Below, piece after piece: positions 1-64,000 of a DNA stretch of 64,000 bases. Both the position numbers and the translations under genes were made by a program. The DNA comes from Phallusia mammillata. Lineage: Eukaryota. Where the stretch lies: assembly GCA_965637545.1 (NCBI GenBank), contig OZ281497.1:14446001-14510000 (forward strand), read 5' to 3'. The notes under the pieces are model-generated. The model ran no database searches, was not told the origin of the DNA, and worked only from the letters and a program-made list of their open reading frames with translations. Position 1 is the stretch's first letter; every line of letters starts with the position of its first letter.

Positions 1-520
1 ATGTTAGTTATTAATCCAAATTTGATCCTCCTGAAGTTTGACCCCGAATAACCCAGTGGTTCCAACAGGCCCCCAAAACATATTTTTTTAAAAACGGCTA
101 TACTTATTAAAGTACAGCATCTCTGAGTGATGTGCTTTGTTGTTTAGTGCAATATAAGGTATTTCAAAGAATTTTGTATATTTTTTTCGATTCACCCCTT
201 AAACCCCCAAATATTCATTTCTGTCTAACGCTGGTTTGTTAAATGCGTTTGGTCAAGAAAGAGTGCTTTAAACTTATTCAAATTTGGACAGATGTTAGTT
301 ATTAATCCAAATTTGATCCTCCTGAAGTTTGACCCCAAACGACCCAGCGGTTCACCCACAGCCCCCCAAAACGAAAAAAAATAAAATGGCTGTACTGACT
401 AAAGTACATAATCTGAGAGTTTCATGCTTTGTTGGTTGGTGCAATGTAAGGTATTCTAAAGAATTTTGTAACTTTTTATTGGATTCACTTATTTTACCCC
501 TTAAATCCCCAAATAATAAG
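1..520 (+). repeat. Diverged tandem repeat, ~291-bp unit (about 1.8 copies visible)
   Basis: ATGTTAGTTATTAATCCAAATTTGATCCTCCTGAAGTTTGACCCC occurs at 1 and again at 292, and similarity continues downstream with substitutions. Confidence 0.85.
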
Positions 521-1116
521 TTTTAGGCCAAAAATACAAGCCCTAATGTGCTGAAATGTTAAACAATTGTTTGTAGTAGGTTATTCGTTCAGTATTTAAA
601 ATTTTGCCTTAATCGGCCAAATAGTTACTTTTACAGCCCATAATATGTGTACACTGTCAAGTCAGATAGAAGTCTCAACTCTCAAGGGAGTAATTCACTT
701 GTTTACGATTAGGGCGGGTGAAGGCAGCAGCAGTACGCAGCTTGACGTCCAGGCGGACGTTTTACGAGACAGTCACGTCGGCAATTAGAAATCAGCTGTT
801 TTTGCGCAGCTATGCTATGTCGTTTTATTAATTTATCAAGCACATTTTCAGTTGTGGAAAATTGTGTTTAAAAACTGACCTTGAACGACAATATCAAGGT
901 CAAAGCATGAGATTAAATTAAAAAGTATTTTTCCCGTTCTTATTTACTGTTTTTTGTAATTATAATATGACAATAATGATGCAAAAAGAATACGGATAAA
1001 ACTTTTAAAGTTGGGTTATTGCTAATGTTGGTTAAGTTTTTTTCTTAAGAATCTAAAAATAACCAGGACGTTTGTTTACCGTAAATCCACACAAACGCGT
1101 GTGTGGGGACCCATTA
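1..1116. mobile_element. Helentron/HINE-like non-autonomous element (5' part outside window), upstream of the first visible NASP exon
   Basis: Ends in hairpin CCACACA-aacgcg-TGTGTGG (1087-1106) overlapping GGGGACCCAT (1105-1114), the same terminal motif as the element at 22768-23696; contains internal tandem repeats. Superfamily assignment is inference. Confidence 0.45.
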
Positions 1117-1255
1117 GTTTTTGCTTGCAAAAACAATCATATGTGTAGATCAAATGATGTGTATCGTAAATTGGTAAATATTGTATGGAATATATAAAAT
1201 GGAAGTATATAAGAAAGCCACCTTTCTAGTTAAATGTTTTTTTTGGTTATTACAG

Positions 1256-2850
1256 AAAAAAAAGAAGATGATGCAGGACCGAGTGAGCCAGAAAAAGATC
1301 AACCCAGCACAAAGGCTGAGGATGAAGACCCAGAAGACATTCCTAACATGCAACTAGCCTGGGAAATGTTGGAGTTGGCCAAAGTTCTTTACCAGAAGTA
1401 GGCCAATAACATTTTCATGTCAATCAGGCCCTACACTTCTTTATTCGAAAAACTTTTCTCTTTAGGAAACCCAAGAGTAAAGAAAACAGCTTACATGTTG
1501 CACAATGTCATCTAAAACTGGGTGAACTTGGGTTGGAAATTGAAAACTATTCCCAAGCTATTGGTGACTTTCTTGAATGTCTTGTTTTGCACAAGGTATG
1601 TTGATTTTTAGTTGAACTGTTGTATATCACTGTGATAGAAAGCCAAACCAGATTTTGTTTTTTTGGCACTAAATATACACCACGAAAACAAGCTTTTACA
1701 AAATATTTCTTTTAGGAGTTGCTGGATAAACATGATCGTCGGTTGGCTGAAACCCATTACAGCTTAGGACTGGCATACAGCTTCCATCAACGTTATGACA
1801 ATGCACTTGAGCATTACAATGCAGCTCTTGGTGTTTTGGAAACCAGAATTGGTAAAACACACTAAAAAATGTTTTAATTGTGTCTGTATTTTAGCATGTA
1901 AAATTTAGACAGTTACACACATTTTCACATGCATAGACTTTCTGAATGAGCAAATTGATGAAAATGATCGAAAGAAAGAGAAAAGTGAAGAAACCATCCA
2001 GGAATGTGCGGAAGTTGGAGAAATCAACCAATTGATTCCAGACATTAACTCCAAGGTACTTTTGTATTGCATAATTTTAATTTTTTTGGTCACATTTAAG
2101 TCCTTGCACACATCTTGTACTCTGGTAAAAAAAAAACTGACCAACTCGATGGCAGATAGAGGATGTAATGTTAATGAAGAAACAAGAGGGAAGAATGGCT
2201 GGTTCTCCATTTCGACAACCATCTGCTCTTGGTGAAACATCAACTGGATTTGGAGCTTCACCTGCTGACAAAGTTTGTGCTGTGGTGAGTCATAAGATAT
2301 AATTGGTTTTTGATTAGGATTTTCGGTTACATTTCTTCATGGTTCAGATTCCTATTCGAAAAGCTTCTGACAGTGTAGCAACGCCACCTGGTGGACAGGC
2401 TGCAAGTGACATCAGCCATTTGGTTCGACGAAAGGTGGTGCGATGTTTCCCTGTGTGGTGCTTGCAGACATACCTTGTGATAACTGATTGTTGTTTTAGC
2501 GGGCTGCCCCAGAAAATGAGCCATCCAGCGAAGGTGAAACTACAAGCCCTTCCAAAAAGATTAAGCGAGACACAGAAACAAATGGCACACATACAAATGG
2601 AACCAATGGGGCTGATGCATGCAATGGGGATGCACCAAAAGTGGGTAAAATTTTATCAAAACATTTTAGTATCACAGTCAGTTCCATAATTGAGTTTTTC
2701 AGTGAAGTAAGAATTCCACCAAAGTTTGTCAATTTTCTTTTACATAATGACCTTAAAACTTTAATGTTTTAGGTGGCCAAATCAGCTGCAGAATTAAAAG
2801 AAGACCTAAAGAAAGAAGCAAACAGCAATGGCATTGCAATGGAAAACTAA
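1256..2850 (+). CDS. NASP: Nuclear autoantigenic sperm protein (histone chaperone, SHNi-TPR), 3' exons only; 5' exons lie before the window
   Basis: Spliced exons give EDPEDIPNMQLAWEMLELAKVLYQK, HLKLGELGLEIENYSQAIGDFLECL, DRRLAETHYSLGLAY and DISHLVRRK; GT-AG introns; stop TAA 2848-2850. Confidence 0.9.
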
Positions 2851-3801
2851 ACCTGTACATTTTTGGTTGAATTGTTTTTGACTGTTTTTGTTCCTGTGTG
2901 AAAAGTTCTTGTTTTGTATTATTTTTTCTACACGATCATGACTAAAATGACTGCCTTACACACAAAATCATGTGCGGTTGTTTTTTAGAGGCAATGGAAA
3001 GGGCTGTTATTTTATTTTGAACCATGCAGGAAAGTATCAGTCACATGTGTGAAGTAGCTGTAAAATACATATTTCTGTTCTAAGCATATATTTGAACTTG
3101 ACCACCAATTGCATGCATGACCTAGTTTGGTGGTTCCCAGCAGGTTAAGCTTTCTCGATAAAAAAGGGCTTTTAACAGTGTTGAAACTGTCTGCTTATCA
3201 TCACTAGACAAATTTGCTTAGATGTTTGTTTATTTAAACACTTTTGAGCTACAAATATCCATCATTAATTTCGAATCGTTATTCATACACAGTTGCAACA
3301 AGCTAATCTATTCACATGCAACATGACAATAGAAGCTGTTACCACTGTCCAAAAATATAAACAAATGTGACAGCACAGCAAAGATTGGATAGCAAAAAGT
3401 TAAAACTCTAATAAAATCAAAACAATCTGAAGCAATTGCAACATAAAATTCGGATTTTGGTTGTTCACCTAAAACAGCATGCATTGCAGAAGCAGGGTAA
3501 AAACTACACTCAATGGTATAAACATTACACCACGAAAAATTGCAAATGAACAATAGAATAAATGGCACCAAACACTCAATTAAAGCTTCTCAACAGCAAT
3601 TAAAATAATTACAACCAACATGATGAATTGCAAGCACTACAAAAATATATACTTTGATCACAATGAAGTAAGCACATTGCAATCTGGAATGTTGGATCAA
3701 AGCACAGTGATACATTTGTTCAGTTGATTTAGGGATAAATTAATGCACAATAATGTGCCACAGCGCAGTTTGGTCAGTGATTACTTTTACCACTCATGCA
3801 G

Positions 3802-6149
3802 TTAATATGTTTGACGTGTATCCAACACAACCCCCCACACATCAAATATGAACTCCTGAGGAAAAGCGAAATCGCCAAGTTGGTCATTCAGGGCAGTCAG
3901 AAAATCATCGGGGTTCTTCTGTTCTTTTCCACATTCCCAAATGGTGCTTGCTGTGTGTGACAAAAAAAAAATGTCAGATGCAATTACTAGGCAAACTGAT
4001 GTTTCTACTTACAAAGTTCCATATCTCTGATTCCCAAAAAACTATCAAGGAGGTCATCAATTTTCCCAACTGCTTTCCCTTCTTTTTCCGTTGGCTGTGA
4101 GAAACACATATTTTAGGTTGTTTTTGAAGCACTGGTGTAATATATATTACAAAAAAGTACAAAAATTATGGGTAACTAAGTTTTCGCCGAGGAAATCAAA
4201 GCATAAGTACCAAAGCTTCAATAGTTGCTGGTCCCTTGGATCTTAGTCTCAAAGTTGATTTCCCAGTGCCAATATTACTTGAAGAAACAGGTGGTGCCTT
4301 GGCTGCTCCCCGTTGTGAAATCATATCTAATCAAATATGTAAATAATTTAATGATATTACATCATGTGGGATTTAAACTGCGACAGACAATCATTTACCA
4401 AAACCAGGGTAAACATATTGGTTAAATAATACATTGGATTGGATTTAAAACTGATATACTTTATTTGTGCACTGACCAAATGCCTTTTGTGGCTCCACAA
4501 GCACCATCTCAAAAGTAGTGTTAAGAGGAATTTCTTTCAGTTGCTTTGCGACTTGGAAGTGTCGACTTCCAACTGTCGATTGTCCACAAATTGATTGAAC
4601 ATGGTCCCCAACACATAAAGTTTTACACTGGTCTGCCACAGAATTTGGCTAAAATAGAACCATTGATTTAGGTATGCAAATTAGTACCAGGGAAATAAAG
4701 AATGTACTTTTATACGCTTAAGAAATGGATATCCTGCTCCATTGTCTGTTATAGTTAGTCCAAGAGCTGCTTCTGATTTTGTCAATGAAATGTTTTTCAC
4801 TTGTCCTGAAACAATATTATGGGGTTCATGGGTACAAAATTAACATTTATTTTAGACTATTTTTTCAAAGAATACCTTTTATGTGGGCAAAAATAAAGTC
4901 TTCCAGTCCAATCTGGCCACCCAACAGTCTGTCCATTTCACATTTATGTGTATTTAAAGTGCAAAAGATTATCTGAAACAACAATGGGCTTATGTGCATT
5001 GACTCATTAGCATAATGTTGTTATCCTGGTGTTATTAATAAACCTTACTTCTGAAACTGGAATGTTGAACGCCTTTGCGATTCTGCTGTACAGTTCACGA
5101 ATGTTGCTAAATCCTTCAATCCTTGCAGTGGGACTTCCATGAGCAAGCTATTATTTGAGCACAAATTTAAAAAATAATATATAGTTTAAAAAAATAATAA
5201 ATAGAAAGGGAGCTTTTATATACAGTGCCAGAATTTGTTAATGATTTACCACATTTGCCACTGAAACCATTCACCATACTTACATGTGATATGCATGTAT
5301 TTATATCTATATGTATTATACATTTGTCACCTATATTCATTTTTATACCTATCTTTATCCAGTACTTAACAACATTCAACAAATTGGTCCCCACACATGT
5401 GTACATGTATATAGGTAACAGTTTTAATATATAGAGAGTGATTGCTTTCATTTCGAAGGACAAATAAGTAGATAATATCAACCCAAACTTGAAACTTCAT
5501 TACCCCAAAAAATACTGTACTACTGATCTGTTTAAATTTAATTTCTAGCTTTGCCCGGGCTATTTTTGTCCAAAGTCTATGTTAAAACTCCTCACATAAA
5601 CCCAAATGGTAATACAGATCATGAAAAATTGATATGTCCTGTTTTGGGCAACAGGAAAACAAACATGACTGTATTCAATCCACTATACTTAAATCGTGTT
5701 GACAAGGAGCTCGTGAAAATGGTTAGAAGAATTCAACTCAAAGTTTCAAAATGCCTTAAAATATATTGCTATATATACATGAATCAGCAAAATATAAAAC
5801 TTGTGGGTCATATACTTAAGCAAGTGCAGCTTTTTTGAGATTTATTGTTTTGCAGGTAAGTGGGTGTACTGATGGGTTAACGGAAGAAGGGTCAGACAGC
5901 TTTCAATAACCTATCTACCTCTTTCTTCAAAAAATATGTGAAACAAGCTCATGTTAGACAGAAAAAAACTGATTGAAACAGTGTGTCTTCTTTTTACAAA
6001 TGTAGAACCAACAACAATACCTGTGCATGAAAAACAAGCTGTGGTTTTACTGATTCCGGTTCATTTCCATTGGTATTTTCATAACTTGGTGCAGGTTCTT
6101 TTACTGGATTTGCTTTCTTTCTTCGAAATGGATTACTAAATGGCATCAT
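3802..6149 (-). CDS. GIPC: GIPC PDZ-domain adaptor protein (multi-exon)
   Basis: Exons give [70 protein letters not shown] (PDZ), [12 protein letters not shown] and [16 protein letters not shown], all GIPC signatures. ATG at 6149 (or 6146), stop 3802-3804. Confidence 0.93.
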
Positions 6150-8128
6150 TTACTATGTATTTTTTGTTCAGGTTATTGGAACCTAAGCAGTAAGATACAA
6201 TTATATTTACAAAATATCAGAATTTTTTAAACATGCATCCAATATGAAGTTAAGTAGATAAGCAACATTGAAAGCACCTTAGAGGTTTGTAAGTGGGAAT
6301 AGTTAAAGTACAAGATTGTGCCAATGTTTAAATGTTTTACAGTTTGTTAAATAAATTAAGGCGAAAAAAAATTTTGTTGTTGTTTTAAAATGTTTTGGAA
6401 AACTTTGAAGCGTTATTACCCTGTGAGCTATGACTATGCTGGCAGTTATTACTACAGGGCCATTTTTTAGAAATAAAATAGTTGCATTAAATGCATTATA
6501 TAATACTTGGCTGTGTAATTGTTTTGTTTGTCTAAACATCATTTGTAAAATTCATATGAAGTGCTGGTTAGATTCCCAAATGTATATCTATTCCAGAAAC
6601 TCATATTATATACCACATGTTTGGAAACATTACATTTCCATGTTAAAATCTGTTAGCTTGAAATAAATGTTTTCTGCCTTTAGTTAGATTTATGTTAAAG
6701 TACACTAAGATTATCTGAAACTCACTTACACCAATGCTATAGTAAAGATGTCCAACAATAATGTGCAATATGTTTCAAAAACTTAGCAATGTCCTATAGG
6801 ATATACTAATGTTCCTTTTTGTTACCTATGATTTTAACTTATTAAGTGCATCCACAGTTCCAGTTGTAACTGTGCAAAATTAATGTCAGGGGTTACAACA
6901 CACAAAATTTTAAAAGATCGGATTTGTATTAATTCAGAACAAAACAGAAGATTTTATCACCACAAACTTATTAGTATTTTCGTGAAGGAAGGCACAAAGT
7001 ATACTACTTCTTTTCTAATCCAATTTGTTATAACTTGGACCTGTTGTCTAAAGTCGGACTTTTTTATCACAGCGAGAATCATAAGCGGACTGGCCTGAGA
7101 CCAGTTCAGGTTCAGGTACCCAAAACGCTTGTTGCGGCGATGAACATAGATAAGTAATGCTTTAAAAAAAGAAAAATTGCAATATAAAACTAACTCTCTT
7201 ACGCCCACAAATGGTTTATCCAATTTTGTCATAGATATCACCACTAGTACAGACTTTGTTGATAAAGCAGTGGTTTCTGCGTTCGTCTCTTAAAAACAAA
7301 AAAACTAGGTATTTTCTGGATTCAGGAAAAAACTTACAAAATTTATCCAAAATCAAATCTGAAAAAAAGAAACGAAACAATTTTAAATGACGTTGAAATG
7401 CGAGTTTATAACTTACAACGCAAATCTAAAACTAAAATTGGACCAATCAAAACAATAAACTACGTAAATATTGTCCGTTTACTTTAACCTGTAGACAACT
7501 AGACATAATGTGGAATCGTTAACAATCCGAAAACGGTATATCCCCCTCAGTCCTCATTCCATTGATCAGTTTGCTGCGTCACCTCGCAACACGATGGGTA
7601 GGTCAGTATACCTTAAACAAGAACAAAGGAGTTAAAGAAAATCATTTTAGCTAGATTTAGTAAGAAATCGGTTTGTTTTGGGTAATGGTTACGGATTAAA
7701 AAACGTTTGTTAAGTAAAGGCCAATTAGATAAATATGCGTAGTTGTTCGTAGCGTAGCGATGTAGACCGAGTCATGCAAGACATCACAAGATAACATTGA
7801 CCTTGTGCTAAGTCCAACCTTGTGTTTGCACTTTTTATTTTAATTACCAGTTGGTGACATTTAGTGTTGTTTGCTCATTATCTTGTTTGATAATAGTCTT
7901 TGTATAGTTTTGTTTTAAATTAGTCGTGTTTAGTTGACTATAGTTGTGCTTGAAATAGCGACTATAACAACAATACAAGACAGATAACAATAGATAAAAA
8001 TTGTATAATTTTTCCCAAAGACTCAACAATAAAAATTTTACCCACTAAACTTTTTGATTTCTACAGCAGTAAAATAATAATTTTGGATTATCTTAAAAGT
8101 TCCTGCTTTGTGTTTTTGAAACAACACA

Positions 8129-11100
8129 ATGAGTGAAACTGAATTAACACCAGAAGAGATTCGACAGAAACGCCTTGCTCGCTTGTCTAAAGGAAGGGAT
8201 GGGAGATCAAGTTTGTCCGTCTTGTCAAGTGATTCATCTAATGGTTCACAAGTGTCATGCTTATCACCAAAGCAAAAAATAGCACGGCCATCAGATGAGA
8301 ATGGTGACAGTGTTGAAATGGAAAGTGCATCTCTTCCCATCAGAATCACTGGTTCAGAAAGCAGTGATGTGCACATGGAGGTAGCTGACTCGGGTTCAGA
8401 CCTAATGTCAATTGAACAGCATTCTGCCACTGTCAGCATTAACAATGGTAATGCACAGCTTAGTTTGGACCTACTCAACAAAATACTTTCAGGCACTGCA
8501 CAAACAAAGTTTAAATCTATTTCTATTGAGGACATTCAGACACCAGCAGCTTTGTCAAGTTCTATTGCAAATGCCATAAATTGTCAAATGATGCATTTAT
8601 TAAGTGCATTACCACCATCTTCGGACAATGCCAATGATACAAAAAATGAACCCAGTGAAAGGATTGCAGCGTTTGACTATTTATTTAAATGCTATGAACA
8701 AGCTGCTTTGGCAAAGAAAAATGGAAATCCCAGCTTTGCTGATGAAATTTGCAGACAATGTGTGCACAATTGTATACTCCTGATAAAAGGATATTTTACT
8801 GTTCATTCTTGTAAGTCTATTGTGGCAAGTTTAGCAAATGCAATAATCCAACAAACCCTGCCAGTGGGCTTCTTAGTAGATTTGATTCACCAGGCCCAAA
8901 GTACAGAGGATTTGGAGCAAATTTTTGAGGATGTACTAAATGAAATTCGCTTACATGCTATTAATGCTACACTTGCAGAAGATGACTACCTATTGTCTCT
9001 TATGGCCTTGTCTGAATTGTGTAATGTGGTAAGCAAAGGAAACACAAGAGAAAGGCCTATCTGTACACTAATTGTAAACTTGAAACATTTTTTGCCTGTG
9101 ACTTTTTCGGAAGCTACAGGTTTAGAAATACAAAGGCTTTCTTACCTTGGTCCATTTTTGTCACTCTCTGTATTTGTTGAAGATGATGAAAAGGTTTGCA
9201 ACAAATATTTTAGCAATGACAATCTTACTGGAGAAAATGTCAAATTTTACCAAACCAATCTGCAGGGTCAGTTGGCCAAAGCAAGAGATGAGCAGTTTAA
9301 AGTTTTTCACAGTTTGCTGCTAAATGTTCAATCACGTGATTTTGCAATCCAGTACTTCTCTGCTGTTTTAAAAGCAAATGAGAAGTGGGCACAACTTCAT
9401 GCTGACCAAAAATTGTTGGCCAAACCAGGATTTATGATTAATGTTTTAAGCATATTACAAAAGTTGTCCCTCAAAGTTCAGGTTGCAAAAGTAGACCCAA
9501 TGTATATACACGGTGCAAATTCAAGGGTACAAATTTCAAGTGAGACTCGAATTAAAGCCACTTCAGATGATGTTGAGCAATGGCTGTCCCAACAGCACCC
9601 TGCAAACGACTCTCCAAAGTTTCTTACAGAATGCTTCTTTTTGACCATGCATGCTCACCATCTTTCAGTGTTGCCCTGTGCTCGAAATTTTTTGAGAAAA
9701 TTACGTGCAATTCATGATTTACATTCTGTTATATCAGAGGTGCAAGGCACCCAGGACAAATGGAAGAACACACCAGTGGAAAGCCGAAACAAAGCCATGC
9801 TTAAAAGATGCAAACAACAGCTGACAGTCTTAATGAGAGAAAAGACATGTTACACTATTGGTTTAGTTGATGACACCATGCTCAGTCAGTGTATTAACTA
9901 CTATACTTCATTTATTCAATATTTGATGCGTTTTGTTTATCCGGAACCAAATGTTCTGCCTTTGGCTGATGAAGTTAATGAAATGTTTGCAATGTTGCCT
10001 GAGTTCTATGTCGAAGATATTGCAGAAAACCTTTTGTTTGTTATTCAATATGCACCTGGGGCAATAGATGACCATTTTTCCCATGAGCTTGCTACATTTC
10101 TTGTGGTTTTTGTTTGTTCCCCAAACTATTTCAACAACCCCTATCTGGTTGCCAAACTAGTTGAAGTCATATTTGTTTTAAACCCAAATATCCAGCCTCG
10201 GGCAAGGCACATGTACGATATGCTGGAAAGTCATCCATATGCAATCAAGTATCTTGCTTCCTCATTGATGAAATTTTACACAGACATTGAAACAACCGGT
10301 AGCAGCAATGAGTTTTATGACAAGTTCAGCATCAGATATCACATTTCCATTATTTTCAAGAGTTTATGGCAAAATCCTCAATACCAGGATGCTATTATAG
10401 AAGAAAGCAGATCAGGTCATGAATTTGTGCGCTTTGTGAACATGCTGATTAATGATACAACTTTTCTTTTGGATGAAAGCTTGGACTCTTTGAAACAGAT
10501 TCATGAAGCCCAGGAAGCAATGAAAGACCAAGAAGCATGGAACAAGCAGTCACAAGAACAAAGGGCATCACGTGAAAGGCAACTACATCAAGATGAAAGA
10601 CAATGTAAATCATACCTCACATTAACAAATGAGACTCTTGATATGCTTCACTACCTAACTAAATTAATTCAAGCACCATTTTTACGTCCTGAACTTGGAG
10701 ACCGTTTGGCTGCTATGCTAAATATTAACTTGCAGCAACTTTGTGGCCCAAAATGCAAGGACCTCAAGGTTCGAAATCCAGAAAAATATGGGTTTGAGCC
10801 AAAAAAGTGGTTGGAGACCTTAACTGATGTTTATCTTCATCTTGATGGGCCTGAATTCATCAACTATGTGGCTAGTGATCAACGTTCATATAAAAAAGAA
10901 CTTTTCGACATTGCTATTGCAAGAATGGAGAAACTTGCCATTAAGAGCAGTTTTTCTATTGATCTCTTTCGGACTTTTGCAAATCAAACCCAAGCTCAAT
11001 TTCTAAAGATTAATAAAGCTGAAGTTGACTACGGAGATATTCCCGATCAATTTAAAGACCCATTGATGGACACCCTGATGAGAGATCCAGTACTTTTACC

Positions 11101-11278
11101 AAGCGGTCACATAATGGATCGCAATATAATTATGAGACATCTGTTAAACTCATCTACTGATCCATTTAACCGCCAGGAACTAAAAGAAGATATGCTTCAG
11201 CCAGTGCCAGAGTTACGCCAAAAAATAACTGACTGGATTGAAGAAAAGGAGTCCAAGATTTCAAACCCTGGGAACTAA
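8129..11278 (+). CDS. UBE4B: Ubiquitin conjugation factor E4 B (Ufd2 family, U-box), single exon, 1049 aa
   Basis: Uninterrupted ORF with N-terminal [11 protein letters not shown], Ufd2 core ([47 protein letters not shown]) and C-terminal U-box ([42 protein letters not shown]). Confidence 0.95.
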
Positions 11279-11679
11279 ACTAATTTGACCTCAAAGCTAT
11301 TTATTATGTTTGCTTGGTGTATGTAAGCTAAATTGATGTGTGTTAATGCTGCTACCATTCACTGTTTGTTTTATGTGATCATCAATTTGTGCATTTAAAA
11401 AACGGTTAATCCTAAATTGACGCTAAACTTTGGACTTTGCACTAAATGTACACACAATCAAATACTTTATAACTGCATGACTTTTTGTTGCTGTTACAAA
11501 ACTTGTTGCGCAAACATGACATAACATGTATGTCCCATGCTCTGCATCCGCGTGATAAAAGTCAATAGTTCATCAAAAATGTTTCGTTTTGTTGTTGTTT
11601 TTTACTTTAAATAAATGCTTTACTTAATCAGCTGTTTTTCCATCTATAGGGACTGTAATTTGTTTGTAACGCTAGTAAA

Positions 11680-12111
11680 ATGTCATGTAGACTCTGTAAA
11701 AAATGCCTGCTGCAAGTTTCCAAATTGCCAATTGTCAAGAGTGAAAAAACATTTTCAACAAAGTTTGTCCCAAATGCTCCTCAATGGAATGGGACACCAA
11801 AGGGATCACAAAAAAATCAAGAAATTACACAAGAGGAGCTATCAATGTTAGAAAATCTGTCACTTATCAGATTTAAACACTTACCAATAGAAGTTAAAGC
11901 ATTAGAAGATGCTATATATCATGCGAGTGTGTTGCAAGATATTCCTACTGAACATGTGAAACCTTTAACAAGTGTTCTTGAAGACATGCCTTTGTATCTG
12001 TCCAACGATGAAATTACTGTGGCACCTCATGAACATAATGTATTGTCAAATGCCAAAGAAATGTTTGAAGATTTTTTTGTTGCACCACCTGGAAATGTAG
12101 CACTCGAGTAA
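11680..12111 (+). CDS. GATC: Mitochondrial glutamyl-tRNA(Gln) amidotransferase subunit C, single exon
   Basis: 143-aa ORF with basic presequence-like N-terminus, LENLSLIRF, TEHVKPLTSVLED and C-terminal VLSNAKEMFEDFFVAPPGNVAL typical of GatC. Confidence 0.8.
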   Translation: MSCRLCKKCLLQVSKLPIVKSEKTFSTKFVPNAPQWNGTPKGSQKNQEITQEELSMLENLSLIRFKHLPIEVKALEDAIYHASVLQDIPTEHVKPLTSVLEDMPLYLSNDEITVAPHEHNVLSNAKEMFEDFFVAPPGNVALE

Positions 12112-12643
12112 AAAAATACAGAACTGTATTTGTTTATGTAAACTGCATTATATGATTAATATCTGTAGTTATTTGCAGATTTATCTTGAACATATGTTCC
12201 ATTTTTAAAATTTCTACCATTTTAAAATTTCTTACACATATTACGCAAACTCCGGTGTTAGCAATTTTTTCATACTGGGTCTGAACAATATTTTGTTTCT
12301 CAAATCAATTAAACAACAAGTACAGTTTATTTAAACTCAAAGTGGCATATTTTTACCCGAATAGGTGCACCTACACACGCACAATATGTTGTTTCTTCTT
12401 GACCCACTAACCAAACACCTATAGACTAGTACCGGGTATGCTTTGGCATTTACTGACATCTGACCTACTTTATATTTGCTCACATCTGACCTACTTTTAA
12501 CCTTGTGGTATGGCAGTTATGCTTATTTGAAAATATGCAGAAACAAGTTTTTTGTCACTTAAGTTTGGTATAAAATCCTTGTTTTTTAGGATTTATTTGG
12601 AAACAGTTTCTAAATGAAATAAAAACAAGTTAGGGAAAATGTC

Positions 12644-14917
12644 ATGGGTTCTGGTGGTTCGAAAAAGTTGCGTTCCATAAGTGTTACAAGGATTAATGAT
12701 TTAAAAACAGCTCCAGCACAACCAACAAGATCAAAAAGTGTTCCATCCAACCTAGGTTCCATTAAGACTCAACATTCATCCAACAAAGTAATTTTTAAAA
12801 TGACATGTAGAATATATGTCTAACATCACATCTTATATAGTAAAGCTGTAGATCTTGTGAACAACACCATCTATGAATCAATATTTACCCAAAGAAAGTA
12901 CATAAAAATTGTAAGCATTATTGTATTTCAAGAGCCACTATGCAAACAACCTTTCAAGAAAGTAGCCAAAAACCAAACTCTTTAACCTGCTATTTGCTTT
13001 GGATACAAAATATTTGACAGCATTATGGACTTGTTTGCAGAAGCTTGACAATAATGACCCCCGAAGCCAGACAAATGGCAAGTTGCCAGTCTCAGAAAGT
13101 GGAAGTGTTCAAGCAATGTCTGTCCAGAACCCCAGTCAGCTACCTAAAAAGGTGGATGCAGATGGTACTTTGGTAACCAATACACTGGAATGGACTGTAA
13201 CAGAACTGTACAATGTTATAGTAGCAGAATCTTGGCTAGCCCAACCTGAGATTCATAATCCAATGTATTTGCTACTGGTAGACTGCAGGTACTACAACGT
13301 TTTTGTTGGTCTTCTTTCAGTTATCTTTTAATGTAGTTTATGGTTTCAGGACTGCAGAGGAATATGCAAAGTCTCACATTGTCACTGCTAAACACCATTC
13401 TTCACTGAACACAGAGTTTGGTTGTCTTCTTAGCGTTCCAAGCCAACTTCAGGAATATGACATGATTGTTTTGTAAGTGTTTAACCTTTTGTTCCTTGAA
13501 TTGGGATTAAACCTTTCACTTTTCAGGTATGATGACATAGATGGTAGCATTTGTTCTGCACTTGATGCCAAGAACATTTCCTATTTTAAACTACATGGCT
13601 CATTTGGTCTATTTCAAACCAAATATCCCTTTTTATGCACCAACAAAGTGGTATCTACCAAAGAACAAAGAGCATATGAAACAAGGGTAAGTATAGCAAA
13701 CTTTGGTTTAAAGGCACCATCTTTAAGGGCATTTTGATTTTTTAGACATGGCCATCTGAAATCCTTGAGGATTGTTTGTACCAGGCTGCTGCTGATCATG
13801 CAACTGATGAGAAAATAATAAAAATTTTAGGTAATGGAAAATGTTTTTTTTTTTCAGAGAAAATGTTATTGTGAATAAAATATTTGTATGTACAGGAATT
13901 ACACACATTGTAAATGTAACACTGGATCAGCCAAATTCATTTCCTGACACAGTAAAGTATATGACAATAAGGTTGGATGATAAATCAATGGTGGATCTGG
14001 GTAGTTGGATTCCCAAAACTTCACAGTTCATATACGAAGCCATAGACAAGTATGAATATTGACCGTTCTTACAACATTACACTTTGGCAACTACCCATGT
14101 GGTGGTATGCTACACACATTGACATGTAGCTTATAACAGGATTCCCGCACAATTTTCATTTGTAAATTCCATGACTTTTCCAAAACAAAAAAATCGAGCA
14201 ATTCCCATCGTAAAACTAGTAAGAAGACTTTGGAAGATGCAGCCAATTTACCACACTTGCAACGAATATACAAACGTTACGTAATTAAAAAAAATTTTTA
14301 AATTCCTATATCTATCTGCCATTTTCAGGGTAAAACAGGCGCCGAATTCCATACTTTTTCAATGACTTGTTCAAAAGTTGGCTCTTTTCAAAACTTTTCC
14401 AGGCCTTAAAAATACAAATTTAAATTCCATAACTTTTCCAGGTTTTCCATGTCTGCAGGAACCCTGTTATAATTTAACACATTGTAATTAAAGTGCAGTT
14501 TGTCAAAGGTTGAGAAGAAAACTCAACAGTAAAAGAGTAAATGCAAAAAGAGCTGTAACGTTTATCCTTGTGAGGCCTTTTTTAAAGCGAATATAAAGCA
14601 ACTAGTTTGTTAAACCGCCAAAAATTGACCATCATGATGTGACAGTTTGTGCTGTTTATTTCAGTCCATTGGTTTCTGATAAAAAGAACAAAAACAAGGT
14701 TTTGGTTCATTGCAACATGGGCCGCAGCAGAAGCTCGACAATTGTTCTTGGCTATCTTATGCAAAAACTGAATTGGTCATTAAAAGATGCCAGTGAATGG
14801 TTGAAAGACTGTAGATCTACAGCCAAGCCCAACAATGGATTTCTTGACCAATTGCTGATACATGAAAGAACTGTTTTTGGAAGAAAACTGACTGACTTCA
14901 AAGACCTACCGTTTTAG
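12644..14917 (+). CDS. STYXL1/MK-STYX-like protein: rhodanese (CH2) domain plus dual-specificity phosphatase domain with intact HCx5R
   Basis: Exons give TELYN...YLLLVDCRTAEEYAKSHIVTA, YPFLCTNK, GITHIVNVT, VLVHCNMGRSRSSTIVLGYLM and KPNNGFLDQL; stop 14915-14917. The exon1/exon2 junction is unresolved. Confidence 0.8.
14137..14466. mobile_element. MITE in an intron of the STYXL1-like gene
   Basis: Imperfect TIRs CAGGATTCCCGCA / TGCAGGAACCCTG, flanked on both sides by TTATAA (14131-14136, 14467-14472). Confidence 0.7.
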
Positions 14918-16488
14918 ACATTTTATTTTGTGCACTTAGTTAGCGAGCAGTATGAATCTTTGCACTGAAATCATATAGTACACTTGTTTTTTAGATGTAT
15001 ACTTTTATATGAAGTTTATTTTTTTACTACTTTAATTATATTTGTAAATCATTTCTTTACATTTAATCATGTTTTGATATTGTATAACATACCTAATTGG
15101 TGGTACCATACAATTGGGCAATTTTTGAAATTTTGCACATAGCAATGTTTATTGTTGAAATATGGGTAAGAAATACTGCTTGAGATGATTCCCTAAACGT
15201 ATGCTTTTGGGGCCAACCAATACCTGCTTCAATTTGAAAGAAACAAACACAAAATACTCATTTTATGATTAAAAATAGGAAGTACAGAATCCCTACTAGT
15301 ACTGTGACCTTGCTTTCTTTCTTTCTCTGACAAAGTATTCACTCGTGAAGAAGCGTACTTGTTTGGATATTACTAACGGAACGTACACAAAATAAATTAG
15401 AGCAATGCAAGGAGAGCAAACAAGTTAAATGTCAATTTGAGCAACATCAGATGTACACAGACGTATTTCTGGTGGTCAACAAAATCACAGTGACGCCAAG
15501 CTTCGTGTACGACATATAACAGCAAGTTCCACTACTTTGTCAACACACGGCACAATAAACCGTGCATCGTCGCAAAACTTTGAAAGAGAACTTGTGGTGG
15601 CAGATATACGTTACGCAACTAAGGCCAATATGTAATGCACACAACTATAATAAACAAAGCTATTGTATTGCACAAGCATGAAAAGCACTTCAGTTTGTCT
15701 TGGCAGTGCCTACCGGTTTGGTATTGCCCCAAGAACAGAAATATAATGTTACACCATGGTATATTGTTACATGTGGTATGCAGATATCAGTATGCGTTTG
15801 CACGGATATAAGTTTGGTCCAGATAGTGGCCATGCAGACATGCAAAAATATATGAACATGCTTCAAATGAGATCTTGCTAAATCAGCAAACGAAGAAAGC
15901 TTTTAGATCAGCCGTTGTTTTGTAGTTTCCATACTTTCACAGAGCGATCGCTAAGAAATGAAAAAAATGTTTATCAAGGACTGCAAAAAGAGGTAGGAAT
16001 ATTTGTACCCTAGTAACCAGTTGCAAAAAACAAAAAAATATCCTATGAAAACAAAAGCAACAATACAAGAGCATGCAACCCTAATGTCAGAAAAATAAAA
16101 CATTTCTAACTATCTGATTCAACAAGACTATTTTTCTGCTGGCAAACCACCTCAGAAAACCATTTGTCGCTAGACACTATATATAATACTAAACATGATA
16201 AATTTATCATGAAACAAACTAAATCAAACCTTTTACCAAAAAAGAAAACTTTTGTTCATGCAAAATTAGGAGTGTCTTGTAAACAATTTTACAAGCAGTG
16301 TTAAATTTGGTTAGATTCAGCATATTATTGGCGGCGATTAATTTGCAATGTGTCAAATTACCGAAATTTGACACAAGTTTGTTTTGTAAAAAATACAGAT
16401 TATTAGTCGTGACAACTATATGGTTATGTGTGTGATTGCCGGTACTTTAACACTGTGGTTCGGAGACGGTATTTCTCCCTAACATGTG

Positions 16489-19400
16489 TCATCTATCCCG
16501 TTTTCTTCTCCAAACTTTAACAGTTGTATCGCTGTTGAATAAAGAATTGTTACAAAAATGTTTCTTTCTGTGATAAAATACAATAAACGACCTAGTCGGG
16601 TTCGCAAACTGCTGGGGTTTGCGAAGCGATTTTGCTGAGACCGCGAGAAGCTTGAACTTTTTTCACAATCTATGTAAAGTCAGGTCATGCGACCAGGTTT
16701 TTTTTAAGGTTTGGTTTGGGTGACCGCTAAGTAGTTTTAAGAGACCGCAAGTGTTTCATTTAAATACCAAAAAATAGCCATATTTGCATTTGGGAAACCG
16801 CTGGAGAAATTTGAAAACACCTTAAAAAAAAACACTGCATGCGACTATCATGAGAAAATGGTCCTTTATTTCCTGAGCGACCTTTATCACTAATAGGCCA
16901 AATACAATTACCATTGTTAGACAGAAAACTAGCGGTCTGATAAAACAAAACAAGCTATCACTAACAAGGTCAAGCTGAACACAACTAATTTGTACTAAAA
17001 TAGATTTGAAGGCAACATTATTTAATAATTCAAACGACTCCGGGACGCACAAATTTTATTTAATGGGTCGCACGATGCCTGTGGGCCGCGGTTTGCATAT
17101 ACTTGCTATATTTTGTTACAACTAACAAACGAAGGCGATTTTTCATGCACATTTTAGCATTGTTTTAGTCTTGTCTTTAACATAATCGACTCCGAGTAAC
17201 ATGAAGTGCAATTTCCCTTATAGCTTACGAATAGATGCGTTTGTATTACTCACAGGGCTGTCCGAAACTCAAATGTAAAGTTTATAATCTGAACCTTTGA
17301 CAGAGCAGGTTGAACAGCCCTGTTATAGAGACTTGCAAAGTAAATGCAGGACATTTAAGGTGATATTAATGACACAACAAACGGAGTAAGCTATTGGTAC
17401 CAAGTATGGGCAATTTTATTTTAATGCATTCAACGTTGTGTTGCCAGAATCATTAAACATATTTTTTCTTTTGTTTCGGGTTTGAGTTCTGCCGAACGAT
17501 TGTTTTAAGAATAAAAAAATGTGGTAACTGATTAGTGTAACCCAGTGGTCGGCAACCGCCGGTCCGCGAGGAGTTCGTTACCCGGCCGTAGATTTTTTTA
17601 GTTTAAATGCTATAAAACATTTAGCCCATGTATCCCGGGGATGATAAACTACTTTAATCGTTTTTATTGCTAAATATTTGTAGTTTTTTTAAGACTGGTC
17701 CGCGATAAAATTTTAGTTTCAAAAACGGTCCTCAGTGCAAAAAAGGTTGCCGACCCCTGGTGTAACCGACCAGAACGTAACCAAAGTGGTGAAATGTATA
17801 GGCGATGTCAGCTGCATGTTTTCCAGGAGTGACTGAAGGTGAAAACTTACCTCGATGCAGTAAAAATATGTTGTCTATTTGAAGCAATGCAATTAATCGT
17901 CTCTGAATGTGCGCGAACTGAACCAATGGATCCAAAGCTTTCCATATCCCACAGTTTAAGCATGCCACCTCTGCCACCCGACACCAATATTTCATCCCCA
18001 TCATCAGAGTTGATAAGATCGAGAGCACAAACCCAGTTAATGTGTGCTTGGTACTCGGACTAAAACAAATGTGACACATATGGCAATAAATACCCTTTTT
18101 TCATGACACATTACTTTACACTCAAAAGGTCGTTGACTTATTCTGGTCTGTTACTGGAAACATTTGCTTATTATTCTGTTTAAACATAAACGTTTACTTT
18201 TTTACACATTACAATTGTAACATGATGAAGCATACATTAAACACACTACTGATTTAGGCCTCCCTGAGTCATAGTTTTTCGTAGTTTATAAGTATGATAT
18301 ACAAATAAGGTTTAGTTTTATCCACTTACTTTCATAACTGACTTGGATTTCATGTCCCATTTCTTAATGGACTTGTCTCTAGAGCCAGAAAAGAGTATCT
18401 GTGATGCCGGTGAATAAGCAAGAGATTCCACGCCATCCATATGTGGAGGTTCCAAAGCTTGTGAAGGGCTGATATTCCCTTGAATACCGTTGGCATAATC
18501 ATAAACCTACAGGGAAGCAACAAAATTCAAATAAACAAGTTTTGGCATTCACACATATTTCTCCAAGCCCAAAGATTTATTTTTTTGATAAAAAACACAG
18601 GCATTAAAATACAATAATCTGTGCAAGCTGGGTGATCGGACCAACAGAAGCCTTGTGGATTTTAGCTGTTACTGTTTTTTTTGCCGAATGTTTCATGACT
18701 GAACGTTTCCCAGGCATGATAGAACCGTAATTATTCAAGAGTGATATGTGTTATCACCAAGATATGGTTAATATATTTTACAAATTTTCTAAATGACCAC
18801 GTTCGGGCAAGTATTCAGAAGAAAAAAACATTTCCCGACCTAATGGCTTGGCTAACATGAAATGTAAAGTTCCAAGCAACACTTTTACCTTAATAAAGTG
18901 ATCCTTGGCTCCTGTAATAACCGTCGATTCATTTTTAGGGACAACCAGCGTCATAATATTCCCTGTGTGACCAGTGAGTTTGCCAACAATGGAAAATCTT
19001 AACAGAAGAAATAAAAATGTAAATTTGCAAAATGTTGGTTTGATGAATGCTGTTAAAATTACTTGTTGAGTTCCCATATTTTAACATGCGTTGACGAGGC
19101 ACAAAAGAGCATCTTTGAATCTGGACTTAGCTGAATATCATTGATTTGATGTTCATTGTCTGGCATTTTGTTTGTCCGTGACATTGTGCCCATAAAACTG
19201 CTTGGCAAATGGTGTGTGCCAGATGTACTAAAAAAGCAATCAGGGAGTTGAATTGAAACAAATGGTTCATGTATAGCCAACAACTTAATCTTAAATATAT
19301 AAGCTAATTGAAAAACAACCACAAAAAGTGATGAGTGTGTGAGTTTGATTATATTAAGAAACAATGCAACAAATCGGGAGTTAATACATCAAACAACTCT

Positions 19401-22400
19401 GTAAATATCTATCCAAGGGCTGAAAAAGATTGTTTTGTCATCATTTCATGGCAGAGGTGCTTAGTCAAGTTACGGGACAAACCAACATCCAGATAAAAAC
19501 CAAATGGTAAACGAAATGAGAAACAAAAAGAACTGAAAAGTGTATAAAGTACAATAAGGAAAATACCTTAACACTCGAACACACTTGGCATGGCTTCTGA
19601 TGTCCCAAACCTTGATGTAACAGAGTGATACACTGTATACAAGACCAGTGTGTGGACAGTGGCGAACAACCTGAGAAACATTTTTAAGTTTATTGCTTCA
19701 AAAAATTTTTTTACTGATTTTTATATTACCAGTCAAGAGTAAAAAATATATGACCAGAAAAACTTCATGCATAACTCTCATTAAGCATTTTTGTTATTGT
19801 TAGTAAACCGTATCACAAAGCCTCTAAAACATATTTACGTTGACATTGTTTGGGTGACCATCCAGTGACATTATTTCCTGCCCAGTCACCAAATTCCACA
19901 CTTTCACAGATCGATCTACACAAATAAAAGTGGTATTAACTTTAGTTAACTATTACCTTGCGAATGAAAAAGCCAATACAAACAAGATGTTTCCTTAAAT
20001 TAAAAACTCCCACCTTTAGATGCTGAAAAAAGCAGATGGTCAGTGGCTTGAACAGACAACACCGGTTTGTGGTGACCTTCGGCAACTTGTACACATGTCA
20101 GTGGTGAAGATCGTGGAGTGGTGACTTTAGGATTGTAGGGATTCATGCGACCTCTAAACAAACAAGATTTAAATAACAGGTTACTTTTGTTATATCAGGT
20201 AGATAAATGACAAAAACCATGCATCCTACATATTGTTGACTTAGCCTGGTAAAGGTACTGCACGTTAATAGTTTAATGTATGAATGGTTTATGCCAAGTC
20301 ACTATCCAAGCACAATATCAAGCATGCCTGGTGACAAAAAACTTTCTGAACTTGTAAAATGATAGGCTAGGTTTAACAAAAAGTAAGATAAATGAAAGAA
20401 TTAATAAACCCTTTCTCCACATATTTTTTTTTCTATTACTACACAATGTAAATATGGCATCACACAAGATGAACGTGCTTGGTCAAGAACTGAACATGCT
20501 TGTTAACACAAACAAGTTGATTGCTGCAACAACATTATTTTAAGACCCAGACAAGTAGATACAACAGTTAAAAATAAACTACATATATACACACAATGGC
20601 ATGAAACATTATTTTAGTAATATCAAACAAAACAAATTGAGCTTGGCATAATAGTAAACAGATTAATATTATTACGAGAAACAAAAAAAACTATTACGAT
20701 TTAAAGCAGCTCCAACTGGGGTTCACATGTTTGCGCGATTGGTCTATTGATGAAAAAGTTGTTCAAGTTCAGTTTTTTAAAATAAAGGTGACTAGAAGGT
20801 GTTTTAGGGGGCCTCAAGTGCAGGGGCCCTCATGAATGACAACTACCAACACCAAGCGAGGTTCCACACCTCCAAGCAGTCGAAATTTTACCCTGGGACC
20901 TTCCATTATGTGAAGGTACATTGTGAGTCACACTTTTTAACTTTTGTAATGCATAGAACTCTACATTATTTGGTATGCAGGATGCCAGTGGTTTTGATGG
21001 ATACTTGGAAGGAAACTAACACTATTAAAGGTTGAGAAGCAATGAAATTCTTTTTTTATTTTTATATTTTGCACAAGACTCAATTGTATTTGATTAACTC
21101 GACATATCTTCAAAAAAAGTCTATTACCGCAACAAATCGGCTGAAAACCACAGATTTAAAGCAACAATTTTTGTTTTTAGATCTATTGCAGTAAAGCATA
21201 AAAATCATTTTGCAATTTGACTGTTTTGTCATTTGCTATACGTCTACACCAGCAGCAGTAAGAAATAGTGAACGGAATTAGGATTATGACATCCCAGAAA
21301 CTTATAGGTAGCATGAAACTTCTCTGAGGCACACATATCTTGCACACAACTATTCTAAGCAGCTACACAATTAAACTGAGGTTTCTCAGCACATGCAATT
21401 ACGACAAAACGATTTACACATGTTACCTTTGCCCAGGCACTGTTGCCAGTGTATAATCACTACAGAAAAAGTACATAAGTTTAACTGCACATATCCATCA
21501 ATATTTTTTTACACATGTTGGTGCCTTTAACTAGTCTAGGGATATTTGTATGCATCAATCATTGTTATCACCTAATCTGGTTTATCACAAAAAATCCATC
21601 TGTCCTTCATAAGTGCTTATATACTGAGTGTCATTGTAACAAATTACAAAGCAAAAAAAACAACTGTGTGGTACTGACTTGTTTGATCTTGGAGAAGATA
21701 AGGCATAGGTAGTAAGACGAGAAAAAACATTTGCCGGAATAGATGTCTTTGCACGAGGTGCAACTGGCGATCCCGGTGGAGTTTCCAATATCGAAGGTTT
21801 TGTTTCACTAAATAAACAAGTTTTGTCTTTGGGTGTACAAAATCCCACACAAAAAACAAATTGTTTTTCACACCATATTGGATTTACATTACATACACAA
21901 AACAAAATTCCACAAAATAAAACAACTTTACACACCATATTAGATTTGCATTAACATACACAGCTTAACAGTTCCATCACCTGTCAACAGAAGTATCAGT
22001 TGTTATCTGGGGAGGTTTTAATGCATCAACAGTTGCATCTTCCTTGGTATAGGTACCAAGTCTTTGACGAGGTGTCACCTGTACAAAATTATTGTTAATA
22101 TTGTTTTAAACTGTGCACCAACCACAAAACAAACCTCAATGGCATTTTCTGATGGTTCATCAAAACCCTGTATGTTGTCAGCTGTGATGGTTTCATTTGG
22201 AGATTTTCCAGGGTCAGGAGTTGAAGTACCATTCAGTAGTCGCTCTCCACTTAAAATTAACTCATCACTGCCAGCTTTCTGCATATAGATGTTCTGGATA
22301 GGGCTTGCCATGCCATGTAACAACTCCTGAAAGTAAATTAAAATTGAAACATAAAAGTTGGTTGAATATTTGAGATAAATTCAATACTGGGGTCAACCCT

Positions 22401-25400
22401 GAAGCATCTATACCAGAGATCCAGTGATCATGGCACACTCAAATATAGATCAGGGGTCACCAAACTACAGTACGTGGGCCAGATTCAGCCCGCAAGGTTA
22501 TTTTATCCGGCCCGTGACCACATTTTTTACTTTGCCAAATCGTATTGATAACTTCGTAACACTCAAAAATTAATCTATTCTTTGCGAGAGCTTTTTTGTC
22601 GCGAAATGTAGAATTGATACTAGAAGGGTGGCTTAGCATATTTTGTTGTTGCATTTACACTATAACCTATTTTAAAACATAAATATATTTCCTATGCTTA
22701 ATTTGTATTGGGTCCCATATTAGCCATCGTCTTTTATAACCTTAGTCATTTCTGCAGGCAGAAACTCATGGGTCCCCACACATGTAAAGTTAAAAATAGT
22801 GCATTTCAAGAGATAACCACAGTCCACATGCTACCCAAACTTTAGCCCATCCCTACACTGTTTAATAAACTTACTTATTTAGGTGGCTGGTAGGGTTACT
22901 AATGTGGTTTGACATTAAACTAAAAAAATATGAACCCTCAATGACTCGATCAATAGTACTGGAAAATTTCAGCCCAATCTGCCAATGTTTAAAATTTCGA
23001 CCACTAGATGTGTTTTGAGCAACAACCGTTAATGCTTCTGACGTCATAGGGCTTTAACAACCCCCTAACTGCCATGGCGCAAAAACGTCTACCAATTAAC
23101 GCACCAGCCAGTAACATACAACTGGTTGCACTTGTAAGACTATTGCACCACAGAATTTTTTCGTTTGTGGTGCCCAGTAACATACAAATATGTTTTACAC
23201 TTTGGGGGCTTGTGGGGTAAATGTTGGGGCTACAGGGTTGAATACAACATTCAACACCTATAAATGTCATACTCTACAAGCTATCCAAATTTCAGCCAAT
23301 TCCGACATTGTTCACAAACTCACCCATTTTAGGTTGCTAGTGAGGTAAATACTGGGGTTATTAACAAAAAAGTGGTATGCACATCTACATAACTGTATCC
23401 ACCATTTGTGTAAATTTCATCCAAGTCCATCAAACATTTGATGGAAAAACGGGTCGGACAAACTTTGGGAAGAAAATAACCCCATTTATGGGGCTAGCAG
23501 GGTAAATACTGGGGTTATCAACAAAAACAAAGTGGGATGCACATCTACATACCTATATCTACCATCTGTGTAAATTTCATCCAAACCCATCAAACATTTG
23601 ATGGAAAAACGGGTCGGACAAACTTTGGGAAGAAAAAAGAAAGAAAAAAATTCGAGTAAAATCAATGTGTCCCCTTCAGGGAAGGGGACCCATAATTACC
23701 TAGTTTCAAAGGATGCCCAGGATTAATCCGAATCCAGTGTGTGACGTCACAGACATGACTACAAGTGTTAATTGTGAGCAAACAATTGCCTTCTTTCGTT
23801 ACTTGTGACGAAATATCCAAGCATTGCTCATAAGATAAGGCCAACTATACAGTTTAACAGGCTGATCACCCAATTTTAAATGGAATTGTAAAGACCATAT
23901 CTTGGTGCTCCTATAAAAATCGTCTCGCGGGCTAAGTTTGGAAAGATGGTGCTAGGGCATGTAAACTATGCGGCCCACGTGAATCATTTTGAAACTTCTC
24001 CAGCCCACAGTGAAAAAAGTTTGGTGACCCCTGATATAGATCATAGTGACATTGTTTAAGTTATATCACCTGGGGTGTGGCAGTACGGCGTCTTGCTTTT
24101 GGCTCCTTCTGTGCAGGCTTTAAGTTTCCTTTCCTATCACCCTTAGCTGAAAAGACATTGATAGCAGGCTCGAAACTTTCATCATTTCGACCAGGTGAAG
24201 AATCTCTTGAGCTACTGCTGCTGTCACTAGCATAGCCTGAAAAAATACTTAAATTAAATCCTCTGGAAGTTAGATAGTTGCTTCTACTTAACAAAACATA
24301 AACCACATGTAGATGATGATAAAAGTTTTCTATCAGTGTTAATAAAATTATATGATGCATTTTAATGTAGACAATTTCACTACACACTGGTACTATGAAA
24401 CAAAACTTACTGAAGAATGAATTTACCCACAAACTAGTATACCCAAATACAACAACAATACCTTGCATATATTCATTAATGCATTCTGTGTTGCTGGTGT
24501 CAAGGTTAGGTCCTTCTTCAAGCATGTACCGCATCAAATCATGTGCCTGCTTTGATGATTGTTCAGTCTCCCTCAGGCGAGATTGCAAGTCTTCCATCTG
24601 GAATACATAAACCACATGAACTAATTGCAGTACAAATTGGAAGCAGACAATTTATGCAAAAAAAACATGTTTAGTACAGACTATGTACAATCGATTAAAA
24701 ATACACTGTTGTAAGGCTCAGTGATGTCAACTTATTCTGCCTACCTTGCTCTGCGCCTGGACTACAATAGCAGATTTTGTGACAGCCATTGGAATTAAAT
24801 TTTCTAGCATGTATCGTGCTTCGTTCACTGAACAGGTTTGTATCACATTTGATACCATTGCATTGTCTTCCATGGATTCTTCCACCTGTAACAATAAAAA
24901 ATTAAAGGCAAATAGAAGGATATGAATAAAATGCAAGGTTTGTTGGTTAACTTTCACATCCCGTGTTAACACTCACTAATGCATGTTTGAGATAGTATGA
25001 CTTCACACAGACTTGAAATAACTATAAAATATTTGCCATATTTTTACACCCACAAAACAAGTATAATCACAGCTGTTTTATTTTTCTAGCTATTATGAAA
25101 TCATCAGCAAATTTTAAACAAGTTCTCCAAAACATGGTGAGAGTCATTCTTTTAAAATCTGTGCTTCATTTGTTTTTGTTTTTAAATACACAAACAACAA
25201 ACCTGCATTATTTCCATTTGACAATCCTGAATCTGCTCATTGACGTAATCAATGTTTTCCTGTAGAGTGTCTTCCTCGTCCCTTAATTGTTGTCTCAAAG
25301 AATATTTCTAAAACCAGAGAAAAATGAATCTAATACAAAGAAAGATAATAATATGGAAAGAGCATTTCCCACCTCGCCTTTTACTGATGCACGGGTCCTC

Positions 25401-28400
25401 TTCCTATGAATGTGTTCAATGTTTCTTTGCAGCCTTTCACGGTCCTTAATAAACCTTTCCATTTGTCTTTCAATCCTTGATATAGTTTCACGCTGCATTA
25501 CAATCTCATTGATCTATAGAAATCAATAATAATATGTTTAACACAAAATTTCTTGTGGATCAAGTTTTAAAATCCCATTCAAACCTTGGTCTGAACTGAC
25601 TTCCATTTGACGCGAGCAGTCCTGGAAGAAAACTCACTAGAAGCTTTTCTAGACCTTTGTTGTTTCTCTGTTGCCTAAAAACAATAATCAGTTGGGCTGG
25701 AGTTTGTATACATACATTTTTCTGCTGAAAATACCTGGTGTTGACTTGATGCAGCCGAAGTTGGTTTCTCAACAACAAATGTTGAATCCATGGTAACTGC
25801 TAAAAAGTTAAAAAAGTGAAAGCATTGAAAAAGTTTGGTATTAAATACTTAAATCGAACACTACCACGCTGTTTGGCTTGTTGGTTTCTGCCATATTTTC
25901 CTGATATTGGCTTTAATTGTTTGCGTAAAACTGAAACTTCCTCCTGTTTTCGTTTCATCATTTGATCCTTCTTTTTGTTTTCAGACTCAAGTGTTCTTAC
26001 TTTATTCTGAAAATAAAGTAAATTTTAATAAATGGGACTTTTGATTGAAAGTTTCAAACGAGTAGAAAAAGTTACAGATTTCTGACGAAATTCCCGCTTT
26101 AATTTTGTGATTTCCTTCATTTGTTTGTTTTCATGAACTTTGTTTCTTTTCTGGTCTTCTTTCATTTGACGAAGTAGGCGAACCTAAATGTAAAAGATGG
26201 TGATTTGTTTCAGACATAAAAATACAAGTACATCAAAATATCCCTGGTCAAAACTACTAATTTTGTTTCCATTATCACCTTCAAAACAAAAATACCTTTG
26301 TTTTCTTCATTTGATCCAATTCATTTCTTAAGGATTTTAGTTGGTTTGTTGATTTTGACTGCTCACGAACAAGTCGATCATGGCTTTTCTTGGCTTCCTT
26401 TAATAGTACAGTGTTTGAAAAACTTACCGTAATAGAACACCAACTTTACATGCAAGAAATTACCTGTAATTTTGACATTTCTTTTTTCATAGTATCAAGT
26501 TGTTTTTTGTACTGAGCTCTGACTTTATTAGCTTCTTCAGTGCCAGCACTAGATTTGGTATCTGAAAAACAGTATGTATAACTTACATGCAAAGAACAAT
26601 CTCAAGGTCATTCAATTTTCAAAAACACCAAAAATTTCGAAAGTGGTTGTCAACAACACAAAAAAGACAATATCTTTTTCAAGTTTCCAAAAGCGTGTTT
26701 TTAAATTCATTTTTTAATTTGAAGACTAGTGAACAAAAACTCAGCATGATGGCATTGTTAAGCACAACACCAAAGTGGAACAACAATAAAATTGTTCCAT
26801 ACCAAGACCATTAAGAACTTTGTCCCTTTCCACTTCTGTTGCCTTAATTCGGTTGGACATTAGCCTCAGTTTGTCTTCGTATTGCTTTTGCATAGTGCTC
26901 ATGCGCCTTTGCATCATTTCAAGCTCATTGACAAGTTGTTGTTTGACGTCAATTTCATAAGTGATTGTTGCAAATTCTTCCTGTATTGACTCTGAAATTG
27001 ATCAATAAAAATCCAGCGTTGAGTGATAAATGTTGCCCTGTAAACCATTTTTACATCATTTTGATGGAGGTTGTAATTTAACGTTAGGGATTCAAATAAC
27101 TAAAAACAGCTAACAAGCTAAGATAAAGTAGCATGACAATACATGGGATTAAATTCTTTAAACTATGTACTTTTGATCTAATTTTGAATGGAGATGTCAC
27201 ACCTAATGAGGGTTACCAGTTTATAATGGTTGCAAGATGATTATATAGGCACAGTGCAAGTAATATAGGTTTTTGGCAGCCAAAATATTTAAAACATAAA
27301 TAACACATCCATACATAAATGAATAAAATTAGGCTCAAGCAAAGCAAATAACAAATTATTTACATAATCACATTGCAGCAAGATTAAAAAAGCATATTTA
27401 GTTGCAGTTTTTTTTGTGACAATTATTTGCCGAATGGGATAATTAGGATCGAAATGATTAAAAATCAGCTACAACTAAAATTTCGTGAAAAACAAGCTAA
27501 TATCAATTAAAAAAGCTACCATCAATTGGATTATCTTTTTCTTCTGTTACAGGGATTTCTGTTGAATGCAAGAAGAGATATATTGTCAAACACATTTTGC
27601 CCACAAAATCACTACTTCATTGCATTCTACTACAGTTTTAGATCTTAAATAACACTGTTTTGCCAGATGGCTAGCAAATAAGTTCAATTTTAACAATTAC
27701 TGAGACTAGGACTAAACAACTTTGCAGCACATCAGATTTTGATGCAGATAAATAATTCTTTAGTTTAGCTTACATCACATCGCCTGTTTTGTATTTTAAG
27801 CCATGCTATTATTTGCAAGACAACAAATAAATGTCCACCTGTAAGTTCCTCCTCATACTCGTCCATACTCTCTTCATTTTCATCCTCAGTCGTCACAACA
27901 GTGTCTTCTGCATCTGCCTCTGATGCTTCTGTCTCCGCATCAGATACACTCTACAACACATCATAATTAACACAAAGCAAGCTAAAGATCACAAAGATAT
28001 GTAAATTAATTGCACTGAAGTAGAATGACTTAAAAACAGCATGAAACATACTTGCTCAGAAACGTTGCCATTTGGAACTCCTTCATTTTCTACTGCAGGT
28101 TTATCTGCATCTGATTCTTTGCTTTTTTGCTTTTTAGAAGTCCTGGAAAATAAATACAAACTTTTTTATTTAAACAATTTTGTCAAAGTGCAAATTCCAA
28201 AATGTAATGGTGCCACCTCTAAGCATCACACAAAATATAAACATACAGGTCCACCGAGATAATTAACTTAACATCAAGGGATCACCGTGACAACCAACCT
28301 AGATTTGTTTTGAAGCTCATTCTTCTTTTGTTCCAACTTATCAATATCTTCTTTAGCAAGTTCCAGAATTGGTTTCCCATTCCCATTGGGCAATTCCGGC

Positions 28401-31400
28401 ATTTCAAAGTCAAGTGAAGCTTTGGACAAACCACAAAGAAGTAATGTCAAAACATAGCTGGATTTTATTGTGGAAGTTCAGCTTTATTTCACACCTTACG
28501 TTTTCATAAAAAAATTAAAATTATTTTTTTAATCAAGGCAAATGCCCATCCTGATTGGCTTGTAGTGTTATGCTGAAATATTATTTTTTTGTTACCATTT
28601 AAAGGAACATGATGAGGGCTTGTCATTCTTCGGAATGGAGATGTGTTATCCGATTTTCTTCTTAGATTCGAACACATCCCTTCACTCTCCACAAGTTTGG
28701 ATCTAAAGTTATGACAATTTTTTTTCAGTTTTTTAGTACTTAAACATATCTACAAAATTCAAATAAAATACATTTCATAATGTTTAGTTAAGAAAAATAT
28801 TAAAATGAGTGTGTGCATACTTCAAGTCTTCAATTTCATTGATGTAATTTTTAATCATGTTTCCGACTTCTTCACTGCCTTCTCCATCGCCCGAAATTTT
28901 GCTTTGAACCAATGTTGCCGAAAAATCAACTAAACGCTGATTTTGGCTTTCAATAGTTCCCTAATATCCAAAAACTGTTTGAGTAAACTGTGGTATTTTT
29001 TTACATAAGTCAACAAGGTTTACCTGCATTGCTTTAATCTTCATTCTAAGGTTTTCATTTTCCTTTTGCAGCATGTTGTTTTCTTGAAACATGTCATTGT
29101 AAGCTTCCACACCATCTTCTCCGACAATTCGTTTACCCTACATGTATTAAAATAATCACAAAACTGAGAAATTTTTTGTGTGCATTTTATGGCAAACTAT
29201 TAGGTTTATACTCTACATAGGTACTTTTATCTTTTCACAAATTCAAGAAAAAAACAACCTGCATGTTCAAATATAAAGCATGCTACTTGAGTTTGACTGT
29301 GGACAAGCATACGGACATTACTTCATATGTCACTTCTATTATCTAAGTTCAGTACATTTATAAAGGGCAAGTAGACTCAAAACAGCTTGCTACATTAGTC
29401 TTCACATTCATTTGTAACTTAATGAAAACCAAAAAAGTCTTTTTAGCAAAAACTTACAGTTTTATATTCTGTCAATTCTAGTTGTAGTGATGCAATTTGG
29501 TGTCTCAACACTTGAATCTGCTTGCTTGTGCTGTCTTGGTTTGCTGTCACTTTGTTCTTAATGTTGCGTGCACGGTTTGCATATTTTAATGTGTTTAAAG
29601 TCTCCATGAAATCACTGTCTGAAGGACTTGTGCATGCGATCATCAGTGTGCGACTACAATACAAAAAGCACATATAGTAGTGACAAGTGGCTCGAAATGA
29701 ACTTCACAGCATATTTGTTTCTTTATTATTACAGCCCATAATGACCATACAGGGTAGTGATGGGACGGGTACCCGGTACCGATGGTATCGAACGATTTCA
29801 GTGGTATCGATACTCGTACTCTGTATCGAAATATTTTGCCTCAGTTTTCGATACCAACGTGCGAGTACCAAAGGGCGATTTACACCATAAGAATACGGGC
29901 AACTTTATACCAATATTTGCTTTGGACAGCACAAAATTGGGAAAAAGTTCCGCCAGTTTACGTATATCTTTTTCGCTATCACGTGGAGATTACATTTTTC
30001 GGCATGTATGTGTGCATGCCTGTACCCTGACCATGGCAGATAAATTAGCCAGTGATATACAACTAAGTACAACACTACACCTAAGTACTCGGTAATCGTA
30101 CTCGGTATCGAAGGTATATACATGTGGTACTCGTACTCGGTACTCGCTTCAAAACCTGGTATCGTCCCATCACTAATACAGGGCAAAACAATTAACCATA
30201 TAAACTGTATTTTTGAAAATCTTCAAGACATTTATAAGAATGGTGATTGAACAGGACAACAGTAAAATGATGTGCAACATGAAAAAGGCTCATGTGGCAA
30301 ATAACAGTAGACATCAATCATTGTCCTGTGTATCCTACTAATTACACTTCATACCTGTTTCCTCCTAAAGAATCCTGCAGCATGCGAGTGAGCTTAGAAT
30401 CTCGGTACGGAACATGTGACGATTTTTTGCTTACATCTCCCAAAGCACTAATTACGTTGCCCAGAGCCAGCTAAAACAGACAAAAAAATTGTTAAAAAGA
30501 TAAAAGCTGAAAAGTACAAATGACAAAATAAGACATACAAGCCCACAATTAATGGAGATTCCCTCCTTAGCACGCTTTCCAGTAGCACCAGTTCGTTTCA
30601 ATCTCTCTGATCCAGCCAAGTCAGTGAAGTGAAACTTTGCAGATAAAGTCTCAAATTCCAACTTGGACTTACTGTAATTTGTGAATTAATACTGTGAGTG
30701 AAATCACTTTGAGGTAATGTTTACATTCTATTTTAAGCCAAATTTGAGTCAAATCCAATTTAACTAAAACAATTCCATCCTTTTCTTTGAGTAATGAACA
30801 ACACAAAATATTTCAATGTCAGTGGACTGTAATTAAGTACAAGGTATATATGCATGTGTGACATTTATCAGTCCATGTTGAACCTACACAAAAAGTATAT
30901 GAAGCTGTGACAAAGCAGGAAGTCCATTGCTACCACAGTCTTCATGCTCTTTTGTTTTCCCTAAATTTACCACTAAATTGACCAGCAATAACCCTACCTA
31001 CCTCACTTCTTTTTCTTTGGGTGGAGTTTCAGATTCAGGAGTTGAAGCTGCACTCTGTGAAAACAAACAACAACAACAACAAAATAATAAATCGTTCATG
31101 TTATATGTGATATTTGTTGAATATCCTTACGCCAGACTTTGCCTTGCACACCCTGGTCTGTTTGATATGAATTGTGAAGATGGCATGAGATCTTGAACTC
31201 TGGGCATTCATTTGGGTTGCAGCAGTAGTTCTGTTCAGTGCTCCAGCATGCAAACATTTTAGTGTCTAAAAACAAATTTTGAATTGTTACTTTGACCAAT
31301 GTATGAACCAAACAATACCTGCAATAAACTGCTCAGTTCAATATTATACCAAGTCTACAACAAACCCCACAAAACATGTTACAAGCATGTACATAATTTA

Positions 31401-34400
31401 ACTTAAGACATATGCTTGTTGCTTTAAGCTTCGTATGAAAGACTGTGTGGGTATGCCCACTACTGAAGTGGAATTACTAAGTGTGTTGACCAACATGTTT
31501 CTTGTTCAGCCAAAACATTTAAAAGACAAGAAACACACACAGAAAAAGTAACATATGATAGGATAGAAAATGAACAAAAATGTGATAAAATCAGTATATT
31601 CAGTTATTAACTTCAGACAAATTGACTTCGTAAATATGATAGCAAATAGTCCAATTGCTTTGTAGAACCACAATGTTTTACATAGTATTAGGCTTGTCAA
31701 GATGTTTGCAAAATCCTTTTTGAGCAATTTGTACAAGTCATTTTGTTTGAGCAAATACTTAAATGTCAGTTTTTGTTGAAAGTCAACAAAGTCATCAAAC
31801 CAGTGTTGACTCAACAGATTCTTTAAGCCACAAAGCAATCATATGTTCAATAAGAATTGTGTTCTTAGTAAGAATCAAAACAAACTTGTATATTTTTGCA
31901 ACAAGTAAAAAAACAGCTTTTATTTATACACCCCCATGGTACAACTACTATTTCTTGACTGTTGAGTTAGTATTGAAACAGCTGGCCATGTGTTTTGGTT
32001 AAGTGCAATAAGGCTTCTTTAAGTGCCAACTTAGTTCGGTTTTGGTGACTTTTCATGTGGATACAATCATGTCAAACTTGTTGGACCAAATATCAAAGGC
32101 CATTTAGAAACCACGGAACACAAGCCCGAGTTTCATTTTGCCCAGCTCACCTCTTCAGCATTGGAGACTTGTTGTGCCGTCACACCAACTGTGTAAATAT
32201 TTCCACTTGCATCTTCATGAATTCTAATATTGGATCTTCCCTAAAACATGTTTTGAAACTTTAGAAAACTGCTATTAAATTAACAAACCACATAATATTC
32301 ACTATTAACCTATTTATCACTAAATCTGTTACTAGTAAGCACATAATGTTGCTATTGACTATTTGGACATAATTAATTCATAGAATTTTTTGTCATTTTA
32401 TCCTACACTTGAAAATAGATTTTTTTAAACATGGTAGGACACAATTTCACATTGTTACAGTACAATAAATGAGGAATTAGGCAGCTATTAGTGTCAGTTA
32501 AACAACTCATATCCATGCCCTGGGGACAACAATTTCCACCATAAGTATATATGTTTATTTGCCAATCAAATAAAATCAGCAAATAGCCAACAAAAATATA
32601 AAAAGTACACTTTTTGAAATAAACTTTGTGTAAACTTTTTGTGGATATTGTATAGTCAAAAACACACTAAAAACACTGATTTTTAATGAGCTATACACAA
32701 CCAAAACAAAACATTCTGATTTGTGCTTTCAACAAGTTGTGCATGTTATGAAACTCTGACAAGTGACTTACCCTGTTCGCGGGATCTCTTGTTGTATCAA
32801 ATAAATCAATAATCTCCTCATTGTACAGTTCCATAAACTGAGCACTTACAATGAATTCTGGTACGGGAAGATTGTTTTGTGTGGCATCTGCTTTCCTGTA
32901 ACCCATGAAAGTTTCATAACATAGGAAATGAACGGACAAGGGAATGAAGGGAATATTGTTTATACAGAACAAAATATGAACTGTAAGAATTACAATACAG
33001 ACATCAGTTTTTTTTCTAAACCTATCAATGTTTGTTAAAAACGCAACATTTTTTAATTTTAGTTTTCATCACACAAAAATGTTAATTTTAGTTTTCATCA
33101 AAAATAAGCAACAAATCTCTCTTTTATTATTTTTTTGCATTTTCTTAAAGGCTACATTGCACACATAAAACAATATTACTGTACCTTGAGTTAATCCCTT
33201 GAAATAAATGTTTCATGGCTCGTGGTATAACCCCAAGTTCTTCAGGGGAAGTGGTAACATCAAAACCTGTACCCATGGTGTATGTTTTTCCAGAACCAGT
33301 CTAAAATGAGGCATAAAAAATATGTGAAAAAGGAGTTGAATAGAACCCTTGGTGAAGAGTACCTGTCCGTATGCAAGCACAGTGGCATTATACCCTTCAA
33401 AGCAGCCTTCAACCAATGGTTTAATGCAGGTGTCATAAACAGTATGTTGTTCAGTCGGTGTGTCAAATACGTAGTCATATGTAAATGCTTTGTCTTTTCC
33501 TAGTGTAACCTAAAGAACACAAAAATGTAAATACCTGATTGTCGAAATATTTTTGAGTATATATACTTTTGTCTTGTTCACAAGAAAAAGAAAACAAAAA
33601 ACATAAATTTCAGTTGTCTTGGCAAAAAGGTGATTTAAACAACTGTGACAAACAGATAGTGGAAAACACACAGATGCACACAATGCAGAATGTACACAGA
33701 CCACTTAGTGGCCTATGATAAGAATGAAGGTAGAAAACCACTGATAAACTAGAAGTAGATTATTTTAACAAAGAATTGATGATAACTTTTACTTCAAATT
33801 TTTTGTTTAGACTTATTTGGGGTTCAAAATTTGTATGCATGTGCAGATTATACGTTGATATACGTTCTGCTGGATTTACTTCAATTTTTTTTTTTGATAG
33901 TTGACTAGGATTCTTGTAATTTTATTTGAATTTTAAATGTCCTTGTTTATCATTTAGATGACAGTAACAAAAAGTCTGTTTAGGACAGAAAGTCTGCTTT
34001 AAACAAAAAAGCTGAGGTTATTGATTTGTAGCGCCGTAGCAGACTAGTGGAATGCTTTGTCACAACAAGAATATCACTAAATAAGTGATAAGCTATATTC
34101 GGTGAATGTTAATTTCCATTTGAAGCTACATTTTGCCAGTTAACAATAAAAAGCAGTGTTATTATTTAATTTGTAAATGCATTTTATAGACACGTCCATT
34201 TGTTGGAAATGCCATAATGCTAGTTTACAGACCTGCGGTTCTCCTGGTGTAACAAATGTGCAAATTCTACATGCTTCAATTTTCTCTCTAGCAAGTTGTG
34301 GACGAATCCTTAAAAAAGAATGAATTGTTGGTTAATGGTTACGTATACATTTTAATACAAGTCAGTTAAATCAAGCACAACATGTTTAATTGCCACTACA

Positions 34401-34482
34401 TTCCCTTTAACATTTGTTTAAGTGTAAACACTGTACCTCACCTTAAAGCAACTTGTACGCTGGTACCATCTTCATCAACCAT
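16489..34482 (-). CDS. KIF21: Kinesin-4 family KIF21 (motor, coiled coil, WD40), many exons
   Basis: Starts [27 protein letters not shown]; [23 protein letters not shown] (P-loop), [56 protein letters not shown]; WD40 repeats; last exon [13 protein letters not shown] (stop 16489-16491). Confidence 0.95.
17253..17322. mobile_element. Very short, internally deleted MITE remnant
   Basis: TIRs CAGGGCTGTCCGAA / TTGAACAGCCCTG only 70 bp apart; no clear TSD. Confidence 0.45.
17543..17759. mobile_element. hAT-type MITE in the last KIF21 intron
   Basis: TIRs CAGTGGTCGGCAACC / GGTTGCCGACCCCTG; perfect 8-bp TSD GTGTAACC (17535-17542, 17760-17767). Confidence 0.9.
22451..24033. mobile_element. hAT-type non-autonomous element (1583 bp) in a KIF21 intron, carrying a nested insertion
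   Basis: TIRs CAGGGGTCACCAAACT / AGTTTGGTGACCCCTG; perfect 8-bp TSD ATATAGAT (22443-22450, 24034-24041); no transposase ORF. Confidence 0.9.
22768..23696. mobile_element. Helentron/HINE-like element nested in the hAT element
   Basis: Sub-terminal inverted repeat ATGGGTCCCC (22768-22777) / GGGGACCCAT (23684-23693); 3' hairpin TCCCCTTC-agg-GAAGGGGA (23670-23688); internal ~157-bp tandem duplication (units start at 23344 and 23501). Confidence 0.55.
29755..30175. mobile_element. hAT-type MITE (TAGTGATG family) in a KIF21 intron
   Basis: TIRs TAGTGATGGGACG / CGTCCCATCACTA; perfect 8-bp TSD ATACAGGG; second copy in opposite orientation at 37091-37500. Confidence 0.9.
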
Positions 34483-35410
34483 TGTACTTGCACCTAAACT
34501 TTATCCACCAAAACTATCGCTTGAAACAATTTTCATTTTTTGACATCTACACAAATTGAATAATTTACAGTCTAGGGGAAGTATACTTTTTACCACAACA
34601 CAGGATAAACCACAATGGATCGTAAACGTATATTTTTGGGGATGAAAATACAAACGTATCGCATAACATACAACAGCACGCACAAGCCTCCACATTCGAA
34701 AGCTTCAGTCATAATTATTGGACTTTTTGACTGCAAAAAACAGCTCTAAACGCGTTTCCAACCAAACATGTATCGCAAATTAGAAAAACGTTCCCCTTGA
34801 ATCTCTATTCTGTTATGGTGTCCGCTCTGCATTCAACAGTTCAACTTGTTCATTTTGGTTTTTGCGCTTGCATTCGCAGTGTTTATATACGCTTGAGCGC
34901 ACACCAAAGTCATGGTATGAATCAAAGAAAGGATATTTATTTCAATGAAGATTCATACGGATTCTGTCGGTAAAAAATGTATAAAAATAACCAAATACTC
35001 TGGTACCGTATATTTGCAGTTAAATAGTCGTCTTTACCATATTAAAACAAGTTGTGTGGTGCCTTTACCGGTTAAAAAGGCAAGCGACATGCGACAACTG
35101 AAAGCACGCGCGACATCGCAAATTCAACAAGCACAAGTTGCTGAATATAACTAATGCTGACTGCTGAGCAGCGAGCACTGAGCAGTGTCTCTCTGAGTTG
35201 CTGGCTTGTCTTGTTTTCATGTTTGATATTGATAGGCATATCAGAAAGCTTACGTCTTTTCAATCATTAAGTGCTTTCTTTGCTATGTATACTGTTCTGT
35301 CCGAGTAAAAAAACTTTTTTATTTTGTTTGTTTTAACTTTTATTTGTTGAACCGCAATGTTAACAGTAACAAACACGTGTCATTGTATTTAGACATATTC
35401 AAGCTGGAGG

Positions 35411-36810
35411 ATGACTTTCGTACACTTTGTTAACTGTATGGCGTTGGCCTATGCTCCCTATGTGGTGACATACAAATCTTCAATCCTGTAAGTTTTAACA
35501 TTACTGTTTTGTACACCTGCATTAAAAAAGAAATAAGAAAACAAGTATTTGTAATATATCTTATGTTCCTCAATCCTTGCTATTAAGCTAAAATTGATGA
35601 CTAACTTTAACAGCAATCAACTTGTATTTTTTTAATATTGTTGAAAGCGGTAAACTGGCATTATAGTTATTGTAAATTAAAATTATTGTGTGCTAAATTA
35701 TAATCTTGGTTTGTTCTACAGGTCTGAGTACAGTGCCTTAATGAAAGTTTTGTTTGCTGGAATGGTGTACATGCTGACACAACTTGCAAAAATGTTGACT
35801 TTGGCCACTTTTTTTCCAACTTTGGAGCCAACCAGCTCTGGTGCAATCAATATTGTTGGCGAAGTTTTAAAAACAACTGTAGATATGGCTGACTTAGTAG
35901 GAATCTATTTTATTATCAATCGCACTGTAGGAAAACCCGAGCTGAAAGGCAAGTAGTGAAAGTGGGGACCTGGGAGTTTTAATGTTTCAATTTTTGTTTG
36001 TTTGTATATTGCAGTTCTTATTGCTGGTGTTGGTTGGGCCGGAGCTCAAGTTTTGTTCTCAAATTTTCTGTCTTTTTGGTTTGGAGCTCGTGGACTTGAA
36101 TTTGATTGGAAGTATATTCAAATGGCTCTGGATGCCAACATCACCTTGGTAAAACAGTTTTTTAGAAAAATGTATTGATTTCACTGTTTCTCTTTTGGGT
36201 CCCTTTCCCATAAGTAACAAGAAGTTTTAAAGTTTGGGTGAAATTTAATGAATACATTCCATGCTTCTTACCACTTTTTGATTTTAAGAATCGTGGCACT
36301 ATTTACATTCAATACTGACATCATTTTGCATTTACGCATTTGTGGAAACCCATTCGTTTCTGCTTGCAAAAAATTTAAACACCCTGTTGAAATTACTTAA
36401 CAAATGTATCTGCTATGTATGTAAAGAAATGGTACATGTAAAAATACAACATAAATAATTTCAACACATAATAAACCCATTTTCTAATGTATGTTGTTCT
36501 CACATTTGGTACTGGTGTGTGTAAAGTCGCTTCATAGTAAAAAAAATGTGTAATAAATTTTGGTGTTTAGGTTCACATTATTGCAACTGCGGCACTGGTA
36601 TGGACATGGACCAGGAATGATCTCAACCGTACACTGCTTCCTATGGTTACTGTGATGTTGGTATTCAGTGTTTTTCGTACAATCATTGCTGACATAATTG
36701 TGCAGTTGTTCTCACTTAACCCTTGGTCCTATTTATTGTTGAAAGCCATCATGACTTTTGTAACTGCAGCATTATCACTACAGTTGTATGTAGGCTTTAC
36801 CGATATGTGA
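35411..36810 (+). CDS. TMEM147: Transmembrane protein 147 (BOS complex subunit), 4 exons
   Basis: MTFVHFVNCMALAYAPYVVTYKSSILSEY...QLAKMLTLATFFPT...WFGARGLEFDWKYIQMALDANITL; stop 36808-36810; divergent from KIF21. Confidence 0.92.
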
Positions 36811-37090
36811 TAATAATTTATGTACATGGTAAATTGGTTTTATTTACACAATGCTTCTCTGATGTGACGGTGATCTAAAACGAGTTGAACATCGCCTTGT
36901 CCAGTTTGTGATAATGTAAAAATGTTTTTGTTGTTGAATAGCATTCAGAAACGTTTTTTTGCAATACTATAATTACCAATATTTTGTCTATCAGTGTGCT
37001 TTATTGTGTAATATTATTGTTGTTGTTCAATGTGACAGAAAAATTCCTCTAAATTTAAACATTTTTTTAAAAATTAATTCCGGATATTGG

Positions 37091-37500
37091 TAGTGATGTG
37101 ACGATACCAGGTTTTAAAGCGAGTACCGAGCACGAGTACCACATGTATATACCTTCGACACCGAGTACTTAAGTATAGTGTTGTACTTAGTTGTATATCA
37201 CTGTCTAATTTATCTGCCATGGCCGGGGTACAGACGTGCACACACACATGCAGAAAAATGTAAAAAATGTCCACACGAAAGTGCATAAAAATATACGTAA
37301 CCTTGCGGAACTTTTTCCCAATTTTGTGCTGTCCGAAGCAAATATTGGCAAAAAGTTGCCCGTATTCTTATGGTGTAAACCGGCGTTCGGTATCGAACTA
37401 TGGCATCGAAAACTGAGATAAAATATTTCGATACCGAGTACGAGTATCGATACCACTGAAATCGTTCGATACCGAGTACCGGAAACTCGCCCCATCACTA
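37091..37500. mobile_element. hAT-type MITE, inverted copy of the 29755-30175 family
   Basis: TIRs TAGTGATGTGACG / CGCCCCATCACTA; TSD GATATTGG / GAAATTGG (7/8); shares GGTATCGAACGATTTCAGTGGTA (reverse complement) with the 29755 copy. Confidence 0.88.
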
Positions 37501-39975
37501 GAAATTGGTTTAGACAGCATCAAATCAAAGAGTTGACGTTGTCGCTGGGCAGAGTTTTCTGTTTGAAGCGAATAGGTTGTATTTGTAAGCCCTGAAATCC
37601 GAAAGAAATGACGTCCACACCATTCTCTAATTTCAACGTCGACTCTGCGGTAAAATTTGCTAATTTTGGATCAATAATAAAAACGGTTTGAGCCCTTCTT
37701 GTGCGTTTGACAACTATTCAAGAATAGTTCTACAAGATATCAAAAAAACCTACACTCCAAATCGGTTTGTTCATTTTTATGTGCCGTTGCAGTCTTGCAC
37801 CTATCTGTTGGATTTAGTCCGTTGAGAATGATAACAAACAAACCACCTGAACGTTCTCTAATTTTATACGCAAACTTCTAGATATGCACAAATGCGGTTC
37901 AAAAGAAAACCGGATTGTGTTTGTTTGTTATCGTTCTCAACGGACTTAACCAAATCCAAACTAGCCTACCTCTGTCGCCTGGTTGAATTTAGCGTATTCG
38001 AAACCCTGTGGCAAAACAAACAATGGACGAATTTTTTGAAAAAGGAAATCTCTATGGATTTTCCCGTTTCGGTAAGGTGTCGTTGCCTGAATAAGAAAGG
38101 GTACAAACTGAAACCTGATAGCAAAAAGGATATCTGTGCAGAATGTGTTGTCTCTGTTAACATCGAAGATGCGAACAATGTATGACTTTTATTCAATTGC
38201 AAATGAAAGTGACCTGAAAATGAACGCATCCAACAACAGTACATGTGAAGTTGGTACGTACGTGGGCTATATTTTTTTGTTCGTGAATCGGTAACATTTT
38301 GTAACTTAACAAGTGTGCTTGTTATTTAATATTTTCCACTGAATCCAAGCTGCTAAACTTGCATGGCGTTGTTATTGGTGCAAAAGTTTTAGATTTAGAC
38401 GAATTGATAGAATACGTAGATTTTACATCGACCAAAAAATATGCAAGTTTAATAAAAAATATCTTAATAGCTATCTGACGTTTCAACTAATGCGAACAAA
38501 TACTATTGTCTGAATAATATTTTTGTTGTATGAAGTTAATATATTTTAAAAGGCGATTCCGACAGTCCTAAACCAGTTTGGTTTTATTAGGAACAAACAA
38601 GTTATTCAAAATCACCTGTTGAATATAGGTCTTTTGGGTTCTGGCATATTCGCGGGCTATATCAGGTTAAATGTCCGGGTTTTGATTCGATCGAACCTCT
38701 TTAATGGTATTGCTTAAAAACACAAACTTTAAGGCAATTTAGTATCTCGTTTCAAAGTTATCATAAGATCGTTATATAGTCAAATTTTAACGAACATCGA
38801 CCTAATAAGAGTTTAAACGCGACCAATTATACCCAATTCAAAAACAGTATTAAACATTTTTCTATTATGATGAAGTAAAGTTAATTTTTTATAGCTGACT
38901 TTCCCATTCGAACCCGAAGTAAAACTGGCAACATATTGCCATAAAAATGATACAGGCAAGAAAACCAATAGTTTTCACGTAGCCCAGCCGGGAACCTTTA
39001 CACGCTGTAAGAAACGATTTATGCTTGTGACCAGATATTAAAGAATGTTGTTTACATTCTTATAAAAAGTGACATTTGCAAGCGCGGTTACTTGTTTGTT
39101 TCAAAATTCATGACTGTGGATCTACACACAAATAACACAATTAAGACTTGGTGACATACCAAATAGAAAGAAATATTTCTATAAATTAGTAAACTCATGG
39201 ATCACAATTAAAATTCCTTTTAAGCTTGATTTATTACCATCCATTGCCCCGTCATGATAAAATTCTATCATATACTGTATTAACAGTTTCTAGATGACGC
39301 TGATCCCACCAATTAACAAATATCCTGTTTTATAACCACAAATATAATAAACTCTTACGATCATGTTTGTTAGTGTAGGCCTACTAAAATGTTTATTATA
39401 TATACGGTGTTCATAAAAATTTTGCACGGCTTTAACCTTTTGTTTGTGGTTAGACGTGATCGCGCAAATGGCCACATATGGTGTGTTTATTGCTTGAATC
39501 GTTATTCGCCACGGAAAAATTTCAGTAAATGCATCTCTACATGGGTCATTTTAACAACGGTTGTAAAACAACATGCACTTAAAGTTTTGTTAAAAGCAAT
39601 TGCGTTTTTTACTCAATTTGTAAAATGATACTTTTCGTAATGTTGCAATTTTTCTGATCAACCATGTGCCTGGTCTAACCCCTAAATGACTGTGTTTTTA
39701 CCCAAATCAGAAAGGGGGGTGTATTTCTCAAAAATTGAGTGTTTTCCTCTAGAATAAAGGCATTTATGAATGTCATTTATACAATCGCTAAGGATCTATG
39801 CTAAGAAATATTTTTTTTTTGGTTTTCAAAACAATCTCGAATAATCACACGTTTTGGGAAATCTTTATTTCCAGGTTAAAATCAGTTGTGAGTTTTAAAA
39901 AAACAAATGCAACAATGGCAACAGAACAGGGAATGATTCCCAGAATCAATTTACCAGGATTTATAATCTCGAATA

Positions 39976-42900
39976 ATGCTATTTTTTTATCCAGTAAACG
40001 AGGTTACTTCCACGGCCACCAACATCGTCGTTTCTGTTTTTATCGCAATTTTCTTCGTGGTGGGATCAGCGGGCAACATTCTTACAATTGTGGTGATTGC
40101 CATAAACAAGCCACTGCACACAATCTCCAATACATTCATACTCAGTCTTTGTGTGTCCGATTTGATTTCGGCAACAATCTGTTCACCACTATGGCTCTAC
40201 AGACGAACATGGGGTTACGAAAACTGGAAAGCGGGAGAGTTTTTATGTAAGTTTACAAAATGCATTTTTGTTTAAGACGATTGCCAGAAAGACAAATTAC
40301 AGAAAAAGAGACTTTAGAATCGTGACCATTCACTCGCGCGCCAACACGACGAACATAAAACCAGATGTTCTAATGCCGATTAGCTTTCGCTCACTTTTAC
40401 ACCGCCGAACTACGGTTTTTACCATTCAACGTTTTTGTGCCAGTGTCTTTCTCGTGTTCACTCTCTTGGTGTTATAAGATCGACTGTAACTGACATTACA
40501 CTGATGAAACGTCGAGAAAGTCGATTCAGACGCTGTCCCCACGTAACGACTCGGTACTGTGCTTTAAAGCATTTCTATTAGCTGGTACACAAATAACTAC
40601 CGTTTTTAAATTCACGAATAAGTGCTAAGGAAATTCAAATTTTCTTTTGACAAAAGGAAGTATTAATATGACGTAGCTCTAGCAAATTTGGCAAAATTTT
40701 CAGTGATGAAGAAAACATTGACAGGAAACGGTAAAACAACTGTCCAATTTAAGGAAATATTTACTATTCAAGGACAGTAAACAATCGCTAAGCGCACGAC
40801 GTCCACGTAACAAACATAAGTGCAATGAAATCTTTACAACCTTGTCAATCTTTGTATCGTAAACCTGCACCGCAAGATTTTTTGGAAGGTTCGGGTTGTT
40901 TTCTAATGTGTGAAGGGCGCTTTCGAGTACAAGCATATGGCGATAACACGAAACCGAAATTCTTTTACAGTTTCACTTTATGCTCGATTGTAATTTCCCT
41001 GTTTACTTGTAACCGAAAGCTGGTTGACTTCCGCAGTCATAATCAGTGAATAACATGTAGCTTGGTGATTGATGGTGTCTTGGGATTATTCCAAAATTAG
41101 CTAAAATCAGTGGATCTAAACATTTAATTGCGGCGACCCCACTATACTAGGCAAATAATAATAACAAAGCTGTCAAAAAAGAGTTACGCGCCACTATTTC
41201 TATAGAAATAGTACTATTTTTATATTTGTGGTACTATTTTTATACCATATATGGTGCAGTGGTTTAAGCGACCACTTTCAGTAATGTAAACACAAAAAAT
41301 GCGATAGTTAGAGTGGGTATAGCATAGCCCCACAGAAACTTAAAACACAAATACTAATTAAAATCATGCTATTAAAAACCTTGTGGTAACGATATCTATT
41401 GGTGTTGCATTGTGGCATGGAAACACAGACATTTCTGATCAGACAAAACAAACGGTAAACTGATAAATTTGACAATATCGATTATTACGATTCCATCATC
41501 ACAGATGGCTCTCTAACCGTGTTGGTACAGTGCACGACAAACATATACACCCGTTAGTCACGTTAAACTAGCGATTCGCAAGCCAACAAAAACACCAAAT
41601 CTGTTCAGCGGAAATGCCACCTGTAAATCGCTAAATGTCCCGTATAAAATCAACAAATTACTGTAACAAATAATGTCGTGCCTGGTTTTATTTTACCTGT
41701 TATTTTGTCCACGCTTGGGCCATTTTTTATTTCCGGTTTATGTCCGCTTAGTAAGAATTTTTGTATTCGTCAAGCATGCATTTATTTCTTGCAGGCAAGT
41801 TCTACTGGACAAGTGATTTCACGACGAGCTATGTGACTTCATTACACATCTTCTCCTTTGCCGGGTTGCGCTTTCTCGCAGTTAAACGCCCATTTATGGT
41901 CCCGAAAATTCAAATGAGGGTCGTGTTGATGTATATATGCTGTCTGTGGCTTATTGCAATTGCTGTCGCGATTCCGATGATGACCTTTGTGGGTGTGTGT
42001 AAAGATGGGGGTAAGGCGAAAAATGTGAATACATGCTTTCGGACATACATCCTTATCTACGCTATTATTCTTCGCATAGTTTTTGTCGAAAATGCTTCTA
42101 GTATAGTTTCTTTGACACTTAGTTAAGTTTTTTTGTAAATGGAGGTTTTAGGGTAAAGGTGGAAATGCGACGTTTCTTCATTTCAAGCTACGAGTAATTT
42201 GATTACGATATAAGGCAAATTTAATAGAATGTAGTTGCACCTTCAACATTATTTTTTTAATTTAAGCGAAATACTTTTTAATCCTGAAACCATTGATCGC
42301 AACTAAAAACTAGTGATGAACCGGATCGGCTAAATTTCGATTCGGCCAAAACCGATAATTCGGCCGAATCAACCGAATCATTTATGACGTCACGCTAAGT
42401 GGTAGGCTACGCTTTTGACATGAAAACATAAGTTTATCTATCAGGCAATTAGTGCAGAATGGTTGTGTTTCGTCCTCATTTTAGTTCTGTGGGGTTTAAC
42501 ATAGCCTTAAGCATAATTTGCCGCCCGACAATGAATTACTGATTAGTTGTCTGCAGATGGAAAAACGATAATGTGTCAAAAAATACAATTATTTACGGGA
42601 TTTTCGTTGGTACAAAGCAGAAGAGACACGCTTAACGCTTTAAATGTGTGTTCGTAAAAGATTCGGTTTCGGCCGATTCGCAACAAATTATTCGGCCGAA
42701 ACCGAATCTTTGCAAAAGTGGCCGATTCGGCCGAATAAATTCGGCAAACCGAATATTCGGTTGATCTCTACTAAAAACCGGTACATGTTATAGTTAACAG
42801 AAAGTATGGTTCAAGTTGGCCATCGTGTTCGATCATCGATAGACTTGATTCTAACGATAAATGTTGCGTTGAGCAATATCACATCTACATGGCCATTACC

Positions 42901-43646
42901 AGTCCCATCTTCTTTTACGCTCCGGAGATGCTTGTTGTGGTTTTCTCAATTTTAATTGCAAAATCACTGATTCGAAGGAGAAGGTACGCTCGTGTTCTTT
43001 AATTGATCTGACTTTACATCTAATGACAATTCCACGCATACACGAAAGTATATGCATGGATGGTCTACAAGTACAACACCATTTCGCTTTATTTTGTAGA
43101 TGGCGGCAAAGGCTTCGCCATCCGTTTCAGTGTCCCAGTCCCACTGGACCGGATCCCAGTCCAACAATTCGCGGTCCCGTGGACAACAACAATCTGCCGG
43201 ACATTGTTGTCGAGGCTAACAGTAGTCAAATGGCGGCAGGTCAGCAGGTGGTCACAAGCGTTGAAGATATTTCACCGATCGGGCATCGGTACGCAGTTTC
43301 GAAACTAAACCGCACAATGTCTGAACCGTCGCAAAATCAGCACCGGGAAACGCACTACAGTAATTTGCAGAAGGCCTTTTTGCAGCTGAGCTTAATAGTG
43401 GTCTCTTTCGTTATCGGTTACATCCCAATGACAGTTTACCTGCTTTGGACGACATTAAACCAGAACATTGATGCGGCTGGGACCGATTATTGGTTCGGTG
43501 TTGCATCTTACTTCTGTCTTCGCTTTAGCGAGTGCATGAACCCACTGATGTACAATCTGGGTTCAACCAACTTGAACCAGGCATCGAAACGGTTGCTTCG
43601 GCGAATCTTTTGCCGCCAGGAACGTCCACATTTTACTGTACATTAA
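39976..43646 (+). CDS. Orphan class A (rhodopsin-like) GPCR, peptide-receptor-like, 4 exons; start codon uncertain
   Basis: TM1 GSAGNILTIVVI, TM2 LSLCVSDL, ECL1 W..GEFLCK, TM3 end AGLRFLAV, TM5 IFFYAPEM, TM6 SFVIGYIP, TM7 SECMNPLMY; exons ~39976-40248, 41795-42010, 42799-42983, 43101-43646. Confidence 0.85.
42311..42770. mobile_element. hAT-type MITE in GPCR intron 2
   Basis: Imperfect TIRs TAGTGATGAACCG / CGGTTGATCTCTA; perfect 8-bp TSD CTAAAAAC; sub-terminal arrays of TTCGGCCGAA/CCGAAT repeats. Confidence 0.85.
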
Positions 43647-43991
43647 ATAAACCTCTTGTTCTCTGTGAAGTTACGCAAATCGGGCGTAAATACCTCAAAA
43701 TCTTTGAGAAAGCAAACGTGTCTTTTGTTGCTAAGTAACAATCGTGCGAAACGTATTTGCAATATCGCCATTTATTTATATTTAAAACATGTTTGCTGAC
43801 TAAACGAAACGCGGTTTTGTATGATATATAGCAATGTGTCGATAATTTTATATATTTTAACCACTGTAATAAAACGCGGAACTGCAGTAAATTGATTAAA
43901 GTGCCCCATGATCGAAGTTAGCTAGAAGAGTCACGCGTCTCCGAGATCAACGTTTTCAATATCCGTTTCCACACACCACGTCTTGTGATAA

Positions 43992-44067
43992 TAATCGGAT
44001 TAATAATAAGTTGACTTCCCGTGGGCGAGTATAAAAGCACCAGGAACCAAATGAGAAGTCATCAGTT
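43992..44067 (+). promoter_or_regulatory. Core promoter of TYRP copy 1 (homeodomain site, TATA, Inr)
   Basis: TAATCGGATTA 43992-44002, TATAAAAG 44030-44037, AGTCATCAGTTG ~44057-44068; arrangement conserved upstream of copy 2. Confidence 0.6.
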
Positions 44068-44355
44068 GAATATTCGACTCGACCAAGTCAATAGTAAAGT
44101 GCGAGAAAGTAAAAGGAGTTTTGCTTTGTGTTCAAGATATGCCATTATATTCTGAAGAAGGCGTCTTCTATGCGACGGCGAATCGTCGGTTATTTCAAAC
44201 AGAAATGGTAAAATGCCATGTAGAATGTTTGTATGAACCAAACAGATTTCAAATGCAATTTAATGCAATTTAAAATGCAATTAAAATAAGGCCTGGCTAT
44301 TAATGCAAAATTTATCTATTCAGATTTAAATTGAATAAATTATTGTCTCATTGAA

Positions 44356-46817
44356 ATGAAAAGCCCGTGCAGCATCATAATCATAGCCTTTATGGCAATC
44401 TTCTGCAAGAAGGTGAGTGCTCAGTTTCCTCGCGCTTGTGCAACGTTTGAGGCGATCGTTTCCCACGAATGTTGTCCGCTTGTGGGCGGTATTGGGTCTC
44501 CGTGCGGCGAAATTGAAGGTCGAGGATCGTGTCAGAATATTGCAATTGATGATCTGCCACACGGTAACCAATATGTTTTGGTTGGAATTGATGATCGCGA
44601 AAGATGGCCAGAACGCTTCTTTAACAGGTTTGTGCCACGGCATCATACATTTCCATGATATACATAGTACTAATAGTGTGTATTATGTACATACAGATCC
44701 TGTGTTTGCAATGGAAATTTCGGCGGATTTGATTGTTCCGGATGCAAATACGGTTGGCAAGGCGACGATTGTCAACAACAGAAGCCGGTTACCGTGCGAA
44801 AGAACATTTTAAATATGACCACTGACGAGCGCAACACCTTTCTTGACATTTTGGACCAGTCAAAAACTGCTGTGCATCCAGATTACGTTATTGCCCGGGA
44901 CCATTACAGGTATTTCGACAAGCAAACACAAAACAACAAAAATATTCGATTGTTGTCTTTTCAAATAGAAACATCCTATTTAGCAAAACACTTTTACAAA
45001 TGCTAACGTATTTTTATTGTAAGACATCAGATTTTAGGCATAAAAATCTACCTAAAAATAACAAACTCAAGAGAAGTTCCGTACAGTGATACTTTTTCTA
45101 ACGTGCTTTCCCAAACAGAAATCTCATTCCTGAAAATGGCACTCAACCCAACTTCATCAACGTTTCCATCTACGACCTTTTCGTCTGGGTTCATTACTAC
45201 TCTGTGCGTGACACACTTCTCGGTGCAGGTCAGGCATACACCGCCATCGACTTCTCACACGAGGGGCCAGCTTTCCTGACATGGCATCGAATGCATTTGC
45301 TCGGTTTCGAAGCTGATCTTCAGCGTCTATCGGGGGATCCGACATTTTCTCTTCCATACTGGGACTTTGCTGTTGGAGGTAAACTGTCATATTGCTTTGC
45401 AGTTGATGGAAGCTGCTGCAAATTATAACGTAATGCATAATGATGCCCAACTTAAACTCTGTGGCTTAAATGACTTAACACCAGGAGTGTTTTTGATGAA
45501 ATAGTCAAAATATTTTTCAATATTTTACAGGTTCTGAATGCGACATCTGTACTGATGAGTTACTTGGTGGAAGAGATCCAGCCAATCCCAATCTTCTCAG
45601 CCCCAACTCAAGATTCGCTGATTGGGATGTTGTTTGCCTCAGCCTTGATTGGTTTAACGACAATATCAAGCTGTGCAATGGGACAGCTGAAGGTGAGATT
45701 TCATTCCTTATTAAATTTAAGTAAAAATAGGCATGTTAACAAAGCGTCTATTTTTCGTTAGGACCTATCCAACGTAACCCAGGAGGTAACACCGATCGTC
45801 CAGCCGTTCAGTCTCTTCCCAACCCCGAGGACGTTGCAAGATGTGTCCAAGTTGATACATACGACACTCTTCCCTTCTTCTCTGATTCGGCCGGAAGCTT
45901 CCGCAATGCACTTGAAGGTAAAATAATCCTAAACGTTTCTTACATAAAATGTTGTTGGACGGGAAATTTCGGCCGGACCTGCAATTTCAACACGAAACGG
46001 GATTTGAATCGTAGTAAATGTGTTGATTGGTTTAGGTTACTCTGAGCCTGATGGCGAGTTCGAGATAGGAGTTCGAACTCTTCACAATCTCGCTCACTTG
46101 TTCTTGAACGGAACTGGAGGACAAACTCATGCTTCAGCCAACGACCCGATATTTGTTCTCCTGCACACATTCACTGATGCCATATTCGAAGAGTGGATGA
46201 AACGGTTTGAACGTTGTTGGTTGCAGAACCTTACTAAGAAAAAACAAAAATAACCAAGATCCTTCTATTTGCATTTTACACGTAAACCTATTGGTCAATA
46301 TATGCATTTTCATGTAAAGTGTTGCTAATTTGTTTGCAACTTGCAGATCTAATGCGACAACAGCTGATTATCCAGTGGAAGATGCACCGATCGGGCACAA
46401 TCTGGACTTTAACATGGTCCCATTTTTTCCACCTGTAACAAACCGAGAAATGTTTGTCCCTGCTGACCAACTTGGCTACAGCTACGCCGCCGAATTTCCA
46501 GGTAAGCAGAATAGTTTTGTATTTAGTAATTGTAAGTATTTCTACGTGACGTTTTGGACCACAGGTTCCGATTTTATAAAACGTATACGTTGACTTAAAA
46601 AACGTTTTTTTTTCATATAAAAGATGCAGAATCCTTGGAGTCAGAGCCATCTTTTATCTGGGCGATTGTCGGCGTTTCAGCCTTTGTTGTCCTGGCGGCA
46701 CTGGTCGTCGTTCTGGTCAGTTCGTTAAAACGTTACCGCCAAAAGAAGAAGGAAGACAGTCTCTACCAAAGTCTCATTGAAGACGATGCGAACAAAGGCG
46801 TCAAATATACAGCATAA
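44356..46817 (+). CDS. Tyrosinase-related protein (TYRP1-like), copy 1, 8 exons
   Basis: Signal peptide; [21 protein letters not shown]; metal site A VWVHYYS...[17 protein letters not shown]; metal site [31 protein letters not shown]; TM segment and cytosolic tail; stop 46815-46817. Confidence 0.92.
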
Positions 46818-48534
46818 CATAAATCTTGTCATCACAAAACAGAAACGCCCAATTTCTCTGTTATAAAACGCATATTGTATGTTGTCACAAAATAAATTTA
46901 ATGATAAAATGTATGAATAGGAAATGTTATTTGATGCATGTTTTGTGTCGCATTTCGAAATGTTTGACGTGCTTATTATGATGTGCCTATGTTTTTGCTC
47001 CAAATAAAACTTGCTTGGAATAAAATGGTGGTGTCCAATCAGTTGTTATCTTTATTTGTATGTGCATTTTTTATAGTTTAGGCACTTTTAATGATTAAGT
47101 TAATTGTATTGAAACATTGTGAGGACCAGGATCGTTCACAGTTCGAAACTATATATCAACTTAGAACATGTTTTATTTCCGCAGAACACCCTAAACTAGT
47201 GGACATAACATTTTAATATTCATACTATACGCCAGTGCTGCGTAAGGGCGCCACGAAAAAAGTTAGGGAAGCACTACAAAATACGCATGTGAAAAACATA
47301 CTTTGCCAGTAATGTCTCTATTTTTCCTTTGCTGTGAATTGACACTTTACTGCACAATATTTTCGCCATTCCAATAGATTTGAGGCTTGCAACAATAAGT
47401 ATTTGTGAAGATAATTTGCTAAGTATGAAGATGTTACCGAGTATCACAAGATATAAGTATCGCAAAAATTTAACATCAACTTTACTTCCACAATAACTTG
47501 CATGCCTGTGTGTCATTTATTGACAAACCCTGTATTAGGATTTGCGACGATAGACCTCTATGAGTGTTTTCTCGCCTTTCATTGACTTAAAAAAGAATCA
47601 GAACGAAAAGTTAACAACATAAGGGTAACTTTATTTAAACGTAACCACAAGATTAACAGATGAATATTCTCATTTTCACACACACATATGCATAAACAAA
47701 AGTTTTCAAAATGCATGAAGGGTGCCGTATAGTAACCGAGGTTAAGAACCTCAAGATTAATGCGTCGAACAATTTCACCCATGTTGTATAGAACATGGTT
47801 TAAAGGTAACAAGGTATTTTCTTTCAGCACAGGTGTTAAAAATATATGTTAAACAGCGGTTGTAGTCCCTGTGCCCACACTTAACACGTGAACCTTTTTC
47901 CTATATAATGTCGTTTTTCATAACCTTGTTTTTTTGTTTTCGTTTTGCCTATGATTATACGTTTTTCTGTAAAGCGCTCCGTCTGTTCATTAGCACATGA
48001 TTGTGGAATTTTTCTATAAATCAAAGTCTCATCGATCTACTTTTTACTCTCGTCTGTTCATTACTTTTTACTCAAGGGTCAGAGGATTAATTTCAATTAT
48101 TAAATTAATATCTACGTTTTAGGTTATTATGTGTACCAGAAAACCAAATAGACAGAAACAAATAAAAGGATAATTAACAAAAAACGTGGTATATTACATT
48201 TGAATGTTCATAGTGACCATTTCATTATCGCGTCTGTGCACAAATAACAAACATAGAAAAGGTTCGGAAACATATTGATAATGCCTGAAACTGATTTGTT
48301 ACCCGGCAAAGTAAAAATAATGTAGACGAACACGTATCTACTATAATGGTCGGAATCTTAACCGCGTGAAACAACTTGTCACGACAAACAAACAGCCCAA
48401 AACAAAATGTCAATTTTCGATAGTTTGGTTTCAAACTGAAATGAACTTTCGATTTTTGGTATAATTGGTGGTTTTGGCCTTTAATGTGAGGCTATGTACA
48501 AAACTGCCTTTGAACACAATGAATGCTACCAGTG

Positions 48535-48850
48535 GAGACAAAGACTTATAAAGTTGGTATCACCCCTGAAGCGTCGATGCAGACCAGCAATCAAGGCACA
48601 CTCATATAGAAACCATAGTACGCCAGGCCTATTGAAGGCGTAATACCGAATCGGCCGTTCACCAAGCTTTCCATGTGGCAAAATTTAGCCTGCGCTGGGA
48701 TTCAAACTCACGACAGGAGTTATTCCGGGACTCGCGCTCGTGGATAACCCGGCGAAAGTTGAATCACAAGCACCGTTGCCTGCCTCGCATGCTGCACATG
48801 TCAGCTTCGTAGTAGGGGATCGCCCAATCGGCCAGTAATCATGCTACAGC
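48535..48850 (-). mobile_element. Putative tRNA-derived SINE
   Basis: GC-rich island in AT-rich spacer; minus strand has A-box-like TGGCCGATTGG (~48824-48834) and B-box-like GAGTTTGAATCCC (48697-48709). Box spacing is unusually long and no TSD was identified. Confidence 0.4.
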
Positions 48851-49085
48851 GGTGTAGAATTGTTGCAGATTAAAGTCCATTCCAACAGTCCGAAAACTAG
48901 GTTTCTTCAATTACGTTTTTCCCACCAGAATAAAAGTTAGTGCACTAAGCATGCTTGTCATGTTCAAAATGGTAAAACACATGGGTAACATCTCTTGATA
49001 CTCAGCCCTTCGTTTTGTTATTGCAGGAACGTTTACATATTTTGATTTGATGTCTACTCAGCACGAAAGTGTTCGCACTGGCCAA

Positions 49086-49284
49086 AGTCACGTGTCACTA
49101 AAATTCTCATTATACCCCAATAGTTTGACATCAATCCGATTAACTTACTATTAAATATCCGTTTCCTACTTTGCAACGCCGCTTGCATTGGAAGTCCCGT
49201 GACAAAATCGGATTACGAATCTATACTTGACATCCCGTTTACGAGTATAAAAGCAGAAGCGACCCACAGTAAAGTCATCAGTTG
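49086..49284 (+). promoter_or_regulatory. Promoter of TYRP copy 2 (M-box-like E-box, homeodomain sites, TATA, Inr)
   Basis: AGTCACGTG 49086-49094; AATCCGATTA 49133-49142; AATCGGATTA 49206-49215; TATAAAAG 49246; AGTCATCAGTTG ~49273-49284. Confidence 0.6.
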
Positions 49285-49472
49285 CTCGATCGCCCTCGAT
49301 AAAGCAGAAGGTCCTTTCAACTAATAGCTGTGCATGGTCAGTGACATGCAAGTTGCAAAAGAAAGAATGTTAAAACAGTTACATCAGAAACATAAATGCA
49401 AGAGGTGACTTTTGTCTGATGACAATTTTTGTTTTAGGTTTTAGAATTCGTTATAACGTACAACTTAACACA

Positions 49473-51865
49473 ATGGCAAATCTGCTTGCACTTGTTCCTT
49501 TCGCTGTAGTGGCAATCTTCTGCCATACAGTGAGTGCTCAGTTTCCTCGCGCTTGTGCAACGTTTGAGGCGATCGTTTCCCACGAATGTTGTCCGCTTGT
49601 GGACGGTATTGGGTCTCCGTGCGGCGAAATTGAAGGTCGAGGATCGTGTCAGAATATTGCAATTGATGATCTGCCACACGGTAACCAGTATGTGTTGGTT
49701 GGAATTGATGATCGCGAAAGATGGCCAGAACGCTTCTTTAACAGGTTTGTGCCACGGCATCATACATTTCCATGATATACATAGTACTAATAGTGCGTAT
49801 TATGTACATGCAGATCCTGTGTTTGCAATGGAAATTTTGGGGGATTTGATTGTTCCGGATGCAAATACGGTTGGCAAGGCGACAACTGTCAACAACAAAA
49901 GCCGGTTACGGTGCGAAAGAACATTTTAAATATGACCACTGACGAGCGCAACACCTTTCTTGATATTTTGGACCAATCGAAAACTGCCGTCCATCCAGAT
50001 TACGTTATTGCCCGGGATCATTACAGGTAAATATAAACTCTTTTACTGATTTTTTTCTTCAAAACATCCCCCAAAGAAATATTATTACTTGTTGTGGCCA
50101 AATTATCAATTCTTAATGGCCTATTTTCAAAAATATATGTCATCGTTTTTCCAGAAATCTCATCCCTGAGAACGGCACTCAACCCAACTTCATCAACGTT
50201 TCCATCTACGACCTTTTCGTCTGGGTTCATTACTACTCTGTGCGTGACACACTTCTCGGTGCAGGTCAGGCATACACCGCCATCGACTTCTCACACGAGG
50301 GGCCAGCTTTCCTGACATGGCATCGAATGCATTTGCTCGGTTTCGAAGCTGATCTTCAGCGTCTATCTGGAGACCCGACATTTTCCCTTCCATACTGGGA
50401 CTTTGCTGTGGGAGGTACAATAACCCATCTTTGGTGGTTCTCGTTAAACAATCACATTTGGTAGTTAGAAGAATAAACTTTAACAAAACAAAAAACAAAA
50501 AAACTTCAACAAACACGTAATAAGTTATATAGCTTTTTTACAAAATATATCTTTTTACAGGTTCTGAATGCGACATCTGTACTGATGAGTTACTTGGTGG
50601 AAGAGACCCAGCCAACCCCAATCTTCTCAGCCCCAACTCAAGATTCGCTGATTGGGATGTTGTTTGCCTCAGCCTCGATTGGTTTAATGACAATATCAAG
50701 CTGTGCAATGGGACAGCTGAAGGTGAGATTTCATTCCTTGTAAAGCAGTTTCGTGTCATAAAAATAAGCGCTCCAAGTAATATTTGTTTCTACATTAGGA
50801 CCAATCCAACGTAACCCAGGAGGTAACACCGATCGTCCAGCCGTTCAGTCTCTTCCCAACCCCGAGGACGTTGCACGATGTGTTCAAGTTGATACATACG
50901 ACACTCTTCCCTTCTTCTCTGATTCGGCTGGAAGCTTCCGCAATGCACTTGAAGGTAAATAAAGTTTAAAATTAGATTTAAATTTGGTTTCGATTGTTCA
51001 AAGTTCCAAGCTTTCATTTCAACACATCAGCGCAATGTCGTTACTTAGACTTGGTAAAAATTATGTTTAGGTTACTCTGAGCCCGATGGTGAGTTCGAGA
51101 TTGGAGTTCGAACTCTTCACAATCTCGCTCACTTGTTCTTGAACGGAACTGGAGGACAAACTCATGCTTCAGCCAACGACCCGATATTTGTTCTCCTGCA
51201 CACATTCACTGATGCCATATTCGAAGAGTGGATGAAAAGGTAACATTCAGAAGTGATGTCAGAAACTGTTGATGTCCTTGTAGTTCAAACTAAGTCAAAT
51301 TAAAACCAACATTCCAACTAATCTAAAATATCCATTTTAATAATTTGTCTTTTGAAATAACTCATCTGTATTTAAAAGTCTTGCTAATTTATTTGTAACT
51401 TGCAGATCTAATGCGACAACAGCTGATTATCCAGTGGAAGATGCACCGATCGGTCACAACCTGGACTTTAACATGGTCCCATTTTTCCCACCTGTAACAA
51501 ACCGAGAAATGTTTGTCAATGCCGACCAACTTGGCTACAGCTACGCCGCCGAATTTCCAGGTAAGCAGAATAAATTTTGGATTTAGTAGTTGTAAGTATT
51601 TCTGTGTGACGTTTTGGAGCACAGGTTCCGATTTTCCGTTGACTTAAAAAACGTTTTTTTTTATATAAAAGATGCAGAATCCTTGGAGTCAGAACCATCT
51701 TTTATCTGGGCGATTGTCGGCGTTTCAGCGTTTGTTGTCCTGGCGGCACTGGTCGTCGTTCTGGTCAGTTCGTTAAAACGTTACCGACTGAAGAAGAAGG
51801 AAGATAGTCTCTACCAGAGCATTATCGAAGACGACGCGAACAAAGGCGTTAAATACACAGCATAA
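49473..51865 (+). CDS. Tyrosinase-related protein (TYRP1-like), copy 2, 8 exons
   Basis: Same exon structure and motifs as copy 1, nearly identical mature protein, different signal peptide ([22 protein letters not shown]); stop 51863-51865. Confidence 0.92.
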
Positions 51866-53331
51866 CATAAACCTCAGCGTGTATTTCTTGCAAGTTGAAC
51901 GCTCTCGTATATCGAATTGTTGACGTACTTACATTATTTTGGCTTAGTTGTTTACCAAACCAAGTGATTTGTACTTTTGCTCAATAAACATGCTTTGTGT
52001 GTACTCACTGGCCAATGTTGTTTGCGTATACACGTACCACCAGGAATCCCTGACTCGGTTGGATTGTAAACGGTAGTCATGGATTAACTCGACGACAGTT
52101 TGCCAAGAAAACAGAGCGCTGATGAAAAGGAGTTGGCATGCGGGATTGCTCCTTGCTTTGTCTTCGTTAATCCGATCTCCTCTGCAATATCAACACTGGA
52201 TTACTCACGGCTTTTTGAGTGGCGTTGGTGAGTAAACTGGATCGTGTATCGAAAAACCAAAACCGAAGCCCTTTCTTAGGATCGCAATTGCGGACGAGGC
52301 GTGTGAATGTGTGGGCACGCGCCGCCACGTTTGCCTGTCAGTCAAATCGAGTTGCAACAGTACAGCTTTCCCTGGCTGCACTAGGTAGTAAGTGACGGAC
52401 TAAAAATGTTGCTCGTTTGCCAAAGATTTGTAAATTAAAATTCAGTTTAAAAATATTTCCAATTATGCAATTAAAGGACATAATCACAATGATCTACCTA
52501 GATTATGTTTAGCTCCACTTTATTTTAAGACTTATGCTTTGTCCTAATAGTCAGTTGACACGAAGAATGGCAGCGCAGTTAATAGCTACAATGCAGATTT
52601 ATTTATGGTTATCATAATAATAAAAGGAAGCTGGCTCTTACTTCCGAATTCAATCATTAATTTAGCTTTAGCACAATGTAAGAAAATGAGATTAGATCGA
52701 CTAATCGCCCAAAATTGAAGCTGGATATCCAATAAATCTGATAAGCGATGGCACGGCATTGAGAGGTGGCTGTAGCTCGTCATCAATATGCGCAAAACAA
52801 TAGCGCGACACAAACTGGGAGGAGATTACAATGTGGAGGGCGGGCGAATTGTTACCGGGGAACATTCGCCGCGTGGTATGGTGTCATCTGACGCGCTGCT
52901 CCGACTATTTTGAAACAATAAGAACGGGGTGACAATGGGCAAAACGACATGGGTCGATTGCTCTGCAATAACCACAGAAAAAGCTTCGTTTCTGCCAAAG
53001 CCGACCCGCGCATAATTTTCCATAGTCGTCAGTCGCTTGGGTTTATTCGCAAGGCACTGGTAATCAAAAGGTCGCCTGCAGGTCCCGCAAAGGTTTTATA
53101 CAAGATGTTATTGATACGATTGGTTGGTAGTGCTTTTGTTTTTCAGATCGGGTACCAGCCTGTTTATAGGAAACTCAATGTCATAGGTTGTCCTCTGGCC
53201 CACCGCTCGCTCAGTTTGTCACACAGGTTTGCTTTGCGAGTTATGCTACCCTGCTAACCTGTGCTGCTCGAAAGTCGAAAGCTAACTACAATTTGGATTA
53301 CGTTACCAAACTGTGAATTGTTGCTGCGGAA

Positions 53332-56300
53332 ATGCCAGCCTTGTTGCCAGAAAATACGTCTCCAGACTTGAGGAGCAGCAGCTTAGCACCGAAGGAGCCT
53401 TACCACATCCCTGGGTAGGTACTTTGTGGGGTGTAGACGGACAGTGTCAAAACACTGTTCTGTTTTCGTTTTGATATAAAGTGGTGGTAAAGAGCACCTT
53501 TATTCTATAGAAAACATGTCAAACATTGCAAGCAACAAAATCCTCTACGTATTAAAGATTACAAAACAGAAAATATAATATGTAGCATTGGTGGAGTTTT
53601 GACGAAGATATTAACGAGACCCTATTTTCACTTAAAACTTTCGTCAAAACTTTGTTTCCAGTTACATGTCAACATGTGAACACAAAAACACAGTTGGCAT
53701 CAAAATATCGAAAACTACTTATAAATTGAAAAAAAAAACTGTTTCTAGAAGCTGCAAAATTTATAGACGAGACAAAACATTTTTTTAAAATAACATTTTG
53801 CCTATAAAATAGCATATATAAAATGTCCTTTTCAGCAGTTCGATGGGTAATAAAAAGGCGTAACTACACAACGCCGCACAATAGGATCAATCGACGGGCA
53901 CGCATTGTTTGTGATTCTCTTTTGTTACCGGTACACAACTATCACTGTTTCCGTGGCGTTTAAATAATGTCGCGCCTATACGAGAAATCACCCTGCGAAA
54001 CAACTCCTGAACTGTTTTGTTCGTGCAAAAAGTGAATGAGCTCTAAAACAATTTGGTAACGTTAGTGTGATCATGATACAAACGTCCGTATTCAACTTTT
54101 AAAACTCTACAGGTATGCAGGCCACAAACCCCAGTACAAGTATCAGTGTAGTGAAACGTTTGGAAACTGCACTCACCGATTGCTGCTTTCACCTGAGGTG
54201 AATCAATCCAGCAACTCGGTTCTTCGTCCAATCGACCCACCACCACGTTCACAAACTGTACCTCTGGGATTTCATGATGTTCCCAAGGTTGGTTTAGGGC
54301 AGGGGTTCTAAACCTTTTTTGAAATTTTTTTATACCTCTTTATGAATTTTGTCTGTCAGTGGTTTTTAACCTTTTATGCATTTTTTCGTACCACTTGTGT
54401 GACTGAGCAGCAGTAAATATAAGTGTTGTAGTTGTAAAGTAAACTTGACAGCACCATTTTATCAGCTTCTATTAGCATATATGCAGGAAACTTTCTTAAC
54501 CATATATGAAATGTATATTTGTAAGAAATGACTAAATAATATTAGTTTTGACATTTTGATATCGTATTTGTAACGTCTGACTTGGTGGTTCGTATACCCC
54601 CCTAATGGTACAGTTCCATTTGACTTACAATTTTAACCCTTCAAAGGCTGTATACAATTGTTCAACTACAGTCATTTCAAAGATGTTTATTGCACTCAAT
54701 TTGTCTGAAACTTTACTTAATCTTTTAGAAGAAAAGAGGATACACACTAAACTTGTACAGACGTACATAACTGATATGTTTTACTGTGTCTTAAGGCTGT
54801 TGTTCTTTGAAATGTATTGAAAAGGTTGTAACATAGGTTGGCCCAATTGAGAGATTCGTTGTGTTAAATAATAAAACATACCGCTTAGCTTGGCCAAGAA
54901 GAGTATTCCATCCACGACTTGTTGACCAAGCGTCGGGAAAGAGTTGGTGATCAGCTTTTCAAACCCAACATGAGATCAGGATACATGGGTAACATTTAAA
55001 CACCCATCATTTGACTTTAGTTTTTACATCAGGTCCTTTCTTTGATCAGGTTTCGTTCCTAAGGCTCATTTTTCAAGTTACCACGCGAAAACTTTCCCGG
55101 ACCTTTGCAACGAAGCTCTGCGGGACTTTAACGCCGATCAAGCAAGGCACCAGGCAAAACTTCAGCAACTCAGCAGAGCACTGCGCTCTCAGCAGACTGA
55201 CAACCTAACCAGCGCTGAACGACAAGTAAATTTTGTTTTGTTTTCCGGGCATTCAATGTTCTACCATTTCACTGGCACCATAAGAAAAAGGCTATGAAAT
55301 TGCTTAAACTAATTTCAGATGCTGGGTACCCGGCATTCGCTACCTCTCAGAACTGTACGGAACGATTTCCCGCCTTTTGTGTCGAAAGACGCTTACCAAC
55401 GACACGAATCGCCGTATTTTTTGTCTACCGATCATCCGATGAAAAGTTTCAAATCAGGTAACAAATATTATTTGTTGGGAACATGGAACTAAACTATCAT
55501 AATTATTATAAAACGCTTCTTAGTGTATATTTTATTGTGGTGTTTAAATTGTGCTTTATGTTGCCTAGGGTTTGCCGGCCACGTTCCATTTTACAAAGAC
55601 CTCGGCGGTCACGGTTTTCCTGTCGTGACCAATAAAGCGTTAAAAGAGTTTTCTCAGGAACGAGAACGCCTAATAGGATCCTTAGAAAAACCCCTCGAGT
55701 CCGGATCCATGATTCAGCCAAGACCACCCAAGAAAACACCGACGTTTTCGGGTCCACAGAGGAATAGAATCTTTTTGATTGATTCTGGAATCATTCCCAG
55801 ATACGCTGGATATGTCCCAGGTAGCTTTAATAGTAAATGTTACTGTTTTAAAATCTGATTGCAGCTTGTTGCAGCCTGGTATACCGAAATAATAAAACAG
55901 GTACTAACACTATAACTCGCGTCAGTCGCACATTTAGCTAATTTTTGATAGGTGGCGCAAAGAGCACAAATCCTATTGAAAACAGTATGTCTCAAAATAT
56001 GCTGACGGTTAGTGCTATTAAGATTGGCGTTAGGTATGATCATTAAAAATTCAGTTAAACTAACTTTAAAATGTAGTTCTTAATGTAAAATTTTCAAAAA
56101 CCTACTTCCCAACCCTACCCCTCTTTAGCCGATAAATAAATAATTCCTCTCCTGCGCCACCGATCGAAGATTTGCTAAATGTGCGGTTAACGTGAGTTAT
56201 GGTGTTTATACCTCTACCCTAAATTATAATTAATTTTCTTGACCCAGCTAGATCAGTTAAAGTTTGTTTCTGCTTGGTGACTTGGGTGAATCCAAGCTAC

Positions 56301-56666
56301 TTACAACAAATGAGATTCAAGTTATTTTAACTTCAATATTTTAGTGGTAAATTATAAACCATGAATTGATGTTGTATAAAATGAATGCGAACAACAAAGT
56401 GTCAAACTCTCAAATAAACAAACACCAGTTTCAAAACTGCACTTGGCACCACAGCTTTCACTATATTGTAAACTTGCATTTAAGTTATCACGTTTGGTTT
56501 GAAGTCGAAAAATGTCATTAACGTAGTCTTAGATTTGTTTATTTGTTTAAAAATATCATATTTTACAGGACAAAAATTTAGATTCGGGCATACGTTTGCG
56601 GATGGAACGAAAAACCCAATGAACTTAAAACCCAGTGAGGCACCAGCAATTACGGCAACATCGTAA
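53332..56666 (+). CDS. FAM166B/CIMIP2-like ciliary microtubule inner protein (multi-exon)
   Basis: Repeated FAM166 motifs: EPYHIPGYAGHKPQYKYQCSETFG, NMRSGYMGFVPKA, SPYFLSTDHPMKSFKSGFAGHVP..GFPVVTNKALKEF, IPRYAGYVPGQKFRFGHTF; stop 56664-56666. Confidence 0.82.
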
Positions 56667-57999
56667 TGTTTCACCAACTGCAGATAACTGTTGTCCAGAC
56701 ACTGTGATTGACTCATATTGCTATAGCGTCCCCTGTTATATTTAAGCCACTTTGGTTGTAACCTGCATAGATTTGTTGCGTAGTACTAATTGATAACTTT
56801 TAATGACCCATTCTATTACATAACCCCTCTGTGTTGCTCAATTTAAATTTGTATTAATGTGTCGTCTGATGTAACGTTAATTGTTAATCTGTCAAGTATG
56901 AGTTGTAACGAAACTCGCAAGGCTAACAATGTGAACTCAATTAACATCACTTTGCTCATTTACATCAGAATTAGTAACAATTTTATGAAACTCTATTTCG
57001 ACAGACATTTGAACTAAGGCACAATAGAAAACTGCAGACACTTTTCTCAACTGTTTTCATCGCACGCACATAGGCTGTTTTTCTGTAATTATAAATTAAC
57101 AATATAGATCGCAAAATAAATGTTGAAATGTGTGTGTATGAAATACATTCTCGACTTGAGACGTGATCTAAAATATCAGTAAGATACACAATCACATAGG
57201 GGACGCCAAAGTACATAAATCAATCGTCTTGCATAAATACTAATTTATTTAAAATTATTTTAAAACGAATGATAAATTGGATCTAAAAACAACGCGTTTG
57301 CGATTAGAAACACTTCACAACAAGCAAAAAACAAAAATGGCGTAAATGCATTAGAGTGTCAGGAAGGTCGTACAGATCCAAATCGACCTTTTTGATCTCA
57401 TGACTCGAAAAAGTTGCAACGGTACTGACAAGAAGTGGTAATACGCTAAACATCTCTTTTTTAAGGACGATGTAATGACATGTATCGCGTTTGCGTTGGG
57501 CTCGGCACATGCAGAAAAAAATAAGAGAGAAAAAGGTGAAGTCAGGCTATATGCCATATCACTGTGTAATGAAATGTGTAATATGCTTACGAAGGTGCAA
57601 AATAAATTAAATTGTAAAACAGACAAGTTTGAAGAAAACAATTTGTGTAAAAGTTCATTAGGTCTTGTGTAAACATTTTACAACAGGTGGCAAATCTCAT
57701 TTTAATAAATACATGTGTATCATTACGCTAAAGGCGTCGAACAAGTAAGTTATGATTTATTTCGCAAAAAGTCCCACTTTCATATCGTTTAGTTTTTAAA
57801 ACATTCATTGTGTCGGGGAATACCATTAAAACATGAGAACAAATCTAGAAGTGTTGCAAAAACGACTCTTTCCACATCTCCTGTTAAACAATTATCATAG
57901 GTACAGAAAACAATATACACCTAAATCCTAACAAAAAAGATTGTGACATTGTAAAACGTACTATGTACCGCGACGTGAAATAAAAAATGTAAGGGTTTG

Positions 58000-60900
58000 T
58001 TAAGTTGGTTTGTAAAAAATCTGGCCTTTCAATAACCGACGTCGAAGTTCACGCCACAACATTGAACGCTCGAGGGAAGAACCACTGAGCACCGAGCGAT
58101 TTTCCTGCGCCCTTCGATGCAAGTAAGGAAGCACCTCATCCACTGGACCAAATGGGACGTACTTGAACACGCGGTGACCAGCTTGCCCTAAAATGTTTAC
58201 AACAGTAAAGGTAAATAGGTTGGACATTTACTTACTAATAGGAATTGGCCAAAACTGTGTTCTGTTAGTTAGAGCATGGGACATTTTACATTAAAGGTCA
58301 GTGCTCGGTCGAGCATGCTCGGTGTATTGTGACGTCACAAGTTCCTCATGTAGCGACTAGGTCAAAATTGCAATGCTGCGAGTACTCGGATTCTGGCTCG
58401 GTTTGACACAACACTACTCACTATCGTAACAAACTTGATCTAAAACGAAAGCTAATTGAAAGGTGCCGGCCTAGAAAAGAGATTGCTCTTGGAGATTTTT
58501 TCAGTGAGTGTTTATTACAGTTTTGCAAAAAAAGACCACAACCCAACCAAGGTCGAGAACTAGGTCGACGCAGCTGTTACTCCAATAAAACATTACGTGA
58601 AGATGCAATTAGTAAAGTAAAGTTGCACGTTGCCACTCAACTAATCGATTAGCACGTTGGGCCGAGCAAACACCAACAGCTGTATTCGGCAGCTAATAAG
58701 TTTAGCGCTAACAACCGACATACACGGAACGCTATTAAAAAGTAGGATAATCATGTTGTTGCTTTTGCGAACTACAAACGTAGTCAACTTCATGATATTC
58801 ACTTCCCTGATAGAAAATACAAAGTTTTGGCAGACATTTTCGAAATCCCATGACAGCTTATCACGACCTTCGAAGCATTTTGGTGAGAAGTCCAATACTT
58901 TAGGCTTTGATGGTGTTATTGATCTTTGCCGATTCAAACTATGAAGCACAACATTGAAACTTACCTAAAGGAAACGTAATATGATCGCACATGCCCAGAA
59001 GTTGGCCGAAATAAACTTGATGCTGCATCTGTGGGGTTAATTCCAGATCATGGATGCTGCGCAAATAACAACAAACGTGCGTTGACGATAAATGCAATGA
59101 AATGGTACTGAGTACATGGTAGTAACTCACGTAGAGAGTGCGTATTTTACACTGTCCTCGTTATGCGATGCAAACATAACGTCAGCTTTTCCGCCCTGTT
59201 TAATGTGTTCGAGCATGATCTTCAACAGCTTGTTGTAATTTCTGCAACGTAACAAGTATGTGACTAACGCGGCTTACCTTACAACGCAACAACATACAAA
59301 ACTGGACGACCATAATGATAACTAGTCATCAATCTATACATCCTCAAAGTCAAAAATTGTTACTGCTGTTTCTACCATTTTTGCAAACAATTTGTGTTTG
59401 CCTAATTTAAATGCCATTTAAAATATAGTTGAGCAATTGTGTGTTACCTTCATTTGTAGACAAATTTGGAACATTATTTAACTGTTAATATTGCCAACTG
59501 TAAAGAACCAGACTGCTGTACACAAACTATCAATGTCCTAATTCATAACACAACAACAATATTCCCACCTGTTTGTATCCTCATAACTTGGTTGAATTGG
59601 ATCATCATAGCTTAGTTGTTTTGCCCTTTCACGCTCATGTTCCATATAAGCACCACGAACTAGTTTCAAACCAAAGTGAAAGCCTTCCCTTTGTGATAAA
59701 GCAAGGTCAGTGCAGAGATTGTCTTCAGCACTCTGAGAAAAACAAACAGATTTTAAAATTGCAATACACTTTGGACATTGAAATAACCTAACTTAAAACA
59801 TATTTCACTATGAACTTCCTGTTGACTCAAACATTTTACACAAAGAAGTAAAATTTTGAACAACCTTTAGGTAGCACTGATAAGTGTTCATTATGACTGT
59901 TTTCTTGCGATTGAACTTCCTCATCATTTCCATGACAATACGGCTTATGGCAGGCTGGAAATAAGTTTGTTCGGCATCAATCATCAACCTAACATTCTTT
60001 TCAAGTGCTCTTTGTGCAAGTGCATCAACGCGTATTAACATTCTTTTCATCTGTGCCTCTTCCTCATCTGTAAACTTGGGTAGCAGTGATTCTTCATCAC
60101 CTGTCTAAATGCCACAGTATTCTGTCATTGGACTGCTGGTGTGTTTATGAAACAACATCTCTGAGTGTCTCATATATAAGAGTAAATGATATCATGAAAT
60201 GGTCAATAGGTGAGCCATCCTAAATGTTTATTTTTTCACAAAACACTTTCAGGATTTTAAAATACGTTTCATATAATATTGACCATCGTGGATACAATTT
60301 CACAATTTTGAAAGCCAAATTTTTGGACCAAAAATAGTTTTTGACTGTTTTTTTAGTTTTTGAGTGCTATATCATTTTTTGTTTACAAGAAAAGTCTGTC
60401 TCAACTCTAAAACTAAAAACATTCACGCAACAATAAAAAATAGTATACCTCAGGGTTAAGAACTACAAACAGGTCAGAAAACTTGCGATGTTTGGCAATC
60501 ATTTCGTTCCAGTCAAGAAGATCAACATAGCCAGAGTCATCTCTATCCATCCAGGTAAACCACTTTTGTGACTCATCACGGCTCATCAAAATTCCCAGTT
60601 TAGCAGCTTTTGTCTGAATCAAAATTGCTGATTGAAACCTTTATGTCACATGACTTACTATGCCGCATTTAATTGGAATGTATCAGGCAAGACTTTAGTA
60701 AAGCAAGTCAAAAATGCATGGCAGAAAACAAAACAATCATGGTAAAGACACAATTATACCTCAAATCGCAATTGGTCAAATTTTCGATCAACTAGGTTGC
60801 CTTCTTTTCCACAGAACCTTTCAAATAGTTTTTGACCTTTTGACAAAACTTCAGAAAATTGTAGCTGCAGAAACGTGCAAGAATGCAAATGGAAAAAGTT

Positions 60901-62117
60901 AGTAAAAAATCATTCAAGAAAAGTTGAAATTTGAACACTACATGAAGCAATCAGCATTCTACCATACAAAGCATTGAAGCTGTAAATAAATTGACTACCA
61001 TAACATACCAAAAACTGGGGCCTTCCTAAAGCTGTAAGTTTTACTGCAGCAAAACCACCATCAGTGGTTGCTCCAACAGCATCAATGCACCTGCAGAAAA
61101 CAATTGCAAAATTTGTTACAATGTTTTAACAGAAATTATTACAATATTTTAACAGAAAACATATTTGTAAACCTACTTCAAAAATATATTCATATTATCG
61201 TCACATTTTGCTTCTCCTTCATAAAAGTAAGTTCGAGCACTGACAACTTTCTTGCGTCTATCGCTAAACTCCCTGTGTGGTTGGTAACGATCCATAGTTT
61301 CATATTCTAAAAAAATTAACATTGACTGACTTTTTGCAGTCATATTCTCATTGTGGCATGTATTTGCCAAATCAATGGCAAAAATTACTCAAAAATTACC
61401 AGGTGTAACATTTGATTTGCATGAGTCCATTTCCAGTTTTTCAGCTTTTTCCTCTGACAAGTCTTCCTCAACAGCATAGTCCAATATTGCTCCTACCCCA
61501 TGGGCAGAAAGTTTATCTACAACACCCTAAAAATAAAAAAAGTACCATTCAATCATGTTGCTGCTATGAAACAGCATTGTTGTCCAAATACTGACCCTAA
61601 TTTCATCCTGGTTTTCTCCAGCTACAAAGTGTCCATAAAAGCTCATATTCATTGATTTCTTGAACAGCCATTTTCCTGTCACCTTTTTCATGTATTTTGA
61701 AATCTAAAAAAAACACAATAAAACGATGTTCACAAATCATTTTAATGTTGATAAAACTAAATGACAAATGAAACTTACAGTCATACCATGTTCCACCAAA
61801 AATCCAATCGTGCACAACTGGAAAACCATTGCTGCTCTAAAAATTTCATAGTTCGATTTGCTTTTGTATGCCTCTACGATGTTTGTAAAATCAATGTCCC
61901 AAGGAACCTCCTGTTTATGTGCAACATTATTGGCATCCTTTGGTTGTGCAACATTAGTTCCAGATAATTCTGTCTTGATGGACACGTTTCTGTTTTGTAA
62001 TGAGTGATTACTTATATACAAGAGTCGTGATTGTCTTGTGGGAAGTACAGCCACAGGTATACATCTTTGAGTAGGCTTTAGCAGCTTGATTCCATGATTA
62101 AAAACAGTTCTATGCAT
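58000..62117 (-). CDS. PRODH: Mitochondrial proline dehydrogenase (multi-exon)
   Basis: Presequence, then FYGHFVAGE, ILDYAVEED, SARTYFYEGEAKCD, VRLMIDAEQTYFQPAI, VYFGQLLGMCDHITFPLG and KYVPFGPVDEVLPYLHRRAQEN. Confidence 0.95.
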
Positions 62118-62653
62118 TTATATGTTTTGTTGAACAAATACAAATCACTACAGTGTGCAGGCTTACTTTGTGTCGTTTAAGTTTCCTAGGAACCTATCAT
62201 GTTAGCTAACAGAAAGTAAAAGAAATAATTAGTTGAAATAATTTAATTCAAAAATAACCAAACCTTTTTTCGTTGCGCCTACATTAACATCAAAACGTTG
62301 TTACTCTTTCAAGCCAAAAAACACAATTGCAATTCTGATCTATCCTTTACAACCAAATGTTAGTTACATAAAAGCCGAAACAACATGCATTTTTGCTCAG
62401 TACCAGAACAATCCCTTAACGTAAACGATCGCTGTGTGCCACTCTCTTTAGCCCCAGTGACTGACAAGAACTTCTCGTTCAGATTTCAGAAACAAACCTA
62501 ACCGCGCCGACTGTGACTCCGCCCATACTGTAAGTGATCTCATTGGTCGCAGCACAGATGCCGCCCAGGAAAAAAGGTCATTGTGGGTCACAGTCGTCAC
62601 ACAAGTCTGCTCGTTTAACCTTAACTTAACATACCAGCAGTGGCGGCTCGTGC

Positions 62654-62689
62654 CTAAAATTTGTGGGGGTGCTGCCCCCACAAATTTTA
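62654..62689. repeat. Perfect 15-bp inverted repeat (6-nt loop) upstream of PRODH
   Basis: CTAAAATTTGTGGGG-gtgctg-CCCCACAAATTTTAG, preceded by CAGTGGCGGCTCG, which resembles a MITE terminus. Confidence 0.7.
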
Positions 62690-64000
62690 GCCTCTACTGA
62701 ACATATATAAGTTGGCAATATATTGAAAAGCTACATTTCTAGTTTTCTAGCCACTTGTTTTGTGCAAGTAATACAAATCTTAATTAGCAACTCCATTGTG
62801 ACGTAATTTTTGTTACGCAATAATGTACACGAGTGTAAACAGCAGACGGCATCATCTGTGTATTTTGTTTACTTGCACAGCGACGGGCCAAACACAATAA
62901 CGTTCAGTAATAATGTGAAAAACAAAAACACACGTGGCACAGCTTCGAAACGAAGCGGTTGTAAATACGGTAAAACACAACAGAAATATAGAAAAAAATA
63001 GATATAAATGAGTCGAAAAAGGTCGAAGTATTTCAGTTCGACAACAAAAATTGTCATGTTTCATTTAAGTAAATTTAGTCACAGTCAGCGTTTTCAACAT
63101 ATTCTATGACACTTCACAGATTATTGTCACACACAAAAACTAGCCATACAGCTTTTTATTGGTATCATAACTAACAAATTTAACAACCACATTACATTGG
63201 TTTCAGAACTTGTTCATTTAAACATCTTTGTTGAATTTTTGTGTGCAGACTATTGATTGTATTTTAGTTTCTTAGCTGCTATAATTGCTGCTTGCTGGCA
63301 AATAGCTTAACATTCCTTTTTTAAGTGCAAAACGCCTTCAAGCTTTAAAATTTACAACACTCTCACTTAAATTTAAACCATATTATTAAATCTTGTGGTT
63401 CCTTTTTCCAACCAAAATGAATCATGAAGTTATAGTTTGGGCATGATAATTGATAGCTTCTTCCTTAATCCCAAATGATAACTAAGAAACTGTTTTTCTA
63501 TTTAGTACTAGCACTGCAAGTGCAAGTCCTTTGGAAATATTGGTGTTCCTCAGAAAAATTGGCATCTTTTTCAGTGTTAAAAAGAACTGTTTTGCCTTTG
63601 AAAGAATCATGGAAACAGCAAAAAGGATTTTTCATCCTAGTAATTTAACTTGTCAAAACATCATCTCTAGATTAAGTATTTTCAAAGTAATCATGAACAT
63701 CAGATCTACAGAAACATTTTCATTTGAGTAACTAGCTTTTCTTTGTCAACAATAGGATGTGCTTGGTGTCACTATTATCTTGTCTGTAGAATGTTCATTC
63801 TTAAGAAACACTTCCTGTGAAGCAATTTAGCAGCTACTGTTCAGACAAACGGTACATGTCCATTATATCAATACACATGACTGCAATTGGTTGCAAATAC
63901 TGTCAACATGGTGTGTTAAGAAAGACTCTCTTTAAATTGTCTTCACTCTTTTTTTGTCTTCATTTCAAAATTCCTGTTGCTAGCAGTTGTTTGTTCTGCA

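Follow-up and report, generated by a model that had tools for sequence, protein, structure and literature searches.

STYXL1 (MK-STYX) is a textbook pseudophosphatase that has recently been tied to male infertility, and a locus in the sea squirt Phallusia mammillata raises the question of whether this protein has relatives that kept their catalysis and, if so, when that catalysis was lost. The window analyzed here, a stretch of 64,000 nucleotides (G000:C4:14446001-14510000 in assembly coordinates), contains a gene that a first-pass annotation described as STYXL1-like with an intact phosphatase active site. The gene was read there as an active or ancestral-state member of the STYXL1 family, which could date the loss of catalysis, with membership in a sister clade of true STYXL1 as the alternative. 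Mammalian STYXL1 is a subunit of radial spoke 3 and binds CFAP91 and MORN5 (bioRxiv 10.1101/2025.05.19.654877; PMC11779644), and it has a role in sperm flagella (PMC10761714). An evolutionary study of MK-STYX covers vertebrates only and makes no mention of active relatives (PMC8907265).

The window gene and its product

The gene lies on the plus strand at positions 12644-14917 of the window, where a seven-exon model has GT-AG boundaries at all introns and an open frame of 388 amino acids. We take this model to be correct because the deposited P. mammillata protein P0151 (388 amino acids) agrees with it save for two residues (V142I and P206H); the window and the modelled loci contain zero N. 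The gene itself is not new, as its protein has already been deposited and automatically named (the title in UniRef/nr is [quoted passage not shown]). Its upstream neighbor is a GatC-like gene. The features of the model are as follows.

Exon 1, 12644..12787, plus strand: residues 1-48; begins MGSGGSK (MGxxxS, the N-myristoylation consensus) and opens the disordered N-terminal extension
Exon 2, 13041..13288, plus strand: residues 49-131; remaining linker, after which the rhodanese domain begins; contains TELYN (13200-13214) and YLLLVDCR
Exon 3, 13350..13472, plus strand: residues 131-172; rhodanese domain with EYAKSHIVTAKHH
Exon 4, 13527..13686, plus strand: residues 172-225; closes the rhodanese domain (YPFLCTNK) and continues into the interdomain linker
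Exon 5, 13746..13830, plus strand: residues 226-254; opens the DSP domain (TWPSEIL...YQAAADHA)
Exon 6, 13896..14049, plus strand: residues 254-305; DSP core, with the acid loop RLDDKS at 13970-13987
Codon of the general-acid Asp282, 13979-13981, plus strand: in exon 6, within the acid loop
Exon 7, 14665..14917, plus strand: residues 305-388 and the stop; P-loop HCNMGRSRS at 14708-14734; DSPc match with E 1.6e-19
Family-specific C-terminal tail GRKLTDFKDLPF, 14879-14914, plus strand: in exon 7

The TELYN, RLDDKS, and HCNMGRSRS motifs stand exactly where the first-pass annotation had placed them. Pfam assigns residues 120-183 of P0151 to a Rhodanese domain (33 bits, E 6.8e-8) and residues 236-373 to a DSPc domain (96.6 bits, E 1.4e-27), and because both scores exceed the curated cut-offs, the assignment is not a matter of chance. 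The DSPc domain holds both the HCx5R(S/T) P-loop, with Cys321, Arg327, and Ser328 in the context VHCNMGRSRS, and the general-acid Asp. As a sequence, the active site is thus intact (HCx5RS plus the acid-loop Asp), as had been claimed, and the window protein is probably active as a phosphatase.

An AlphaFold model of the window protein has a mean pLDDT of 78 and a pTM of 0.75. Residues 1-77 are predicted to be disordered (pLDDT <50), and block pLDDT in the DSP core is mostly ≥85, with lower values (74 and 85) around an insert before the P-loop. This Lys-rich insert, which lies directly N-terminal of the P-loop in the tunicate members of the protein's family (pLDDT of 74 at residues 301-310), could alter the activity of these proteins, as could the YQG that they carry where YLG is usual. 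The best structural match of the model is to the STYXL1 chains of mouse and bovine radial spoke 3, which have the same rhodanese and DSP domains in equal relative orientation (TM of 0.83 across both domains).

An old family with an intact catalytic site

To gather the family to which the window protein belongs, exon 7 was used as the query of an exhaustive HMMER search, followed by local comparison; since this exon carries the active site, the sampling is biased toward intact sites. About 40 clusters (at 50% identity) match the whole protein and score 330 to 455 bits against the family profile, with P0151 itself at 415 bits over profile positions 1-373; nonmembers fall to about 240 bits or less, over a single DSP domain. 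All of the ~40 clusters contain HCxxGxSRS, a feature that an exon-7-based sample favors, and all end in the tail G-x-K-x-T-D-x-D-x-L-x-F at the extreme C terminus. Moreover, H320, C321, G324, S326, R327, S328, and the acid-loop D282 are unchanged in 29 of 29 sequences in alignment A1, which is the pattern predicted by selection for catalysis. The rhodanese residues N106, D129, and R131 are also invariant in the family in this alignment.

Members were found, besides P. mammillata, in the tunicates Styela, Clavelina, and Ciona; in a teleost, the anchovy Engraulis (P0030, with HCSMGRSRS); in the amphioxus Branchiostoma; in the echinoderms Lytechinus, Apostichopus, and Acanthaster; in the hemichordate Glandiceps, the brachiopod Lingula, and the annelid Owenia; and in the cnidarians Nematostella and Clytia and the choanoflagellate Hartaetosiga. 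As judged from these sequences, the family is old and holozoan, with a sampled range from choanoflagellates to teleost fish. The MGxxxS start is present in 24 of the 44 members, and almost all phyla in the sample include a carrier (tunicates, fish, amphioxus, echinoderms, the annelid, cnidarians, and the choanoflagellate).

Database names for the members are inconsistent and include STYXL1, DUSP16, DUSP2-like, and "rhodanese domain-containing DSP." The phrase "rhodanese domain-containing dual specificity" had no mention in the literature searched. A phosphatome survey by Chen, Dixon and Manning (2017, Sci Signal) may, reportedly, already describe active members of the STYXL1 subfamily.

By analogy with known enzymes, we infer that the window protein acts as an ordinary Cys-based dual-specificity phosphatase. 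With the phosphate bound by Arg327 and the P-loop, the Cys321 thiolate would attack it, Asp282 would protonate the leaving group, and Ser328 would aid hydrolysis of the thiophosphate intermediate; the rhodanese domain would be noncatalytic. From the conserved MGxxxS start we also infer that Gly2 would be N-myristoylated cotranslationally and that the protein would be tethered to a membrane through a flexible, disordered arm of ~95 residues. DUSP15 (VHY) and DUSP22 (JSP-1) are N-myristoylated atypical DUSPs that, as the window protein probably does, combine an active DSP domain with an N-terminal MG myristoylation signal; unlike it, they lack a rhodanese domain, and the myristoylated Gly stands directly before their catalytic domain. 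The DSP domains of DUSP15 and DUSP22 score lower against window exon 7 (E ~1e-5 to 1e-7) than do those of DUSP18/21/14 and the MAP kinase phosphatases (MKPs).

An intact motif could also belong to a protein that is mainly a noncatalytic scaffold, in which the same residues serve phospho-ligand binding and not turnover. STYXL1 is such a structural protein in radial spoke 3, with CFAP91 and MORN5 (bioRxiv 10.1101/2025.05.19.654877; PMC11779644), and the two-domain fold predicted for the window protein superposes on STYXL1 in that spoke. However, the His, Cys, Arg, Ser, and acid-loop Asp have been invariant for >600 My, from choanoflagellates to chordates, while the known scaffold paralog lost exactly those residues, and the conserved, putatively myristoylated arm suggests a membrane and not the axoneme. 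We therefore consider a scaffold role quite unlikely and retain catalysis as the probable function of the window protein. The STYXL1 precedent for a scaffold also includes the CCT chaperonin.

Placement relative to STYXL1 and the MAP kinase phosphatases

Vertebrate STYXL1 was compared here solely via PDB chains (9fqr_Xs and 9d2f_H). The top PDB match of the family profile is bovine STYXL1 (9fqr_Xs), which is covered from residue 7 to residue 306 of 309 at 207 bits; the isolated DSP domains of DUSP1/4/5/10/18 in the PDB score ~150 bits. Because such a search favors full-length STYXL1 over single-domain entries, a rhodanese-only profile (alignment A2) was also searched against the PDB, and it scored STYXL1 at 68 and 65 bits versus 43 to 45 bits for the MKPs DUSP10, DUSP16, and DUSP6 and 30 bits for CDC25B. 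The end-to-end match and the rhodanese scores both bear out the annotators' view that the gene is STYXL1-like and not a canonical MKP. Starting from the rhodanese domain, STYXL1 is reached in the PDB by profiles only: the rhodanese exons of the window gene, used one at a time as queries, gave no match at E<=10. Window exon 7 places DUSP21/18/14 ahead of STYXL1.

Several motifs are common to STYXL1 and the window family. In the rhodanese domain these are ELYNxLN, DxR..EYxxSH(I/V)xTA, and GG(F/Y)..F...Y.F(L/F).T.K, and both proteins also contain RPN-x-G and finish, at their last residues, with a tail of the form ..TDI..P.(F/Y). Two differences in sequence set them apart. First, STYXL1 has F/W-S in place of the His-Cys that the window protein retains in its HCx5RS; the degenerate P-loops of the mammalian chains read VFSTLGISRS and VFSTRGISRS. 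Second, STYXL1 begins at the rhodanese domain, whereas the window protein carries a 95-residue arm with the MGxxxS start. Among the proteins compared, the active family is, by these similarities, the closest relative of STYXL1.

The MKPs (DUSP6/MKP-3, DUSP10/MKP-5, DUSP16/MKP-7, and DUSP1/MKP-1) resemble the window protein in pairing an inactive rhodanese (CH2) domain at the N terminus with a DSP domain at the C terminus that contains Asp, Cys, and Arg. They differ from it in their basic kinase-interaction motif and PNFxFMGQL signature, both of which the window protein lacks. By eye, no basic cluster occurs at the kinase-interaction motif position of the window rhodanese domain (in exon 3), which reads SSLNTEFGCLLSVPSQ where the Phallusia MKPs have LMMRRLKANK (MKP3-like) and IMRRRARG (MKP1-like), and the MKP signature SPNFNFMGQL is replaced by KPNNGFLDQL in the window protein. 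STYXL1 has no kinase-interaction motif either. Docked MAPKs are unlikely substrates of the window protein, because the basic motif is absent from it.

Phylogenetic trees point in the same direction. The input comprised 34 family members, two exon-assembled Phallusia MKPs, one other MKP, 11 more distant rhodanese-DSP proteins, and, as the sole STYXL1-type sequence, the product of a second Phallusia gene on contig C2, which is described below. The family and C2 form one clade apart from the MKP3-like, MKP1-like, and P0186 proteins (97/99 for ultrafast bootstrap/SH-aLRT), a result in which STYXL1 is represented by C2 alone. Within this clade, the window protein falls together with Ciona, Styela, and P0023 (support of 100/98). 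The branch leading to C2 is very long (2.4 substitutions per site) and is placed, weakly, beside the active clade of anchovy and tunicates. An AU test did not reject a grouping of C2 with the MKPs (p 0.21), given that a single, very long branch stands for STYXL1, and it did not reject a monophyletic active family with C2 outside (p 0.19). A tree-independent comparison is clearer. With C2 as the phmmer query, family members take the first 25 places among 220 local sequences, with alignments that span residues 6-294 and scores of 110 to 139 bits, and the Phallusia MKPs reach ≤69 bits over the DSP domain only. Because these scores speak more clearly than the tree, we regard a single group of STYXL1 and the active family, distinct from the MKPs, as well supported by sequence comparison.

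These data also bear on whether the window gene is a divergent canonical MKP of the DUSP1/6/8/10 class that dephosphorylates MAPKs via rhodanese docking. The two-domain architecture is shared, MKP rhodanese domains rank second among the structural relatives, the DSP domain scores about as well against DUSP1/4/5/16 as against STYXL1, and some members are automatically named "DUSP16" or "DUSP2-like." Nevertheless, an MKP identity is very improbable given the missing kinase-interaction motif, the KPNNGFLDQL sequence at the signature, the 97/99 split in the tree, and the presence of MKP3-like and MKP1-like genes elsewhere in the genome.

The inactive gene on contig C2 and the loss of catalysis

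The Phallusia genome (a 240-Mb assembly) was searched with the family profile. The matches were the window gene, the two MKPs, slingshot-like and DUSP19-like genes (so named by motif inspection only), and a weak collinear set on contig C2. The last of these resolves into a gene of seven exons, all with GT-AG introns, on the minus strand at G000:C2:10591037-10593985, which is predicted to encode 297 amino acids. The second, inactive paralog whose search had been suggested is thus present in the genome. Its P-loop reads VWSSNGISRS, with Trp for His and Ser for Cys, and the Cys-to-Ser change is also found in mammalian STYXL1. The C2 protein has two stretches in common with mammalian STYXL1, ends in TDIEDPNY before the stop, and has no N-terminal arm. 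Significant PDB matches of its exon 3 (45 amino acids) are two STYXL1 chains only (E 1e-9 and 2e-8), and exon 7 matches essentially STYXL1 alone (E 4e-7), with the match ending at the identical C-terminal residue. Reads at the C2 locus formed only short, low-depth, unspliced contigs, with zero splice joints. By eye, the intron positions of the two Phallusia paralogs differ and are therefore uninformative on relatedness.

The genomic neighborhood supplies further evidence. The C2 gene stands head-to-head with a malate dehydrogenase (MDH) gene, an orientation presumably shared by the human STYXL1-MDH2 pair, and in Phallusia the divergent start codons are ~1 kb apart. The best PDB matches of the Phallusia MDH gene are to human mitochondrial MDH2 (85 bits). 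The gene order in human 7q11.23 is POR, TMEM120A, STYXL1, MDH2, SRRM3 (PMC9036355, PMC7442816). TMEM120 lies on contig C2 as well, but 22 Mb from the C2 gene, and the wider synteny has not been kept. Because of its sequence, the common substitution, the absent N-terminal arm, and the conserved neighbor, the predicted C2 gene is, in our reading, the STYXL1 ortholog of P. mammillata.

The window gene, by comparison, is very likely a paralog and not an ortholog of STYXL1, placed in an old holozoan family of active rhodanese-DSP proteins, because the C2 gene is the better STYXL1 match and adjoins mitochondrial MDH. This outcome favors what the first-pass annotation had offered as its alternative, a sister clade of true STYXL1, since the VWSSNGISRS gene beside mitochondrial MDH occurs in the identical genome. 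That the window gene is instead the true STYXL1 ortholog in an ancestral active state, with catalysis lost only in vertebrates, is extremely unlikely: its family is indeed the closest relative of STYXL1, but the separate, inactive C2 gene is closer to the mammalian protein in overall match, the two common stretches, the Cys-to-Ser change, the missing arm, and adjacency to MDH2, and no MDH gene lies within 10 kb of the active genes examined in amphioxus, sea urchin, and Nematostella.

With the window gene taken as a paralog, the loss of catalysis can be placed in time. Because the inactive form occurs in a tunicate and in mammals, catalysis was most likely lost before the tunicate-vertebrate split, if there was a single loss, and on that assumption the sequences set a minimum age for the event. 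The proposal that this locus could date the loss therefore stands in part: the paralog pair allows it, given a single loss, and the window gene as STYXL1 does not. The duplication itself could fall on the stem lineage that tunicates and vertebrates share, or it could be older.

The anchovy protein P0030 extends the active form to a vertebrate. It aligns end to end with mammalian STYXL1 at 101 bits only, and it is without the STYXL1-specific motifs that are common to C2 and the mammalian proteins. Within 10 kb, the head-to-head neighbor of the anchovy gene encodes 317 amino acids with no Pfam hit and is neither STYXL1-like nor MDH2. Because the protein is without STYXL1 motifs and the neighbor is not MDH2, this gene suggests that some vertebrates, at least, have kept the active paralog.

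STYXL1 thus has a widespread sister family with an intact catalytic site, and a sea squirt has both forms. New here are the paralog pair in one genome, the conservation of the STYXL1-MDH2 neighborhood, the conservation of the myristoylation motif, and the probable loss of catalysis before the tunicate-vertebrate split. For the active family, we would guess at a role related to the cilium or flagellum, by analogy, because STYXL1 is found in radial spoke 3 and sperm flagella and the sampled members of the family come from organisms with motile cilia or flagella.

A fuller scenario can be drawn, which we consider possible but less likely than not. The active, myristoylated family would represent the ancestral STYXL1, a phosphatase of cilia and flagella; in an ancestor shared by tunicates and vertebrates, a duplicate beside MDH2 would have arisen, lost the arm and the His-Cys pair, and become a structural subunit of radial spoke 3; and the active copy would have been kept in tunicates and at least some fishes and lost in tetrapods. 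If true, this would be a dated case in which an enzyme was subfunctionalized into a scaffold, and a single tractable model organism would still have both products. The pair of active and dead paralogs in Ciona or Phallusia would also serve as an experimental system for the purpose of the catalysis and for what the scaffold has kept.

The STYXL1 ortholog and the canonical MKPs of Phallusia

The Phallusia mammillata genome contains a true STYXL1 ortholog on contig C2, modeled with seven GT-AG exons that encode a 297-aa protein, in which the P-loop reads VWSSNGISRS. Head-to-head with this gene lies a malate dehydrogenase gene of the mitochondrial type, which begins near C2:10594970; the two start codons are approximately 1 kb apart, and therefore the STYXL1-MDH2 adjacency is common to sea squirt and human. 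The genome also carries two canonical MAP kinase phosphatase (MKP) genes, one MKP-3-like (LMMRRLKANK, HCLAGISRS, SPNFNFMGQL) and one MKP-1-like (IMRRRARG, HCHAGVSRS), which served as outgroups; both were assembled from open frames, and their junctions are approximate.

G000:C2:10591037-10593985 (L026:6038-8986), minus strand: STYXL1-type gene
G000:C4:20127605-20133255, minus strand: canonical MKP gene
G000:C5:23463174-23466357, plus strand: canonical MKP gene

An active family member in a teleost and gene structure across the family

The anchovy Engraulis encrasicolus has an active family gene (protein P0030) that carries the RefSeq name STYXL1. Its product begins with MG, retains an intact active site (HCSMGRSRS), and falls with the tunicate active clade; moreover, its head-to-head neighbor encodes a 317-aa protein that gave no match in Pfam and is not STYXL1-like. 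Together, these observations suggest that the active paralog has been retained in some vertebrates.

Active family genes contain six introns in Phallusia and at least three in anchovy. The Lytechinus and Nematostella genes are intronless, as gene length equals CDS length and translation yields the protein.

L029:10001-15195: Engraulis gene
L031:10001-11380: Branchiostoma (amphioxus) gene, nearly intronless
L032:10001-11263: Lytechinus (sea urchin) gene, intronless
L033:10001-11392: Nematostella gene, intronless

Neighboring genes

Directly upstream of the window phosphatase gene, an ORF matches Pfam GatC (E 4e-6), subunit C of Glu-tRNA(Gln) amidotransferase, and is probably the mitochondrial GATC gene.

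Window 11680-12111, plus strand: GatC-matching ORF

Downstream of the Lytechinus gene lies a gene with NDK and Dpy-30 domains, which we take to resemble NME5-type radial-spoke NDK proteins; its position beside the sea urchin active family gene is probably coincidental.
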